DNA from: Myxococcota bacterium
Lineage (GTDB): Bacteria; Myxococcota_A; UBA9042; PHBI01; JAWLBL01
DNA length: 64,000 nt
Direction: 5' to 3'
NCBI GenBank assembly: GCA_041687695.1
Contig: JAWLBL010000028.1
Span: 1-64,000, forward strand
Each line of letters begins with the position of its first letter. Positions within the stretch are counted from its first letter, which is position 1. The position numbers and the translations under genes were made by a program. Positions 1-64,000 of the stretch are shown here, piece by piece. The notes under the pieces were generated by a model that saw only the letters and a list, made by a program, of their open reading frames with translations, had not been told where the DNA came from and ran no database searches.

Positions 1-34
1 GAAGCCGGCGATCCCAGGCTGGGGCCGGCTGGAA

Positions 35-207
35 GAGGGTGTCGTGTTGATGCCGGCGGAGGCGGCCTTGGAGTGCTCCGGCTTGCCGGAGCCCCGGCCT
101 CGGCGGCTTGCCGCCGGGAGCTGGCCGCCAAACCCGGCGCAGCAAGCTGCGCCGGATGGGTGCTCCACCAAGGTGGAGCACTCCGGTTGGCCCTTCGCGA
201 CAGCCTC
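35..207. mobile_element. 173-bp MITE-like element with four internal 18-bp palindromes, inserted into a REP-like repeat
   Basis: Ends GAGGGTGTCG (35-44) and CGACAGCCTC (198-207) form imperfect inverted repeats, flanked by TGGAA at 30-34 and 208-212. Removing the element restores GCCGGCTGGAAGCCGGCGGGCCCAG. Palindromes at 75-92, 100-117, 136-153 and 162-179. Inverted homolog at 62227-62398. Confidence 0.75.
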
Positions 208-265
208 TGGAAGCCGGCGGGCCCAGGGGGGGCCGGCGCGCTCCCCGGGAGGCCCGGGGGGCGGG

Positions 266-1075
266 TCAGCGGACGTTGGTGGACTCGAAGATCTTGTCGG
301 CGCTCTGGGTGACGAAGCCGTCGAAGCGGCGGCCGGTCGCCGGGTCGGGGTAGCGGTAGGCGAACTCGTAGTAGCAGCTGGGGATCTCGCGCTGCACGCC
401 GCCGGCGAAGGTCCAGGGCACGCGGCTGGCGCGCGTCGAGGACTGCTCGAGCAGCTCGGCGGGGCCGCCCTTGATCTCGCCGCCCGCGGCGTTCAAGGCG
501 AAGCCGTGCTCCTTCAGGAAGGCGTTGACGGCGGCGATGGAGGTCAGGCGCCCGAGGCGGTTGACGTCGACCGTGAAGTGGTTGGCGCGCAGGCCGAAGG
601 CCGCGACCCAGGCGGCGTACTCGCTCTCGGCGAGCAGGCGCTCGTAGGTCTCGGCGTCGACCGCGGGCCAGGTGGGGGCCTCGGTCAGCAGGCGCTCGGG
701 CGGGAGGGTCGGGTCGACCCGGGCGGCCAGATCGCGGCAGACGCGCTGCAGGTCGGCGGAGAACTCGCCCGTCAGCAGCTCGCTGATGAAGACGCGCGGC
801 TGCTGGCCGCTGGGGTGACTGTACGACTTGGCGAGCAGCTTCTTGTCCTCGAACCGATACGTCCCGGTCTCGACGTAGCCGGCGTCGAGGAAGGGCTGGG
901 CCAGGCGGGGCAGGCGGATGGGGTCGAGGTCGAAGGTGCGGAAGGCCACGTGGTCGTTGTGGATGGACTCGCCCAGATCGCCCAGCAGCGCGTGGACGCG
1001 GTGGGCCTGCGGGGTGATGGCGACGTAGGCGTCCCAGAGCCTGGCGAAGAGATCTTCGAGCGAGGACGGAGCCAT
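266..1075 (-). CDS. DUF1338 family protein (2-oxoadipate dioxygenase/decarboxylase, HglS/YdcJ-like)
   Basis: 269 aa; motifs NDHVAFRTF, YAAWVAAFGLRANHFT, LLEQSST, CYYEFAYRY and FDGFVTQSADKIFEST are typical of DUF1338. Confidence 0.85.
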   Translation of the reverse strand: MAPSSLEDLFARLWDAYVAITPQAHRVHALLGDLGESIHNDHVAFRTFDLDPIRLPRLAQPFLDAGYVETGTYRFEDKKLLAKSYSHPSGQQPRVFISELLTGEFSADLQRVCRDLAARVDPTLPPERLLTEAPTWPAVDAETYERLLAESEYAAWVAAFGLRANHFTVDVNRLGRLTSIAAVNAFLKEHGFALNAAGGEIKGGPAELLEQSSTRASRVPWTFAGGVQREIPSCYYEFAYRYPDPATGRRFDGFVTQSADKIFESTNVR

Positions 1076-1098
1076 GGGCGAGACCTTTGGGTGGAGGT

Positions 1099-1725
1099 TC
1101 AGGAGGCCGGCAGCAGGGCCGCGCGGACCGGCGAGGCGTCGGCGCCGGCGAGCTTGAGGGGCAGGGCGACGAGGGTATACAGGCCGGGCTCGACGTGCGA
1201 GAGGACCAGGCCCTCGAGGTTGGCCATGTCGTGGCGGGCCAGGGCCTGGTGGCTCTCGAGCAGCTTGTCGTCCATGGGGTCGACCGAGGGGGTGTCGATG
1301 CCGATGAGGCGGACGCCCATGGCGGCGGCCAGATCGACCAGCTCGGGCGAGAGGCTGGCGAAGTCGTCGTTCCAGCGGTCCGGGTCGGGGAAGGTGCCCG
1401 TCTTGAACAGGACCCGCGGGGCGGTCAGGCGCTCGCGCAGGTGCTGGGGGCGGATGCGCGCGCCGCGCGGGACGTCGACGGCGACCACCTGGCAGCGGCC
1501 GTAGTACAGGTCCAGCGAGCGGGCCTCGATGGACTCGCCGTCCTGCCGATAGTGGCTGGGGGCGTCGACGTGGGCGCCGACGTGCAGGGTGGTGGTCATG
1601 GCGCTGAGGGTCAGGTTGGCGCCCTGGGCCATGTCCAGCGCGACCTCGCGGCGGAAGGGCACGTCGCCCGGCCAGACGGCGATGGCGGGCGAGACGGTCG
1701 GCGAGATGTCGATGAGCAGCCCCAC
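1099..1725 (-). CDS. kynB: Kynurenine formamidase (cyclase family metal hydrolase)
   Basis: 208 aa; VWPGD, HVGAHVDAPSH (HxGxHxDxPxH), GIDTPSVD and ADASPVRA; GTG start preceded by AGGAGG. Confidence 0.85.
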   Translation of the reverse strand: MGLLIDISPTVSPAIAVWPGDVPFRREVALDMAQGANLTLSAMTTTLHVGAHVDAPSHYRQDGESIEARSLDLYYGRCQVVAVDVPRGARIRPQHLRERLTAPRVLFKTGTFPDPDRWNDDFASLSPELVDLAAAMGVRLIGIDTPSVDPMDDKLLESHQALARHDMANLEGLVLSHVEPGLYTLVALPLKLAGADASPVRAALLPAS

Positions 1726-1747
1726 GCGTCCTCCTGACGGTCGGCGC

Positions 1748-3166
1748 CTACTTGGGCGCGACGGCGATGACCTTGAGCTCGACCGCGATGGGGGTGGGCA
1801 GGGCCGTGACGGCCAGCGTGGTGCGCGTGGCCTGGATGCCCGAGAAGTGCTCGGCGTAGACGGCGTTGTAGGCGGCGAAGTCGCGATCCATGTCGACCAG
1901 GAAGGCGGTGACGTCGATGACGTCCTCGAGGCGGGCGCCGGCGGCCTGGAGGATGGCCTTGACGTTCTCGATGGTGGCCCGGGTCTGGGCGGCGGCGTCG
2001 TAGTCGCGCGGGGCGCCGCCCGGGTCGCGGATGGGGCCGCCCGGGATGGCGTTGGTGCCGGCCTGGCGGGGGCCGACGCCCGACAGGTACAGCAGATCGC
2101 CGACGCGGCGGGCGTGCGGGTAGGCGCCGACCGGGGCGGGGGCGCCGGCCGCCATGACGGGGGCGCTGGTCGCGGGCGCGGGCTTGGGAGGCGGGGAGGG
2201 CGCGGCCGGGGTCGGCTGGGGCGCCGGGCCTTCGCCGGCCACCGGGGTCAGCACGCTGCGGTCGCCTCGGAAGACCTCGACGTCCTCCTCGTCGAACTCC
2301 TTGGCGGCGGCGGCCTTGGCGGCCGGCTTCAGCGCGACGACGGCGGCGCCGGTGCCGCAGATGGGGCCGTAGGCCAGGACGTCGCCCTCGTAGCGGTTGT
2401 GCTGGCCCATCACGGCGCCCAGCCACCAGATGGCCTTGAGCTTCTGGTCGGCGTGGGCCTGGCGGCTGAAGTCGCGGGCCAGCTGCGAGACGTCTTCCAG
2501 GCGGCCCTGGCCCAGGAACTCGAGCAGCTTTCGGTTCCACTCGTCGTCCTGCAGCGAGGACAGGCGGTCAGCGGCCGGGTCGATGGGCTCGGGGAAGACG
2601 CGGTTGGACAGCGAGGTGACGGCGACGGCGACGGCGCGCTTGCCGGTGGCCTGCAGGGCGTCGGCGGCGGCCTTGCCCAGGACCAGGGTCTCGGCGCGGT
2701 CGGCGTACATGTTGCAGCTGACGACGCAGGCGGGCAGGCGGCCCTCGGGGTCGAGCAGCTTCAGGGCGACGATGGTGCCGGTGTCGATGGGGAAGCCGCG
2801 ATAGGCGACGGTGCGGGCGTGCAGGCCGCGGGCGGTAGCGGCCTGCTGGTAGGCGTCGGCGAAGGCCGCGTCCATGCGGAACGCGTAGGGGATGGCGCCG
2901 AGGTCGTGCCACTCCTGGTCGACGTGGACCCACTCGGGGTTCGGATCGGCCTGGATCTGGTGGCCGATGACGCTGAGCCACTGGGTGCTGTAGAGCAGGA
3001 GCAGGTCGGCGTCGGCCTGTCGGACGCGCTGGGCGGCGACGGCGAAGGCGTCGCGCAGGGCGGCCCAGTGGGGCGAGCGGTCGGCGGCCAGCAGCGGGTG
3101 GGGCTTGCCGGGGACGATGAGGCCCAGCGGCAGGCCGGCGGGGCGTGCAGGGGTGGGCGAGGTCAT
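1748..3166 (-). CDS. 2-aminophenol 1,6-dioxygenase alpha subunit (AmnA-like) fused to a C-terminal RidA-family (2-aminomuconate deaminase-like) domain
   Basis: Start re-called at ATG 3166, overlapping the upstream TGA (ATGA). N-terminal LYSTQW, HVDQEW, GFPIDTGTI and DDEWNRK match AmnA; a Pro/Ala linker follows; C-terminal GAYPHARRVGDLLYLSG...RTTLAVTALP..IAVELKVIA is RidA/YjgF. Confidence 0.88.
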   Translation of the reverse strand: MTSPTPARPAGLPLGLIVPGKPHPLLAADRSPHWAALRDAFAVAAQRVRQADADLLLLYSTQWLSVIGHQIQADPNPEWVHVDQEWHDLGAIPYAFRMDAAFADAYQQAATARGLHARTVAYRGFPIDTGTIVALKLLDPEGRLPACVVSCNMYADRAETLVLGKAAADALQATGKRAVAVAVTSLSNRVFPEPIDPAADRLSSLQDDEWNRKLLEFLGQGRLEDVSQLARDFSRQAHADQKLKAIWWLGAVMGQHNRYEGDVLAYGPICGTGAAVVALKPAAKAAAAKEFDEEDVEVFRGDRSVLTPVAGEGPAPQPTPAAPSPPPKPAPATSAPVMAAGAPAPVGAYPHARRVGDLLYLSGVGPRQAGTNAIPGGPIRDPGGAPRDYDAAAQTRATIENVKAILQAAGARLEDVIDVTAFLVDMDRDFAAYNAVYAEHFSGIQATRTTLAVTALPTPIAVELKVIAVAPK

Positions 3167-4086
3167 GGGCGGGCCTCGTGGGGCGAGGTGGCGGGCGCGG
3201 CGCGGCGCGGATCCCACTCGACGACGGCGTTGCCGGTGCCGATGACGGTGCCGTAGGCGTGGACCTCGGCCGGGTAGCCGGGGAGCCCCAGGGCGCCCAG
3301 CAGCCAGGTCAGCGAGCCTTCCTTGCACTCGCTGGTCGCCTGCTCGATGAAGTCGGGCATGAGGCCCAGCAGCTGGCGGGTCTGGCCGCGGCGCATGAGG
3401 TCGAGCACGCGCATGTCCCACAGGTACTGCCCGTGGTGGTAGATGTGCTCGTGGGTCATGTCTTCGGGGATGGCGGGCTCGACCGTGAAGTGGCGGTGGC
3501 TCAGCGAGTTGCTGGCGGCGAGCACCGCGCGGCGGCCGCTGGCCTCGATGGCGCGGCGGGTCGCCTCTCCCAGGGCCAGCATCTGCGCCTCGCCGACCTC
3601 GTTGGAGAAGTCGTAGTAGGCCGAGTTGCTGGAGATGACGACGATGGGCTTGTCCCACTGTGGGCGCAGCATGTGGCAGGCGATGATGGCGCCGTAGTCC
3701 ACCCGGAAGTGCGGGTTGCGCATCAGCTGGGTGGTCAGGCCCGCCTCGGTCGCCTGGGCGGCGATGGCCTCGGCCAGCGGGACGTCCACGCGCAGGTCGT
3801 AGTGGTAGCGGAACAGGTTGGGGAAGATGGGGTCGACCGACAGGCCCTGGAAGCGCTCGACGCCCAGCAGGTGGTGGCCGACGCGGGTCTTCCAGTGGGG
3901 CGAGTGGACGACGATGACGTCGAAGTCGCGGTCCGACAGGGAGCGGCGGGCGCGCTCGTAACCCCAGCGCAGCTCCTCCCAGCCGCACTCGGCGCGCGGC
4001 TCGTTCTGCGGCGGGTTGTCGGCGTAGACCAGGTGCGGCGGGTGCGGGGCCAGAAAGCCCGCGACGATGGAGCCGGGGGTGCTCAC
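3163..4086 (-). CDS. amnB: 2-aminophenol 1,6-dioxygenase beta (catalytic) subunit, LigB-type extradiol dioxygenase
   Basis: GTG start at 4086 overlapping the upstream TGA. AGFLAPHPPHLVY.DNPPQNEPR, VHSPHW, SVDPIFPN.FRY, LSHRHF and YGTVIGTGNAV match AmnB/CnbCb closely as I recall them. Confidence 0.92.
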   Translation of the reverse strand: MSTPGSIVAGFLAPHPPHLVYADNPPQNEPRAECGWEELRWGYERARRSLSDRDFDVIVVHSPHWKTRVGHHLLGVERFQGLSVDPIFPNLFRYHYDLRVDVPLAEAIAAQATEAGLTTQLMRNPHFRVDYGAIIACHMLRPQWDKPIVVISSNSAYYDFSNEVGEAQMLALGEATRRAIEASGRRAVLAASNSLSHRHFTVEPAIPEDMTHEHIYHHGQYLWDMRVLDLMRRGQTRQLLGLMPDFIEQATSECKEGSLTWLLGALGLPGYPAEVHAYGTVIGTGNAVVEWDPRRAAPATSPHEARP

Positions 4087-5546
4087 GGCGCGCCTCCCAG
4101 GTGGATGCAGATGTTCTGGGGTTCGCTGAAGAACTCGAGGGACCAGCGGCCGCCCTCGCGGCCGACGCCGCTGTCCTTCACGCCGCCGAAGGGGACGCGC
4201 AGATCGCGCATCAGCCAGGTGTTGACCCAGACCATCCCGACGTCCAGGCGCGCCGAGAAGCGGTGGGCGCGCTGGAGATCGCGGGTCCAGACCGAGGCGC
4301 TGAGGCCGTACTGGACGCCGTTGGCGATGGCCAAGGCCTCGGCCTCGGTGTCGAAAGGGTGGACGGTGGCGACCGGGCCGAAGATCTCTTCGGTGGAGGT
4401 GCGGCAGGTGGGGGACAGGCCGGTGATCAGCGTCGGCGCCAGGAAGGCGCCGCGGTCGAAGGGGGCGGGCAGGTCGGGGCGGCGGCCGCCGGTGACCAGG
4501 GTGCCGCCCTCGTGCCGGGCCAGCGCCACGTAGCCCTCGACCTTGTCGCGGTGGGCCTGCGAGACCAGGGCGCCCAGCTGGGTGGCCGGGTCGGCGGGGT
4601 CGCCCAGACGCATGGCCTCGGCGCGCTGGGCCAGGGCGTCGACGAAGCGGTCGTGGAGGGAGCGCTCGACCAGGATGCGCGAGCCGCACAGGCAGATCTG
4701 GCCCTGGTTGGTGAAGGCGGCACGGGCGGCGCCGTCCACGGCGGCGTCGAGGTCGGCGTCGGCGAAGACGACGGTCGCGTTCTTGCCGCCCAGCTCGAGG
4801 CTGAGCTTCTTGAAGCTGGCGGCGGCGGTCGCGGCGACGTGGCGGCCGGTGGCGGTGCCGCCGGTGAACGAGATGGCGGACACGTCGGGGTGGGCGACCA
4901 GGGCCTGGCCGGCCTCGGGGCCGTAGCCGTGGACGACGTTGAAGACGCCGGGCGGGGCGCCGGCCTCGGCCAGGATCTCGGCCAGGGCGCTGGCGGTCTG
5001 CGGGGTCAGCTCGCTGGGCTTGGCGACGACCGTGTTGCCCATGGCCAGGGCGGGCGCGGCCTTCCAGCTGAGGAGGTACAGCGGCAGGTTCCAGGGGGTG
5101 ACGAGGCCGACCACGCCCAGCGGGCGGCGCACCGTGTAGTTGAGCGCCTGCGCCATCGGGTGGCAGGGCGTCTCGTCGTGGCGGGCGGCGCCGGCGAAGA
5201 AGCGGAAGTTGGCGACCGCGCGCGGGATGTCGATGGTGCGGGCGAGGCCGACGGGCTTGCCGGTGTCCTGGGACTCGAGCGCGGCCAGCTCGTCCAGGCG
5301 CGCCTCGAGGCGGTCGGCCACGGCGTCGAGCAGATCGGCGCGCTCGGCGGCGCTGGTGCGGCCCCAGGCGCCCTCCCTGGCCTGTCGGGCGGCGGCGACC
5401 GCCGCGTCGACGTCGGGCGCGGTGCCCCGGGCGATGCGGGCGACCACCTGCCCGGTCGCCGGGTACACGTCGTCGATGCGCTCGCCGCCGGCCGGCGCCA
5501 CCGCGCGCCCGCCGATGAAGTGGTCCAGGACGCGAGGGTCGCTCAT
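4083..5546 (-). CDS. amnC: 2-aminomuconate (2-hydroxymuconate) semialdehyde dehydrogenase, ALDH8A1/AmnC-like
   Basis: 487 aa ALDH; DIPRAVANFRFF, PWNLPLYLLSWK, LELGGKN, NQGQICLCGSR, EEIFGPV and RDLRVPFGG; gene context supports the call. Confidence 0.88.
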   Translation of the reverse strand: MSDPRVLDHFIGGRAVAPAGGERIDDVYPATGQVVARIARGTAPDVDAAVAAARQAREGAWGRTSAAERADLLDAVADRLEARLDELAALESQDTGKPVGLARTIDIPRAVANFRFFAGAARHDETPCHPMAQALNYTVRRPLGVVGLVTPWNLPLYLLSWKAAPALAMGNTVVAKPSELTPQTASALAEILAEAGAPPGVFNVVHGYGPEAGQALVAHPDVSAISFTGGTATGRHVAATAAASFKKLSLELGGKNATVVFADADLDAAVDGAARAAFTNQGQICLCGSRILVERSLHDRFVDALAQRAEAMRLGDPADPATQLGALVSQAHRDKVEGYVALARHEGGTLVTGGRRPDLPAPFDRGAFLAPTLITGLSPTCRTSTEEIFGPVATVHPFDTEAEALAIANGVQYGLSASVWTRDLQRAHRFSARLDVGMVWVNTWLMRDLRVPFGGVKDSGVGREGGRWSLEFFSEPQNICIHLGGAP

Positions 5547-6709
5547 GCCTCGTCTCCCGCGGGCCAGCCGCCGCCCAGGCCCGCCGAGGCCGGCCGCATG
5601 TCCCCGCCCAGGCCGGGCAGGCTGAAGCGGTCACGGTTGGGGTCGAAGTCGTCCCAGGTCGGGACCTCTTCCAGCCGCGCCAGATACCGCTCGGGCACCA
5701 GGCCCGGCACCAGGAAGGCCTTCTGCCGGTGCAGCGGGTAGGGGTTGCGCAGCTCGAAGCCCAGGACGCCCAGCACCGCGCGCGCCACGTACCAGGTCGC
5801 CTGCGGGTTCCAGCCGTGCGCGATCTTGATGACCACGCCCAGCCCGTCCGGGAAGTCGTCGTGGACGATGGCCAGGCCCAGCAGGCCGTCCGCGCCCTCC
5901 TTGGCGACCACGGCGCCGCCGCACGCCTTGAGGATGCTGCTGTCGAGGCGGTTGAAGCCGCCGACCAGGTCCGGGTGGCGGGTCATCGCCTCCCAGATCC
6001 AGTCCTCGTCCCGGTGCCGCGCCAGATCGGCGAAGGTCATCGCCAGCTCGCCGACGGTGTTCGAGACCGTGGGCAGGTTGCACCCGTCGCGCGCGACCCG
6101 CAGCGGCCGCCAGTCGGCGCCCAGCGAGCGCCGCAGCACGCCCAGGTAGGCCTCGAAGAAGGGATGGTCGGGCAGGGTGTAGCCGGCGCGGGGCCAGCCC
6201 ATCAGGCGCGACCCCAGCAGGATCGCCGCGTGCTCGCCCGAGCAGCAGTGATACCAGCGCCGCGGCCGCCGCACCTGCCGCCCGAACTGCACCAGCGGCA
6301 CGTCCAGCGGGGTCTGCATCAGGCCCCACTCGTCCTCGCGCAAGAGCGACTGGGCCGCCGCGACGTGCTCGACGTCGCCGTTGTGGCTCGACACGGCGAT
6401 GGCCCGCTGCGGCCACGACGTCGCCGCCTCCAGCGCCTTCGCAAGCGGCTTCATCATCAGCGGCTTCATCATGCTGCGCCCGTAACACAGCACGTTGCCG
6501 CCGAAGCTGTGCACGATGCGCCCGCCGCTGGCCCAGGCCACCGCCCCGTGCACCGTGGTCTCGCTGACGCCGTGCCGCCGGTAGTCGACCAGCGGCTCCC
6601 ACTCGACGTCGCGCCCGGTCGGGATGCGCGCGTCCTGCTCGCCCAGCGGGCTGGTCGGGTACAGCGCGTCGCCCGGCCTGTCGCCGCGCCCCGACCGCGT
6701 CGGGCTCAT
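5543..6709 (-). CDS. L-asparaginase II (Rhizobium etli AnsA/ReAV, class 3) family hydrolase, variant active site
   Basis: Start re-called at ATG 6709 (ATGA overlap). Motifs RSMMKP, SSHNGDVEH, HCCSGEH, RDGCNLPT and AKEGADG correspond to class 3 RSxxKP, SHxG, NCSGKH, DGC and KxGAxG. Confidence 0.8.
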   Translation of the reverse strand: MSPTRSGRGDRPGDALYPTSPLGEQDARIPTGRDVEWEPLVDYRRHGVSETTVHGAVAWASGGRIVHSFGGNVLCYGRSMMKPLMMKPLAKALEAATSWPQRAIAVSSHNGDVEHVAAAQSLLREDEWGLMQTPLDVPLVQFGRQVRRPRRWYHCCSGEHAAILLGSRLMGWPRAGYTLPDHPFFEAYLGVLRRSLGADWRPLRVARDGCNLPTVSNTVGELAMTFADLARHRDEDWIWEAMTRHPDLVGGFNRLDSSILKACGGAVVAKEGADGLLGLAIVHDDFPDGLGVVIKIAHGWNPQATWYVARAVLGVLGFELRNPYPLHRQKAFLVPGLVPERYLARLEEVPTWDDFDPNRDRFSLPGLGGDMRPASAGLGGGWPAGDEA

Positions 6710-7932
6710 CGGGCCAGCCTCTCGGCCACGCGCGGCGCCACCTCGCGCTGGAAGGCCTCCATGTCGGCGACGACCCGCGCCGAGTCGTGGTTGAAGAAGT
6801 CGAACCACAGCATCAGCCGGTCGTCCGGGTGGAAGCGCTCGACCATCTGCTGGGCGACCTCCTCGGCGTCGCCGACGAGGGCGTTGTCGGCGGCCCTGTC
6901 GACCTTGTTCGGGTCCAGCGTCCCCTCGAGCGCCCGCCAGTAGGCGCCCAGCGCCCGCCGCGCCTCCTCGCGCGCCCGGGCGCGGCGCTGCTCGCGGCTG
7001 AGCCCCGGCTGCTCGTTCAGGAACACGAAGGTCGTCCGCGGCATGTAGGCCCGCTGCCAGGGCCCGCCGTCCGGGTGGTAGGCCCGCGCCATGCGCGCGT
7101 GGGTGTCCTCGATGACCTCGGGGCGCGTGATGGACAGGTTGAAGACCTGCACCGGCAGGATGCGGTTGACGCGCTCCTGCAGCTCCGGGTCGTGCGAGCC
7201 GATGACCGGCTGCACCAGCTCGCGCCGCCACTGGCTAGGGACGATCTTCAGGCGGTCGAACTGCCACCGCGGGCGCAGCGTGACCACCTCGTCGGTCGTG
7301 CCCGCCGCGTCCTGCACGGCGCGCCAGTGGTCGTCGGAGCGGAAGTCCGCCCGCGTGGCCGTCCGCGGCGCCAGATCCGACGAGGCCAGCTCGTCGCCGC
7401 GCAACAGGCGCAGGAAGATCTCGGCGGCCTCGTCGAAGGTCTTGCCCTTCATCACCGGGCCCAGGGCCCGCTCGACCGCGTCGCGCGGCACGATGCCCGA
7501 GGCGCGGTTCATGAAGTCGAAGCGCCCGGCCGCGAAGCCGACGTGCAGCCGCCGCGTCTCGGCGGGGTCGAGGCCGTGCAGGGCCGCGCAGGCCGCCACG
7601 CGCTCGGCGTGCGCCACCGGGCCGCCCATGCACAGGATGTTCATCACGGCCGAGCCGACCTCGAGCCGCCGGGTGCGCCGCAGCACGTTCCCGGCCAGCT
7701 GCACGAAGTCGACGTTCAGCCCGACCTCGCCCTCCCAGTGCGGGATGACCGGCTCGGGGCCGCGCTTTTGCACCTCGCTCGACAGGTGCGACTCGGCGAT
7801 CCACGCCGTCCCGTAGCCCAGCTGGTCCGCCGCTTCGACCTGCTCGAAGAAGTTGCGGAACATCTCGGCTTCGCTCGGCAGGTACCCGTCCACCGGCGTC
7901 TGGCTGATGGAGAAGAAGATGTCGTACTGCAT
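6706..7932 (-). CDS. LLM-class (bacterial luciferase-like) flavin-dependent oxidoreductase/monooxygenase
   Basis: 408 aa; AADQLGYGTAWIAESH, TRRLEVGSAVMN, AERVA..AL, RLHVGFAAGRF and LVGDAEEV..Q; GGGAG RBS. Confidence 0.85.
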   Translation of the reverse strand: MQYDIFFSISQTPVDGYLPSEAEMFRNFFEQVEAADQLGYGTAWIAESHLSSEVQKRGPEPVIPHWEGEVGLNVDFVQLAGNVLRRTRRLEVGSAVMNILCMGGPVAHAERVAACAALHGLDPAETRRLHVGFAAGRFDFMNRASGIVPRDAVERALGPVMKGKTFDEAAEIFLRLLRGDELASSDLAPRTATRADFRSDDHWRAVQDAAGTTDEVVTLRPRWQFDRLKIVPSQWRRELVQPVIGSHDPELQERVNRILPVQVFNLSITRPEVIEDTHARMARAYHPDGGPWQRAYMPRTTFVFLNEQPGLSREQRRARAREEARRALGAYWRALEGTLDPNKVDRAADNALVGDAEEVAQQMVERFHPDDRLMLWFDFFNHDSARVVADMEAFQREVAPRVAERLAR

Positions 7933-8020
7933 GGCGGCTCCCGGAGGGCCTCTCCATAGCCCACCCGGGGCCCCGGCCGCAAACGCCCGGTGTCGGCGGG
8001 GCGGTGACCGGCGCCGCGCC

Positions 8021-8128
8021 TCACGGCAGCAGCCACAGCAGGCGCGTCCCCCGCACGACCAGCTCGAGATAGAGGTAACGAGCGGTCGTCAGGGCCTGGG
8101 CGAGCGGGGTCGAGGTCGGGCTGGGCAT
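8021..8128 (-). CDS. Putative 35-aa small protein (MPSPTSTPLAQALTTARYLYLELVVRGTRLLWLLP)
   Basis: ATG at 8128 with AAGGAG 7 nt upstream; nearly all codons end in G/C like neighbouring genes; directly downstream of a sigma54 consensus. Confidence 0.5.
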   Translation of the reverse strand: MPSPTSTPLAQALTTARYLYLELVVRGTRLLWLLP

Positions 8129-8162
8129 GGGGCGTCTCCTTGGGTGACGACCCGTGCCATAG

Positions 8163-8177
8163 GCAAGACGCGTGCCA
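8163..8177 (-). promoter_or_regulatory. Sigma54 (-24/-12) promoter
   Basis: Minus strand reads TGGCACGCGTCTTGC, an exact match to TGGCACG-N4-TTGC; intergenic and pointing toward the small ORF and catabolic operon. Confidence 0.7.
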
Positions 8178-8363
8178 TGGGCATGGCTTGCGCGCAAGTG
8201 GCCGAGATGGCTGGTGTAACGGCGTGCGTCCGCCCGCCGGGAGGCTCCGGACTCGCCGACCTGCCGATCGGAACGTGTCAACCTGGACACGTCGCCGACC
8301 TCCGAGAAGGCGCAGGGCGCGCCCTCGTGAGAGAGCGCGCCCTTCGAGCGGAGCGCCGGCCGG

Positions 8364-10340
8364 CTAGGCTTCGGCCTTGGGGACGGCCAGGGCGGCCGCC
8401 TCCTCGAGCAGCTTCGTCACCCGCTGCGCGAAGCGCGCCGGGTCGTCGATGGGGCTGCCCTCGGCCAGCAGCGACTGGTCGTACAGGACCTCGATCCACT
8501 CGGTCAGCTGCGGCGCGTCGGCGTCGTCGGCGTGCAGCTTGCGCAGGCTCTCGACCAGCGGGTGCTTGGGGTTGAGCTCGAGGATGCGCTTGGTGGCCGG
8601 CACGTCCTGCTGGTTCATCCGCAGCATCCGCTCGAGGTGCGCCGGCAGGCCGCCCTCGGGCACCACCAGGCAGGTCGGCGACGAGGTCAGGCGCTTGGAC
8701 AGCTGCACCTTGGCCACCTGCTCGCCCAGCACCTGCTCGAACTTGGCCAGCAGCCCGGCCAGCTCGTCCTTGCGCTGGTCCTCGCCCTCGTCCTTGGCCT
8801 CGTCCTGCCCCTCGAGCGGCAGGTCCGCCTTGAGCGCCGACACCAGGCGCTTGTCGTCGAAGGTCGACAGGCCCTCGACCGCCCACTCGTCGATGGGGTC
8901 GGTCATGTACAGGACCTCGTAGCCCTTGCTCCGCAGGGCCTCGAGGTGGGGGCTCGCCGCGACCGCCTTCTCGGAGCCGCCGACGATGTAGTAGATGGCG
9001 TCCTGCCCCTCGGGCATGCGCTCGACGTACTCGGCGAGCGAGGTCAGGCCGTCGACCTTGGAGCTGCGGAAGCGGACGAGCTTCGCCAGGCGGTCCCGCG
9101 ACTCGGGCGCGAAGTGCAGGCCCTCCTTCAGCACCGGGCCGAACTGCTCCCAGAACAGCCGGTAGTCGTCCGGCCGGTCCTTGGCCAGCTCGTCCAGCAG
9201 ATCCAGGGCCTTCTTGACGATCTGCTTGCGGATGGAGCGCAGGACGGTCGAGTCCTGCAGCAGCTCGCGCGACACGTTCAGCGGCAGGTCGTCCGAGTCG
9301 ATGAGCCCGCGGAGGAAGCGCAGCCACTGCGGGACCAGCTCCTCGCAGTCGTCCATGATGAAGACGCGCTTGACGTAAAGGCGCACGCCGCGGCGCTTGT
9401 TGGGGTCGTAGAGATCGAACGGCGCCTTGCGCGGCAGGAACAGGACGCCGGTGAACAGCTGGACGCCCTCGACCTTGAAGTGGGTCCAGGCGAGCGGCGC
9501 CTCCCAGTCGTGGCCCAGGTGCTTGTAGAACTCCTGGTAGTCCTCGTCCTTCAGCTCGCCCTTGGGCCGCTGCCACAGGGCCTTGCCGCGGTTGGCCTGC
9601 TCGAGGACCAGCTGCTTTTCGGCCTCGGCGTCCTCGGCCGCGCCCTCGGGCCGCTCCCAGCGCTCCTCCTGCAGCTTGATGGGGTGCGAGACGTAGTCCG
9701 AGTAGCGCCGGACGAGGTCCTTGAGCTTCCAGGCGTCCAGGAAGTCCTTCGCGTCGTCCTTGAGGTGCAGCACGATGGAGGTGCCCTGGTGCTCGCGCTC
9801 GGCCGGCGTCACGGTGAAGCCGCCCTTGGCGTCGCTGCTCCAGCGGTAGGCCTGCCCGCCCTCGGCGCCCGCCGCGCGGCTGACCACCTCGACGCGGTCG
9901 GCCACCAGATAGGCGCTGTAGAAGCCGACGCCGAACTGGCCGATGAGCCCCAGCGCGTCGCCGCCTTCACCCGCGCCGGCGCCGGCCTGCTCGCGCGCCG
10001 CCTCGAGGAAGCGCCGCGTCCCCGAGTGCGCGATGGTGCCCAGGTTCTCGATGAGCTCGTCGCGGGTCATGCCGACGCCGAAGTCCTCGAGGGTCAGCGT
10101 GCCCGCCTCGGCGTCCGGCAGGATCCGGATCTCGAGCGGGGCGCCCTCGGTGACGAGGTCGTGCTGCGTGAGCGCGCGGTACTTGAGCTTGTCGATCGCG
10201 TCCGACGCGTTGGAGATCAGCTCGCGGAGGAAGATCTCCTTGTTCGAGTACAGCGAGTTGATGACGAGGCCGAGGACCTGGTTGACCTCGGCCTGGAACT
10301 GGAACTGCTCGGGGCTGACGTGCTCCGTCGTGGCCGCCAT
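8364..10340 (-). CDS. htpG: Molecular chaperone HtpG (Hsp90)
   Basis: 658 aa; YSNKEIFLRELISNASDA, IGQFGVGFYS and LPLNVSRE; AAGGAGG RBS. Confidence 0.97.
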   Translation of the reverse strand: MAATTEHVSPEQFQFQAEVNQVLGLVINSLYSNKEIFLRELISNASDAIDKLKYRALTQHDLVTEGAPLEIRILPDAEAGTLTLEDFGVGMTRDELIENLGTIAHSGTRRFLEAAREQAGAGAGEGGDALGLIGQFGVGFYSAYLVADRVEVVSRAAGAEGGQAYRWSSDAKGGFTVTPAEREHQGTSIVLHLKDDAKDFLDAWKLKDLVRRYSDYVSHPIKLQEERWERPEGAAEDAEAEKQLVLEQANRGKALWQRPKGELKDEDYQEFYKHLGHDWEAPLAWTHFKVEGVQLFTGVLFLPRKAPFDLYDPNKRRGVRLYVKRVFIMDDCEELVPQWLRFLRGLIDSDDLPLNVSRELLQDSTVLRSIRKQIVKKALDLLDELAKDRPDDYRLFWEQFGPVLKEGLHFAPESRDRLAKLVRFRSSKVDGLTSLAEYVERMPEGQDAIYYIVGGSEKAVAASPHLEALRSKGYEVLYMTDPIDEWAVEGLSTFDDKRLVSALKADLPLEGQDEAKDEGEDQRKDELAGLLAKFEQVLGEQVAKVQLSKRLTSSPTCLVVPEGGLPAHLERMLRMNQQDVPATKRILELNPKHPLVESLRKLHADDADAPQLTEWIEVLYDQSLLAEGSPIDDPARFAQRVTKLLEEAAALAVPKAEA

Positions 10341-10390
10341 CGCGATGCCTCCTTGGTCCGTTTCGTTCCTGATGTCAGGGCGGACGAACG

Positions 10391-10417
10391 CATAGGCACC
10401 TCGCGACGGCGGTCAAC
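10391..10417 (-). promoter_or_regulatory. Possible heat-shock (sigma32-like) promoter of htpG
   Basis: Minus strand TTGACC-N14-CCTATG loosely resembles TTGAA-N13/17-CCCCAT and lies upstream of a chaperone gene; weak match. Confidence 0.3.
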
Positions 10418-10429
10418 GAGCGACGTGCA

Positions 10430-16399
<5,970 letters not shown>

Positions 16400-16624
16400 G
16401 GCGGTTTCGCTCGCTGACGGGGAAGGGGACGGCGGGGAGCGTGCGTCGCAAGCTCCCGGAAGGCCGATGCTAGCGAAGCGCTCGGGGCGCTGGCAAGGTC
16501 GCCCGCGCGCGTCGTCGGCTTCCCGGGCGCCCGGATGGCGGGGCTGCTTGCCCTGCACCGGACGCTCTGGTTCCATGGGCGCCGCGTCTCCCACCGGCCC
16601 CGGGAGCCGACCCAAGGAGCCACG

Positions 16625-17188
16625 ATGACCGGCCGCGCCGACCTCGTCCCCGACCCCCGCGCCGCGACCCTGCTCGTGGTCGACGTCCAGGAGCGGCTGA
16701 TGGCCGTGATGCCCGACGCCGACCTGGCGCAGCTGGTCAAGGCGACGCAGGCCCTCGTCGCGACCTTCCGCCACTTCGGCGGCCGCGTCGTCTTCACCGA
16801 GCAGTACCCGGCGGGGCTCGGGCCGACGGTCGGCGCGCTGGCGGGCGCGCTCGAGGGGGCCGACCGCCTCGAGAAGGTCGAGTTCTCGGTCGCCGCCTGC
16901 CCGGCCTTCGGCGCCCTGAGCCCGCCGCTGTCCGGGGACGTCGTCCTGTGCGGCGCCGAGACGCACGTGTGCGTGCTCGCGACCGGGCTCGATCTCCTGG
17001 CGGCCGGCCACCGCGTCTTCGTCCCGATCGACGCCGTCGTGTCGCGCCACCCGCGCCATCGCGACAACGGGCTGCGCCTGTTGGCCGAGGCCGGCGCCCG
17101 GCTGGTCAACGCCGAGACCATCCTGTTCCTGGCCCTCGGCGCCGCCGGCACGGACGAGTTCCGCCGACTGTCGCGCCTGGTGCGCTGA
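16625..17188 (+). CDS. Isochorismatase family hydrolase (YcaC/ISOC-like)
   Basis: [28 protein letters not shown] and [17 protein letters not shown] upstream of ATG 16625. Confidence 0.9.
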
Positions 17189-17323
17189 GCGGCCGCCGCG
17201 TCGACCGGTTACTGGCGACCGCGGGGGGGCTTTCGACGCGCCTCGCCCAGCGGTATGCTCGTCCGGGCCCCACGTGCCACGGCGCGGGGGCGCCCACTTG
17301 CTCGGACGGGGACGGAGGGGGCG

Positions 17324-20300
17324 ATGCAACGCTGGGGTGGCTTTGGCTTCGCGGTTTTGGTGGGCGCGGTCTCTTTGCTCACGTCGTGCAGTGATCCGGT
17401 GGCCGGGTCGGCGCTGCAGTACGTCGGAGAGGACGCGCTGAAGCTGCCGCCGACCAAGGGCGAGGGCGACGTGGGCGCGACCGACCTGGGCGAGCCGGAC
17501 GCGCAGGACGTCGACTCGGGCCCGGGCGACGACGGCACGATCGACACGGTGGTGCCGCCCGAGTGCACGACCGCCGAGGACTGCGAGGGCCAGGTCGCGC
17601 CGGGCGTGTGCCAGGTCGCCGCGTGCCTCGCCGACGGGACCTGCGGCGTCGAGGAGGCCTCGGACGGGGCCGCCTGCGACGACGGCAACCCTTGCACGGG
17701 CACCGACACCTGCGCGGCCGGGGCGTGCGTCGGCGGCGACAACCAGTGCCCCTGCCAGACCTCGGACGACTGCGCGGCCTTCGAGGACGGCGACGCCTGC
17801 AACGGCACGCTGGTGTGCGTGGCCGACGTGTGCGCCCTCGACCCGGCGACCGTGGTCACCTGCGCGCCCGGCAAGGACCCGTGCGCCGTGGTCGGGTGCG
17901 AGCCGACGACCGGCGAGTGCGTGACCGACGCCGCGCCCGACGGCACGCCGTGCGAGGACGCCGACGCCTGCACCGTCGGCGACAGCTGCCAGTCGGGGCT
18001 GTGCGCGTCGGGTGGTCCCGTCGCCTGCGAGGTCGACGGGCCCTGCGCCGTCGCCAGCTGCGACCCCGAGGCCGGGTGCGTGCAGACCGCGGTCGACGAC
18101 GGGACCGCCTGCGACGACGGCAACCCGTGCACCTCGGGCGACGCCTGCGCCGCCGGGGCGTGCCTGGGGGGCGCCTCGGTGTGCGACTGCGCGTCCGACG
18201 CCGACTGTGCGCCCTTCCAGACGGATCTCTGCCAGGCGGCGCTGGTGTGCGTCGACGGTCAGTGCCAGGTCGGGCTGGGCCAGCCGGTCGGCTGCCCGCC
18301 TTCGGACGATCCGTGCCTCGTGTCCCAGTGCGATCCGGCGACCGGGGCGTGCGGGACGACGCCGGCGGCCGACGGGACGACGTGCGGCGATCCGGCCGAC
18401 GCCTGCGCGGTCGGGGCGACGTGCCAGGCGGGCGCCTGCGTGGCGGCGGCGGGGCTGTGCGACGACGGGAACCCCTGCACCACCGACGTGTGCGACCCGA
18501 TCAAGGGCTGCGGGCACCTGCCGGCCGAGGGCGCGTGCGACGACGGCAACGCCTGCACCGAGGGCGACGTCTGCGTGGAGGGCGCGTGCGTGGGCGAGCC
18601 GGTGTGCGCGTGCGAGTCGGACGACGACTGCGCGGGCGAGGGCTTCGATCTGTGCCTGGGCACCTGGTCGTGCCAGGCGGCGGTCTGCGTCGTGGTCGGC
18701 GCTCCGGTCGACTGCTCGAAGCTGGGCGACGGCGTCTGCGCCGTGGGGGCGTGCGATGCGACGACGGGCGCGTGCGTCGTCGCCGCGGTGGCCGACGGGA
18801 CGGCGTGCGACGACGCCGACCCCTGCACCGAGGGCACGGTCTGCGCCGCCGGTGAGTGCGGCGGCGGCGACACCAAGGTGTGCAACGACGGCAACCCGTG
18901 CACCGACGACAGCTGCCAGGCCGGCAAGGGGTGCGTCCACAAGCCGAACTCGGCGCCTTGCGACGACGGCAACGCGTGCACGGTCGACGAGGCGTGCGCC
19001 GGCGGGACCTGCAAGGGCGGGGTCGCGGTGGTGTGCACCGGCGGCGGAGCGTGCGCGACGGCGGTGTGCGACGCGGTCAAGGGCTGCGGGGTCGTACCCA
19101 AGGACGACGGGGAGGGCTGCGACGACGGCAACGACTGCACGTCGGGCGACGCCTGCGTCGCCGGGGCGTGCGTCGGCGAGTCCGTCTGCGCGTGCGAGGC
19201 CGACGCGGACTGCGTCGACGACGGCGACCTGTGCAACGGCGTGCCGCGGTGCGAGGGGGGCGCGTGCGTCGTGGACCCGGCGACCGTCGTCACGTGCGAC
19301 GGGGGCGGCGTCTGCGAGAGCGTGACGTGCGATGCGGCGACCGGGGCGTGCGTGAAGGCGCCGTTGGCGGACGGGACGAGCTGCCCGGCCGGCCCGTGTA
19401 AGAAGGGCGGCGCGTGCGTCGGCGGCGTGTGCCAGGGGGCGGACGTCGACTGCTCGGACGGCAACCCGTGCACGGCCGACTCCTGCGATCCGGCGACCGG
19501 CCAGTGCGTCAACGCCGCGGTCGACGGGGCGACCTGCGACGACGGCGACCCGTGTACGCTGGCCAGCGTGTGCCAGGCCGGCTCGTGCGTCGGGTCGGTC
19601 AAGAACACGTGCGACGACGGCAACGCCTGCACGGTCGACACCTGCGAGCCGGGCGTCGGCTGCAAGCACGCGCCGCTGCCTCCGTGCGACGACGGGGACG
19701 CCTGCACCGACGACGCCTGCGACCCGGCCGTCGGTTGCACGTTCGTCGCCAAGGTCTGCGCCCCGTCCGCCGCGCCCTGCACGACTTCTTCGTGCAACCC
19801 GACCAACGGCCAGTGCCAGTCGAGCCCCGTGGCCAGCGGGTCCGCCTGCGACGACGGCGACCCGTGCACCAGCGGCGACGCCTGCAGCGGGGGCGCATGC
19901 AAGGGCCAGCCGGTCAGCTGCGATGACGGCGACGCCTGCACGACCGACGCCTGCGGGCCGACGGGCTGCACGCACGCGCCCGTCGCGGGCTGCGGCGTCG
20001 ACCCGCAGTGCGAGGGCAAGCTCGGCGGCGTGGCGTGCGACGACGGCGACGACGCCACCACCGCGGACATGTGCATCGCCGGCAAGTGCCGCGGCTACGT
20101 CGTCCACCGCGCCAACGGCGACGCGCTCGAGATCGGCCACGTCGGCTACCACGAGGTCGACTACGCGGCCGGCAAGTGGTTCGTCGTCGGCAGCGCCAGC
20201 CCGGTGTGGGGCGGCGGGTCCACCTACGCCATCGTCGACGCCACCAACCCCACCTTGCCCGGCATCTACCAGTCGACCATCCAAGGCTACCTGTTCCGAG

Positions 20301-21154
20301 ACCTGCACGGCGGCTTCGCCGTGGACTCGAACGCCGCGCTCTGGCAGTTCGACGGCACGGGGTGGACGGCGACCAGCCCGCTCGCCAACGCGCTGTACGC
20401 CACGGGGTTCGGCAGCCTGTTCGGCGTCTGGTCTCAGGCCAACCCGGCGGGCCAGCGGACGCTGTGGGTCGTGGGATCGGCCAACTCGCAGCCGTACGTG
20501 CGGCGCTGCACCGAGGTCGGCTCCGTCACCTGCACCGTGCAGACGCTCGGCACGACCCAGGCCCGCCTGCCGCGCGCCGTGACCGGCTACCAGGCCTGCG
20601 GCGCCAACGGCTGCACGACCCACCTGTCGCTCGGCGCCGACCAGAGCGCCGGCAGCGGCTACTACTACAACCACACCTACGACAACGCCGGCGGCACCCA
20701 GAGCCCCTGGAGCTCGGGCTACAACGACGGCGGCGCCGCGATGACGCAGACCACCGCCATCGCCGCCTATGGCGACGGCCGGTTCATCCTGGTCGGCACC
20801 AACGGCCTGATGCGGTTCCGTGCGACGAACGGCGCCTGGGGCAACACCGTCACGGTGAACAACGGTCAGGCGAACCGGACCTTCACCGGCGCCTGGATCG
20901 GCGCAGACGTCGTCGTCCTGTCGGCCTGGCGCGCGACCAGCACACAGCGGGTCTACGAGCTGTGGACGGCCGACCGCGCGGCCAACGGCACCGCGGCGTC
21001 GAGCTGGACCATCCACCAGCTGGGCACCGACGGCTCGGGCAGCGCGAACCTGGCCGACGTGCGCGGCCGCGAGGACGGCTCGGTGTACGCGGTCGGGACG
21101 GGCCGCGGCTCGGACTTCTACCTCGACGGCGTGATGTTCGTCCGCACTCCCTGA
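17324..21154 (+). CDS. Large Cys-rich repeat lipoprotein (CDDGNPCT repeats) with non-repetitive C-terminal beta-rich domain
   Basis: GGAGG then ATG 17324; signal peptide ending LLTSC; many CDDG(N/D)xCT repeats; about 350-aa Gly/Trp/Thr-rich C-terminus. Confidence 0.85.
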
Positions 21155-21190
21155 TGAGGCGCCGCGCCGTGGGCCGTGGACCTCTGGACC

Positions 21191-21416
21191 CGGCCCACGG
21201 CCGCGGCCACGGCCACGGTGCCGGCCTCCGCCGCGGCCGCGGCTACGGTCCCGGCCACGGCCCACGGCCCCGGCCTCCGCCACGGCCCACGGCCCCAGCC
21301 GCGGCCACGGCCCACGGCTTCGGTCACGGCCTCGGCTCCGGCCCCGGCCACGCCCACGGCTTCGGTCACGGCCACGGCTCCGGCCACGGCCACGGCCACG
21401 GCCACGGCCCCGGCCT
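21191..21416. repeat. Degenerate hexanucleotide tandem repeat (NCGGCC, mostly ACGGCC) between convergent genes
   Basis: Phased ACGGCC/GCGGCC/CCGGCC/TCGGTC units over about 225 bp, with a few phase slips. Confidence 0.85.
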
Positions 21417-21480
21417 CAGGTCCGCCGGCCGGCGCCCGCCGCGGCGGGGGACCCGCGCGCGCCGGACGCCTGCGGTCGCC

Positions 21481-24400
21481 TCAGCGTGCCTTGGCCAGGG
21501 CCGCGGCCGGCCGCTCGCCGACCGACGCGCGCGCCGCCAGCTCGAGCTCCATCGCGCGGACGCGCTGGCGCAGCTGCTCGCTCAAGACGAAGGTCGCGCT
21601 GACCGGGATGCGCTCCTGCAGCAGCCCCGAGATCTGGCGCGCCACGTCGCCGAGCCCGTCGACCGCCAGGGCCTCGCCCTCGGCGTCGCGGCCGCCCTGC
21701 GAGGGGCGGGCGGCCAGCAGCCCGACGAGGTCCAGCAGGCTCGAGAACAGCGCACCACGGATGCGCTGGATGGCCAGGTGGTCCCAGCCGTCGCGGTAGA
21801 CCTGCTGCGTGATGCGCTCGACGAAGGGGATGATGCGCCCGCCGTAGCCGGCGGCGAAGAACAGCCGCGCGAGCTCCAGGGGATCGCGGCCGGTCGTCGC
21901 GGCCAGCTCGCCGACGGCCAGCGCGTGGCTGGCCGGCCTCAGGGCGGCGACCCGATGCGCCAACAGCTCGGGGACGCCCGCTTCGCGCAGGCGCGCCGCC
22001 TCGCGATCGAGGACCTGGCGCCCCTCGGCGGGCAGGACGTCCTCGATGTTGGCCATCAGGGCCTTGGCCACCTCGCCGGCTGGCTGCAGCCGCGGCCGGG
22101 TCGCCAGCGTCACCGGAGTGACGGCGCGATCGAGCAGCGACTGCACGGCGTCCGCCACGACCTGCTGGACGCTGATGATGGCCTGGTAGACGGCGCTGGC
22201 CGTCGCGGCGGCGCCCAGGGCGCGCAGCGCCTCGCGCAGCGGCCGCACCCCGAGCACGTCCTCGATGAGCAGCGTCGCGGCGGCGATCTCGGAGACCGAC
22301 CGCTGCGTCGCCTTCATCATCAGCGGGAAGTAGGCGACGCCGCCCATGTCGACCAGGCGGTTGGTCTGGACGGTCGCGGCGATCTCGCGCGCCAGCATGT
22401 GCTCGCCCGCGACCGCGGCGAACGGCTCCATCACCGCGGGCGGGAAGTAGGCGACCAGATCGGGCATCAGCTCGTCGAGGGTGCCGATGGGCTCGGCCGT
22501 CAGCCCCGCGTAGACCACCATCTTCGAGTACGCGAGCAGCTTGGCCAGCTCGGGCCGCAAGAAACCCTGCTTGCGCGCCAGGCGATGCTCGATCATCTCG
22601 GCCGCGTCCGGCAGGCGCTGCGCGCGCCGCGAGAAGCCCAGCTGCTCCTTGAGCGTGTCCATGGCGCGCCAGTAGTTCCAGACGTTCTTGCGGCTGCGCG
22701 CCTCGTCCAGGCTGATGGCCAGGCTCTGGCTGTCGCTGTCGGCGAGCACCATGTCGCAGACCTCGTCGCCGACCTCGACCAGCAGCTTGTCGCGCGCGGA
22801 CTTCTCGAGGGCGCCCGAACGCACGAGCGGCTGCAGCAGGATCTTCAGGTTGACCTCGTGGTCGCTGAGATCCACGCCGCCCGAGTTGTCGATGGCGTCC
22901 AGGTTCACGCGCCCGCCCGCCAGCGCGTACTCGACGCGCCCGCGCATGGTGACGCCCAGGTTGCCGCCCTCGCCGATGACCTTGCAGCGCAGCTGGCTGG
23001 CGTCGACGCGGACCCGGTCGTTGTCCTTGTCCTCGACCTCGGCGTGGGACTCGCTGGTCGCCTTGACGTAGGTCCCGATGCCGCCGTTCCACAGCAGATC
23101 CACGTCGGCGGTCAGGATGAGGCGAATCAGGCGCTCGCCCGAGACGACGTCCTCGCTGGCGCCCAGCCGCTCGCGCACCTCGGGCGACAGCTCGATGGCC
23201 TTGGCCCCGCGGTCGAACACGCCCCCGCCCGCCGAGATGAGGCTCGCGTCGTAGTCGGTCCACTGCGAGCCCTTGGTCTCGAACAGGCGCTTGCGCTCCT
23301 GCCACGCGGGGCCCGGGGCGGGGGTGGGGTCCAGGAAGATGTGGCGGTGGTTGAATGCGCCGATGAGCTTCATGGACTTGCTGAGCAGCATGCCGTTGCC
23401 GAACACGTCGCCCGACATGTCGCCGATGCCGACGACGCTCACCTCGTCGATCTCGGGATCGAGGTCCATCTCGGCGAAGTGCCGCCGCACGCACACCCAG
23501 GCGCCGCGCGCGGTGATGCCCTTCTCCTTGTGGTCGTAGCCGACCGAGCCCCCCGACGCGAAGGCGTCACCCAACCAGAAGTCGAAGGCGCGCGACAGCT
23601 CGTTCGCGGTGTCGGACAGGTGAGCCGTGCCCTTGTCGGCCGCCACGACCAGGTACGGGTCGTCGCCGTCGTAGCGCCTCACGCGCGGCGGCGGCACGAC
23701 CTGGCCATCACGGATGTTGTCGGTGATCTCGAGCAGGCCGCGGATGAAGATGCGGTACAGCGCGTCCGCGCGGGCGCGCGCCTCGCGGAAGTCCTCGATG
23801 GGGTCCTTGAGGACGAAGCCGCCCTTGGCGCCGACCGGCACGATGAGCGTGTTCTTCAGCATCTGCGTGGCCATGAGGCCCAGGACCTCGGACCGGTAGT
23901 CGTCGATGCGGTCGCTCCAGCGGATGCCGCCGCGCGCGACCCGGCCGCCTCGCAGGTGCACGCCCTCGATGCGCGCGTGGTGGACGTAGATCTCGTACAT
24001 CGGACGCGGCTCGGGCATCTCGCGCACGCGCGCCGACTCGATCTTCAGGCTGATGAAGTGCTCGCCGTCGCTGCGCTCGGCCACGTAGAAGTTGGTCCGC
24101 AGCGTCGCCTCGATGAGGTTCAGGATGATGCTGAGGACCCGGTCCTCCTCGAAGCCCTTGACGTGGGTCAGGTAGTCACGCAGCTCGCGTCCCAGGCGCG
24201 CCACCTCGTCCGCGCGGTGCGCGTCCGACACCTCGAGATCGGGATCGAAGCGCGCGCGGAACAGCGCCGCGAGGCGTGAGACGTAGGTGCTGTGGGTCAT
24301 CAGCACCTTCTGCAGGATCTCGGCGCCGATCTGGCTGCCGAGCTGGCGGCTGTACGTGTACAGGGCCCGGAAGAGGTCGACCTCCTTCCAGGTCAGGTGC

Positions 24401-26346
24401 GCCTTGAGCAGCAGCCGATTCAAGCGGTCGCTGCGCATGCGCCGCTCGAACACGGCCATCAGGGCGTCGACCAGGGCCACGCGCTGGCTGAGGACGTCGG
24501 TCTCGCCGCGCTCGACGCGCAGCGTGTTCACGCTCAGGGGCTGCCCGCTCTTGCTCGTCACCTCGGTCGCGTACTGCTCGACGACCACGACGCCGAAGTT
24601 GTCGACGACCGGCAGGATGTCCGTCAGGCGCATCTCCTGGGCGCTGTAGATGCGCAGCAGCGCCTCGGACTCGCTGGCCCGCGAGGGCAGGATGTCGAAG
24701 CGCATCCGCCCGGTCGCCACGACCTGCTCGAGGTGGCCGATGTCCACCACGGCCTCGGCCGCCGACGTGATCTCGGTGTAGGCCTCGGGGAAGGCGTCGG
24801 CGTAGCGCGCGTACAGATCGGCCCCGACCAGATGGCCCATGTCCTCTTCGAGACGCTGCCGAAGCCGCATGGTCCACGGCGTCCCCAGCTCGACGAGCCG
24901 CTCCTCGACCGTCTCCAGGTTGGCGCGGCCGAACTCGCGCTCGCCGGTGAGGTAGAAGTGCAGGGCGACGGTCCCGAACTTGCCGAGGTGCATGCGGTGG
25001 TCGACGTAGGTCGCCTTCAGCTCGCCCTGCAGCATGTCCTGCAGATCCACCCGCAGCTCGTCCGAGTAGTGCTCCTTGGGCAGGACCACGAAGACGTACG
25101 CGCTCGAGGCGTCCTCGTTGATGACCACCTGGCTCTGGATCTCGCGCGTCGCGTCGGCCTTCACGCTCAGCTGCAGCAGATCCTTGATGGTCTCGTCGTC
25201 GGCCTCGAACAGGTACTCGACGGGCAGGGCGTTGAACGCGTTGACCAGGCTCTTGTGTTGGTAGCTGCCCAGGACCGTCGCCGACTCGCGGATGATGCGG
25301 TTGACCTTGCGGCGCAGGATGGGGATGTCGCTGCCCGGCTGGCCCAGGCCCTTGAACGTGAACATCCCGTGGATGACGAAGCCGCCGCTCCACCGCCCCT
25401 GGTCGTCGAAGGTCCGCACCAGGATCTCGTCGACCTTGCCGGCGCGGTGCACCAGGCTCTCCTCGGTCGACTTGCGCACGCGCGCGATGGGCCAGCTCAG
25501 GCGCTCGTCCCGCGCCAGAAAACGCATCGCGTCGTCGGTTCCGCGCCCCGAGGGCATGGCCTCGTCGCGCATGGCCCCGAGCCCGCGCTCGGGCGCGATG
25601 CGCAGGTGCCCCTTGGCGTCTACGACGTAGCAGCTGATGCCCATGAGGATGAAGTTCTCGCTCGTGACCCACTCGAGGAAGTCACGCACCTCCAGGCAGT
25701 CGTCGCGGTGGCCGGTGTCCTCCTTGGCGAGGAAGTCGAACTCGTTGGCGAAGTCCTTGATGACGCGCGTCATGCGGTGGAAGTCGCGCACCATCGCCTG
25801 CGAGACCTTCAGCCGCTGCCGGATCTCGGCCTCGATCGTCTCGAAGCGCAGCCCCGCCGGCACGCTGACGTACCAGCGCGTGTAGCTCCAGTTGCGGCTC
25901 TGCTCGGCCTGCGGGGTGATGGCGACCAGCTTCGCCCCGTCGAGCACGACCGGGAAGATGATGTTCAGGCTGTTGTGGACCTGGACGTCACGCTGCCGCA
26001 GGTAGAGCTTGAGCGTGTCGAAGATGAACGGCTGATCGGGCATGACGGTCTCGATGACCCGCCCCTCGAGCGCGTAGCCGTGCTCGGCCTCGGTCGGCTG
26101 GAACGCCCGCACCTCGACCTCGCGCGAGACGATGCCCGAGGTCATCCACCGGAACGAGTCCTGCAGCTGGGCCGCCAGCGTCGTCAGCCGGTGCCGGTAC
26201 AGGTACTGCTCGTCGACCCGCCTCAGGACGGCCTGCGCGAAGGCCGTCATGAGCGCCTCGTGGTTATCGCCGGCCTCGGCCCGCTCCGACGTCAGGTCGG
26301 TCAGCAGGCGATCGATGAGCTCCGCGCGGGCGATGTTGTGCTGCAT
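21481..26346 (-). CDS. gdhB: Large NAD-specific glutamate dehydrogenase (GDH2/GdhB type)
   Basis: About 1620 aa; GVHLRGGRVARGGIRWSDR, KNTLIVPVGAKGGF, DPYLVVAADKGTA, GIGDMSGDVFGNGML and DAIDNSGGVDLSDHEVN. ATG 26346 has GGAG upstream; an alternative GTG start lies at 26370. Confidence 0.95.
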   Translation of the reverse strand: MQHNIARAELIDRLLTDLTSERAEAGDNHEALMTAFAQAVLRRVDEQYLYRHRLTTLAAQLQDSFRWMTSGIVSREVEVRAFQPTEAEHGYALEGRVIETVMPDQPFIFDTLKLYLRQRDVQVHNSLNIIFPVVLDGAKLVAITPQAEQSRNWSYTRWYVSVPAGLRFETIEAEIRQRLKVSQAMVRDFHRMTRVIKDFANEFDFLAKEDTGHRDDCLEVRDFLEWVTSENFILMGISCYVVDAKGHLRIAPERGLGAMRDEAMPSGRGTDDAMRFLARDERLSWPIARVRKSTEESLVHRAGKVDEILVRTFDDQGRWSGGFVIHGMFTFKGLGQPGSDIPILRRKVNRIIRESATVLGSYQHKSLVNAFNALPVEYLFEADDETIKDLLQLSVKADATREIQSQVVINEDASSAYVFVVLPKEHYSDELRVDLQDMLQGELKATYVDHRMHLGKFGTVALHFYLTGEREFGRANLETVEERLVELGTPWTMRLRQRLEEDMGHLVGADLYARYADAFPEAYTEITSAAEAVVDIGHLEQVVATGRMRFDILPSRASESEALLRIYSAQEMRLTDILPVVDNFGVVVVEQYATEVTSKSGQPLSVNTLRVERGETDVLSQRVALVDALMAVFERRMRSDRLNRLLLKAHLTWKEVDLFRALYTYSRQLGSQIGAEILQKVLMTHSTYVSRLAALFRARFDPDLEVSDAHRADEVARLGRELRDYLTHVKGFEEDRVLSIILNLIEATLRTNFYVAERSDGEHFISLKIESARVREMPEPRPMYEIYVHHARIEGVHLRGGRVARGGIRWSDRIDDYRSEVLGLMATQMLKNTLIVPVGAKGGFVLKDPIEDFREARARADALYRIFIRGLLEITDNIRDGQVVPPPRVRRYDGDDPYLVVAADKGTAHLSDTANELSRAFDFWLGDAFASGGSVGYDHKEKGITARGAWVCVRRHFAEMDLDPEIDEVSVVGIGDMSGDVFGNGMLLSKSMKLIGAFNHRHIFLDPTPAPGPAWQERKRLFETKGSQWTDYDASLISAGGGVFDRGAKAIELSPEVRERLGASEDVVSGERLIRLILTADVDLLWNGGIGTYVKATSESHAEVEDKDNDRVRVDASQLRCKVIGEGGNLGVTMRGRVEYALAGGRVNLDAIDNSGGVDLSDHEVNLKILLQPLVRSGALEKSARDKLLVEVGDEVCDMVLADSDSQSLAISLDEARSRKNVWNYWRAMDTLKEQLGFSRRAQRLPDAAEMIEHRLARKQGFLRPELAKLLAYSKMVVYAGLTAEPIGTLDELMPDLVAYFPPAVMEPFAAVAGEHMLAREIAATVQTNRLVDMGGVAYFPLMMKATQRSVSEIAAATLLIEDVLGVRPLREALRALGAAATASAVYQAIISVQQVVADAVQSLLDRAVTPVTLATRPRLQPAGEVAKALMANIEDVLPAEGRQVLDREAARLREAGVPELLAHRVAALRPASHALAVGELAATTGRDPLELARLFFAAGYGGRIIPFVERITQQVYRDGWDHLAIQRIRGALFSSLLDLVGLLAARPSQGGRDAEGEALAVDGLGDVARQISGLLQERIPVSATFVLSEQLRQRVRAMELELAARASVGERPAAALAKAR

Positions 26347-26557
26347 GACGCTGGCTCCACTCGGGGTCACGCGGCGCCGGTCCCGGTCGCGTTCGCCGGC
26401 CCACCGCTGGTCCGCGCCTCACGACCCCGGCAACCGCTCGGGACGCGTCGCACCTAGCACACGCCCCAACCCCCATCAAGCCGCGGTGCGTCAAGGTCCC
26501 CGGATGTGCGTCGTGCTTGGAGATGGTCTCGCCGAGGGAGGTTCAGCGCCCCCGAGC

Positions 26558-27799
26558 TCACTCACACAGGGCTGCCAGTTCCTGACACTGGTCCACCGTG
26601 ACGGCTTCGCCGCACGGAGGCAGTCCTCCGGTCCACGTCCCCGCGCAATGGGAGCACTCGGTGTAGGCGTAGATGAGGCCCTGGGCGAGGACATCACCCG
26701 CTCCGAAGCACGTGCCGTAGCACTCCAAGTCAGGTTCGCCTGACCGGGGGATGCATGCTTCGATGCAGGCGTTGGTGTCTGAGCACGAGGCTGAACCGGC
26801 CTGCTCGACCAAGCACGCGCTGAACTCATAGGGACACTCGAGCAGCGCGCATACGTAGCTCGTTCCGCAGCCCATGTCGTCCATGCAACCCTGCAAGTCA
26901 GGGAATGTAGCGAGTACGTGTGGACGGCCCGCTTCCAAGCAGCCGACGAGGCAGTCCGTATCCGACGACGTGCAGGATGCCCTACACTTCAGGACGTCGT
27001 TGCAGTAGGCGTCTTCCAGGAGCCGACACTCCCCGAATACACACGATTCGGCCGAGTCGCACGTGCCGCACGACCCGCCACAACCATCGGGTCCACAAGA
27101 CTTACCCGAGCAAAGCGGTTCACACACGCATTGGCCGTTGTCTCCGCAGACCTGGCCCGAGGTACATCCCCCACACTGTGTTCCGCACTCGGACTCGCCG
27201 CAGGAGCCCGGTTCGCAGACGCAAGTCGGTGCTGGGGCGTCCGAGCACGCATCGAAGCCTTCGGTGCACCGGTCGGCGATGCACTGTTGACACTCAGCGG
27301 CCTTGAAACCCCAAACGCCGCTGCACTTGTCTCTACACATGACCTCCTTGGCACAATAGGCCAGCTCGACCAGGCATGTAACGCAGTCGTCTTGGAGGTT
27401 GGTCTCGTTGTCCAGGCACTGCTTCACGCACGCCTCATCAAACCCGCTCTCGAAGCATTCGGCGCAGTTCAAGCCGGTCCAGACCGCGCCCGTATTTGTG
27501 AGACTTGCGTTCCCTCCGCCGGTACAGACTCCTGAGGGCGTCACGTCGGGCTCAGGACCCGCATCAGCGCCGTCCGAGAGCGCCGCCCCATCCTGGTCCA
27601 CGCCGTCGGCCAAGGTCGCGTCCACATCTGTGCCGTCAGAATCCGCCTCGGTCGGCGCCTTGAGGTCATCATGTTCGGCGTCCAACTCGTCGGTATCGAC
27701 CTTCACATCCTGATAGACGGAGATCGGATCCCATGCGCAGCCGGACAGGCCAGCAGCTACGCTGAGCCACGCAGCGAGAAGCGGTGCCGATGTCTTCAC
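26558..27799 (-). CDS. Cys-rich lipoprotein with atypical, less GC-biased codon usage
   Basis: 413 aa; signal peptide ending LSGC, acidic linker, CSGKSCGPDGCGGSCGTC motif and helical CxxxC repeats; many A/T-ending codons. Confidence 0.75.
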   Translation of the reverse strand: MKTSAPLLAAWLSVAAGLSGCAWDPISVYQDVKVDTDELDAEHDDLKAPTEADSDGTDVDATLADGVDQDGAALSDGADAGPEPDVTPSGVCTGGGNASLTNTGAVWTGLNCAECFESGFDEACVKQCLDNETNLQDDCVTCLVELAYCAKEVMCRDKCSGVWGFKAAECQQCIADRCTEGFDACSDAPAPTCVCEPGSCGESECGTQCGGCTSGQVCGDNGQCVCEPLCSGKSCGPDGCGGSCGTCDSAESCVFGECRLLEDAYCNDVLKCRASCTSSDTDCLVGCLEAGRPHVLATFPDLQGCMDDMGCGTSYVCALLECPYEFSACLVEQAGSASCSDTNACIEACIPRSGEPDLECYGTCFGAGDVLAQGLIYAYTECSHCAGTWTGGLPPCGEAVTVDQCQELAALCE

Positions 27800-27824
27800 G
27801 AGAGGGTCCTAAGCTGTCGGTGCC

Positions 27825-27863
27825 GCTCGTCGGCGCCGGGTCGCATGGCCGGCACCGACGAGC
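27825..27863. terminator. Intergenic stem-loop (possible terminator or processing site)
   Basis: GCTCGTCGGCGCCGG (27825-27839) pairs with CCGGCACCGACGAGC (27849-27863) with one mismatch; 10 nt after the upstream stop; no U-tract. Confidence 0.4.
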
Positions 27864-27873
27864 AACTGAGATA

Positions 27874-30800
27874 TCAAGGGGTCCAGCGGAAGACGGCCTT
27901 GTCCATCTGCCCCGTCGCCGTGTTGGCCCAGCCGCCGAAGAGGAAGAACTCGTCGGCCTTCACCTCGATGGCCTTGAGCGAGTACTGCTCGGGGCCAGGG
28001 CAGTCACCCAGCTTGCATCCCGTGTTCGCGAAGGTGTTGACCGTCCAGCTGCTGCCCAGGGTTAGGTTGCTGGTCGCGTCGGCGTGCGCGATGTAGAAGA
28101 TGGCGGCCGAGCTGGTCTGATAGCGACCGATGACGAACACCTTCTTCCCGTCGGTGGCCACGTCCCAGAAGTCGGTGGACGCCTGATTGCTCAGGCCGGG
28201 CAGGGTCACCTTGACCATATCGGCCGTGCCGCCAGCGAGGAGCAGGCCGCCTGTGCCCACCACGACGATCTGGTTGCCGACCGCCTCAGCCTCGAGCGCG
28301 CGCTGGCCCGAGACGCTGACGTACATGTTGTTGTCGTACGCCCAGGCGCTGTTCGACGTGTTGTAGCGCAAGAAGTCGACGATGGTCGGGCTCGTCTCCG
28401 AGTTGTAGTTGGCCACGATGATGACTTCGCCCGTCGACAGGCGCACGACGGCGACGGGGAACTCGTTGGTCGTCGACACCGCCTCGTCGGAGCAGCTGAA
28501 GCTCGACCAGCCGGAGCAACCGCGGACCGTCATCTTCGTGTTCTCGGCGTCGCGCCCGGCGAACTTGTAGGAGGTGGTGATGATACATGGGAACTGAGAG
28601 CACGAGCTCGACCACACCTTCGAGCCGGTCCAGGTGCCATTGGGCAGCGCATTGAACGCCGCGGAGAGGCTGCCGCTGGTCGACGAGTTCACCCAGCTGG
28701 TCGTGCTGCTGTCCCACACTCTGAGGCTAGACCCGAAGACCAGGTAGTTCCAGCCGAGCGTCATCTTCGGGGCGCCCTTGCCGAGGAGGTTCGAGTCGGT
28801 CGAGGACGTGCCGCCCTTGAAGTGCTGGGTGTAGCTGTTGACGGTGAGACTCGCTGGGGATTGATGCACGGCGTAGACGTCCGAGCTCGGTCCCGGCGAC
28901 GCGGCCGTATATTCGTCGACGCCCGAGCTGAAGCTGGACGACAGCGCCCGGGTGAAGCCGCTGCAGGTCGCGTTGTAGCACCAGTCGCCGTAGGTCGTGG
29001 TCTTGCCGTCGCTGCAGGCGGTGAAGTTCGCCTTGGACGGGTGCGAGCAGGTCGCCTTGGACGAGCAGATGTCGTCGGTGCAGGGGTTGCCGTCGTCGGC
29101 GCAGGTCGAGCCGGCGGGCTTGGGCGTCCAGGCCGAGGTGCTGCTCTTGATGTCGCACGCCTGGCAGTCGTTGGACGGGTTGGTGGTGCCGTTCTGGACG
29201 CAGGTGCTGCCGATGAGGCAGCTGCCCGACTTGGGGTCGAGCGGGTGCGTGCACTGGCCCTGCGCGCAGACGTCGTGGGTGCAGGAGAGCTTGTCGTCGG
29301 GGCAGGCCGTCCCGTCCGCGACGTTGCTCCAGGCGCTGGCGCTGGTGGAGGCGTTGCACACCTGACACGGGTTGTCGGGGTTCGGCTCGCCGTCCTTGTA
29401 GCAGACCCCGTCGATGAGGCAGGTCCCCTTGTCCTGCGTGAACTTGCAGCCGCCCTTGCCGTCGCAGCTGTCGGCGGTGCAGGCCAGCTTGTCGTCGCAG
29501 AGGTAGCCGGTGCCGGCGCAGGCGCCGCTGGCGCACGCGTCGGAGTGGGTGCAGTCGTTGCCGTCGCTGCACGACCCGCTGACGTTGGTCCAGCTGCTGG
29601 TGCTCTTGGCGGCGTCGCACTTGCGGCAGGTGTTGTTGCCGTCCGACGCGCCGTCCACGTGGCAGGCGCCGTCGATCTTGCAGTAGCCCGCCTTCAAGGT
29701 GATGAGGCAGCCGTCCTCGGTGCAGGACGCCGTCTCGCACGCCAGGGCCGTGCAGCCCGCCAGCGAACCGACGCACTGCCCCTCGGCGTTGCAGGCGTCG
29801 CCGGTCGTGCAGCTGAGGCCGTCGTTGCAGGCCGTCCCGGCGCTCTTGGCCGACCACTTCGTCTGCGACGTCGCCGCCGCGCACTGCTCGCAGGAGTTGG
29901 CCGGGTTCGTCGCTCCGTTGGCGTAGCACGACGTGTTGATGAGGCAGTTGCCCGCCGCCACCGGATACGAGCAGCCGCCCTTGCCGTCGCAGGTGTCGGT
30001 GGTGCAGCCCTTGCCGTCGTTGCAGACGTAGGCCGTGCCCCCGCACGTCCCGCCGCTGCACACGTCCGAGTGCGTGCAGGCGACCCCGTCGTCGCACGAA
30101 TCGTTGTTGTTCGACCAGGCCGTCTTGCTCTTGGTCGGCTGGCAGCTCTGGCAGGGGTTGTTCGGGTTCTTCGCATCCGCCGCGACGCACGCTCCGCCGA
30201 TGACGCAGTGCGCCGAACCGATGGCGTGGTTGCAGCCGCCCTTGCCGTCACAGCTGTCGGTCGTGCAGGCCAGGCCGTCGTCGCAGACGTAGCTGGTCCC
30301 CTTGCAGACGCCGCCGCCGCACACGTCGCCCTGCGTGCACGCCGCCTTGTCGTCGCAGGTCGCGCCGTCGTTGTTCGACCAGCTGGTCCCCGACGTGCAC
30401 TTCTGACAGACGTTGTCCGGGTTCAGCTGCCCGCCGTTGTAGCACTTGCCGTCGACCAGGCACTGCCCCGACTTCACGGGGTTGCTGCAGCCGCCCGCGC
30501 CGTCGCAGACGTCCTCGGTGCATGCCAGGCCGTCGTCGCAGGAGTAGGCGCTGCCCGTGCACTTGCCGTTCGCGTCGCACTGGTCCGCCGACGTACAGGC
30601 CGACCCGTCGTCACAGGCCTCGCCGAGCTTGGGCTCCTTGTAGCACTCGCCGCTCGACACGTCGCAGCGGCCGGTGTTGCAGGTGTCGCCGAAGCCGGCG
30701 CAGTCCCCGTCGCTCTGGCACCCGCAGTCCCAGGTGCCCACGCACGTCCCCGCAGACGTGCACTTGTCGTTGATGGTGCACGTCGCGTCACCGTCGTTGC

Positions 30801-33507
30801 ACGCCGTCCCGGTCAGCGGCGTCTTCTTGCACGACCCGCCGACGCACGCCGCCGCGTTGCACTGGTCCGCGTAGGCCGAGCAGTCCAGCGGCGTCCCCTT
30901 GCACACGCCGCCCGAGCACGCGTCGTCCTGGGTGCAGCTGTTGCCGTCGCTGCAGGCGTTCCCGTCGGGCGCGGCCTGCGGCACGCACTTGTCGCCGACC
31001 TCGTCACAGGCCCCGACCGTACACACCCCGTCGCCCGACGCCGAGCAGTCGCGCGCCGGCCCCGCCTTGCACTCGCCGGACTGGCACACGTCCCCGGTCG
31101 TGCAGTACTTGCCGTCCTCGCAGGCCGACCCGTTCAGGCTCGTGTCCGCGACCTCGACGCACTCGTAGTTCTGGCACGCGAAGCGGTTGCACGCGGACGG
31201 CGTCCCTTCGCAGTCGCCGTCGACCTTGCAGGGGCAGTAGCCCACGCACGCGCCGTCCTCACAGTGGTCGTCCTTCGTGCAGGGCTCGCCGTCGTTGCAG
31301 CTGTTGGTGTCGTCGGTCACGCTCTGGCAGCCCGTCGCCGTGTTGCAGGTGTCGTCGGTGCACGGGTTGCCGTCGTCGCAGTTCAGCGACTGCCAGTTGC
31401 TCTTGGACAGCGCCGGCTTGCACACCTGGCAGGCGTTGTTCGGGTTCACCGCCTCCGCCGCGAAGCACGTCTTGCCGATGGAGCAGAAGCCATCCTTGAC
31501 GGTGTAGACGCACTTCTTCTCGCTGCTGCAGAACTCGACCGTGCAGTCGAGGCCATCGTCGCACCAGGCGTCGTCGGGGCACCCGCACTCGGCCAGCTCG
31601 GCGTCCCAGCTCCCCTCGCAGTTGCCCGACGCGTCGCAGACGTCGCCCGTCGTGCACTTCTCGCCGTCGTCGCAGGGCTCGCCGGACTTCGGCGTCGTCA
31701 CGCACTTGCCGGCCTCGCAGGACCCGGCGTTGCAGGCGTCGTCGAACTCGGAGCAGTCGAGCGGCACGCCCGCGCACGCCCCGTCGGCCGAGCACTGGTC
31801 GGTCAGCGTGCACGGGTCCTTGTCGTCGCACTGCGTCCCGGCCGCCTTGTTCGTCGCCACGCACTGGCCCGTCGTCGGGTCGCAGGCCGTCGTCGAGCAC
31901 CCCGCCGGGTCGCCGGCGTCACAGGACACGGCCGCCCCGCCCAGGCACTCGCCGGCGTCGCACACCTCGCCCGTCGTGCACAGGTCCCCGTCGTCACAGC
32001 TGGTCCCGTTCTTGCCGGTGTCGGGGACCGCGACGCACTCGAAGCCCACGCACGCCACCCGCTCGCACGCGCCCACCTCGACCGCGGCGCCCTCGCACTG
32101 CTCGTCCGTCTTGCACGGGCAGGTCCCCACGCACTCGGCCTGGGCGTTGCACATCTCGTTCTGCGTGCAGGGGTCCCCGTCGTCGCACTCGGCCCCCGGC
32201 GCCGGCGTCGACACGCAGCCCAGCAGCGGGTCGCACGTGTCGGTCGTGCACGGGTTGCCGTCGTCGCAGGGGTAGGGCGACCAGCTCGTCGGCTCGGCCG
32301 GGTCGCAGACCTGGCAGCTGTTGACGCTGTTGACCTCCTCGGCGAAGACGCACTTGCCGTTGATGAAGCAGGTGCCGCCGACGACCGGGAACGAGCACTC
32401 GCCGGTCTCGACGTTGCAGACCTCTTGCGTGCAGCCCAGGTTGTCCTTGCAGTCCGCGTTCGTCTCGCAGGCGCAGTCGCCGCCGGTGTCCCACTTGCCC
32501 TGGCACGTCCCGTCCTCGAGGCACACGGCCTCGACGATGCACGCGTTGGCGTGCACGCAGCTCTGTCCCACCTTCACCTGCGCGAGGCAGGTGCCCGCCT
32601 GGCACAGGCCCGACGTGCACGGCCCGTCGAACGCGCCGCAGTCCATCGGCGCGCCCTCGCACCCGCCCGCCCCGCAGGCGTCGCTCACGGTGCAGGGATC
32701 GCCGTCGTCGCAGCTGGTCCCGGCCTCGGCGGCCTGCGCCTCGCACCCGCCGGTGTCGGGGTTGCACGCCCCCACCGTGCAGGCGCCGTCGCCCGACGCC
32801 GAGCAGTCCTTGGGCGTCCCGCCGCCGCACACCCCGGCCGCGCACACCGCGCCGGTCACGCACTTGTCACCGTCCGTGCAGGTCTGCCCGTCCTTGGCGA
32901 GGTCGCTGGTCGCCACGCACACGTTGTCGGCGCAGACGGCCTTCTCGCAGGGGCCCACCGGCGTGTCGCCGCAGTCGGCGTCGACCTCGCACACACACGT
33001 CCCGACGCACTCGCCGGCCTTGCACGCGTCGTCCTTGCTGCACGCGCTGCCGTCGTCGCAGGCCGCCCCGTCTTCGAGGTCGTCGTAGACGCAGCCCGTC
33101 TTGAAGTCGCAGGCCTCGGTCGTGCACGAGTTGGAGTCGTCGCAGACCACGTCGCTCCACGCCGTCGTGCTGGCGGCCGTGTCGCACACGAAGCACTTGT
33201 TGTCGGGCTTGGTCTCGAGGTGCGCGTAGCACTCGTCGTCGATGTTGCAGACGTTGTCGCGCTCGGTGTTGACGCAGACGCCCGCCTCGCAGCGATCGTC
33301 GGTGCACGAGTTCTTGTCGTCGCACTCGCTGTGCTTGCCGACGCCGCACGTCTTGGTCTGGACGTCGGGGGCGTCCCCCTTGACGAAGTCCTCGCCGCCG
33401 GCCGCGTCGTTGTCGGCGCTGACCTTGATGTCCCCGCAGCCGGCGGCGCCGATCGCGAGCAGGGCGGTACAGAGGGTGAACGCTCGCGCCATGGAATGGA
33501 GCAGCAT
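27874..33507 (-). CDS. Giant (~1880 aa) Cys-rich repeat lipoprotein with C-terminal beta-rich domain
   Basis: GGGAG then ATG 33507; signal peptide ending AAGC; CDDGxxCT and C.IDG.CY....NP.N.C..C repeats; Ser/Thr-rich non-repetitive C-terminus. Confidence 0.85.
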   Translation of the reverse strand: MLLHSMARAFTLCTALLAIGAAGCGDIKVSADNDAAGGEDFVKGDAPDVQTKTCGVGKHSECDDKNSCTDDRCEAGVCVNTERDNVCNIDDECYAHLETKPDNKCFVCDTAASTTAWSDVVCDDSNSCTTEACDFKTGCVYDDLEDGAACDDGSACSKDDACKAGECVGTCVCEVDADCGDTPVGPCEKAVCADNVCVATSDLAKDGQTCTDGDKCVTGAVCAAGVCGGGTPKDCSASGDGACTVGACNPDTGGCEAQAAEAGTSCDDGDPCTVSDACGAGGCEGAPMDCGAFDGPCTSGLCQAGTCLAQVKVGQSCVHANACIVEAVCLEDGTCQGKWDTGGDCACETNADCKDNLGCTQEVCNVETGECSFPVVGGTCFINGKCVFAEEVNSVNSCQVCDPAEPTSWSPYPCDDGNPCTTDTCDPLLGCVSTPAPGAECDDGDPCTQNEMCNAQAECVGTCPCKTDEQCEGAAVEVGACERVACVGFECVAVPDTGKNGTSCDDGDLCTTGEVCDAGECLGGAAVSCDAGDPAGCSTTACDPTTGQCVATNKAAGTQCDDKDPCTLTDQCSADGACAGVPLDCSEFDDACNAGSCEAGKCVTTPKSGEPCDDGEKCTTGDVCDASGNCEGSWDAELAECGCPDDAWCDDGLDCTVEFCSSEKKCVYTVKDGFCSIGKTCFAAEAVNPNNACQVCKPALSKSNWQSLNCDDGNPCTDDTCNTATGCQSVTDDTNSCNDGEPCTKDDHCEDGACVGYCPCKVDGDCEGTPSACNRFACQNYECVEVADTSLNGSACEDGKYCTTGDVCQSGECKAGPARDCSASGDGVCTVGACDEVGDKCVPQAAPDGNACSDGNSCTQDDACSGGVCKGTPLDCSAYADQCNAAACVGGSCKKTPLTGTACNDGDATCTINDKCTSAGTCVGTWDCGCQSDGDCAGFGDTCNTGRCDVSSGECYKEPKLGEACDDGSACTSADQCDANGKCTGSAYSCDDGLACTEDVCDGAGGCSNPVKSGQCLVDGKCYNGGQLNPDNVCQKCTSGTSWSNNDGATCDDKAACTQGDVCGGGVCKGTSYVCDDGLACTTDSCDGKGGCNHAIGSAHCVIGGACVAADAKNPNNPCQSCQPTKSKTAWSNNNDSCDDGVACTHSDVCSGGTCGGTAYVCNDGKGCTTDTCDGKGGCSYPVAAGNCLINTSCYANGATNPANSCEQCAAATSQTKWSAKSAGTACNDGLSCTTGDACNAEGQCVGSLAGCTALACETASCTEDGCLITLKAGYCKIDGACHVDGASDGNNTCRKCDAAKSTSSWTNVSGSCSDGNDCTHSDACASGACAGTGYLCDDKLACTADSCDGKGGCKFTQDKGTCLIDGVCYKDGEPNPDNPCQVCNASTSASAWSNVADGTACPDDKLSCTHDVCAQGQCTHPLDPKSGSCLIGSTCVQNGTTNPSNDCQACDIKSSTSAWTPKPAGSTCADDGNPCTDDICSSKATCSHPSKANFTACSDGKTTTYGDWCYNATCSGFTRALSSSFSSGVDEYTAASPGPSSDVYAVHQSPASLTVNSYTQHFKGGTSSTDSNLLGKGAPKMTLGWNYLVFGSSLRVWDSSTTSWVNSSTSGSLSAAFNALPNGTWTGSKVWSSSCSQFPCIITTSYKFAGRDAENTKMTVRGCSGWSSFSCSDEAVSTTNEFPVAVVRLSTGEVIIVANYNSETSPTIVDFLRYNTSNSAWAYDNNMYVSVSGQRALEAEAVGNQIVVVGTGGLLLAGGTADMVKVTLPGLSNQASTDFWDVATDGKKVFVIGRYQTSSAAIFYIAHADATSNLTLGSSWTVNTFANTGCKLGDCPGPEQYSLKAIEVKADEFFLFGGWANTATGQMDKAVFRWTP

Positions 33508-33760
33508 AGGGGGGTCTCCCGGAGGTGCGCGTGGTCGTGCTTGGTCCCGAACGAGGCGCATTCTAGGACCGGCGCCGGCCGGGAATCAACCGCCGACCGC
33601 TCCGGTTACAGAGAACTTGGCTCGAAACCTTGCAGGGCGCGCGTCGGTTGCATCCGCGGCGGGGTCGGGCCACGATGCGCGCGATCGACGGGCGGCCGCG
33701 GGGCCCCCCGAGCGGCACCCCAGGCGCCGAGGCGCTCGGCCCTCAGACGGAGCGAGTGAA

Positions 33761-35086
<1,326 letters not shown>

Positions 35087-35157
35087 GCGGACGGCCTGTC
35101 GGCCCGCGTCCGGCTCAGGCCAAGCCTGGAGCCGGCGCGGACCCCGGCCACAGACGC

Positions 35158-35190
35158 CACGAGCCGCGGAGGGGCCCCCCGCGGCTCGTG
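35158..35190. terminator. GC-rich hairpin between convergent genes (probable bidirectional terminator)
   Basis: CACGAGCCGCGG...CCGCGGCTCGTG perfect 12-bp stem. Confidence 0.55.
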
Positions 35191-35213
35191 TGCTCGAGAC
35201 CTCTCGCGTCGCC

Positions 35214-36791
<1,578 letters not shown>

Positions 36792-37211
36792 GACTTCCTC
36801 TGAAAGGTCCGGTGAAGGGTCCGGGGTGCTTCGAGCGCAGCCGGTGTCGACCGCCGTCGGGCGCGCGGACGCGGCCGCGCGGGCCGCGCGCGAGGCGCTG
36901 GGGGCAGGCGAGGTCGGAGCCTCGCCGAGCCCCCAGGTGAAGTCAAGCGAGCGGTTGCAGGGGCTGCGCGTGTCTGTGGCCCTTCGCCGGGCGCCCCGAT
37001 GACGACCTGCCCCTTGCGTCGGCCGCCGGCGTGCCCACCTTGGCCTTCTCGCGGCGGACGCCGCGCAGGGGTCCTTCTCGGGCTGAGCCGCATGGCTGCT
37101 GGCTCTGACGGAGTTTTTCGAAACGAATGCGTGCGCTCCCTTGGCGGATGGCGCTGGCTTTGAGAGGATTCGTAATGACAGTAGCTCGTAGGAAGCACGG
37201 AGGCTCCCGCC

Positions 37212-37547
37212 ATGGCTGGTCCTGAACGGCCGCGGACCGGAGAGCCGCAAGATGGTCGCGAGACCGTCCTCGAGCGCAGGCCGAAGACGCAGCGTCCTAG
37301 GCTTTACAAAGTCCTCTTGCACAACGACGACTTCACCTCCATGGAGTTCGTCGTGTGGGTCCTTCAGAACGTCTTTCACAAGTCGGAGACGGAGGCCACC
37401 CACCTGATGCTAACCATCCACCACAAGGGCATCGGCGTCGCCGGGGTCTACACGCGCGACATCGCCGAGACGAAGGTCCAGGAGACCTTGGAGCTCGCCG
37501 AGGAACACGGCATGCCATTGCTGTGCACGACGGAGCCCGACGACTGA
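37212..37547 (+). CDS. clpS: ATP-dependent Clp protease adaptor ClpS
   Basis: [17 protein letters not shown] and [12 protein letters not shown]; directly upstream of clpA. Confidence 0.96.
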
Positions 37548-37577
37548 GCGCGCCCAGTTGCCATTGCGGGTGCTGAG

Positions 37578-39848
<2,271 letters not shown>

Positions 39849-39970
39849 CCGACCGGTCGAGGCCTGCACCGGCGAGGGCCCGCGGCGTTGCCGTGGGCCT
39901 TCGTCGCTTCACCGGCGAGGGCGTCGACGGGCCCGGGCCCGGGGCGGGTTCCCGCGACCCTCCTGGACCG

Positions 39971-40156
39971 CAGGGTGATCGAGTTCTAGTTCGGGCCACC
40001 GGACTGCACGAGCTCGCTCGTGCTCCGGCATGGCGCAGCTCGCTGCGCCCACGAGGCTACAGTCCCATGCCTCCCCGCGCAGCTAGCTGCGCGACCCACG
40101 AGCCCGAGCAAGCTCGGGCAGTCCAACACGCCCGTAGCTAGAACTCGATAGCCCTA
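39971..40156. mobile_element. 186-bp MITE-like element with 19-bp imperfect TIRs, 10-bp target-site duplication and four internal 18-bp palindromes
   Basis: Left end CAGGGTGATCGAGTTCTAG; right end reverse complement TAGGGCTATCGAGTTCTAG; exact direct repeat TCCTGGACCG at 39961-39970 and 40157-40166; palindromes at 40006-40023, 40032-40049, 40076-40093 and 40102-40119. Confidence 0.8.
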
Positions 40157-40259
40157 TCCTGGACCGGAGCGTCCCTTGCCCGAGGCGGCGCGGCTCTGGT
40201 ATGTGGCAGTCTCCCCGATGAGCCGCGCCGAGCGCTCGATGGGCTTGGAGATCCGACGC

Positions 40260-43200
40260 ATGCAGCACGACGCGGGGCCCTGGCGACCGGCACCTGGGAC
40301 GACCATCGACGGGCGGTACCGGCTCGAGCGCGAGCTGGGCCCCGGCCCGCTCGGCGTGACGTGGCTCGCGCACGACGAGCGGATGGGCGAGGCCGTCGCG
40401 ATCAAGGTGCTGCACCCGGCGCTCTTCGCCGCGCCGTTCAAGGAGGCGAACACGCTGCGGCTGCAGCGGGCGCGGGCCTACGTGCACGACCACGTCGTCC
40501 GGCTGAGGGATGTGGTCACTGGCACGTCCTCGGACGGGCGCAACTACGTCGTCACGGACCTCGTCGACGGCCTGGATCTGGCGACGTGGATCAAGCTGCA
40601 TGGAGCCGGGCTGACCACCTCGGACGTGCTGGGGTTGATGCGGCAGGTCGTCGCGGCCCTCGAGTGGATCCACCAGCTGGGTGTCCACGGCAACCTCAAG
40701 CCCAGCAACGTCTTCGTGGACGGCGCGGGGCGGGTCCGGATCTCCGACCCCTGGTACCTCGACGGACGACAGACCATCCCTACGTCGGATCTGGCGCCGC
40801 GCGGCGAGGGCTGGGCGGCGCCCGAGCAACGCGGCGAGACCTGGGCCGAGGGCAAGGAGGCCGATCCGCACGGCCTCGCGCTGCTGTTCGGCCTGTTGAT
40901 CGGTGGCCGCCGCCCGACCGGGGGCATCCCGCTCATCGCGCAGGGGCTGGGCGTCCCGCCGGCCGTCGATGACGTCTTCGAGCGCGCGACCGCGGCCGAC
41001 CGGACGAGACGCCACCGGGACATCCGCGCCTTCTGGGCGGCGCTCGAGGGTGCCTGCGCCGATCTGCGGCTGCCGCTGGACGCGACCGGCCTGGCGACGG
41101 CGGCCGGCCGCGAGACCCTGGTCGGGGTCGCCCCGCGCGTGCCGCGGCGCCCGCCCTCCGGCGACACCAGCGAGGTGGCCATGCCGCCCGGGCTCGTCTC
41201 GGACGGCGACCCCGACGTGACGATGCTCGAGCCGCCGGCGTCGTGGCCGACCGACGACGGTGAGGGCCACACGGCCTCGATGAGCCTGGCCGAGCTGGCC
41301 GAGTACGCCAAGGCGATGGGACGCGAGGTCGAGCTCGCCGCACCACCGCGCCCGGCGCCGCGCCTGGATCTGGTGCCCCCGGACGAGGAGGCCGACGAGC
41401 CCATCGCCTTCGGAGCGGGCGGCGCCCCGCCGCAGGAGGCCCCGCGCCCGGGTCCGTCCTCGCCGGCCGGCGCGCGCGCCGAGGGCGAGCTGGTCGGCGC
41501 GCGCATCCTGGACGCGTCCCAGGACCACGCGCTGTCCGCGGTCGAGCTCTCGGACGTGGTCGAGGTCTCCGAGGACTCGCTGCTCGAGGTGGCGCTGGAC
41601 CCGACGCTGACGACGGCGAGCGACGTCGTGCACGTCATCGAGTCGTCGATCGTCGAGGTGGGGGAGGGCGACGAGGTCGCCGCGATGGAGGCCATCGACG
41701 CCAGCGACGCGATCGAGGCCGTGGACGCCATCGAGGACGTCGAAGCCATCGACGCGACCGGCGCCATCGAGGCCAGCGAGGCGATCGAGGCCAGCGAGGC
41801 GATCGAGGCCTCGGGGCTGATCGAGGAGGAGGCGCCCGCAGCGCCGGCGGGTCCTCCGTCGCCGCCCCGGACACCGGCGGTTCCTCCGTCGCGGCCCGCG
41901 CCGGGCGCGCTCGAGCCGTCGATCCATCTCGACGACGTGTCGCTGCTCGAGGTGGGCGCCGAGCCCTCCAGCATCCAGCTCACGGACTTTTCACTGCTGG
42001 ACGTCACCGATGCCAGCGCCGGCGCGCAGGCGTCCTCGTCCGACAGCCGGCCCTTCGACACGGCGACGCTGCCGCGCCCGAGCCTGGCCGGCCTGAGGAC
42101 GGTCGACGGGCCCGGGCCGCGCGGCCCACGGACCGAGACCAGCCGCGACGTGTCGCTGCTGGTGTCCTCTCCGGCCACCGCCGGCGCCGCCGGGGCCAGG
42201 GTCCCGGTGATGCTGCGCCGGCGCCGCAACCCGATGGTGTTCGTGGCGATCGGCCTGGCCGTGGTCGCGCTGGTCGTGGCCGGCCTGGTCGTGGCGAAGA
42301 TCATGGGCGAGGAGTCGACGGACCCGGGGCCGACGGCGTCGGCGGGGCCGGCGCCGGTGAGCGCCGCCGTCGATCCTCCGGCGCCCGGCCCTGGCGCCCA
42401 GACGCCGGCCGCCGAAGCGGACGCGGGCCCTGGCAGCGCCCTGGTGGCGGCAGCGGCGCCGGACGCGGCGGCGACGCCCGAGGCGGCCGCCGACGCCGGG
42501 GCCGCAGCCCAGGGGACCGACGTGGCCAGCGCCGCCGAGGTGGCCGTGGCCGCTGCGGCCGAGGGCGCGGACGCCGGGGCGGCCGCCAGCGCGGACGCCG
42601 GGGCGGTCGCCAGCGCGGACGCGGGCGCCGTGGCTCAGGCCGGTGACGCGGGGGACAAGGAGGCCGGATCGGCCACGGTCGCGACCGTGCCCACCGAGGG
42701 GAGCGCCGCCGCGCAGGCGGGCGCCGCCGACGTGGCCGCGCAGGCCGCCGGTGCGAAGGCCGAGGCTGAGGGCCAGGACCAGGGCGGTGGGAAGCCCGAC
42801 GACGGCGAGGCCGTGGCGGGCGGCTCCGACGGCGGGGACGAAGATGACGGCGGCGAGGCCAAGGCCGAGGCGCCGCGCACCAAGGCGACCTTCGTGCCGA
42901 CGGATCCCGACGCGCTGAAGTGCCCGGCGGGCATGGCGCGCATCCGGCGCAAGACGACGGTCGTGCTGGACGACGGGGCCAAGGTGCAGGACTGGAACGT
43001 CTACTGCATCGAGCGGCACGAGTTCCCCGGCGCCGGGCGGCCGCCGCGGACCAACGTGGGCCTGGGCGAGGCCAAGGCGGCCTGCAAGGCGCGCGGGCGG
43101 CGGCTGTGCACGCGCAGCGAGTGGCGCGGGGCCTGCGGCGGCAAGTACCCGTACGGCAGCAAGTACGATCCCAAGGCGTGCAACATGGTCGCCGACAACG

Positions 43201-43427
43201 GGCTGCCCAAGCCGCTGGCGGCGTCCGGGTCGCTGAGCAAGTGCAAGAGCGGCTGGGGCGTGTACGACATGGTCGGCAACGCGGCGGAGTGGACGTCGGA
43301 CGGGTTCGTCAACGGCGGCAGCGCGTACAAGGACGGCGAGAGCGGCACCTGCGGGCGGTCGAGCCGACGGACGGGCGGCCACCCGTATGTCGGTTTCCGC
43401 TGTTGCGCGGACGCCGAGGCCGAGTAG
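40260..43427 (+). CDS. Membrane Ser/Thr kinase-like (probable pseudokinase) protein with acidic linker, one TM helix and C-terminal FGE-sulfatase (SUMF1)-like domain
   Basis: [29 protein letters not shown] and AAPE; RRRRN followed by a hydrophobic helix; C-terminal [33 protein letters not shown] and GFRCC. Start uncertain (40218, 40239 or 40260); 40260 has GGAG upstream. Confidence 0.82.
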
Positions 43428-43472
43428 GCTCCCGCCCCGCATCCTCAAGACCGGCGGGGGGGGGGGGGAGTC

Positions 43473-44777
<1,305 letters not shown>

Positions 44778-44787
44778 CGGTTCGCCG

Positions 44788-45351
44788 TCAGGGGGCCAGG
44801 CGGCTGTCGCGGCGCACCCAGCCCACGACCTCCTCGTGGGGCAGCGGGTGCGCCACGGCCTCGCCGTACGAGCGCAGCACGCTCTCGAAGTCGCCGGCCA
44901 GGTCGCCGGCCCGCCCCGGCAGCCCCAGCGCCTCGGCCCCGACGATGCCCATCGGCGGCTCGTAGGGCACGTCCCAGGGCACCTCGAGGTCGGCGTCCTC
45001 GCCGTCCTTCCACTGAGGCTTGCCGGCCAGGAACAGCTTCATCACGGGGTTGGCCCCCATGAAGCGACGCCACGCCAGGAAGGGCTGCTCGGGCATGGCG
45101 CGGCTCACCAGGACGGCGACGGTGAAGATCGTCTGCAGATCCTCGGCCAGCAGCAGGGCCGCCTCGGCCTCGCGCGGGGCGGTCGCCACGAACCCGACCC
45201 ACTCGCCGGGCTCGGGGTGGTAGCCCCGCGGCGGCGGCGCGTCGCGGCGCGTGTATCCTTTGGCCCGCAGGGCCGCGTCGACGGCCTGGACGGCCCGCGG
45301 GACGTCGAAGCCGGGCAAGATGAGGGCGGCGGTGCTGGGGTGGCCGATCAT
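44788..45351 (-). CDS. Hypothetical protein (187 aa)
   Basis: Only the 3' part of the long ORF has protein-like composition and GC3 bias; it fills the gap between purB and the divergent membrane-protein gene. Confidence 0.6.
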   Translation of the reverse strand: MIGHPSTAALILPGFDVPRAVQAVDAALRAKGYTRRDAPPPRGYHPEPGEWVGFVATAPREAEAALLLAEDLQTIFTVAVLVSRAMPEQPFLAWRRFMGANPVMKLFLAGKPQWKDGEDADLEVPWDVPYEPPMGIVGAEALGLPGRAGDLAGDFESVLRSYGEAVAHPLPHEEVVGWVRRDSRLAP

Positions 45352-45402
45352 GAGCGAATGATGGTGGGGCCCGAGGTGGACTGCAAGCCCGCACCTCATG
45401 TA

Positions 45403-47226
45403 ATGAACCCGCCGGTGAGCACCCTGTCCCCCGCGCCCTCGCTGGACCCGACGCCCCCCTCCGCCGGACCCGACGCGGCCGCGCGCTGGACCGCGGCGGC
45501 TGCCAGGCTGCGGCGCGACGGGCCGTTCTGGCTCGCCTTCCTCGGCGCCACCGTGTTCAGCGTGGCGCCCTTGTGGACGGCCGCCGTCCCGCCGCTGGGC
45601 TCCTTCGCGACCGAGCTGCCCCCCGCGGCGCTCCTGGCGGCCGGCGACGGCTCGTCGCTCATGGCCACGCTCGAGCTCGAGGCCGGCGCCGCCGGACCCG
45701 TCACCGGCCTGTGGGCCGCGCTCGGCGGCGTGCTCGGCCTCATCACCGCCGGCAAGCTCCTGCTGACCCTGGCCGCCGTCGCCGTCCCCCTCGCGGCCGC
45801 CCGCTGGCTGGCCGTCGCAGGCCGCCCACGCTGGTTCGCCTTCCTGGCCTTCCCGCTCGCCTACAACGCCGAGCTGGTCGGCGGGCAGCTCTCCGACGCG
45901 CTGGCCATCCCGCTGGTCGTCCTCGCGCTGGCCGAGCTGGTCGCCGTCCACCGCCGCTGGTCGTGGGCGCGGCTGGCCGTCGTGTCTCCCCTCGCCGTCG
46001 CGGCCGGCTGGCTCTCTCCCTGGCTCTCGATGGCCCTGGTCGTCGGCGCCGCCGCCCTGGTCGCGACCCTGCCGGCGCGCCGCCTCGAGCTGCTCCGCCT
46101 GACCCTGGCCGCCGCCCTCGCCACCCTCGGCGTCCTCTCCGGGGGCCTGCTGGGCCCCGCCCTCGCCGTCACCGTCGCTCCGCCGGTCCCGGCCGCCCTC
46201 GACCTGTTCACCCGCCTGGGCGCCGAGACCATCGAGCACTGGACGGGCCTGTTCGACGACTGGAGCTTCGTCGTGCTGGTCGGCGCCATCGTCTCGGGGC
46301 TGTTCTGGCGCAGCGAGGCCGGCCGCGCGCGCCTCGGCCGCTCGCCCCTGGCCGTCGAGTGGACCACCGGCGCGCTGGCCATGGCCCTGGTCGCCAGCGC
46401 GCTGGGGCTCTGGCCCGCCGGCCGCGGCTCCGCCCTGGACGGCCTCGTCCCGTTGGTCCTGCTCGTCGGCCTGGGTTGGCTCGAGCTGCCCCCGGGACGC
46501 CTGGGGCGCCGCGGCGTCCCCGCCGCCATGGTCGGCCTGGCGCTGGTGTTCCCCTGGTCGGTCCGCGCCGCCGTAGACGCCTTCGAGGCCCACGAGCTGC
46601 CCCCCGCGCTGGTCCAGCTGGTCGACGGCCTGCCCACCGACGCGCGCCTGGCCGTCCTGGACGAGGCCGGCCGCGCCGAGGTCCTGCGCGGCGCCCCCCG
46701 CGAGCTGCTCCACGCCGTGCACATGGCCCTCAACGGCGGCCTGCCGTCCGGCGCGCCCGACGCAGGCGACTCGGACGGCGTCCGAGGCCGCGCCGAGGCG
46801 GCCGTCCCGGAGGTCACCGGCCCGGCCCACCGCTTCATGGCGACCCAGGCGGCCTGCTGGTACGGCTACCTGCTGCTCGGCACGCGCGACACCCCCAGCT
46901 GGGGACACCTCGCCTCGCGGGTGACCTACCTGGGGCACACCGGCCCCTGGTCGCTGTGGCGCCTCGAGCACGCGCGCATGCCCCACTGCCGGTCGCGCCC
47001 CGAGTGGCTGCCCCAGCTGCCCTCCGAGCCGACCGACCCCCGCGAGGCCCAGGCCGCGCCCGCCGAGCCCGCGTCGGCCGTCCAGGCCCCCCGGCCACGC
47101 CGGGCGCTCCCCAGCCGCCTCGGCTTGCGCGTCGGGCACGCCCGCGGCCGCGACCTCCACGATCGCTACGCGCCCCCAGAGGCCCCCGAGCGATCGGCGT
47201 TGCCCCCGCGCGGCGCGATCCCGTAG
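45403..47226 (+). CDS. Polytopic membrane protein, possibly a divergent GT-C-fold glycosyltransferase-like protein
   Basis: About 10 hydrophobic segments followed by a soluble C-terminal tail; start uncertain. Confidence 0.65.
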   Translation: MNPPVSTLSPAPSLDPTPPSAGPDAAARWTAAAARLRRDGPFWLAFLGATVFSVAPLWTAAVPPLGSFATELPPAALLAAGDGSSLMATLELEAGAAGPVTGLWAALGGVLGLITAGKLLLTLAAVAVPLAAARWLAVAGRPRWFAFLAFPLAYNAELVGGQLSDALAIPLVVLALAELVAVHRRWSWARLAVVSPLAVAAGWLSPWLSMALVVGAAALVATLPARRLELLRLTLAAALATLGVLSGGLLGPALAVTVAPPVPAALDLFTRLGAETIEHWTGLFDDWSFVVLVGAIVSGLFWRSEAGRARLGRSPLAVEWTTGALAMALVASALGLWPAGRGSALDGLVPLVLLVGLGWLELPPGRLGRRGVPAAMVGLALVFPWSVRAAVDAFEAHELPPALVQLVDGLPTDARLAVLDEAGRAEVLRGAPRELLHAVHMALNGGLPSGAPDAGDSDGVRGRAEAAVPEVTGPAHRFMATQAACWYGYLLLGTRDTPSWGHLASRVTYLGHTGPWSLWRLEHARMPHCRSRPEWLPQLPSEPTDPREAQAAPAEPASAVQAPRPRRALPSRLGLRVGHARGRDLHDRYAPPEAPERSALPPRGAIP

Positions 47227-47258
47227 GGTAGCCGCCTCCCGAGTTGGACGGAGGGACG

Positions 47259-48533
47259 ATGAGACGTCGAATGATGGCAGGCCTCCTCGTGGCCGCGGCC
47301 CTGGTAGGCGCGCCTGCGTGCGGCGACGGCAGCAGCCAGGGCGCCGTGGGCGACGCCGCCGTAGAGGGTGACGCCGCGAAGTCGGACGACGCCGCCGAGG
47401 GCGACGCCGCGACGCAGGACGACGCCACGGCGGCCGACACCGTCGAGGACACTCAGCTGGTGGGCGATCCGACCTGCGAGAGCCGCGACGACCTGGTGGT
47501 CCTGGTGGACGGCCTCAGCCTCAACCTGTTGGGCGGCGTCTCCGAGGCCATCGCCATCGACGTCCCCGCGGGCGCCGTGGCCGTGACGGCCGCCGTCATC
47601 GGTGACGAGGACGGCATGTACACCATCGAGAGCTGGAAGGCCGGCGCGGTGGACCTGGTGACGGCGGGCTGGATGTCCAGCGACAAGGGGACGCAGCTGG
47701 GCGTCTGCCTGGGCTGCAAGAACCGCGTCTCGCTCAGCGAGGCCGCGAGCGCCGCCATCGTGCCCAACAACCCCGACGCCTCGCTGCCCCCCGGCGAGCA
47801 CGTCCTGCGCGTCGCCGGCATGTCCTCGCAGGGCGCCCCCAAGAACGGCGCGGTCCAGGTGCAGGTCTACGCCAAGGTGCTGCCCAGCGCGCCGACCACG
47901 GGCCGGCTCGACCTCAACCTGCACTTCACCGGCGCCCGGGGTTGGACCGCGGCCACCGCCCAGGACGACCCGGAGTTCCTGGCCATCCTCGACGAGGTGC
48001 GCGGCATCTACGGGCAGGTCGGCGTCACCCTGGGCGACATCACCTGGCAGGACGTGGACGAGAAGTTCCGCGTCATCGAGACGCTGCAAGGGCCCGGCAG
48101 CGATCTGATGGAGATGTTCCGCGCCTCGTCGGCCAACGAGCTCAACGCCGCCAACCTGTTCTTCGTCGACGAGCTGACCAGCCCCTTCGGGGTGGTGCTG
48201 GGCGTCGCGGGCGGCGTCCCAGGCCCTCCGATGATGCAGGGCACCTCGCGCAGCGGCGTCGCCGTGGTCGTCAATTCCCCTCCGGGCATGGCCGACAGCG
48301 TGGCCACGACCATGGCGCACGAGCTGGGGCACTTCCTGGGCTTGTTCCACACCAGCGAGAACGAGCTCTTCGCGATCCTGACCGGCGGCCCCGTCCACGA
48401 CCCGCTGCCCGACACGCCCGAGAGCGACAACTCGTGGCTCATGCACAACCAGGGCGTCGGCCACAAGCTCAGTGAATGGCAGGGCCGGGTCATCCGTTCC
48501 AATCCCTGGGTCTGCCATCCGGAGGGGCTGTGA
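47259..48533 (+). CDS. Lipoprotein zinc metallopeptidase (metzincin, M43/pappalysin-like)
   Basis: Signal peptide ending APAC; HELGHFLGLFH (HExxHxxGxxH), D.LPDTP and Met-turn WLM. Confidence 0.82.
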   Translation: MRRRMMAGLLVAAALVGAPACGDGSSQGAVGDAAVEGDAAKSDDAAEGDAATQDDATAADTVEDTQLVGDPTCESRDDLVVLVDGLSLNLLGGVSEAIAIDVPAGAVAVTAAVIGDEDGMYTIESWKAGAVDLVTAGWMSSDKGTQLGVCLGCKNRVSLSEAASAAIVPNNPDASLPPGEHVLRVAGMSSQGAPKNGAVQVQVYAKVLPSAPTTGRLDLNLHFTGARGWTAATAQDDPEFLAILDEVRGIYGQVGVTLGDITWQDVDEKFRVIETLQGPGSDLMEMFRASSANELNAANLFFVDELTSPFGVVLGVAGGVPGPPMMQGTSRSGVAVVVNSPPGMADSVATTMAHELGHFLGLFHTSENELFAILTGGPVHDPLPDTPESDNSWLMHNQGVGHKLSEWQGRVIRSNPWVCHPEGL

Positions 48534-49144
48534 TGCTTCGCACGACCAAGCGCTTCGCCTTCCTGGGTCTGATGCTCACCGCCCTGGCGCTCGGCGCCTC
48601 GGCCACCGCGGCGCCGGCCGCCCCGCGCGACGCCGACGCCCGCTTCGAGGCCCTGCTAAAGGCCATCGACGTGCTGCCGACCCGCGCGCAGCTCGACGCC
48701 GGCTTCCCCGACGCCCGGGCGCGCCTGCTCGCGGCCGCCGCCCAGGACGGACGCGACGCCTGGACCCGCTCGCGCGCCATCGGCTTCCTCGGCCTGTACC
48801 CCGAGGCGCCGGTCCGCGCCGCCCTGGAGGGGCTGTCCGCGCACGCCGACCCCGAGGTGCGTCGCCAGGCGGTCTACACGCTGGCGCGCGCCTTCGGCGA
48901 CCCCGGCGACCCGGCCCTGGTCGCGCGTGTGCTCGGCCTGACGGACGACACCCGGCCCGCCGTCCGCGACCACGCCATCCGCGCCCTGCGCTGGGTGCGC
49001 CACGCCGCCGCCGACCAGGCCCTCGAGCGCCTGTCGCGCGAGCACGCCGACCCGGCCGCCCGCGCGTTGGCCGCCTCGACCCGACAGCGCCGCGCCGCGG
49101 TCCCGTCGACGTCGCCCAGGCCGTCCCCCGGGCGTTCCCATTGA
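48533..49144 (+). CDS. Secreted HEAT-repeat protein
   Basis: TGATG overlap with the peptidase gene; signal peptide; repeats TRSRAIGFLG, DPEVRRQAVYTLA and PAVRDHAIRALR. Confidence 0.75.
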   Translation: MLRTTKRFAFLGLMLTALALGASATAAPAAPRDADARFEALLKAIDVLPTRAQLDAGFPDARARLLAAAAQDGRDAWTRSRAIGFLGLYPEAPVRAALEGLSAHADPEVRRQAVYTLARAFGDPGDPALVARVLGLTDDTRPAVRDHAIRALRWVRHAAADQALERLSREHADPAARALAASTRQRRAAVPSTSPRPSPGRSH

Positions 49145-50196
49145 CCCGGGCGGGCGAGCAAGACCTCGACCCGGCCGCGCTGACCCTGGCCGAAGCCCTT
49201 CAGGCGGCCCCGCCGCGCCCGACCCTGGTCTGGGGTGGACCGCTGGCGCCGCTGGCGGACAGCGCCCCCGACTGGGGGCCGGCGCGCCTGTTCACGACGG
49301 ATCTTCTGGCCGCCCGCGCCGTGCAGGCCCCCGCCGAGCTGGGCGTCCTGCCGTCGCCGGGTGACGAGCCGCGCCTGGCCGCCCTGATGCCGCGCTCCAA
49401 GGAGGAGCTCGCCGTCATCCTGGACGTCGCGCGGGCCCGCCTGGGTCCGGGCGACCAGCTGTGGCTGGCCGGCCACCAGCGCGACGGCATCAAGTCGGCG
49501 GCCAAGCTGCTCGAGGCCGCCCTCGGGCCGGTCGACGTGGCCCACCTCAAGCGCCACTGCCGGGTCCTGGTCGCCACGCGAGGGGAGGGCGAGCGCGCCC
49601 CCGAGCCCACGCTGGACGCGCTCGAGGCCCGCTTCGAGGCCGACACGCCCTTCGGTCGCCTGACCTGCGTGACCCTGCCAGGCACCTTCGCCCACGGGCG
49701 CCTCGACGCCGGGACCGCGCGCCTGCTGCCGGTGTTGCGCGAGTTCGGCAAGGCCAAGCGCATCCTGGATCTCGGCGCCGGCTGCGGCGTCATCGGCGCC
49801 AGCTACCTCCTGCGCCGCCCGGACGCCCGCGTCGACCTGCTCGACGTCTCGGCGCCCGCCTGCGAGTCGGCGCGCCGCACCCTGGCCGCCAACGGCTTCA
49901 CCGCCGAGGTGGCCCCCAACGCCAAGGTGCACCTGGCCGCGCCCGAGGATCTCCCGGCGCAGCCCTTCTACGACCTGATCGTGACCAATCCGCCGTTCCA
50001 CCAGGGCCGCGACGAGGACCGCACCCTGTTCCAGGCGTTCGCCGCCGCTGCCGCCAAGCGCCTGGCCCGCGGCGGCGCCTTCGTGGCGGTCGCCAACCGG
50101 CACCTCGCCTACGGGCCCGTGCTCGAGGCCGCCTTCCGCAAGCACGACGTGCTCTTCGAGGACGGCTCCTACCGGGTCTGGCGCGCCCACCACTGA
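49141..50196 (+). CDS. rsmC: RsmC-like class I SAM-dependent methyltransferase
   Basis: MPRSKEE, GIKSAAKLL, RHCRVL, PGTFAHGRLDAGT, LDLGAGCGVIG and IVTNPPFHQG; TTG start overlapping the upstream stop (start uncertain). Confidence 0.8.
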   Translation: MTRAGEQDLDPAALTLAEALQAAPPRPTLVWGGPLAPLADSAPDWGPARLFTTDLLAARAVQAPAELGVLPSPGDEPRLAALMPRSKEELAVILDVARARLGPGDQLWLAGHQRDGIKSAAKLLEAALGPVDVAHLKRHCRVLVATRGEGERAPEPTLDALEARFEADTPFGRLTCVTLPGTFAHGRLDAGTARLLPVLREFGKAKRILDLGAGCGVIGASYLLRRPDARVDLLDVSAPACESARRTLAANGFTAEVAPNAKVHLAAPEDLPAQPFYDLIVTNPPFHQGRDEDRTLFQAFAAAAAKRLARGGAFVAVANRHLAYGPVLEAAFRKHDVLFEDGSYRVWRAHH

Positions 50197-50766
50197 CCCG
50201 CTGGCGCAGTCAGCGCCGACCCGCTGGTGCACCCGTCGACCCGCTGGCCTGGCGACCTCGGCGGGCCTACTCCTTTCGATGTCGGTCCGCGCACCCCGGG
50301 GAGGCGTCTTGCCGTGTCGACCTCGCAGGACCACGCGCCGCTCACGCGCGGCGGCCGCTTCGCGCTCTATGGGCTGATGGGCTGGGCGCTCGAGGTCGTC
50401 TTCACGGCCGCCGTCGACAGCTGCCAGCGCCGGGCCGACTCGCGCCTGCGCGGGCACTCATACGTCTGGATGCACCCGATCTACGGCGCGGGCGGCCTGC
50501 TCTGCGAGCAGCTCGGGCGGGCGCTCGCCCGACGTGGCGCCCCCTGGTGGCAGCGCGGGCTCGCCTACGCCGGCGCCTGCTTCGCGGTCGAGTACACCTC
50601 GGGCTGGGCGCTGCGGCGCGCCGTCGGCGCCTGCCCCTGGGACTACGGCGCCGCTCGCGCCAACGTGCACGGGCTCATCCGCCTGGACTACGCCCCGCTG
50701 TGGGCGGCCTGCGGGCTGGCGGCCGAGCCGCTGGCCCGCGTCATCGAGCGCGTGCGCTTGACCCCG

Positions 50767-52407
<1,641 letters not shown>

Positions 52408-52525
52408 CTGCTGGACTCCTCGCGAGGGCGGCTCGACTGGGCGCGACGCACGATACTCCCCGACTCGCGCCGATCAAGCCGCTTCCGTTGTTGTTCGCGC
52501 GCCCGCGGGTGACCATACTCTCCGC

Positions 52526-53491
52526 GTGACCGCCCGCACCGACACCCACGATCACGGTCCGGGGGCCCACGGCCACGGCCACGGGCACCACCACGCGCAC
52601 GTCGGGCAGGTGCGCCAGCGCGCCCTGTGGATCGCGCTCGGCATCAACTTCGCCTTCATGCTGGTCGAGGTGGTCATCGGCCTGGTGACCGACTCGCTGG
52701 CCGTCCTGGGCGACGCCGGGCACATGCTGGCCGACGTCAGCGCGCTCGCCCTCGCCCTGGGCGCCGAGAAGATCTCCGCCCTCGAGGGCAGCCCGCGCCA
52801 CACCTTCGGCTACCGCCGCGCCCCGACCCTGGGCGCCTTCGGCAACGCCCTGACCATGCTGGTCGTCGCCGGCGTCCTCATCTACGGCGCCATCGAGCGC
52901 CTCGGCGCCCCGCCCGACATCCCGGCCGGCCCGGTCCTGGTCGTCGGCATCATCGGCCTCATCGTCAACCTGGCCAGCGCCTGGTACCTGCACCGCGAGG
53001 CCGGCGACAGCCACAACATCCGCGGCGCGATGCTCCACATGATGGGCGACGCCCTGGGCTCGCTGGGCGTCATCGTCAGCGCCATCGTCCTCGCCACCAC
53101 CGGCTGGACGCCCATCGACCCCCTGGTCACCCTGCTCATCGCGGTGCTCATCCTGATCGCCACCTGGCCCCTGCTGCGCGAGTCGGCCCTGTCGCTCATG
53201 CTGGTCTCGCCCAGCCGCGTCGACGTCGACGAGGTCCGCGCCGCCATCCTGGCGCACCCCGAGGTCAGCTGCCTCGAGGATCTCCACGTCTGGGAGCTCG
53301 ACGCCGGCTACGTCGTCCTGACCTCGACCCTCCACGTCGTCAGCGAGGACTTCGAGGCCCTCGAGCGCACCCGCGCCGCCCTGCACCACGAGCTCGAGAC
53401 GACCTGGGCCATCAACCACCTGACCCTCGAGCTCGTCCCCGAGCGCCACCGCCCGGACCACCCGCCGCGCCGCTGCATCGCGGGCCCCTGA
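52526..53491 (+). CDS. czcD: Cation diffusion facilitator (Co/Zn/Cd efflux, CzcD/ZitB-like)
   Basis: His-rich N-terminus; SLAVLGDAGHMLAD, HTFGYRR, NIRGAMLHMMGDALGS and DLHVWEL; GTG start inferred. Confidence 0.9.
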   Translation: MTARTDTHDHGPGAHGHGHGHHHAHVGQVRQRALWIALGINFAFMLVEVVIGLVTDSLAVLGDAGHMLADVSALALALGAEKISALEGSPRHTFGYRRAPTLGAFGNALTMLVVAGVLIYGAIERLGAPPDIPAGPVLVVGIIGLIVNLASAWYLHREAGDSHNIRGAMLHMMGDALGSLGVIVSAIVLATTGWTPIDPLVTLLIAVLILIATWPLLRESALSLMLVSPSRVDVDEVRAAILAHPEVSCLEDLHVWELDAGYVVLTSTLHVVSEDFEALERTRAALHHELETTWAINHLTLELVPERHRPDHPPRRCIAGP

Positions 53492-53557
53492 GGCTTCGCA
53501 ACTCCCCGTGGTGATTACGGTCTCAGCGCAAGCCCACCGTCACCCGGAGGAGACCCC

Positions 53558-53836
53558 ATGCCCATCCTCGTCATGCTCATCGTCGGCCTGGCCGTCGGCG
53601 TCGTCGGCAACTGGATGCTGCCGCGTCACTCGCAGGCCGGCATGCTCTCCACGATGATCTTCGCCTTCCTGGGCTCGTTCACCTTCGGCTTCCTGGGCGT
53701 CGCCCTGGGGCTGTACCCGACCATTGCGAGCCTCGCCGGCGTCGTCATGTCGACCGTCGGCGCGCTGCTGCTCGTGGGGGTCTACGCCCTGGTCATGCGC
53801 TCGGCCGTGTCGCGCCATCCACGCACGCCCGTGTGA
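53558..53836 (+). CDS. GlsB/YeaQ/YmgE (transglycosylase-associated) family small membrane protein
   Basis: 92 aa with three hydrophobic helices; LIVGLAVGVVGNWMLP and STVGALLL; GGAGGAG RBS. Confidence 0.75.
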   Translation: MPILVMLIVGLAVGVVGNWMLPRHSQAGMLSTMIFAFLGSFTFGFLGVALGLYPTIASLAGVVMSTVGALLLVGVYALVMRSAVSRHPRTPV

Positions 53837-53852
53837 CCGGGCCCGCGACGGC

Positions 53853-54236
53853 TCAGTGCAGGGCGTTGGGCATCGCCAGCGTGAACGGGGCGATGCGCGC
53901 GTCGAAGCCGTCGCCGTCGTCGCGGATCATCTGATAGCTGCCGTGCATGGACCCGACCGGCGTCGTCAGCGGGCAGGCGCTCGTGTACTCGAAGGCCTGC
54001 CCCGGCTCGAGGCGCGGCTGCTCGCCCACGACGCCCGGCCCCTCGACCTCTTCGACCTTGCCGTTGGCGTCGGTGATGATCCAGTGGCGCGACACCAGCT
54101 GCGCCGGCTCGTGGCCCTCGTTCGAGATCCGGATGCGGTACGCGAAGAAGTAGTAGTCGTCCTCGGGCGAGCTGCGCTCGGCGATGTACAGGCTCGAGAC
54201 CTGGACGCGGATGCCCTCGGTGGTGGTGTCGCTCAT
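53853..54236 (-). CDS. apaG: ApaG protein
   Basis: FFAYRIRISN, QLVSRHW.ITDA, EVEGPGVVGEQP, FEYTSAC.L.TP.GSM.GSY and IAPF.L; ATG 54236. Confidence 0.95.
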   Translation of the reverse strand: MSDTTTEGIRVQVSSLYIAERSSPEDDYYFFAYRIRISNEGHEPAQLVSRHWIITDANGKVEEVEGPGVVGEQPRLEPGQAFEYTSACPLTTPVGSMHGSYQMIRDDGDGFDARIAPFTLAMPNALH

Positions 54237-54372
54237 GGCGTGGCCATACCCCCGGGCCCGCGGCATGGCAACGCCTTTCCTCGACGACTCGGTGGCCCGT
54301 TCGCAACCGGGACCGCGCCCCGGTCCCGGATCCCCTTTACGCGAGGCGCCGGACGCGGCAGCTTTGTCCCCC

Positions 54373-56631
54373 ATGAAGCGGCCCCACCCAGCGCGTCTCG
54401 CGACCCTCGCCCCAATGGCCCTCGCGGCCCTGCTCGTGGCCGCCTGCGGCGACGGCGGGCAGGGCGGGCCCGACGACCTGCCGGACGCCAAGTCCGACAC
54501 CTCTCCGTTCGCCGACATCCTCGGCGACGGGCTGGGCGACAACGACCCGCCGGGGCCGGTCGAGATCGCCATCACCCCCGCCGAGCCCACGGCCGGCGAC
54601 GATCTGGTCGTCGAGATCACCGTCCCGGCCATCGATCCCGACGGCGGCCCGGACGAGGTGACCTACCGCTACGCGTGGTTCCGAGACGATCAGCCCACCC
54701 CCCACGGCGCCGCGACCCTGCCAGCGGCCGTCATCAAGCGCGACGAGGTCTGGCGGGTCGAGGTCCACGCCTTCGACGGCCTGGCCACCGGCCCCAAGGC
54801 CACCGCCGAGGTGACCATCGCCAACACGCCGCCGACCCTCGCCTCGGTCACCGCCGGCCCCGCCAACGCCACGACCGACTCGGTCCTGACCTGCCTCGCC
54901 GGCAACCGCTCCGACGCCGACGGCGACGACGTCTCGGTGGACTACGTCTGGACCAAGGACGGCGTGCTCATCGACGGCGAAACCCAGGCCGCCCTGCAGA
55001 TTCCGCTCACCGCCAACGCCGAGTACCGCTGCTGGGGCACGCCCTTCGACGGCGCGCTACACGGCGCCCAGGTCCCCTCGAACGCCGTCGTCCCCGTCGA
55101 CGTCATCCTCAGCAAGGGCCTGCTCCTGGTGCAGCCCAAGGCGCTGGACATGGGCACCGTGCTGCCGGGCGAGACCAGCACCCGCGTCGTCGTCCTCAAG
55201 AACATCGGCGACGGAGCCATCGAGCTGAACGGCGTGGGCTTCTCGGGCGACCTCGGGCTCTCGACCGACTTCGAGACCCCGGCCACGCTCGAGCCCGGCG
55301 CCCAGGTCGAGGCGACCATCACCTTCTCGACGGGCAGCCCCGGCCTGAAGAAGGGCACCGTCATCTTCGACAACACGGCCTCGAACTCCAACGCCGGCAC
55401 GGTCCCCTGGGTCGGCGTCGGCGCCGCGCCGTGCCTGACCGCCGCCCCCGCCGTCGTCGACTTCGGCGGCGCCTACCTCAACACCTTCAAGAACCAGCCG
55501 GTCACCATCACCTCGTGCGGGGCCCTGCCGCTGGTCATCGACTCGGCCACGCTGGTCGCCCCGGCCGGCACGCCCTTCGAACTCGACCTGTCGACCGGCC
55601 CTGGTCCCTTGCCGTGGACGCTGCAGGCCGGCGAGTCGGCCACCATCGGCGTCAAGTTCATGCCCAGCAAGGCCAGCCCCGTCGACGAGGACGGGCTGCC
55701 GCTGTCCGAGACGGCCCAGATCTCGTTCCTGACCAACGCCCCGAACCCGGTGTTCAACGTGCCGGTCACCGGCTTCGCCAGCGACGTCTCGTGCCCCATC
55801 CCGGTCATCGACATCGCCGAGGGCAAGGCCACCGCGCCGAACTCGACCGTGCACGCCTCGGGCCTGCCCAGCTTCTCGCCCGAGGGCACCCCCGACGTCT
55901 TCGCCTGGGCCATCGTCACCCCGGACGGCACGTCGCCCGGCCCGCTGCAGCCCGGCGCCGACGCGCCCGAGGTGACCTACCAGGTCGCAGGTCCCGGCAA
56001 CTATCGCTTCGATCTCAAGGTCTTCGACCTGGTCGACGGCGTCGTCAAGCCGTCGTGCACCACCGCGCAGAAGACCATCAAGGTCTCGACCGCCACCCCG
56101 CTCGTCGTCGAGCTGACCTGGCAGACGCCCGGTGACACCAACACCACCGACAAGGGCCCGGGGGCCAGCGCCGACCTGGATCTGCACCTGCTGCGCCACG
56201 ATCTGCCGTGGATCGGGACCGACTACGACGGCGACGGGCAGCCCGACGGCTGGTTCGACTTCGACGCCGACCTGTACTGGGTCGACACCAACCCGGACTG
56301 GGGGGCGCCGGGGCCCGAGGGCGACCCGCTGCTGACCAAGGAAGACGGAGAGGGCAAGGGCCCCGAGCGCATCGAGCACTTCAAGCCCGAGGCGGGCAGC
56401 TACACCATCGGCGTGCACTACTGGAGCGACTTCGGGTACGGCCCGAGCATCGTCCGGGTGCGCGTGCTGCACTATGGTGAGGTGGTCGGCGACTTCAAGG
56501 ACGTCGTGCTGTCGCACGGCGATCTGTGGGAGGTCGCGACGGTGGCGTGGCCCAAGGGCGCCGTGCAGGCGGCCGTCGGCGCCGAGGGCGGCCCCAAGGT
56601 CACGCCCGCGTACCCGAACCCCTTCCAGTGA
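54373..56631 (+). CDS. Multidomain surface lipoprotein: Ig-like repeats, choice-of-anchor D-like domains, PKD-like and C-terminal YfaP/DUF2135-like domain
   Basis: Signal peptide ending VAAC; DPDG..VTYRYAW and DADGDDVSVDYVW; QPKALDMG.V and PAVVDFG; VELTW...DLDLHL...GPERI...YTIGVHYW. Confidence 0.78.
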   Translation: MKRPHPARLATLAPMALAALLVAACGDGGQGGPDDLPDAKSDTSPFADILGDGLGDNDPPGPVEIAITPAEPTAGDDLVVEITVPAIDPDGGPDEVTYRYAWFRDDQPTPHGAATLPAAVIKRDEVWRVEVHAFDGLATGPKATAEVTIANTPPTLASVTAGPANATTDSVLTCLAGNRSDADGDDVSVDYVWTKDGVLIDGETQAALQIPLTANAEYRCWGTPFDGALHGAQVPSNAVVPVDVILSKGLLLVQPKALDMGTVLPGETSTRVVVLKNIGDGAIELNGVGFSGDLGLSTDFETPATLEPGAQVEATITFSTGSPGLKKGTVIFDNTASNSNAGTVPWVGVGAAPCLTAAPAVVDFGGAYLNTFKNQPVTITSCGALPLVIDSATLVAPAGTPFELDLSTGPGPLPWTLQAGESATIGVKFMPSKASPVDEDGLPLSETAQISFLTNAPNPVFNVPVTGFASDVSCPIPVIDIAEGKATAPNSTVHASGLPSFSPEGTPDVFAWAIVTPDGTSPGPLQPGADAPEVTYQVAGPGNYRFDLKVFDLVDGVVKPSCTTAQKTIKVSTATPLVVELTWQTPGDTNTTDKGPGASADLDLHLLRHDLPWIGTDYDGDGQPDGWFDFDADLYWVDTNPDWGAPGPEGDPLLTKEDGEGKGPERIEHFKPEAGSYTIGVHYWSDFGYGPSIVRVRVLHYGEVVGDFKDVVLSHGDLWEVATVAWPKGAVQAAVGAEGGPKVTPAYPNPFQ

Positions 56632-56715
56632 GCCGCCCCGGCCCGACCGGAGCGTGGTGACTGGAAGGTCGAGCCCTCGTCGGCCGCCGCCGCGGCCCCG
56701 GACCCGGACAGCGCC

Positions 56716-58326
56716 TTGGCCCGTCGCCTCTTCGTCGCCTGCAGCGTCGCCGCCCTCGTCGCCATCTGGGTGGCCGGCTGGTTTTCGCCGCCGACCTTGT
56801 GGTCCCTCGTGGTCGTGGGGCCCCTCATCCTGGTCGGCTTCGTCGACATGCAGCAGACCGCGCGGCCGCTGCGCCGCAACTACCCGCTGGTCGGCCGGCT
56901 GCGCGACGTCGCCGAGAGCATCCGCCCGCAGATCCGGCAGTACTTCGTCGAGTCCGACACCGACGCGCGCCCCTTCAGCCGCGAGGTGCGCCAGCTGGTG
57001 CAGCGGCGCGCCCAGGGCGTGCAGGACACCATCGCCTTCGGCGCCCAGCGCGACGTCGAGGCGGTCGGCCACGAGTGGCTCGAGCACGCCCTGGTCCCGC
57101 GGGCGCCGCTGACGGCGCACCCGCGTCTTCTGATCGGGGGACAGGGCGTGGCTCGTGGCGCGGCTCCGGGCGCGGCGACCTGCACCAAGCCCTACATGAG
57201 CGCGCTGCTGAACACGGCGGCGATGAGCTACGGGACGCTCAGCCCGCAGGCGCTGCGCGCGCTGAGCAAGGCGGCGGCGCTGGGCGGCTTCGCCTTCAAC
57301 ACGGGCGAGGGCGGGCTGAGCCCCGACCATCTGTCGGGCGGCGGAGACGTCGTGTGGCAGATCGGCACGGGGTACTTCGGCTGCCGTAACGCCAAGGGCG
57401 AGCTGGATCTGGGCCTGTTCGCCGACAAGGCCGCGCACGAGCAGGTGCGCATGATCGAGCTGAAGCTGTCGCAGGGGGCCAAGCCGGGCCACGGCGGCAT
57501 CCTGCCGGCGGCCAAGGTGACGCCCGAGGTGGCGCGGGTGCTGGGGGTCCCGGTGGGGCAGGACGTCGTCACGCCGCCGGCGCACTCGGCGTTCTCGACG
57601 CCGCTGGGGCTGCTCGAGCTGGTGGCGCGGCTGCGCGAGCTGTCGGGCGGCAAGCCGGTCGGGGTCAAGCTGTGCGTCGGGTCGCGGAGGGACCTGGCGG
57701 CGCTGGGCAAGGCGATGGTCCAGACGGGGGTCACGCCGGACTTCATCTCGGTCGACGGCAGCGAGGGCGGCACCGGCGCGGCGCCCTTCGAGTTGGCCAA
57801 CGCGGTCGGGACGCCGCTGCGAGAGGGGCTGGCCCTGGCGCATCAGCTGCTGGTCGGCTTCGATCTGCGCGCGCGGGTACACCTGGTCGCCAGCGGGCGC
57901 ATCGCCACGGCCTTCGACATGGCGCGCGCGATGGCGCTGGGGGCGGACGTGTGCGCCTCGGCGCGCGCGATGATGATGGCGATGGGGTGCGTGCAGGCCT
58001 TGCGCTGCGACGACAACACCTGCCCGCTGGGCATCGCCACCCAGGACCCGCGCCTGGCGGCGGCGCTGGACGTCGACGTGGCGGCCGAGCGCATCGCCCG
58101 CTATCAGGCTGCGACCCTGGACGCGCTGCTCGAGCTGGTCGCCGCGGCCGGGTTGAACCACCCGAACGAGCTGCGCCCGCACCACCTGATGCGCCGGGTC
58201 GACCCGACCGCGGTCCGCAGCTACGCCGAGCTGTATCCGCCGCTCGAGCCCGGCGCCCTGCGCGGACGCGACCTGCCGCCCGCGTGGAAGGCCGCGGTCG
58301 AGGCCGCCTCCGCCGCCTCGTTCTGA
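56716..58326 (+). CDS. FMN-binding glutamate synthase family protein (stand-alone, N-terminal TM)
   Basis: AMSYGTLS, NTGEGG, WQIGTGYFGCR, ELKLSQGAKPGHGG, DGSEGGTGAAP and CVQALRCDDNTCP.GIATQ; TTG start. Confidence 0.9.
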   Translation: MARRLFVACSVAALVAIWVAGWFSPPTLWSLVVVGPLILVGFVDMQQTARPLRRNYPLVGRLRDVAESIRPQIRQYFVESDTDARPFSREVRQLVQRRAQGVQDTIAFGAQRDVEAVGHEWLEHALVPRAPLTAHPRLLIGGQGVARGAAPGAATCTKPYMSALLNTAAMSYGTLSPQALRALSKAAALGGFAFNTGEGGLSPDHLSGGGDVVWQIGTGYFGCRNAKGELDLGLFADKAAHEQVRMIELKLSQGAKPGHGGILPAAKVTPEVARVLGVPVGQDVVTPPAHSAFSTPLGLLELVARLRELSGGKPVGVKLCVGSRRDLAALGKAMVQTGVTPDFISVDGSEGGTGAAPFELANAVGTPLREGLALAHQLLVGFDLRARVHLVASGRIATAFDMARAMALGADVCASARAMMMAMGCVQALRCDDNTCPLGIATQDPRLAAALDVDVAAERIARYQAATLDALLELVAAAGLNHPNELRPHHLMRRVDPTAVRSYAELYPPLEPGALRGRDLPPAWKAAVEAASAASF

Positions 58327-58367
58327 CGGGGCTTGCCAGCGGGGGCGGCGCGCCGCATCGTGCGCGC

Positions 58368-59252
58368 ATGCCGAGGTTCGTCGCCGCCACCGAAACGACC
58401 CTGCTGCCGGCCCTGCAGGGCTGGCTCGAGGGCTGGAAGAAGACCACCGTCAAGGAGCGCCTGCGCCACGGCGCCGTGCGCGTCAACGAGCACGTCGTGA
58501 CCCACCCGGCGACGCCGCTGCGGCCGGGCGACGTGGTCGAGGTCGACGACGCGCGCCAGCGCCGCGACCCGTCGCGCCGCGATCGGCATGGGATCGGGCT
58601 GCTCTACGACGACCCGGATCTAGCGGTGATCGACAAGCCGGCGGGGCTGCTGACGGTCGCGACGGCGCGCGAGGTCGAGCGGACGGTCATGGTGCTGGTC
58701 GCCGAGCGGCTGCGCGCGGAGGGCACGTTCAAGGGCCGCCTGCATGCGGTGCACCGGCTGGACCGCGAGACCTCGGGCCTGCTCATCGTCGCCAAGAACG
58801 CCGAGGTCCGGGCCGGCTTCCGAGAGATCTGGCCGACGGTCGAGAAGACCTATGTCGCGCTGGTGCACGGCGTCCCGAACCCGCCCGCGCGAACGGTGAC
58901 CCTGCAGCTGGTCGAGGGCCAGGACATGCGCGTCCGCGTCGCCCCCGGGCACCCCGAGGCGCGGGAGGCGGTCACCCATTTCGACACCCTGGAGGTCGCG
59001 GGCGACTTCGCCCGTCTGGACGTGCGCCTGGGGACCGGCCGCAAGCACCAGATCCGCGTGAGCTTGGCGGCGCTGGGGCACCCCATCGTAGGCGACGCCT
59101 TCTACGGCGTCGACGACCCCGGCCTGGGTCGTCTGGGCCTGCACGCGTGGCGGCTGTCGTTCAGACACCCGCGCACGGGCCAGGCCCTGACCTTCGAGAG
59201 CCCGCTGCCGCCCCAGTTCGAGCGCTTCATGCGCGCGCGGCGCGCCCGCTGA
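58368..59252 (+). CDS. RluA family pseudouridine synthase with N-terminal S4-like domain
   Basis: DKPAGLL, VHRLDRETSG, TGRKHQIR and HPIVGD.FYG. Confidence 0.92.
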   Translation: MPRFVAATETTLLPALQGWLEGWKKTTVKERLRHGAVRVNEHVVTHPATPLRPGDVVEVDDARQRRDPSRRDRHGIGLLYDDPDLAVIDKPAGLLTVATAREVERTVMVLVAERLRAEGTFKGRLHAVHRLDRETSGLLIVAKNAEVRAGFREIWPTVEKTYVALVHGVPNPPARTVTLQLVEGQDMRVRVAPGHPEAREAVTHFDTLEVAGDFARLDVRLGTGRKHQIRVSLAALGHPIVGDAFYGVDDPGLGRLGLHAWRLSFRHPRTGQALTFESPLPPQFERFMRARRAR

Positions 59253-59284
59253 GGGACCCCAGCCGGGCGCGTCGGTGGGTGCGG

Positions 59285-60469
59285 TCAGTCCGCCGGCGGG
59301 CAGCCGAACAGGCCCTTGGCGCACACGCGGTAGCCCTGGGACGGGTAGTAGTAGGCCCACAGGAAGCACATCTCCTTGTTGGCCGACTCGCCGAAGCCGA
59401 TGGTCTTGTTGGTCGTGTTGTCCCAGGTGCAGCGGAAGCGCAGGCCCAGGCCGCTGGGGAACTCGACCGGCGGGTCGAAGCCGACCAACGGGGGCTCGGC
59501 CCAGTCGAAGGCCTCATCGGCCGGGTACAGCGCCGTGCCGGGGTCGTCCACACCGGTCGAGGCGCTGATCTCGACGTTGGTGCCGTACTGGTGCGTGTGG
59601 GCCGTCAGGCCGAACACCTTGGAGCCGTTGGGCACGTCGACCCAGGTCCACGGAAGCGTGGTCGTCTGGTTCGGCTTCAGCGAGAACTGGGTGTTGCCGT
59701 AGAACAAGAAGTCGGCCAGCTCGTACTGGCCGGTCGGGTCGGCCTCCTCGAAGGTGACGACCGCGTTGGTGACGATGTCCTCGGGGTAGTAGTTCAGGTA
59801 GTGGGCCTCGAGCCGTACCATCTGGTTGGCGCCCAGCTCGAACACGACCCCGTCGGGCAGCTGCAGCGTCTCTTCGGGGATCTGCGTAATCATCAGCGGC
59901 ACGCTGCCCCCCGACAGGGTGCTGGTGAAGGGCGTGCAGTTGAACGGGGTCGGCTTCTCGGTGGTCTCGTTGGACCGATAGACGATGAGGTGGTGCGACC
60001 CCGGCGACAGCTTGGTGTGGATGGCCCGCACCTTGATGGCCGTCGGGTTGTCGAGCCGGACGACCACGCACTTGGTCGCCTCTTCGCCGGGGGTCATCGT
60101 CCAGCCGCCGATGGCGGTCTGAACGCCCTCGGGTGGCGTCACCGCGTCGGGCGTGCTGGCGTCCGCGTCGGGAACGCTGGCGTCTGCGTCGGGAACGCTG
60201 GCGTCCGCGTCGCCCTCGGACGCATCCGGCACCACGACGTCAGGCACGGCCGTGTCGGGCCCCTCGCCGTCGTCCGCCGCGTCCGGGACCTCGGCGTCGG
60301 GCTGGGCGTCCGGCGCGACCGTCGAGTCCCCGGCGCTGTCCGCCTCGGCGACTTCCTGCGCCGCGTCACCGGTCACATCGGCGTCGGCGGCCCCCGGGGT
60401 GGTGGTCCCTTCGTCCCCGCAGCCCATGGCGACCAGCGCCAACAACACACCCAAGCCCCAATGCTTCAT
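59285..60469 (-). CDS. Lipoprotein with copper type II ascorbate-dependent monooxygenase (PHM/DBH-like) domain
   Basis: Signal peptide ending AMGC; Asp/Ala linker; SHHLIVY, LEAHYLN, HTHQYG and EMC, matching the HH/H and HxH/M copper ligands. Confidence 0.8.
   Translation of the reverse strand: MKHWGLGVLLALVAMGCGDEGTTTPGAADADVTGDAAQEVAEADSAGDSTVAPDAQPDAEVPDAADDGEGPDTAVPDVVVPDASEGDADASVPDADASVPDADASTPDAVTPPEGVQTAIGGWTMTPGEEATKCVVVRLDNPTAIKVRAIHTKLSPGSHHLIVYRSNETTEKPTPFNCTPFTSTLSGGSVPLMITQIPEETLQLPDGVVFELGANQMVRLEAHYLNYYPEDIVTNAVVTFEEADPTGQYELADFLFYGNTQFSLKPNQTTTLPWTWVDVPNGSKVFGLTAHTHQYGTNVEISASTGVDDPGTALYPADEAFDWAEPPLVGFDPPVEFPSGLGLRFRCTWDNTTNKTIGFGESANKEMCFLWAYYYPSQGYRVCAKGLFGCPPAD
60145..60212. 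repeat. 21-bp coding tandem repeat (DADASVP, about 3 copies) in the monooxygenase linker
   Basis: CGTCGGGAACGCTGGCGTC(T/C)G repeated in tandem. Confidence 0.7.
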
Positions 60470-60538
60470 CGTCGGCCCTCCCGCGGCAGCGAACCCATAT
60501 CTTGCACGGCGCCGTGGCCGGTCGCAACCGCGCGCGTG

Positions 60539-62122
60539 TCAACGGCGGCGGTAGACGTCGAAGGTGCCGACGGCCGGCCGCGGCTCGTACGCGCGGAAGA
60601 GGGCCTCGAAGCGAGGGTCGGTCAGGAAGTAGTCGAGGTAGTCGAAGCGGGTCGCGCCGAAGCCCTGCTTGTGGGGGGCGCGGTGGTTCAGGATGAGGCG
60701 CGGCCGGTCGCGGGTGAGGTCCGCGACGACGGCGTCGACGAAGGCGCGCTCGGTGGGGCCGCGGTCGGCGAGGGGGCGGTAGGGGAAGGGGCGCGCGTCG
60801 GCCGGCGCGTCGGCGTACAAGCCCGGCGCCGGCCACAGGCAGCTGAAGCGCGAGGCCGAGCGGACGCCGGCCAGGTTGATGGCCGGGTAGGCCGGCGGGA
60901 CGGAGGAGGACATGACGAAGACGGCCTCGCCGGGGGCTTCGGCGCGAAACAGCTGGGCCAGGCGGGCGGCGGCCGTGGCCTGCGCGGGGCGGGCGGCGTA
61001 TCCGGCGGCGGAGACGGCGCCCAGGGCGGCGGCCACGACGAGCAGCAGGGCGGGGCGCATGGAGGCGGGCACGCGCAAGAGCGCGTCCCAGGTCGGGCCG
61101 TCGATGCCGAGCAGGAGGATGGCGAGTAGCAGCGCCGTCAAGACGCCGGCGGGGATGAAGTGGTAGCTGAAGCCCATGCCCTGGACGTGGACGACGGCGT
61201 AGCCGGCCAGGGCCGCAAGCAGCAGGGCTCGGGCCAGCGGGGCGACGGCCGGCGGCTGGCGGACGACCAGCGCGAGGGTGCCCGCCAGGGCCAGGGCGGC
61301 CGCGGCGGCGTTCGGCCAGGGGACGCCTTCGGCGTAGGCGCCGTAGAGTGAGGCAGCGACCTGCGCGGCTTCGAGCCAGCCCGGGGTGAAGACAAGGACC
61401 GCTGCGACGTACAGGGCGCCGGCGGCGGCGATGATCTGGTTGTCGCGCCGCGCGAGGGCGCCGCGCAGACCGTGGCGCGGGCCCGCGGGGGACGCCGCCA
61501 GCCAGGCTTCGGCCAGCAGCCAGACCAGGGCATAGAAGGGTTTGAGCGCGATGGCCACGGCGGCGGCGAAGGCGAGGGCGGCGCGGGCGCGGGGGGCTGG
61601 GGAGCGCCCGGTGGCGGTCAGGCCGACGGCGGTGACGTAGGGGACGAGGAGGGCGGCGACCAGGTGGTCGCGTTGGCCGAAGCTGGCCTGGGGGAGGACG
61701 AGCAAGGCGGTGAGCGCGGCGCCCGTGGCGGCCATGGCGGGGGCCCGGCGCCAGGTGCCCGCGCCCGTCAGCAGGCGGTAGAGGGCGAAGGCGACGCCGG
61801 CGCACAGGGCGAGGGTCACGGCGTCCCAGGCCACCAGCGGCGGGACGCCCAGCGCGCGGGCGAGCCCGACCACCGGCACCGACAGCCAGTAGATGAGGGG
61901 CGGGTTGTTGTCGAAGACGTGGCGCGGGATGGACCCGCCGTCCAGCAGGCGGCCGGCGGCCTCGAGGGTCCAGCCCACGTCGTGGTTGAAGACCCCCATC
62001 GCGGCCCTGGTGACTACCGAAGCGACCGCGGCCAGCGCTGCGACCACCAGCAGCCCCGCCTCGAGCCTGGCGCGGGCCTCGGTCCGGGCGGGGGACGGCG
62101 GGGACGGGGGGCCTTCGGGCAT
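60539..62122 (-). CDS. Polytopic membrane protein, GT-C-like
   Basis: First-loop FNHDVGW and DNNPPL, FGQRDH, many TM segments and a soluble C-terminal domain; start 62122 or 62158. Confidence 0.7.
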   Translation of the reverse strand: MPEGPPSPPSPARTEARARLEAGLLVVAALAAVASVVTRAAMGVFNHDVGWTLEAAGRLLDGGSIPRHVFDNNPPLIYWLSVPVVGLARALGVPPLVAWDAVTLALCAGVAFALYRLLTGAGTWRRAPAMAATGAALTALLVLPQASFGQRDHLVAALLVPYVTAVGLTATGRSPAPRARAALAFAAAVAIALKPFYALVWLLAEAWLAASPAGPRHGLRGALARRDNQIIAAAGALYVAAVLVFTPGWLEAAQVAASLYGAYAEGVPWPNAAAAALALAGTLALVVRQPPAVAPLARALLLAALAGYAVVHVQGMGFSYHFIPAGVLTALLLAILLLGIDGPTWDALLRVPASMRPALLLVVAAALGAVSAAGYAARPAQATAAARLAQLFRAEAPGEAVFVMSSSVPPAYPAINLAGVRSASRFSCLWPAPGLYADAPADARPFPYRPLADRGPTERAFVDAVVADLTRDRPRLILNHRAPHKQGFGATRFDYLDYFLTDPRFEALFRAYEPRPAVGTFDVYRRR

Positions 62123-62207
62123 CGGGGCGCTCGCTCGCAACGCCTCGGACCGTACCACGCCCCCCAGCCGCCGTCGACGCGCTCCCGCGGGTGGCCAGGA
62201 CTAGCCG

Positions 62208-62517
62208 CTGGGACCGCCGGCTTCCAGAGGGCGTCGCAGAAGGCCAACCGGAGTGCTCCACCTTGGTGGAGCCCCCATCCGGCGCAGCTTGCTGCGCCGG
62301 ATTTGGTGGGAGGATCCCGGCGGCAAGCCGCCGGGGCCGGGGCTCCAGCAAGCTGGAGCACTCCAAGACAGCCTCTTCCGGCATCCCGTACGACACCCTT
62401 CCAGCCGGCTCGAATCTCCGCCCGACCCAGCACCTGCCCCCCTGGGATCGCCGGCTTCCAGTCGGCCCGAATCTCCGCCCGTCCCAGCACCGGCCTCCCT
62501 GGGATCGCCGGCTTCCA
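62208..62517 (+). repeat. Cluster of three REP-like units CTGGGA(T/C)CGCCGGCTTCCAG(C/T)CGGC in 57-bp tandem repeats
   Basis: Units start at 62208 (interrupted), 62442 and 62499 (interrupted); spacer CGAATCTCCGCCCG.CCCAGCACC is repeated. The same unit occurs in reverse at 1-17 and at 24-34 plus 208-226. Confidence 0.8.
62227..62398. mobile_element. 172-bp MITE-like element, inverted homolog of 35-207
   Basis: Begins GAGGGCGTCG and ends CGACACCC; flanked by TTCCA at 62222-62226 and 62399-62403; palindromes at 62255-62272, 62281-62298, 62317-62334 and 62342-62359. Confidence 0.75.
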
Positions 62518-62680
62518 GAGGCTGTCGCAGAGTGTTGTTCCCGCGGGCCGCAGGCCCGCTATGGACCGCGCCGGTCATGCCGGTGCTATGGACCGCGCCA
62601 GCCAAGCCGACCTTGCACCCGAACGCGGCCTGGTCGAGACTGCCTCGCGTCACCCATGGACCGGCCGGACGGAGGCCCAG

Positions 62681-63217
62681 ATGATTCGCGCGTTACAGGC
62701 TCTCTCATTGGCGCTGGCGCTCCTGGCGCCGGCTGCCCTCTCAGCGTCCCCCACCCAGCCCCCCTCGTCCGGCGTCGTCGTCAAGGATCTGAAGGTGGAC
62801 CGCCTGCCCGACGTGCTGGGCACCGCCCGCGGCGAGGTGCAGGTCATCCTGCTGTACCGCACCAACTGCCCGGCGTGCCAGCACGTGCTGCCCTGGTTCG
62901 TGGACTTCGTCTCAAAGGCCCAGAAGGCGGGCTCGAGCGTCCGCTTCTTCGCCTTCGCGACCGACAAGACCGCCCGGGCGGTCGAAGAGTACTTCGGCGT
63001 CTACGCGATGCCCTTCGAGGTCTGGCGCCTCATCCCCTGGGCCCCCGGCGAGCTGGTCGAAGCCTTCCGCCAGGCCGGCGTCACTTTTCCCAGTCAATAT
63101 GGCGTCCCCTACTTCATCGTGCGCCAACCCAGCGGCCGCGTCGTCGACCAATTTGCCGACTCGGACGACAAGCTAAAGCGCCTGCGAGCCGCGCTGGAGC
63201 GGGCGCAGGGCCGCTAG
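62681..63217 (+). CDS. Secreted thioredoxin-fold (TlpA-like) protein
   Basis: GGAGG then ATG 62681; signal peptide; CPAC (CxxC) and YGVPYF cis-Pro motif. Confidence 0.8.
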   Translation: MIRALQALSLALALLAPAALSASPTQPPSSGVVVKDLKVDRLPDVLGTARGEVQVILLYRTNCPACQHVLPWFVDFVSKAQKAGSSVRFFAFATDKTARAVEEYFGVYAMPFEVWRLIPWAPGELVEAFRQAGVTFPSQYGVPYFIVRQPSGRVVDQFADSDDKLKRLRAALERAQGR

Positions 63218-63317
63218 GCAGCCTCCTGTGTCACTTAGGAGGTAGTTTCCCGTCGGCCGCGAGCATGAGCGCGGGAGGGGGCAAGCCCAGACAAACACTG
63301 GAACCCCGCGACCGCGT

Positions 63318-63381
63318 CAGAAATCGTACCAAGGGTCGGGTTTCGGGACACCAGAAATCGCACCAAGGGTCGGGTTTCGGG
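63318..63381. repeat. Tandem direct repeat, 34-bp period, two copies
   Basis: CAGAAATCG(T/C)ACCAAGGGTCGGGTTTCGGG at 63318 and 63352. Confidence 0.8.
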
Positions 63382-63567
63382 GGCAGGTCGGGTTGGGGGG
63401 TGGCAGGGGCGAAATCGGGGGTCGGGGGGCGGTGAACGGGCTGGTTTTGGCGTGGGAAGGCGCCGGCGAAACCTCAGGGGCCGCGTCCGTAAGAGTCAAC
63501 TTGTTCCCTGTACACGCTCACCAAGAAGCGTAGCAGCCTGAACAGGGCGGCTGGTGTGGCGCGTGGC

Positions 63568-64000
63568 TCAGGTGGGTGCTTGGGCGAGGTCGGCGAGGCC
63601 CTGTTCGAGCCTGACCTGGGGGGCGTAGCCGAGCTCGCGGCGGGCCTTGGTGATGTCGAGGGTGACCTCGCGGCTCATCATGCCGGCGGCGAAGCGGGTC
63701 AGGGGTGGGGCGCCGGGTCTGCGGAAGAGGCGCCACCAGGTCTCGGCGAGGGCGGCTGCGGGGCGGGCGAGCCAGCCGGGGACGGCGCGGTCGCCAGGGT
63801 CGACGCCGCGGGTGCGGAGCAGAGCCGTGAGGAAGTCGCGGTAGGTCAGGTCAGCGTCGTCGGTGACGAAGTAGGCCTGGCCAGGGTGTCCGGCGGTCAG
63901 GGCCAGCTCGAGGGCGTGGACGACGTTGTCGACGTGGGCCGTCGAGGTGAGGTGGCGGCCGCCGTCGATCCAGGCGAAGGAGCCGGCTCGGACCATTTGG
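63568..64000 (-). CDS. NAD-dependent epimerase/dehydratase (3-beta-HSD-like), 3' part only
   Basis: STAHVDNVVHA, GQAYFVTD and DITKARRELGYAP; the ORF runs off the window end. Confidence 0.85.
   Translation of the reverse strand, partial: QMVRAGSFAWIDGGRHLTSTAHVDNVVHALELALTAGHPGQAYFVTDDADLTYRDFLTALLRTRGVDPGDRAVPGWLARPAAALAETWWRLFRRPGAPPLTRFAAGMMSREVTLDITKARRELGYAPQVRLEQGLADLAQAPT

Follow-up and report, generated by a model that had tools for sequence, protein, structure and literature searches.

Gene content of the operon

The locus raises the question of how kynurenine could be converted to 2-aminophenol by an operon that encodes a kynurenine formamidase and a 2-aminophenol dioxygenase and contains no kynureninase gene. 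The open reading frames were checked in the window, which is the whole analysed stretch of 64,000 nucleotides. All seven lie on the minus strand between 266 and 7932 (Table 1). The first four junctions, from the luciferase-like monooxygenase (LLM) to AmnA-RidA, are 4-base ATGA/GTGA overlaps, and the last two intergenic gaps (AmnA-RidA/KynB and KynB/HGLS) measure 22 and 23 bases. This confirmed the original observation of seven co-oriented genes with the first five coupled by overlaps.

Table 1. Genes of the operon, with their positions in the window and the matches that identify them
Gene product	Position	Strand	Match
LLM, luciferase-like flavin monooxygenase of uncharacterised subfamily	6706..7932	-	PF00296, 47.6 bits (cut-off 27.9)
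Asparaginase-II homolog, class-3 (Rhizobium etli-type), remodelled metal site	5543..6709	-	PF06089, E 8e-48
2-Aminomuconate 6-semialdehyde dehydrogenase (AmnC/NbaE-like ALDH)	4083..5546	-	best PDB E 3e-159
AmnB, 2-aminophenol 1,6-dioxygenase beta (catalytic) subunit, GTG start	3163..4086	-	PDB 8IHG/3VSG, E 1e-115
AmnA (2-aminophenol dioxygenase alpha) fused to 2-aminomuconate deaminase (Rid) domain	1748..3166	-	7TXY_A E 6e-61; 6IZH E 7e-27
KynB, kynurenine formamidase	1099..1725	-	PDB 4COG E 2e-50
HglS/DUF1338-family 2-oxoadipate dioxygenase/decarboxylase	266..1075	-	PF07063, 108.8 bits (cut-off 25)

The top seven PDB sequences matched by the ALDH are all named 2-aminomuconate 6-semialdehyde dehydrogenase (E 3e-159 to 5e-154), and its score with TIGR03216 was 638 bits, below the cut-off of 693. 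KynB reached 217.5 bits with TIGR03035, slightly short of the cut-off of 223, and its top PDB matches are kynurenine formamidases. DUF1338 has been renamed HGLS in Pfam, and the protein matched the hydroxyglutarate synthase 6W1K over residues 9-267 (E 3e-35). Found in 2 of 80 LLM loci and in 6 of 28 LLM genomes, HglS is a lineage-specific accessory gene of the operon.

In AmnA-RidA, a Pro/Ala linker joins the alpha subunit to the Rid domain, whose best match is the 2-aminomuconate deaminase 6IZH; this fusion was present in 32 of the 38 loci containing both domains. The linked deaminase-like domain points to an amino-substituted ring substrate of AmnAB. The AmnB residues H15, H64, Y131, H197 and E253 were kept in 45/45 operon copies; they correspond to H13, H62, Y129, H195 and E251 of the 2-aminophenol 1,6-dioxygenase beta subunit.

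Genes elsewhere in the genome

The source genome is 99.3% complete. The operon had been described as free of kynureninase (kynU), kynurenine 3-monooxygenase (KMO), 3-hydroxyanthranilate dioxygenase (3-HAO) and ACMS decarboxylase (ACMSD); none of the four was found there or elsewhere in the genome. As a control, the same kynU, KMO and 3-HAO searches scored positive in 33-38 of 201 genomes of the same phylum. An ACMSD-like decarboxylase was also not found in the genome (best match 23%).

Tryptophan dioxygenase (TDO) and a flavin reductase had been expected outside the window, and both were located. TDO, on contig C13, was over the PF03301 cut-off and reached 268 bits with TIGR03036, below the cut-off of 391. 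Flavin reductase families are present away from the operon; none was linked among the LLM loci, and the genome yielded no F420 ligase. An SDR that is conserved in the LLM loci is likewise unlinked here, and nadA is present. For oxalocrotonate decarboxylase, hydratase, aldolase and acylating dehydrogenase, no tblastn match at E 1e-5 was obtained in the genome or in the 80 loci, and an amn/cnb-type tautomerase was not found in the genome.

Linkage and phyletic distribution

Among the 80 LLM loci, many of which stop at contig edges, the hydrolase (the asparaginase-II homolog) was present in 66, SDR in 66, ALDH in 61, AmnB in 47, AmnA in 43, KynB and Rid in 39 each and TDO in 29. When at least 7 kb of downstream sequence was available (49 loci), the hydrolase was found in 44 and AmnB in 38. 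No further gene recurred in more than 6 of the 80 loci, the genes in the gaps were sporadic and no aminotransferase recurred. In the most complete loci, TDO and SDR lie alongside the six core genes and no other gene is conserved, and TDO is operon-linked in many genomes other than the source genome. Fifty of the 80 locus genomes were checked; 47 had TDO and none had a kynU over the cut-off.

In the profile of 201 same-phylum genomes, whose counts include kin and are not independent, LLM was found in 28, accompanied by the hydrolase in 26, AmnB in 27, SDR in 27 and TDO in 26. Kynureninase, KMO and 3-HAO were each found in 0/28 of these genomes and in 38, 33 and 34 of the non-LLM genomes, respectively. 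AmnB occurred in only 2 of the 173 non-LLM genomes, one of which has an LLM cut at a contig end. LLM was present in 26 of 88 genomes with TDO and in 2 of 113 without it. The exclusivity tracks family lines (seven LLM families, none also having kynU), so that few independent events underlie it. At the threshold used, SDR was found in 1 of 40 canonical-route genomes and also in 6 genomes without TDO and without either route. The pair of LLM and hydrolase is thus conserved with amnAB, kynA and kynB in the loci and genomes, whereas none of the genomes searched combined it with kynU, kmo or haao; both outcomes favour the original reading.

One canonical operon (L175) holds SDR, ALDH, Rid, HAO, ACMSD and kynU. 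Because of this gene content, SDR, ALDH and Rid are common to both routes, with LLM, the hydrolase and AmnAB occupying the canonical middle. There is a strong likelihood that these three replace KMO, KynU, HAO and ACMSD, which implies that kynurenine is converted to aspartate and 2-aminophenol.

The monooxygenase and the hydrolase

LLM meets no NCBIfam cut-off. Its predicted model (pLDDT 94.7) has luciferases (1LUC), 8CBB and RslO1 as fold neighbours at Z 29-31, the nearest at Z 30-30.7, followed by diketocamphane monooxygenase (DKCMO) at Z 26 and RutA at Z 23. The superposition on DKCMO 5AEC gave Z 26.3 and an rmsd of 3.7 for 320 aligned residues, and 4UWM likewise Z 26. The fold therefore lies closer to the luciferases and to the type II Baeyer-Villiger enzymes than to the RutA/SsuD-type and F420 enzymes. 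A sequence-profile search with LLM gave no DKCMO match at E 1, and ESH stands at the position of the luciferase EHH motif. Since the identity to DKCMO is only 14-15% and the motif is changed, homology does not fix the chemistry of LLM. LLM shares the luciferase-like barrel with DKCMO and is structurally no closer to it than to luciferases. From the co-occurrence of the genes, we propose that LLM is a kynurenine or N-formylkynurenine oxygenase.

The hydrolase matched the class-3 asparaginase ReAV of Rhizobium etli at E 5e-17 and shares its fold. R78, S79, K82, S108, D208 and K270 were retained in 57/57 operon copies; the equivalents of the ReAV tandems Ser48-Lys51 and Ser80-Lys263, of Arg47 and of Asp187 were present in these 57 and in 120/120 aligned homologs. 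According to PMC12292245, the ReAV equivalents of the kept residues bind the alpha-carboxylate and form the beta-acyl enzyme. The zinc site Cys135/Lys138/Cys189 is reported to be strictly conserved, and loss of the zinc cysteines kills ReAV (PMC11024299). It was intact in 12/12 non-operon homologs but not in the operon copies, where the Lys138 position is Glu in 55/57 and Gln in 2/57 and where 2/57 have lost both zinc cysteines. The genomes G064 and G116 encode both types. The operon copies also carry an invariant new residue set of F252, E271, H298 and W/Y300. Judged by these residues, the hydrolase is a distinct subfamily that keeps the class-3 nucleophile machinery. Because the alpha-amino-acid anchor is altered, the acyl group need not be of the Asp type. 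We propose a beta-aspartyl aryl ester or anilide hydrolase that releases aspartate and 2-aminophenol.

Proposed route

Tryptophan breakdown by a kynureninase-independent route is the most likely function of the operon. TDO and KynB would make L-kynurenine from tryptophan. With FMNH2 from an unlinked flavin reductase, LLM would carry out a type II Baeyer-Villiger oxidation in which the aryl group migrates and one oxygen enters between ring and ketone. The product would be the beta-aspartyl ester of 2-aminophenol, and an O-to-N shift may turn this ester into N4-(2-hydroxyphenyl)-L-asparagine. Hydrolysis through a Ser79 beta-aspartyl enzyme would then release L-aspartate and 2-aminophenol. AmnAB would open the ring, ALDH would form 2-aminomuconate and the fused Rid domain 2-oxohex-3-enedioate, which SDR would reduce to 2-oxoadipate for conversion to 2-hydroxyglutarate by HglS. 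A variant that we count as the same explanation has LLM acting before KynB, on N-formylkynurenine. The steps of TDO, KynB, AmnAB, ALDH, Rid and HglS are predicted from close characterised homologs, and those of LLM, the hydrolase and SDR by gap-filling only. Since C10 kynurenine has to become a C6 ring substrate and no decarboxylase was found, a C4 unit would be lost. The linkage and profile tests support the route as originally read, except that its lower end probably runs through SDR and 2-oxoadipate and not through the amn/cnb decarboxylase, hydratase and aldolase.

Aryl migration followed by beta-aspartyl hydrolysis is the somewhat favoured chemistry. Irrespective of the chemistry, we consider it likely that LLM and a repurposed class-3 asparaginase form a PLP-free kynurenine branch to L-aspartate and 2-aminophenol in several bacterial phyla and marine archaea, by which tryptophan feeds 2-aminophenol dioxygenase and SDR converts oxalocrotonate to 2-oxoadipate. 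No description of this route was found in the literature searched.

Alternative explanations

The same products would arise if LLM were a non-homologous kynurenine 3-hydroxylase and the hydrolase cleaved the aryl-CO bond of 3-hydroxykynurenine in a hydrolytic retro-Friedel-Crafts reaction, as PhlG and phloretin hydrolase do. This agrees with every co-occurrence result; the kynurenine ketone sits where asparagine has its amide carbonyl, and the new invariant residues and altered metal site of the hydrolase would suit it. We regard it as unlikely, since an aminophenol ring should be much less activated than phloroglucinol and the intact Ser-Lys tandems fit ordinary acyl transfer. To our knowledge, no Ser-Lys amidohydrolase performs such a cleavage.

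It is distinctly unlikely that an extra unlinked enzyme is needed, or that AmnAB acts on 3-hydroxyanthranilate or another substituted aminophenol and not on free 2-aminophenol. The profiling covered linked genes and chosen families, and in the source genome neither TDO nor SDR is linked to the operon, but the fullest loci conserve nothing beyond the genes named above. The residue after the catalytic H197 of AmnB is Arg in 44/45 operon copies and Trp in CnbCb, which could indicate another substrate; Arg also occurs in one nitroreductase-linked plasmid AmnB. In addition, 3-hydroxyanthranilate would require an ACMSD-like decarboxylase before ALDH, and the genome search found none.

LLM and the hydrolase could also belong to another pathway and act on an N-acyl-aminophenol, a benzoxazolinone or another natural product, or the hydrolase could be a plain asparaginase with an incidental link to tryptophan. 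A lone LLM homolog, 52% identical and with a changed motif, lies on a Streptomyces clavuligerus plasmid where the other operon genes are absent, and 23 TDO genomes carry neither route, so TDO demands none. This reading is improbable given KynB inside the operon, TDO in the loci, the skew of LLM towards TDO genomes and the canonical asparaginase residues of the non-operon homologs, even where one genome carries both types.

That the hydrolase, alone or with a housekeeping aminotransferase, frees anthranilate or N-formylanthranilate and a C3 unit, and that LLM is a decarboxylating anthranilate hydroxylase, likewise needs just one oxygenase and one hydrolase, and the altered anchor could suit a keto acid, but this is very improbable because no aminotransferase recurs in the loci, no kynU was found in the genome and a PLP-free C-beta/C-gamma cleavage would be chemically hard.

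Evidence against the proposed route and its possible significance

Genome G221 (90% complete) has LLM, AmnBA, KynB, TDO and SDR, and no operon-type hydrolase was found in it. This genome, the lone S. clavuligerus homolog and the rarity of SDR in canonical-route genomes are counted against the kynurenine branch.

If the kynurenine branch through LLM and the hydrolase is true, one of the best-studied pathways of amino-acid catabolism gains a new path. It would bring two new activities (kynurenine oxygenase and aryl-aspartyl hydrolase) and a candidate 2-oxohex-3-enedioate reductase. Tryptophan would supply 2-aminophenol 1,6-dioxygenase, the 'pollutant-degrading' enzyme, with substrate from a natural source, and many entries annotated as 'L-asparaginase II' or 'alkanesulfonate monooxygenase' would be corrected. 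A PLP-free pair of enzymes that removes kynurenine, and the route to 2-aminophenol, may find use in biocatalysis. The route is testable with few purified proteins because all substrates but one can be purchased.

Comparison with known systems

3,6-Diketocamphane monooxygenase and bacterial luciferase share the barrel fold with LLM, which differs by its 14-22% identity, its 408-residue subfamily, its ESH motif and the proposed aryl-ketone amino acid substrate. The class-3 L-asparaginases ReAV and ReAIV share with the hydrolase the fold, both Ser-Lys tandems and the equivalents of Arg47, His139 and Asp187. Compared with ReAV, the operon copies have K138 replaced by E/Q (57/57), N134 by C/T (55/57) and Q54 by M/T/A (57/57). 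ReAV and ReAIV show no beta-aspartyl peptidase activity (PMC13451416), which counts against the proposed route.

In the amn/cnb operons of nitroarene degraders (Comamonas pCNB and similar plasmids), CnbCb is 57.5% identical to AmnB, CnbCa 37.5% to AmnA and the dehydrogenase of pCNB 51% to ALDH, and a Rid deaminase occurs in both systems. Here, in contrast, AmnA and Rid form one fusion protein, the genes upstream belong to tryptophan breakdown, and the lower amn/cnb enzymes were not found. As of 2023, 2-aminophenol 1,6-dioxygenase was described as confined to degraders of nitro- and chloroaromatic compounds (PMC10470539). The ARO bacterial microcompartment locus of Micromonospora rosaria places an aminophenol dioxygenase in natural habitats, and AmnA has its best PDB match in the alpha chain of that enzyme (7TXY_A). 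Its authors call the upstream precursor unknown; the candidate upper enzyme is HyuAB, and the main text makes no mention of tryptophan, kynurenine, luciferase or asparaginase (PMC10470539).

Like the present route, the canonical kynurenine pathway via 3-hydroxyanthranilate has TDO and KynB as its upper enzymes and the aminomuconate semialdehyde dehydrogenase and the deaminase as its lower ones, and one canonical operon has an SDR 50% identical to that of the present route. In bacteria this pathway, with kynA, kynB, kmo, kynU, haao, acmsd, AMSDH and 2-aminomuconate deaminase, was reportedly described by Colabroy and Begley in 2005 (cited in bioRxiv 10.64898/2026.06.05.730449). In place of KMO, KynU, HAO and ACMSD, the present route has LLM, the asparaginase homolog and AmnAB; it would be PLP-free, would form no quinolinate precursor and would yield aspartate instead of alanine and CO2.

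The operon and its genome

The source genome has a size of 7.97 Mb and is 99.3% complete, and the window is the beginning of its contig C28. The original prediction described an operon of seven genes there, and this description proved correct in ORF positions, overlaps, and domain and PDB matches. The first five ORFs are coupled by four-base overlaps (ATGA or GTGA), and spacers of 22 and 23 bases separate the last ones. A scan for promoters and terminators found none and is uninformative at this G+C.

Features of the operon and the adjoining part of the window
Feature	Position	Strand	Family or match
Operon of seven ORFs	266-7932	minus	
Luciferase-like flavin monooxygenase (LLM)	first	minus	PF00296
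Asparaginase-II homolog (ASN2)	second	minus	PF06089
Aldehyde dehydrogenase (ALDH)	third	minus	seven best PDB hits all to 2-aminomuconate semialdehyde dehydrogenases
2-Aminophenol 1,6-dioxygenase beta subunit (AmnB)	fourth	minus	57.5% to CnbCb
Alpha subunit (AmnA) with fused Rid domain	fifth	minus	best PDB match of Rid is 2-aminomuconate deaminase
KynB	sixth	minus	
DUF1338 (HglS)	seventh	minus	now HGLS family (2-oxoadipate dioxygenase/decarboxylases)
HtpG/Hsp90-like gene (by eye)	8364-10340	minus	outside the conserved set
3617-codon ORF	10430-21283	minus	many cysteine-rich and calcium-binding-type repeats

The HtpG/Hsp90-like gene is 431 bases upstream of LLM. The first half of the 3617-codon ORF may be a wrong-frame read-through into the real gene.

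Tryptophan 2,3-dioxygenase (TDO) and a flavin reductase had been predicted to lie outside the window. The genome search placed the TDO gene on contig C13, and flavin reductases (one of PF01613, three of PF03358) are present in the genome, as is nadA. Kynureninase (KynU), kynurenine 3-monooxygenase (KMO) and ACMSD (best match 23%) were not found in the genome, and neither was 3-hydroxyanthranilate dioxygenase (HAO), a family matched in 34 of 201 relatives; a complete kynU/kmo route, the alternative raised with the prediction, was not detected. The genome search also found no amn/cnb decarboxylase, hydratase, tautomerase, aldolase or acylating dehydrogenase, and no second copies of KynB, AmnA, AmnB, LLM or ASN2.

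Conservation of the locus

A scan of GTDB genomes confirmed at least 548 stretches, and the best 80 loci (58-76% identity) were analysed. Labels among these 80 include Myxococcota, Planctomycetota, Bdellovibrionales, Holophagaceae, Latescibacterota, Eisenbacteria and a Poseidoniaceae archaeon, several of the MAG labels looking unreliable. Beside LLM the best 80 contain ASN2 (66), ALDH (61), AmnB (47), AmnA (43), KynB and Rid (39 each), TDO (29) and HglS (2). Contig ends truncate many of these loci. When only the 49 of them with at least 7 kb downstream were counted, ASN2 and ALDH were each present in 44, AmnB in 38 and KynB in 33. The AmnA-Rid fusion occurs in 32 of the 38 loci among the best 80 that have both domains. 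A few of the loci with long flanks, such as L013 and L056, have LLM and lack ring-cleavage genes.

Clustering of the other ORFs in the best 80 loci revealed one further conserved gene, a short-chain reductase (SDR) found in 66 and usually directly upstream of LLM. No other gene recurred in more than 6 loci, and no conserved hidden decarboxylase, aminotransferase or flavin reductase was found among them. The operon is real and widely conserved. In L009, L071 and L073 a cysteine-dioxygenase-family gene stands upstream of TDO, preceding the operon. The operon copy L077 belongs to 'Proteobacteria bacterium DTSAM18', a possible cultured host whose record title has no MAG tag.

Distribution of the operon and the canonical route

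The genomes of 50 of the 80 loci were searched, 46 picked for LLM, ASN2 and AmnB and 4 with LLM apart. TDO was found in 47, and kynureninase exceeded the cut-off in none (seven weak matches of at most 45 bits). A second sample, overlapping the first, comprised 201 evenly drawn genomes of the same phylum. Here LLM was present in 28, AmnB in 29, SDR in 35, TDO in 88, HAO in 34, KMO in 33, HglS in 16 and kynU in 38 (37 over the cut-off). Operon-type ASN2 (at least 64% identity) was found in 27 genomes, and 20 more had distant homologs only.

As a check, the original prediction proposed to see whether LLM and ASN2 co-occur with amnAB, kynA and kynB and anticorrelate with kynU/kmo/haao, and both patterns were observed. 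The 28 LLM genomes contain ASN2 in 26, AmnB in 27, SDR in 27, TDO in 26 and HglS in 6 cases; kynU, KMO and HAO were found in none of them. None of the 29 genomes carrying LLM or ASN2 was among the 40 that have a canonical gene. In G216, which has ASN2 and AmnB, LLM is cut by a contig end, and the LLM genome G221 has no detectable operon-type ASN2. LLM is confined to 7 families in this sample and the split between the routes tracks family lines, so it reflects a handful of independent events and not 28. No reliance was placed on the hypergeometric values (0.002, and 3e-8 within TDO genomes), which take no account of kinship.

By these queries, 23 of the 88 TDO genomes had neither kynU/KMO/HAO nor LLM/ASN2 (G052, G060, G073, G110, G119, G121, G139, G145, G149, G154, G160, G165, G169, G184, G189, G199, G200, G203, G206, G214, G230, G244 and G247), and some of these may use yet another route. 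Genome G101 carries amnBA without LLM (L172); beside it are a gene of the carboxymuconolactone-decarboxylase family and a cluster of the multicomponent phenol-hydroxylase type, an upper pathway of another kind within this phylum.

The hydrolase ASN2

The structure model of ASN2 matches ReAV and ReAIV, the class 3 asparaginases of Rhizobium etli. The ASN2 residues R78, S79, K82, S108, H160, D208 and K270, equivalents of ReAV residues, are kept in all 57 full-length operon copies. PMC11024299 reports strict conservation of the zinc ligand Lys138 in class 3 asparaginases and a contribution of this residue to kcat of about 90-fold (416 vs 4.8 per second). In contrast, the operon copies have Glu (55) or Gln (2) at this position, and Asn134 and Gln54 are also substituted. 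Twelve non-operon homologs of the same phylum kept Cys/Lys/Cys and Gln, and two genomes (G064 and G116) have both types. These residue changes and the presence of both types define a separate subfamily, and the operon ASN2 is probably not the cell's asparaginase. In L038 and L064 both zinc cysteines are replaced (Ser, Asp) and the Glu by Gln with the Ser-Lys tandems intact, possibly a metal-free form.

Because the anchor is altered, an aspartyl acyl group is a candidate, not a proven, substrate moiety. ReAIV and ReAV are described as lacking beta-aspartyl peptidase activity in PMC13451416; PMC12292245, PMC12951835 and PMC8602277 are further sources on class 3 asparaginases.

The oxygenase LLM

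The LLM model (pLDDT 94.7) is closest in fold to luciferases and RslO1 (Z 29-31). Next come 3,6-diketocamphane monooxygenase (Z 26), then F420 dehydrogenases (Z 24) and last RutA/MsuD/SsuD (Z 22-23); sequence identity to all of these is 13-22%. The modelled fold is compatible with a peroxyflavin attack on a ketone. The family has ESH at the position of the luciferase motif EHH. PDB sequence searches with LLM returned weak luciferase matches only, and the ESM Atlas matches were uncharacterised clusters of its own family only. A role as an F420-dependent or oxalocrotonate reductase was rejected, since no F420 ligase was found in the genome and a canonical operon (L175) makes the same lower steps with SDR and without LLM.

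Plasmid pCLA1 of Streptomyces clavuligerus ATCC 27064 encodes a 52% identical LLM (L215:14001-15245) with GSH for ESH. Genes for DUF389 and a polyprenyl synthetase come after it, and the other operon genes are absent within 14 kb. The family is therefore not tied to the operon at 52% identity; this homolog in a cultured organism possibly has another job. Protein P0132 (1501 aa) combines LLM with domains of glutamine-amidotransferase-like and of ApbE (flavin transferase) type and with an unassigned C-terminal part.

A probable path from kynurenine to 2-aminophenol

The order in L175 is SDR (about 50% to that of the source genome), ALDH, Rid, HAO, ACMSD and kynU. The comparison indicates that TDO, KynB, ALDH, Rid and SDR are common to both routes and that LLM, ASN2 and AmnAB sit in place of KMO, KynU, HAO and ACMSD. 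The lower enzymes would take a C6 aminomuconate, kynurenine is C10 and no decarboxylase was found, so that a C4 amino-acid unit would have to go. One oxygenase and one hydrolase taking this unit off kynurenine would yield aspartate and 2-aminophenol. We consider it very probable that the operon is a kynureninase-independent tryptophan route through 2-aminophenol, by one or another of three mechanisms (Baeyer-Villiger, ring hydroxylation or via anthranilate).

The mechanism given somewhat better than even chances is a Baeyer-Villiger reaction followed by ASN2 hydrolysis. LLM would attack the ketone to give a 2-aminophenyl ester, and an O-to-N shift would lead to an N4-aryl asparagine, a natural type of substrate for an asparaginase homolog. 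Electron-rich aryl groups are preferred migrants in Baeyer-Villiger reactions, and the O-to-N shift occurs in 2-aminophenyl esters. Hydroxylation of the ring at position 3 and a subsequent retro-Friedel-Crafts hydrolysis, which the original prediction had not considered, would give the same products, and 18O2 would label the phenol oxygen under both readings alike; we regard this second mechanism as unlikely. A missing unlinked enzyme, or another ring substrate, is about as improbable as that, an unrelated substrate for the operon is rather improbable, and a path via anthranilate is the least probable of all.

The proposed lower route

As neither a decarboxylase nor a hydratase was found, 2-oxohex-3-enedioate needs another exit. 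SDR would reduce it to 2-oxoadipate, the substrate of HglS. The SDR of the source genome is on contig C16 (109273-110079), shares 60-75% identity with the three operon SDRs that served as queries and lacks the usual catalytic tyrosine motif. Its PDB matches include the bacilysin reductase YwfH (E 1e-28), a conjugate reductase. At E 1e-45 it was found in only 1 of the 40 canonical genomes and in 6 with neither route. In L148 a homolog (36-40%) stands beside kynU and a gene resembling KMO. In a metagenome scan with the SDR of a canonical operon, 1 of 15 loci was next to kynU, 2 to ALDH alone and 1 to LLM, and 11 had no queried gene adjoining. We assign SDR to the lower route with modest confidence. 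Five genomes without TDO, LLM or AmnB have SDR orthologs of 61-66% (L173, L174, L176, L177 and L178), either relics or enzymes for another substrate.

HglS was rejected as a core gene, being in only 2 of the best 80 of at least 548 loci and 6 of the 28 LLM genomes. It is appended to the operon in the source genome's order of bacteria, and its addition there suggests that the lower route ends at 2-oxoadipate.

Relation to known 2-aminophenol pathways

A quick tree of tryptophan-linked and xenobiotic AmnB had an open base and long outgroup branches and supports no direction of evolution between the two. In PMC10470539 the 2-aminophenol precursor of ARO loci is called unknown, and use of the pathway is demonstrated in nitro- and chlorobenzene degraders only. 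The accessible text of bioRxiv 10.64898/2026.06.05.730449 covers steps past 2-aminomuconate in eukaryotes and does not mention SDR. A full-text literature search, mostly of papers outside subscription, found no description of a route from kynurenine to 2-aminophenol. In conclusion, a bridge without precedent in this search would join a known top to a known bottom.
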